The notes: a model not told the origin generated them from the sequence alone. A stretch of DNA of 10,574 nucleotides from Puniceicoccales bacterium (GCA_031269795.1 JAISYR010000026.1:1-10574), one strand, 5' to 3'; positions 1-10,574 are shown, counted from the stretch's first letter. A program made the numbers and translations.

Positions 1-487
1 TAGGGATGAGACCAACTCCAATGCCCGTTTACAATCCGATTCTGTACCTTCAGTTGCAATGACTCTAAGCGGACGACCAACCTTATCCACGGCCAGATGT
101 AGCTTCGTGTTGAGCCCCTTTTTGTACGGGCCATCGCCTGGTTGCCTCCCTTTGCTCCTGTTCCATGCTGGTGAACTTTGACGTGTGTAGAATCGATCAC
201 AATCCACTCCAGATCAGGTTCCCACACAAACCGTCGACCAATTTCTCCCACACGCTGCGATCTCTCTAGCGGCTGAATCTGCGGTGGGTGTTTTTCCAAT
301 CTCCAAAGTCCGGTGGAAGATCTCTCCACGGCGCTCCCCTCCGCAATATCCAAAACACTGCGTCTATGAACTGGCGATTATCTTTGCCATGCCTGCCAAC
401 TTTTCCCTTCGTCCCAGGTAACAGTCCCTCCATCTTATTCCACAGCTTATCTGATATGTCGTGCCTTCTATGCGCTTTTATTTCCAT
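1..487 (-). pseudogene. IS5-family DDE transposase, disrupted by one in-frame stop and two frameshifts, and truncated by the window edge
   Basis: The N-terminal ORF (487->269) reads MEIKAHRRHDISDKLWNKMEGLLPG...FIDAVFWILRRGAPWRDLPPDFGDWKNTHRRFSR, the typical IS5 N-terminal HTH region. TAG at 266-268 sits where family members have Trp (RFxRW). The frame continues as RDRSVWEKLVDGLCG, then changes at the GGG run (about 218-223) to EPDLEWIVIDSTHVKVHQHGTGAKGGNQAMARTK. It changes again at the A5G4 run (115-123) to GGLNTKLHLAVDKVGRPLRVIATEGTESDCKRALELVSSL. I translated all three frames by hand. Confidence 0.85.
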
Positions 488-546
488 TCTCTCTTCTTTG
501 CCTTTTTTCTCTCTTTGTTAACATTTCATTTGACGACACCCTCTAG
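1..546 (-). mobile_element. Partial IS5-family insertion sequence; one end lies inside the window and the rest runs off the left edge
   Basis: It contains the transposase reading frames described in the next feature. On the minus strand, 531-546 reads CTAGAGGGTGTCGTCA. This resembles the GAGGNTGTC...CAAA terminal inverted repeats I recall for IS5-family (IS427/IS1031-like) elements, and it abuts a CTAG/TA-type target. The boundary is approximate because the second copy of the repeat is not in the window. Confidence 0.6.
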
Positions 547-585
547 TGAGATTTTAGGGACTTTCCTGGGAAAAAGTATGAAACT

Positions 586-1158
586 TTACATACTTAGCAA
601 CATGTCAATTTTCTTCTCTATGCTTTTGCCATACTCCAGACCCACCCATTTGCTATTCAAATTATGAACAAACTTTACGCTTCCTTTTTTTACAACATCA
701 AACCGCGGATCAACGCATAGATTTTTTAGTGGTTTTTTGGATCCGTAAGCTTTTAAATGTTGTACGTGTGCACGAACTCCTTCTTTCATTGTAAAAAAGC
801 AAGCCCAGTACATATCATATACCATGGTACCCGAACTATTGAAATTGTTTTGTTTGATATCGATATTCCCATCGAATTTTAAAAAATTGGTCTCATGGCA
901 CATTTGTGCAAACGCCGCATCACTATTCACACCTTCGAAGGCAGATTCCCACAGGTAGCACTCTATGAGATATTTTAGTCGGAGAGAATTGATCTGTACA
1001 TTATACTGCCGCATGTACCTGAACATCATTTGTTCAGTGGCTTTGCCCTTGCCCATGATACCATACATTTCTTCCCCCGGGATATCTCCTAGGCCCCATT
1101 GCACATAGGCTAACACAATAACCACAAAAAGAATAAATAACATCAAAGGCTTTTTCAT
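586..1158 (-). CDS. Membrane-anchored or secreted glucosaminidase-family (PF01832-like) peptidoglycan hydrolase
   Basis: 190-aa ORF with an ATG start. The N-terminal hydrophobic segment MKKPLMLFILFVVIVLAYV looks like a signal peptide or anchor. The motifs AFAQMCHETNFLKF ... NNFNSSG ... FFTMKEGVRAHVQHLKAY resemble the AQxxxETGxG / NNxFGI / F.s.eegv..h..lL pattern of the FlgJ/LytD-type N-acetylglucosaminidase domain. The assignment is from memory only. Confidence 0.55.
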   Translation of the reverse strand: MKKPLMLFILFVVIVLAYVQWGLGDIPGEEMYGIMGKGKATEQMMFRYMRQYNVQINSLRLKYLIECYLWESAFEGVNSDAAFAQMCHETNFLKFDGNIDIKQNNFNSSGTMVYDMYWACFFTMKEGVRAHVQHLKAYGSKKPLKNLCVDPRFDVVKKGSVKFVHNLNSKWVGLEYGKSIEKKIDMLLSM

Positions 1159-1209
1159 CGGCAGAATAACCTAACTTTTACAAACTCTCATAGAAACTCG
1201 CAACCAACA

Positions 1210-2259
1210 CTACTCATTGTCAAACCAAATTGATAGATCCTGTAAAACTGTCCCCGTGCCATTGGCAACTGCACTGAGAGGATCGCTGGAAACGATAACC
1301 GGAAGCCCTGTCTCCTCGGACATCAAAATGTCCAAATTTTTTAACATTGCTCCCCCCCCCGCAAGCACTATGCCGCGATCGACCAAATCCGATGATAGCT
1401 CCGGAGGACATTGTTCTAAAACACCCTTGGCTGCATTTACAATAGCCACAACCGCGTCTTTCAGTGCCATTCTAATTTCACTGGAATTAATGGTAATAGT
1501 TTTCGGAAGCCCCACAACTGCATCTCGACCTTTTATTGACATCGAAAGCTCCGTATCCAATGGTGAAGCTGAACCGATCTTCATCTTCAGTTCCTCTGCG
1601 GTACGCTCACCAATTATTAAATTATATTCACGTTTGACATAGTCGATTATGTTACGGTCCATTTCGTCACCCCCAATGCGAATACTACGTGCCAAAACCA
1701 CCCCATTTAGGGACAAAACAGCAATCTCCGTTGTTCCTCCTCCGATATCCACTATCATGTTGGCAGCTGGTTCATCAATGGGCAGACCAACCCCTATCGC
1801 CGCTGCCATTGGTTCTTGAATCAATAATACGTCGCGGGCTCCCGCATGGATAGCCGCTTCTTTTACAGCCCGTTTCTCCACCTCCGTTATGCCGGATGGA
1901 ACGGCAATGATGACCCGAGGGGGAACCAATCGCACTGAACTGGACACTTTGCTAATAAAATATCGCAGCATTGCCTCCGTCACCTCGAAATCGGCAATGA
2001 CACCGTCCTTCATGGGACGTAGTGTTATGATGCTTCCCGGTGTACGCCCTAACATTTTTCGAGCTTCTAACCCAACGGCACGTACGCGCCGTGAAGTTGC
2101 ATAAATTGCGACGACACTAGGCTCCCGTAGAACGATTCCTTTGTCACGGACAAAAACTAAAGTATTTGCCGTACCAAGATCGATCCCAATATCATGGGCC
2201 CAAAGGCCAAAGAAATTGGTAAAAAAGTTTGCTATTTTACTCCGAAAACTAGACACCAT
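1210..2259 (-). CDS. mreB: Rod-shape-determining actin homologue MreB
   Basis: 349-aa ORF with the actin-fold motifs IGIDLGTANTLV, DIGGGTTEIAV and LAGGGAML, and a typical MreB length. Confidence 0.95.
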   Translation of the reverse strand: MVSSFRSKIANFFTNFFGLWAHDIGIDLGTANTLVFVRDKGIVLREPSVVAIYATSRRVRAVGLEARKMLGRTPGSIITLRPMKDGVIADFEVTEAMLRYFISKVSSSVRLVPPRVIIAVPSGITEVEKRAVKEAAIHAGARDVLLIQEPMAAAIGVGLPIDEPAANMIVDIGGGTTEIAVLSLNGVVLARSIRIGGDEMDRNIIDYVKREYNLIIGERTAEELKMKIGSASPLDTELSMSIKGRDAVVGLPKTITINSSEIRMALKDAVVAIVNAAKGVLEQCPPELSSDLVDRGIVLAGGGAMLKNLDILMSEETGLPVIVSSDPLSAVANGTGTVLQDLSIWFDNE

Positions 2260-2307
2260 TTACTATACCTTACCGAGAAAAAGAAATCAATATTAACTTG
2301 CAAGAAA

Positions 2308-2316
2308 AATATACCA
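2308..2316 (-). promoter_or_regulatory. Possible extended -10 element (TGGTATATT on the minus strand) upstream of mreB
   Basis: The reverse complement of 2308-2316 is TGGTATATT (TGn + TATATT). It lies about 50 nt upstream of the mreB ATG in the 87-bp intergenic gap. There is no convincing -35. Sequence pattern only. Confidence 0.25.
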
Positions 2317-2346
2317 TTTAACTGAATGTCCTGGTAGAATACATAC

Positions 2347-2991
2347 CTACCCAATTGCTTTTTCGGTACCTAGAACCCTTTTTACCTGTCCATTGATTAC
2401 CATTGAATTTTTGGGTAAAATGGTTCCCGGATTAATCACTGAATTGCAGGAAATTTCGGAATAATCACCGATGATTGCTCCGATTTTTTTCATACCCGTT
2501 TCCACTCGTTCCCCCTTATAATGTATGACAATATTTTTCCTATCCAGCCTCAAATTCGCCAAAATTACACCGGCTCCAAGATGTACAAAATTTCCCAGAA
2601 CAGAGTCTCCGACATAGTTAAAATGTGGCACCTGTATGTTGTGCAAAAGTACGGAATTTTTTAATTCACAGGAATTTCCAATTAGACAATTTTTGCCGAT
2701 AATTACATTTTCCCTCACATAGGCAAATGGGCGAATGTTAGTCCCTTCATCGATGTAAGCGGGGCCTTCTATGACACAAACCGGTGGTAGTTGCACCGAT
2801 TCGTGTATGAAGACATCTTTCCCGACGTAGCATCCCGGAGGGATATTTCGTTTGGTTCCCCTGGACACACCGAGCATATCCAAAATGGCAAAATTTATCT
2901 TCCTTAGCCAGAGGACAGGATCCTCATCCAACCCAAAATGTTCGACAAACTTTCCCGATTCACCTACTTCAAAAAACTCCCGTGCTATCAT
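2347..2991 (-). CDS. Hexapeptide-repeat (left-handed beta-helix) transferase-like protein, resembling the GlmU C-terminal domain or a sugar-nucleotidyltransferase tail
   Basis: 214-aa ORF. It has repeated [LIV]-G-x-x-x-x hexads ([64 protein letters not shown]). Its ATG overlaps the dnaJ stop codon (ATGA at 2988-2991). No N-terminal nucleotidyltransferase domain is present. Confidence 0.6.
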
Positions 2992-4118
2992 AGTGATTCA
3001 AACTTTTCTTTAAACCTTTGAAAAAAACCACTGCTTTTTATGTTACATAACTTTCCGAATTCTTGCAATTTTTCCTTCTGTTCTCGGGATAATTTTGTAG
3101 GGACGTCAATGGTAATTTTTACGTATTGGTTACCTCGATCCCCTGGACGATTTAGATCTGGCATGCCATGTCCCCTAATGCGAAACATTGTTTCCGATTG
3201 CGTTCCGGCTGGAATTTTGAGATTTGCCTGACCATCGATGGTTTCGACCTCTATTTCTCCACCAAGAACTGCTATGGTAAATGGAATTTTCTGGGTACAG
3301 TATAGGTCGCTCTCATGGCGTTCGAAACGTTTATTTTCTATGACATAGATTGCTACGTATAGATCGCCATTGGGCCCACCGTTTGCTCCCGCTTCCCCCA
3401 TACTTTTCATCCGTAAATTGGCCCCATCAAATATCCCCGCGGGGATTTTAACTTTCGTTGTACATGATTCCATTACTCGACCGGTTCCTCTGCAATTGTG
3501 GCACGGGGTTTCAATCTTCGTCCCGACACCATGGCAGTCGGGACAAGTTTGCTGCATGCTAAAAAAACCCTGGCGCATGGAAAACACACCTGTTCCTCCA
3601 CAGGTCTTGCAGATGACTTTTTTCGATCCAGGGGCAGCCCCACTGCCGCTACACTTGGCACATGTTATATGTTTACTATATTTTATGGTTTTTTCTGTGC
3701 CATAAAAAGCCTCCTCAAGCGTTATTTTTAAATTATAACGTAAATCGCTCCCCGCCTGTCTCCTTGATTCATTGGAAGAACCACGGCGACCAAACCCAAA
3801 CAAATCATCGAAGCCACTTCCCCCAAACACATCGCGAAATACATCGAAGGGGTCATGTACCCCCGATCCCCATCCGGCCTGTGCCCTTCCGTGTTCAAAA
3901 GCACCATGTCCATATCTATCATAGGCAGCTCGTTTGTCACCATCTCCCAGAACCTCATATGCTTCGGCAACTTCTTTAAACTTTTCCTCGGCGACCTTAT
4001 CCCCTGGATTCTTATCCGGGTGATATTTCACCGCCATCCTACGATAGGCCCTCTTAATATCTTCCTCGGAAGCATTTTTTGACACTCCAAGGACATCGTA
4101 ATAGTCAGCTTTTCCCAT
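2988..4118 (-). CDS. dnaJ: Molecular chaperone DnaJ (Hsp40, type I)
   Basis: 376 aa. It has a J-domain with HPD (YHPDKNPGD), a G/F-rich linker ([12 protein letters not shown]), and four CxxCxGxG zinc-finger repeats ([32 protein letters not shown]). Confidence 0.95.
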
Positions 4119-4120
4119 TT

Positions 4121-4738
4121 TTACTTTGATTCTTTACTTTGCTCTTCACGATATGAAACCGTTACTACGGCCGGGCGAAGTAGCCTATCATTGAGTTTAT
4201 AACCCTTTCTGTCAACGGAAATAACGGTATCATTTTCTTTCCCATTATCCACCACCCGCCGTACGCATTCGTGGAAGTGCATGTCAAATTTTTCATTCAA
4301 TGGGAAAATTTCCTGGACACCATGGGCAGCCAGTAAACTTTTAAAGCTCGCAAAAATCATTTTAAATCCATCGACGATTTTATCACTTCCGTGCTGGTCA
4401 GCGGCAGCCAGTCCGAGTTCGAAGTTATCCAAAATGGGCAATAAACTTTCCAAAATGCCCGCGATGGCATTGTTCCGTACCTCAAAAAAATCCTTCTGGG
4501 TCCGTTTTTTATAATTTTCAAAATCAGCCAACGCCCGTAACATAGAATCTTTGTAATTATCCGCTTCCTTTTGCTTGTCTGCCAGTTGATTTTTTAAATC
4601 TTGCACAGCATCGTCCAACTTTCTGTCCGGATCCCCAACGTTTGTCTTTTGTTTTCCGACATTTTGGGTACCGTCCTCTTCCCCAGGATGATTACTTGGC
4701 TGTTCATGTCCTCTTTCCGACGAAGATTTTTTTGCCAT
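4121..4738 (-). CDS. grpE: Nucleotide exchange factor GrpE
   Basis: It carries the GrpE signature [13 protein letters not shown] and a C-terminal beta-domain ([20 protein letters not shown]). I prefer the start MAKKSSSE at 4738 over the track's 4786. The extra 16 residues (MVDGVWYGIIFASHVC) are hydrophobic and atypical for GrpE, and they overlap a -10-like element. The stop lies 2 bp before the dnaJ ATG. Confidence 0.88.
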
Positions 4739-4757
4739 GCAAACATGGCTAGCAAAA

Positions 4758-4766
4758 ATTATGCCA
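4758..4766 (-). promoter_or_regulatory. Possible extended -10 (TGGCATAAT on the minus strand) for grpE-dnaJ
   Basis: The reverse complement of 4758-4766 is TGGCATAAT, 20 nt upstream of the ATG at 4738. No CIRCE or clear sigma-32 motif was seen in 4739-4852. Pattern only. Confidence 0.25.
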
Positions 4767-4852
4767 TACCATACGCCATCAACCATCTAAAAGGCACCAT
4801 AGGCAAAACAAAAATTTACTCTGTGCTTGGTTAAAGGTCTACCATGTACGCA

Positions 4853-5806
4853 CTATATAATGCGTAGGGCATGGGCCATAACATCTTCAACGCCAATGGA
4901 GGATAATTTTTTGTCCCTAGCTTGAAGTACCACATTGCGTTCCGAATCAATGGGATAGGGAGCAAACCTTTTGGGATCCGTCGATCCGAACAGTGCAATG
5001 ACGGGAGTCGATAATGCTGCTGCCAAATGTATGGGGGCACTGTCATTGGCAATCACCAGCGTAGAATTCTGTACCAAATAGATGAGATCATCCATCGACG
5101 TTCGCGCAGATAGGTTATAGACATTTAACAACGTAGATGGCACATTAATCCATCGCTGTGCTAGAACAACAATTCGCATGGTGGGCAATTTTTCTCCCAA
5201 TGCCTCTGCCAACGAATTAAAATATGGCCATTCCTTTTTTTTCCGCCTGCTTTCTGGAAATAGCAAAATCAGTTTGCATTTCTCATGCCTATCGTTGAAA
5301 AAAATGTCCTTTGCCATGCTGCTTGGGGATGTTAAAAATTTTAATTCCCCTTGTAGTTTCGCTTCTAGGCCTAGTTCTGGCAAAAATTGCAACAAAATAT
5401 CTATGGCATGTCGTTTCTCCACCTGGGGAAGTGGAATTTTTCTATTGTATGCCATCCACGAAAACTCCCTGGCATCCGATCGGCCAACTTTTCTGTCAGA
5501 GCATGAAAAATATGTTATTATGCCACTGCGTGCTAGACCTTGCATGTCGAAAACATAGTCATAATGCTGTTTTCTAATCTTCGACATGAGATTGATAAAT
5601 TTTTGAAGACCCTGACCCCGGTAAAATACGAAAATTTTATCGACCAATCTGGAAGATTTCACCACATCAATGAAACAGTCTCGCACCACCCAATCGATTG
5701 ATATATTTGACAGGCACTTTTTTATGGTCGCAGCTATTTGTAACCCATGGATGATATCACCCAGGCTGGACGGTTTTACTATCAGAATGTTTATCTGCTG
5801 CGACAT
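4853..5806 (-). CDS. Glycosyltransferase family 9 (ADP-heptose:LPS heptosyltransferase-like)
   Basis: 317 aa. The N-terminus ILIVKPSSLGDIIHGLQIA and the C-terminal motif VIANDSAPIHLAAALSTPVIALFGSTDP are typical of the GT9 RfaC/RfaF family. Which heptosyltransferase it is cannot be told from sequence alone. Confidence 0.85.
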   Translation of the reverse strand: MSQQINILIVKPSSLGDIIHGLQIAATIKKCLSNISIDWVVRDCFIDVVKSSRLVDKIFVFYRGQGLQKFINLMSKIRKQHYDYVFDMQGLARSGIITYFSCSDRKVGRSDAREFSWMAYNRKIPLPQVEKRHAIDILLQFLPELGLEAKLQGELKFLTSPSSMAKDIFFNDRHEKCKLILLFPESRRKKKEWPYFNSLAEALGEKLPTMRIVVLAQRWINVPSTLLNVYNLSARTSMDDLIYLVQNSTLVIANDSAPIHLAAALSTPVIALFGSTDPKRFAPYPIDSERNVVLQARDKKLSSIGVEDVMAHALRII

Positions 5807-5814
5807 GGATCACT

Positions 5815-6801
5815 CTATTCCGACTTTAATGAGCGATTAAGCAGACCTTCTATGCACTTTTGGAGGGGTACGTTTAGGTATAGGGCAGAATAAATTGCTG
5901 ATATTATCGGGGCATTTATGTTCTTTTTTTCGCAAATGAGATGGAAGGCTTTTACGGTTTTATATCCTTCAACGACAGCCTTTTGGGTCGCAAAAATTTC
6001 ATCCACGGTCTCTCCCTTTCCTAACCTTTCACCAAATGTACGATTTCTACTCCATTCTCCCATACACGTGGCAATGAAATCGCCAAATCCACTCAAGCCA
6101 TAAAAAGTTTCCGTTTGTCCTCCAAGGGCGGTACCGATTGTCACCAATTCTTTCAATGCTCTGGTTAAATAGGCAGCCTTAGCATTGTCACCAAACCCTA
6201 GGCCATCGCAGATACCTGCCCCAATCGCATATACATTTTTTAGGCATCCCCCCAATTCGGCTCCTTTTACATCTCTACCGCTATAAATTCGTACCCGTTC
6301 AGAACTTAATGCTTTTTGTACCTCGTAGATATTTTTCGAGTTCGTGGCTAAAACCATGGCAGCATGTTTTCCTTCCGCTACTTCCTTCGCATTTGTTGGA
6401 CCAGCAAGCACACCATACTCGAAATTCGGCAACATTCTCTCAATTAAATCGGAAGCCGTTTCCGAATTTTCATTCTGTATACCTTTGCACAGCGAAACAA
6501 GCAGAGGAAGCTTTTTTACACCTTCCGATGCCCGGCCCAAGCTCAGACAGAGATCTTCCATTCCCACCGCTGGGCATGCTAAAAATGCCAATTCCGAATT
6601 TTGCACATTGATAGCCGTGGTTATGTTTATGCCATCTGGAAATTTGATCCCGGGAAGAAAGTCAACGTTCTCTCGGAATTTTGCCATCTTATTTGCCTGT
6701 TCCTCAAACTTAGGAATCAAAATAACGTCATGGCCGATTGCTCTACAGTAGCAAGCCATGGCTGTTCCCCAGGCTCCAGCACCAAATATTGAAATCTTCA
6801 T
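5815..6801 (-). CDS. gpsA: NAD(P)H-dependent glycerol-3-phosphate dehydrogenase
   Basis: 328 aa. It has a Rossmann motif KISIFGAGAWGTAMA and the GpsA motifs GCLKNVYAIGAGICDGLGFGDNAKAA and SRNRTFGERLGKG. Confidence 0.93.
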   Translation of the reverse strand: MKISIFGAGAWGTAMACYCRAIGHDVILIPKFEEQANKMAKFRENVDFLPGIKFPDGINITTAINVQNSELAFLACPAVGMEDLCLSLGRASEGVKKLPLLVSLCKGIQNENSETASDLIERMLPNFEYGVLAGPTNAKEVAEGKHAAMVLATNSKNIYEVQKALSSERVRIYSGRDVKGAELGGCLKNVYAIGAGICDGLGFGDNAKAAYLTRALKELVTIGTALGGQTETFYGLSGFGDFIATCMGEWSRNRTFGERLGKGETVDEIFATQKAVVEGYKTVKAFHLICEKKNINAPIISAIYSALYLNVPLQKCIEGLLNRSLKSE

Positions 6802-6809
6802 ACTAACAT

Positions 6810-7583
6810 TTATTTAATTTCTATTCCACCACGTCCAGGCTGAGGATATAGTTGCTCCCCATTTGCCTGCTTAATTAGTAAAAACTCACCATTGTCGTAG
6901 AAAACTTGGACGGGCCCCGAATGGGCTATTTTTTTCACCTCACCCGATTCCAAGCTCCCCGCAAAAATCTTCTCTCCGGATGCTTTGGAACGCACGACAA
7001 CTTTCACATTCCCCGTTGGAATCAATGATAGCACAGATTGATTTGCTATGTCCAGTACTTTATCAGCTCGCTTGGATTGAATTTTGGCATATTCTGTTTT
7101 AGGGAAGAATGCTTTGGAAAAAACTACAAATAGCAAGATAACGACCACCAAGCCGGATACTATCTTTACAAAATGCCTGTGTTGAACAATGGTTTTAATT
7201 TTTTCCATAAGCCGTTTAAATTTTTTTGAAAAGGGAATTGTATCGTTTATTCCCAAATCCGACCCGTCTTCCCGCTCTTTTTCATTGGAAATTAGTGTAT
7301 TGTAGGCAACCTTTTTAACACATCTGGAATGTAAAACTTCAAATTCCTCTATGGGACAACTTGCCATGACAGCATCGACGTCCAATTTCAAATACCTAGC
7401 GTAAATTTTGATAAATCCACGCAGATAAATATCGGGCAAATTAAAATCGTACTCTCCACTTTCTATGCCAGCAAGATATTCCAATTTGATCCTCGTTTCT
7501 TCGGAAGCCTTTGCCAATGTAACTCCCCGCACATCCCTAGCCTCGATAAACTGTTGCCCAAATTCCTTAGTCATGGATTTCAC
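6810..7583 (-). CDS. rodZ: RodZ-like cytoskeleton protein (N-terminal HTH, single TM segment, C-terminal DUF4115-like domain)
   Basis: 257 aa. The HTH region is FGQQFIEARDVRGVTLAKASEETRIKLEYLAGIESGEY, followed by LPDIYLRGFIKIYARYLKLD. The TM segment is IVSGLVVVILLFVVF. The C-terminal beta-rich domain reads VKVVVRSKASGEKIFAGSLESGEVKKI. The track's start at 7583 is GTG; an in-frame ATG at 7574 (MTKEF...) is an equally plausible start. Confidence 0.65.
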   Translation of the reverse strand: MKSMTKEFGQQFIEARDVRGVTLAKASEETRIKLEYLAGIESGEYDFNLPDIYLRGFIKIYARYLKLDVDAVMASCPIEEFEVLHSRCVKKVAYNTLISNEKEREDGSDLGINDTIPFSKKFKRLMEKIKTIVQHRHFVKIVSGLVVVILLFVVFSKAFFPKTEYAKIQSKRADKVLDIANQSVLSLIPTGNVKVVVRSKASGEKIFAGSLESGEVKKIAHSGPVQVFYDNGEFLLIKQANGEQLYPQPGRGGIEIK

Positions 7584-7759
7584 AATACCCCTATGAAAAA
7601 TTTTTTCAACGGCAATCTAAAGTTTTTTGATTGGTTAAAATATGGAAAGCCTTCCCGGGGGATTCATAATAATGACAAAAATTTCTACAAAAAATTTTTT
7701 CCGGGTAGATAAAGTTAGGATTGTTTTACGACGATCTCTTCACTAAAAGTTTCTACGTA

Positions 7760-7768
7760 TTGTCCACA
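7760..7768 (+). promoter_or_regulatory. DnaA-box-like 9-mer TTGTCCACA
   Basis: One mismatch to the TTATNCACA consensus. It forms a converging pair with the box at 7775-7783, 6 bp away. Confidence 0.5.
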
Positions 7769-7774
7769 TTGTAA

Positions 7775-7783
7775 TGTGAATAA
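7775..7783 (-). promoter_or_regulatory. DnaA box TTATTCACA (minus strand)
   Basis: The plus strand reads TGTGAATAA. Its reverse complement matches TTATNCACA exactly. Confidence 0.55.
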
Positions 7784-7996
7784 CTTGTTAATTTCTTCTT
7801 CTTGATTTTCTTTCGTTCAAGCGAATCATAGCAATGATGTTTAAATTTTGTTGGGAATTGGTTCACGGACTTTACCGATTAGGTCGGCATAAACAAAAGG
7901 GTTTAACCCTAAGCCTAGACAAAAATATGTCAAAAATTAATTTTGCTTTTCTCAAAAAAAGTTTTAGCACGGGGCTAAAATTTATGCTCATAATTC

Positions 7997-8005
7997 TGTG
8001 AACAA
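7997..8005 (-). promoter_or_regulatory. DnaA-box-like 9-mer TTGTTCACA (minus strand), 20 bp upstream of the dnaA ATG
   Basis: The plus strand reads TGTGAACAA. Its reverse complement has one mismatch to TTATNCACA. The position fits dnaA autoregulation. Confidence 0.45.
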
Positions 8006-8024
8006 CTTTTAATCTCTTCTTAAC

Positions 8025-9398
8025 ATGAATGCAAATCTTACCATAAATTCTACACTCTGGAAAGTGGTTCGTGATAATCTTAAGGAGGTATTTCCCCACG
8101 ATGTTTTTCGTTCATGGTTCGAGCCATTATATGTTGTCGAAGAAACACCAAATGCTATTGTTTTCGGGGTAATGAATGATTTCACCGCCATTTGGTTACA
8201 GGAAAATTACCTGGACATAATGGCAAAAAATTTATGCCGCGAAGCGGGACATGATGTGAAAATTTCATTTCGTGTACAGGATAGAGAACCGCAAGCTCCT
8301 CAAGAAATTTCCAGCATAGCTCAAAAACAGAAAAAAAGTGCGGGGGGGGATCAAAACAAGGGGATAACTCCCATTACACTAAACAAACAAAATACATTTG
8401 AAAACTTCGTCGTAGGGTCTGGAAATCAAATGGCTCACGCGGCCTGTACAGCCGTTGTCAACACCCCCGGTCGTGCTTACAATCCGCTGTTTCTATATGG
8501 CGACACGGGTCTTGGAAAGACCCACCTAATGCAAGCAGTGGCGCACAGTGTTTTGAGTAAGTATAAAAAGATAAATGTGGTTTACACGTCCACCGAAAAG
8601 TTTACCAACGAGTTCATTTCCGAGCTGCAAAAAAATAACCTAGGTGCGTTTAGGAAAAAGTATCGCTACGTGGATGTTTTATTGATCGACGATGTACATT
8701 TTCTATCTGGGAAAGAGCGCATACAGGAAGAATTTTTCCATACTTTTAATGAATTATTCGAAGCACAGAAGCAAATTATTCTAAGCAGCGATCGTCCAGC
8801 ATCCGAAATAGCCAGGCTAGAAAATCGATTGGTTTCCCGGTTTCAGTGGGGATTGGTGGCTGATATCCAGGCCCCAGATTTGGAAACAAGGATTGCAATC
8901 CTTGATAAGAAAGCGACTGCCATGCACCTCGAACTTTCCCATGATATAATTGAGACATTGGCCAACAGGGTCTCAAGCAATGTGCGAAAGCTGGAAGGAG
9001 CTTTGAATAGAATCGCCAGCTACCTTTCAATCACCAAATCCCCAATTAATTCCGAATTGATGGAACATATTCTGCATGATTTATTCTTCGAAGAAAAAAC
9101 CATCGAGATCACCATAGAAGCGGTCCAACGAAAAGTTTGTGCCCATTACAAATTATCCCTCGACGATATTACGGGGAAAAAGCGGCCGGCTAATATTGCA
9201 TTTCCCAGACAAATTGCGATGTACCTGTGTAGACTGATGACAAACCGTTCATTGGTGGACATCGGGGGCGAGTTTGGAGGGAGGGATCACGGTACGGTCA
9301 TCCATGCGTGTAAAACCGTCGAAAACGCAATGGAGCATGATATTTCCATAAAGCATACCATAGAAAATTTACAAAAAATGATCAAGCAAATCCCCTAG
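8025..9398 (+). CDS. dnaA: Chromosomal replication initiator protein DnaA
   Basis: 457 aa. It has Walker A GDTGLGKTHL, Walker B LLIDDVHFL, sensor and box VII regions (SSDRPASEI, RLVSRFQWGLVADIQAPDLETRIAIL), and a domain IV DNA-binding helix (FPRQIAMYLCRLMTNRSLVDIGGEFGGRDHGTVIHACKTVE). Confidence 0.96.
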   Translation: MNANLTINSTLWKVVRDNLKEVFPHDVFRSWFEPLYVVEETPNAIVFGVMNDFTAIWLQENYLDIMAKNLCREAGHDVKISFRVQDREPQAPQEISSIAQKQKKSAGGDQNKGITPITLNKQNTFENFVVGSGNQMAHAACTAVVNTPGRAYNPLFLYGDTGLGKTHLMQAVAHSVLSKYKKINVVYTSTEKFTNEFISELQKNNLGAFRKKYRYVDVLLIDDVHFLSGKERIQEEFFHTFNELFEAQKQIILSSDRPASEIARLENRLVSRFQWGLVADIQAPDLETRIAILDKKATAMHLELSHDIIETLANRVSSNVRKLEGALNRIASYLSITKSPINSELMEHILHDLFFEEKTIEITIEAVQRKVCAHYKLSLDDITGKKRPANIAFPRQIAMYLCRLMTNRSLVDIGGEFGGRDHGTVIHACKTVENAMEHDISIKHTIENLQKMIKQIP

Positions 9399-9550
9399 GC
9401 TCAGAACTCGCAAAAAAGACTAGTATTTAGAAAAGATGCTTTACGGCTGCTTCATCCGGTGAAGCGAAATAAACTGGAAGTCTTTGTAAAATTCTACAAA
9501 AACCGGCAAATAAATACACTAACTGCTTTCGGGAAGGGCTGCAAATTTTA

Positions 9551-9579
9551 TTGTAAAAAGTTGCAAAAGTAGCTATCAT
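9551..9579 (+). promoter_or_regulatory. Possible sigma-70-type promoter (TTGTAA, 17-bp spacer, TATCAT) just upstream of the unlisted ORF
   Basis: The -35-like TTGTAA is at 9551-9556, the spacer is exactly 17 bp, and the -10-like TATCAT is at 9574-9579. The predicted transcription start, about 9586, is only about 2 nt before ATG 9588. Pattern only. Confidence 0.3.
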
Positions 9580-9587
9580 AGGGGAGG

Positions 9588-10574
9588 ATGAATACTTCTC
9601 TCTCACAGAAAAATGAAATCGCAAGCCTACGCAACCAGGCTAGAAGCTCCGGAACCTCTAAAACGGCAACGATACAAATAGATGGCCGTTGGTGTACGGT
9701 AACAGCGAAACCCATTGGCAACTGGCCATTTAAAAGAACTAACATCAAAATTGAGTCTAGAACTTTGGACAACCGAACATGCATAGTAAATTTTACCTAC
9801 GATAGGGGACGAGGGGTTGCCCAAGGACTTCGATCGTTCACAGAAACAATTAACAAATCCGACCAAGAATTTATTGCCGAAACAACAATACCCCAAGTGG
9901 GCAGTAGTTGCTCCAAAGAGCAAGTACTCTCAACCATTTCCTCGAAGATTGCTGGTTACACTCAACCAATGCCCATCAGCTCTATGAGTCATCATGCTCC
10001 GAGAATCTGGGGATTTTTGAGGAATGTAGAAAATTTTGTGCTACAAAATGCTCTGTCTGCGGATGAAATATCAAAGCTGAAACAAGAATTACGGCACCTA
10101 AGCAGTACACCGATTATACAATATCCGCAAAGACCGAATGACCTTTTTTCAATAAATGAATGCGATGGCGATCCCCACTGTCGTGACATTGCTCTTCAGG
10201 CGGAATCCCTTGAAATACTGCTCGATGCCAAGGCATGCGGTCAGGTTAGGCTGGAAAGAAATATCCCTCCTGCGGTAAAAGTACTGGGTAGAGGGAGTTC
10301 TAATACCGTATGCCTTGCCCATAGGAAACCGGGGGGAGACAGAAGGGAGGCGTCTGAGCCGATAGCATTGAAACCATGCATCCAGTCTAAACAAGAAAGA
10401 AATCCGGCTGGGTTTGTACAAACTATCAGAAGGATGAAAACAATGATTGGAATAGCAAGCGGGAGCTATAGGCGTAACCAAGCAACCTCAATGGTCCAGC
10501 GTATGTTTGAGCATATTGGCAAAACAGAAAAAATAACCGTCCCCCACGTAATAGCCACCGTTTCCGCAGCGGAA
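9588..10574 (+). CDS. Partial CDS (N-terminal 329 codons, open at the window end): hypothetical protein whose C-terminal part resembles the N-lobe of a PI3/PI4-kinase-superfamily (type II PI4K-like) or atypical kinase domain
   Basis: It is absent from the supplied track, presumably because no stop codon is reached. I translated it codon by codon. There is a stop (TAG) at 9579-9581 and an ATG at 9588, then 329 sense codons to 10574. The sequence begins MNTSLSQKNEIASLRNQARSSG and ends ESLEILLDAKACGQVRLERNIPPAVKVLGRGSSNTVCLAHRKPGGDRREASEPIALKPCIQSKQERNPAGFVQTIRRMKTMIGIASGSYRRNQATSMVQRMFEHIGKTEKITVPHVIATVSAAE. A chance open frame of this length in roughly 43% GC DNA is very unlikely (less than about 1e-6). 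The functional call is motif-based and tentative. Confidence 0.8.
   Translation, partial: MNTSLSQKNEIASLRNQARSSGTSKTATIQIDGRWCTVTAKPIGNWPFKRTNIKIESRTLDNRTCIVNFTYDRGRGVAQGLRSFTETINKSDQEFIAETTIPQVGSSCSKEQVLSTISSKIAGYTQPMPISSMSHHAPRIWGFLRNVENFVLQNALSADEISKLKQELRHLSSTPIIQYPQRPNDLFSINECDGDPHCRDIALQAESLEILLDAKACGQVRLERNIPPAVKVLGRGSSNTVCLAHRKPGGDRREASEPIALKPCIQSKQERNPAGFVQTIRRMKTMIGIASGSYRRNQATSMVQRMFEHIGKTEKITVPHVIATVSAAE

Follow-up and report, generated by a model that had tools for sequence, protein, structure and literature searches.

A truncated gene next to dnaA in a Puniceicoccales genome as the front part of a putative two-domain, possibly host-directed atypical kinase

The DNA studied here, called the window, is a stretch of 10,574 nucleotides from a Puniceicoccales bacterium (GCA_031269795.1 JAISYR010000026.1:1-10574), and at its end, downstream of dnaA, a + strand frame opens at ATG 9588 and runs to the last base of the contig (10574) without a stop. 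The question raised by this locus is what kind of protein such a cut-off frame encodes. The initial annotation had read it as a kinase resembling the eukaryotic type II phosphatidylinositol 4-kinases (PI4K), possibly aimed at a host. Translation agrees with the 329 open codons it described, and the motifs it quoted were present and in the quoted order, although several of the spacings had been miscounted. The layout is LEILLDA (208-214), x12, PP, x4, LGRGSSNTVCL (233-243), x15, IALKP (259-263), x6, ERNP, x1, GF, x18, RRNQATS (295-301), x14, ITVPHV (316-321). The features of the locus are as follows.

8025..9398, + strand: dnaA, the upstream neighbour, given for context only (Pfam Bac_DnaA 230.9 bits, Bac_DnaA_C, DnaA_N)
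9551..9579, + strand: promoter-like site TTGTAA-17-TATCAT, 9 bp 5' of the start codon, a weak consensus match
9583..9587, + strand: GGAGG, Shine-Dalgarno-like, with zero spacing to the ATG, read from the sequence
9588..10574, + strand: 5' part of the coding sequence, 329 codons, about 61% of the gene (translation, homologue alignment)
9588..10232, + strand: N-terminal domain, residues 1 to about 215 (AF2 model; no known relative)
10233..10574, + strand: kinase N-lobe, residues about 216-329, with beta1, G-loop, beta2, beta3 with its Lys, helix C and beta4 (secondary structure of the model)
10284..10310, + strand: glycine-rich loop LGRGSSNTV, residues 233-241, aligning with LGTGSFGRV of PKA
10362..10376, + strand: IALKP, residues 259-263, with Lys262, aligning with K72 of PKA and VFKP of PI4K2A
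10470..10490, + strand: RRNQATS, residues 295-301, in the C-helix, its Arg-Asn pair conserved family-wide
10533..10550, + strand: ITVPHV, residues 316-321, leading into strand beta4 (family alignment and models)

The frame is a real gene cut by the contig end. Its 24 homologues, with E values from 1e-5 to 1e-110, put it beyond chance, and a GenBank entry from a 10,575-bp Puniceicoccales MAG contig is identical to the fragment ('hypothetical protein LBS22_04395, partial'). It was absent from the ORF list, which gave short antisense ORFs alone for 9588-10574, because the lister skips ORFs that run off the end of a sequence. In-frame stops immediately 5' of ATG 9588 make this the first possible start, and the homologues start at the same place. 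Two promoter-like sites were observed against 0.6 expected. Since the window is approximately the entire contig of the MAG, the truncation is due to assembly, and the catalytic half of the gene lies beyond the contig end. The initial annotation had proposed to recover it by extending the contig; a search of JGI metagenome contigs with the exact 40-mer from the contig end gave no match.

The other genes of the window, as identified with Pfam, encode MreB, a hexapeptide transferase, DnaJ, GrpE, a GT9 heptosyltransferase, GpsA, an HTH_25 protein and DnaA, so that the neighbours are housekeeping genes. The GC content (0.451) and GC3 (0.410) of the kinase gene equal those of its neighbours, and a horizontal-transfer island was rejected on this account. 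The conservation looked for in related genomes was found for the protein and not for its surroundings: dnaA and the other window genes were missing from all 16 related loci that were inspected, and the adjacency to dnaA is thus incidental.

The N-terminal domain is structurally novel, as far as its predicted model can tell. AF2 placed most of residues 1-200 at pLDDT >90, falling to the 70s-80s by residue 215, and arranged them as a helix, a four-stranded antiparallel sheet, a helical bundle, a beta-hairpin and a long helix ending in ESLEILLDAK. The roughly 210 residues in which the initial annotation had recognised nothing were likewise without a Pfam match, and a Foldseek search of PDB with the model of the window protein returned nothing meaningful (best E 0.067), from which it follows that the domain is without a solved relative. 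Searches of Pfam, NCBIfam and PADLOC with the fragment gave 0 matches, and phmmer against PDB a single chance match (E 0.38). A secretion signal had also been looked for, and neither a signal peptide nor a transmembrane segment was found in the window protein.

The remaining residues make up the N-lobe of a kinase. The truncated lobe was modelled at pLDDT of only about 50, and hhalign of the family places its elements in register with PKA and PI4K2A. Gly234, Gly236 and Lys262 are invariant in alignment A3, and the equivalent of the last (K71) does not vary in the broad alignment A2 either; Lys262 is presumed, from these alignments, to be the ATP-binding beta3 lysine. The Arg and Asn of RRNQATS are invariant in alignment A1 and kept in >=90% of A3, with the equivalent C-helix Arg (R105) invariant in A2. 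The claim that this part of the window by itself resembles the N-lobe of PI4K2A did not survive: hhalign of the window N-lobe alone gave a spurious out-of-register match only (E 0.24), and against PKA a match of 19 columns in the G-loop only (E 0.003).

What follows the last residue of the window was read from full-length homologues. These continue with a hinge, IAMEMLxG, a helix, ETWMQxQDVLTGQ, and the catalytic loop IDRHGxNVML, which is followed by PVAIDHDLSFPT and by a conserved helical C-terminal part (MPPVIDxxMY...ECGLTxxEIxAAMxRA). A downstream D-x-x-x-x-N and a metal-binding Asp had been predicted, and both appeared in the homologues as GQIDRHGxN and IDHD (AIDHDLSF), which are kept in most of them and which, by their sequence, correspond to a catalytic loop and a metal-binding Asp of PI3/PI4-kinase type; the window gene ends before both this G-x-x-D-R-H-x-x-N loop and the DFG-equivalent Asp. 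Invariant across A2 are the beta3 Lys, the C-helix Arg, D-R-H..N and D.D. Those homologues that are nearest to the window protein depart from the consensus, with DRY in P0002 and P0005, DRN in P0008, and the catalytic Asp replaced by Asn (NRN/NRR) in P0003 and P0011, and the window copy could for this reason be inactive.

Structure prediction, which had been suggested together with Foldseek, gave a confident model of the full-length homologue P0002 (61% identical to the window protein; pLDDT 85.5, pTM 0.84). After the N-terminal domain the P0002 model shows beta1, the G-loop, beta2, beta3 (LKP), a long C-helix (SYRRNxAT), beta4, beta5, a hinge and a helical C-lobe, and its 36 Foldseek matches in PDB at E<=1e-3 are kinases exclusively (GRK1, FGFR, JAK2, SYK and others), with PI4K type II-beta (PI4K2B) at rank 3 (E 2.6e-4). 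A protein-kinase-like bilobal fold with an active site of PI3/PI4-kinase type is therefore well supported for the family, and the view of the gene as an atypical protein-kinase-like member of an uncharacterised bacterial family was borne out.

Which kind of kinase it is remains ambiguous from sequence comparison, in which FAM20, PIKK, PI4K2 and PKA each match weakly. Among Pfam families PF00454 (PI3_PI4_kinase) is the nearest, as had been proposed: it was matched by 18 of 32 family members at E<=0.01, and every other family by at most two. Against a gathering cut-off of 27.1 bits, P0009 alone was seen above it (30.1 bits), other homologues scoring 14-24 bits and distant relatives 36-124 bits. 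In the homologues the model matches no more than the catalytic and activation loops (model positions ~120-187); the region covered by the model falls outside the window fragment, which itself had no match. An exhaustive profile search collected 491 cluster representatives at E<=1e-3, those beyond the Puniceicoccales set having in common GQxDRHxxN...(G/A)IDNDxxF. They include members from Prosthecodimorpha, Prosthecomicrobium, Pseudochelatococcus, Ottowia, Acidovorax, Variovorax, Polaromonas and Achromobacter, some of them in free-living Proteobacteria; two carry the UniRef name 'PI3K/PI4K catalytic domain-containing protein', and the distant matches in cluster look-ups were mostly unnamed metagenome proteins. 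Repeating the homologue search with A2 was uninformative, near-family members dominating the result.

The specific affinity to type II PI4Ks that had been claimed was not upheld. Run against PDB, the near-family profile A1 gave nothing relevant, and with the broad alignment A2 the first matches were FAM20A/B/C (E 3e-4 to 6e-3), followed by the PIKKs mTOR, SMG1 and DNA-PKcs (0.016-0.05) and then PI4K2B (0.29), all limited to the catalytic-loop/DFG segment. With reference sequences verified against PDB chains 4hnd_A and 1atp_E, hhalign of the broad profile gave Prob 58%, pairwise E 1e-4 and score 38.9 for PI4K2A (25 shuffled controls, 14.2 +/- 2.0, maximum 18.3), and Prob 85% and the higher score of 47.1 for PKA over 144 columns from the G-loop to the catalytic loop. 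The register against PI4K2A that the initial annotation had drawn was nevertheless reproduced by relaxed hhalign of the broad profile, collinear through the G-loop, VFKP, C-helix, DR..N and IDNG. Known groups were also compared by their hallmarks. The motifs are DRH and IDH and the aligned sequences have no APE as in eukaryotic protein kinases (ePK), homologues scoring 13.5 bits for Pkinase (cut-off 31.7) and at most 16.7 bits for PK_Tyr_Ser-Thr (cut-off 23.1). The loop is DRHGxN and not the DRGNDN of type II PI4Ks, and a CCPCC-type Cys cluster between IALKP and SYRRN is absent. No Fam20C (PF06702) match occurred in the near family, whose loop keeps the Asn. For the SCO1664 family (TIGR03843, cut-off 172.4 bits), to which a likeness had been noted, P0009 scored 15.2 and the best distant relative 35.1 bits, so that the likeness came down to weak matches, and membership was not sustained. 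With FAM20 and PIKKs ahead of PI4K2B, and PKA ahead of PI4K2A, a protein substrate is as defensible as a lipid. A 'eukaryotic-like' origin and lipid-kinase activity are not supported as they had been stated.

The distribution of the near family bears on its role. The homologues are 38-61% identical to the window protein, about 450-560 aa when full-length, and come exclusively from Puniceicoccales MAGs (here equal to GTDB Opitutales) or JGI metagenome contigs. A genome scan located 15 loci in nine termite-gut MAGs. By isolate name and accession (JAIRKQ...JAITIO), these MAGs lie inside the JAIRJQ-JAITXW series, which comes from a study of 48 termite-gut metagenomes (PMC11257099), and the family was found only in MAGs of that study; the common locus-tag style suggests that the window's own MAG is part of the same set. 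[quoted passage not shown] The host association suspected initially is therefore plausible. Two MAGs hold at least four copies each. Tandem arrays occur, with three consecutive copies in L013/L017 and a pair in both L007 and L009, and frameshifted copies were seen in L001/L005, L006 and L016. A sub-module of the N-terminal domain is repeated three to five times in some proteins (L015), and divergent copies of the same lineage (P0067, P0078) are fused to an HD-type phosphohydrolase. The copies are dispersed among unrelated housekeeping genes, and no conserved operon partner was present at the family loci.

Based on these results, the best explanation, to which we give a probability of about 0.5, is that the gene encodes a host-directed atypical kinase of two domains, belonging to a multi-copy family of termite-gut Puniceicoccales. 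The full gene would specify a protein of ~520-540 aa, with the novel N-terminal domain of ~215 aa followed by the divergent protein-kinase-like domain. The family is probably aimed at the host cell. Its restriction to putative endosymbionts, the expansion of paralogues within small genomes, their tandem and pseudogenised copies, the shuffled N-terminal modules and the HD-type fusion are traits of an effector family rather than of housekeeping genes. They favour this reading, as do the missing signal peptide, transmembrane segment and conserved operon partner and two observations in distant relatives of only ~25% identity: the toxin/effector membrane-localisation domain (MLD) PF11647 lies N-terminal to the kinase (in P0197 at 35.9 bits against a cut-off of 35, more weakly in P0200 and P0203), and in Ottowia a gene for a CesT-family type III secretion chaperone lies two genes downstream. 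For the Puniceicoccales family itself, neither a secretion system nor a chaperone or translocation signal was found. In the mechanism proposed here, the protein would leave the bacterium by a non-Sec route and act on a substrate in the host cell, the N-terminal domain, modular and repeated in some paralogues, serving to target or regulate the enzyme. ATP would be bound between the two lobes, and the Asp and Asn of the catalytic loop with the Asp of IDHD would move the gamma-phosphate onto a substrate hydroxyl. Both lipids and proteins come into question as substrates; a membrane phosphoinositide is the foremost candidate, followed by a host protein as the chief alternative. An anti-phage defence reading was rejected, PADLOC having given no match to a defence system for the near family, and so was a toxin-antitoxin (HipA-like) reading, the loci having no partner gene.

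Other explanations have to be weighed against this one. It is somewhat doubtful, but not far-fetched, that the protein is a protein or glycan kinase of FAM20, CotH or ePK type and not a lipid kinase, phosphorylating host or bacterial proteins. The priority of FAM20A/B/C in the PDB profile search and of PKA over PI4K2A in hhalign point this way, as do the ePK-like G-loop of the family (LGxGxFNTV), weak matches to PK_Tyr_Ser-Thr, Pkinase and CotH, and the DRHxxN loop held in common with the PIKKs, which are protein kinases. However, PF00454 is by far the commonest Pfam match, the Pkinase matches reach E 0.05 only, the family keeps the catalytic-loop Asn absent in FAM20 and has no APE motif in the aligned sequences, and the membrane-localisation domain of the relatives fits a membrane substrate better.

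The altered loops of the nearest relatives, together with the several frameshifted loci and a G-loop Ser in the window protein where the family has Phe, raise the question of whether the window copy has no phosphotransfer activity, being a pseudokinase or a paralogue in decay, and whether the same holds for the clade nearest to it. This is unlikely. No defect shows in the 329 codons present, Lys262 is retained, as is the Arg-Asn pair, GC and GC3 match those of the neighbours, and most members have the full motif set; moreover, a change of the loop His to Tyr or Asn need not be inactivating, since type II PI4Ks work with DRGNDN, without that His. A cytoplasmic housekeeping or regulatory kinase acting on small molecules, or of HipA-like or APH-like kind, and unrelated to any host, would agree with the missing signal peptide, the place among housekeeping genes beside dnaA, the broad-family members in free-living bacteria and weak APH, ABC1, HipA_2 and thiamine-kinase matches in some members or relatives. 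Such a role is improbable, however, given that at least four paralogues in genomes reported to be <1.5 Mbp would be unusual for housekeeping enzymes, as would the tandem arrays, pseudogenes and shuffled N-terminal modules, and given that the gene has neither an antitoxin-like nor an operon partner, that synteny with dnaA is missing from the other MAGs and that PADLOC gave no match.

Phosphoinositide kinases are key tools of Legionella, Francisella and Rickettsia for the control of host membranes. To our knowledge, nothing is known of host manipulation by bacterial endosymbionts of termite-gut flagellates, and we know of no effector kinases in Verrucomicrobiota. If the host-directed reading is true, it would provide a concrete candidate for host manipulation, lineage-restricted and multi-copy, in a non-pathogenic and unculturable symbiosis; if the proteins are cytoplasmic or inactive, the finding shrinks to another orphan kinase-like family. 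The search also exposed a broad family (491 cluster representatives, GQxDRHxxN...IDNDxxF) that is without name or annotation in the databases searched; some of its members are associated with a membrane-localisation domain, and one with a gene for a type III chaperone. We would speculate, and rather doubtfully, that these flagellate endosymbionts, whose lineage includes the intranuclear 'Candidatus Nucleococcus', possess an expanded and fast-evolving arsenal of exported PI3/PI4-kinase-like proteins, each with a new targeting domain, that rewrite phosphoinositide or phosphoprotein signalling of the host, and that the wider proteobacterial GQxDRHxxN...IDND family represents unrecognised, membrane-targeted effector kinases delivered by type III secretion.

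Among known systems, PF00454 and PI4K2A (PDB 4hnd) are like the family in the protein-kinase-like fold, the beta3 Lys in a (V/A)(F/L)KP context, the D-R-x-x-x-N loop, the I-D-(N/H)-(G/D)-L-(A/S)-F-P motif and, for PI4K2A, an hhalign alignment that stays collinear between the G-loop and the helices of the C-lobe. They differ in that the family has an additional novel N-terminal domain, is without the CCPCC palmitoylation insert of PI4K2A, has a PI3K/PIKK-like DRHGxN in place of DRGNDN and has Asn instead of the C-helix Glu; PF00454 scores of the near family are mostly below the Pfam threshold, and the N-lobe similarity of the window protein to PI4K2A is not significant alone. FAM20 (FAM20A/B/C, with the Golgi casein kinase and xylosylkinase) is the best sequence-profile match in PDB, GQxDRH...IDNDxxFG aligning with GNMDRHHYE...LDNxxxFG and, upstream, fKP...RNlAT...vVP being collinear with FKPM...NAEIAAF...RVPP. 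The match is local, however (E 3e-4), FAM20 is without the loop Asn, and Pfam Fam20C was matched by giant distant relatives only. FAM20 is a metazoan-specific protein of the secretory pathway with a signal or anchor sequence. The actinobacterial PI3/4-kinase-like SCO1664 family (TIGR03843) shows matches of at most 35 bits with the broad family (model positions 53-231), but the near family reaches at most 15 bits against the 172-bit cut-off and is not a member.

The systems closest in the role proposed are the phosphoinositide-kinase effectors that intracellular bacteria deliver to the host, i.e., OpiA of Francisella, LegA5 (AnkK), LepB and MavQ of Legionella and Risk1 of Rickettsia, which have divergent PI3/PI4-kinase-like or atypical domains and rewrite the phosphoinositides of host membranes (PMC7298712, PMC9758233). 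They are likened here by description, through the inferred lifestyle and the effector-like genomics. In a survey of the Legionella pan-kinome, LepB and OpiA/AnkK adjoin FAM20/CotH in sequence space (PMC9758233), and the weak matches of the near family fall in the same FAM20/CotH region as LepB and AnkK. LepB_N is not among the Pfam families reported for the near-family homologues. The near family differs from the OpiA-type effectors in its phylum (Verrucomicrobiota) and its host (termite-gut flagellates), and from known phosphoinositide-kinase effectors in being barely detectable by existing models and in its novel N-terminal domain. Bacterial effectors of this class are thus already known; new are the N-terminal domain, the phylum, the kind of host and the poor detectability by models.

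The N-terminal domain of the kinase-like family is an independent module that can be duplicated, because its sub-module occurs as tandem repeats in a related locus (L015) of the MAG Gx481_bin188, where one of the repeat-bearing ORFs is devoid of the kinase domain. Three to five repeats are found in tandem in each of two adjoining ORFs of this locus:

L015 1691-4654, ORF of 988 aa, N-terminal sub-module repeats without kinase domain
L015 4767-7265, ORF of 833 aa, N-terminal sub-module repeats, adjoining the 988-aa ORF

Repeats of the sub-module similar to those of the L015 ORFs were also seen in three other related proteins (P0066, P0070, and P0075).

The kinase domain likewise occurs in other settings. 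In two proteins from Puniceicoccales MAGs, P0067 (1370 aa) and P0078 (789 aa), an HD-type phosphohydrolase domain is fused ahead of a divergent family kinase domain; the HD-type domain of P0067 gave a marginal SidE_PDE score (24.7 bits vs. a cut-off of 25). Giant relatives of the family were present among metagenome proteins, i.e., P0104 (1545 aa) and P0130 (2154 aa), each with three PI3_PI4_kinase stretches (124 and 85 bits, respectively) and weak Fam20C matches, and P0104 has, besides these, a NUDIX domain and gave a weak match to HipA_2. In the five closest relatives of the window protein, the DRH of the catalytic loop is replaced by DRY (P0002 and P0005), DRN (P0008), NRN (P0003), or NRR (P0011). 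Such loops may be the signature of a sub-clade whose members are pseudokinases or enzymes of altered chemistry.

The AT-rich gap upstream of dnaA is probably oriC. It separates two divergent gene blocks, with all genes to its left on the minus strand and dnaA and the kinase-like gene on the plus strand, and the negative GC skew gives way here to values near zero or above. Two DnaA-box-like 9-mers lie within the gap, and such 9-mers showed no enrichment across the whole window. The gene following dnaA is the kinase-like gene, not dnaN. The HTH_25 (RodZ-like) and MreB genes of the window are ordinary cell-shape genes.

1210-2259, minus strand, MreB, further left of the HTH_25 gene
6810-7583, minus strand, HTH_25 (RodZ-like) protein of 257 aa, directly adjoining the putative origin
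7584-8024, AT-rich intergenic gap, GC about 0.35
7760-7768, plus strand, DnaA-box-like 9-mer
7775-7783, minus strand, DnaA-box-like 9-mer

Secretion-linked genes were found close to relatives in two other genomes:

L017 13558-15270, autotransporter (type V secretion) gene, directly after a three-gene tandem array of family members
L019 10001-13409, distant-relative locus on the Ottowia sp. VDI28 chromosome

The position of the autotransporter gene next to the array is probably a coincidence. In the Ottowia locus, the relative, which combines a weak membrane-localisation domain with the kinase domain, is followed by an unknown ORF of 193 aa and then by a CesT-family type III chaperone gene, and this arrangement suggests a type III effector locus.
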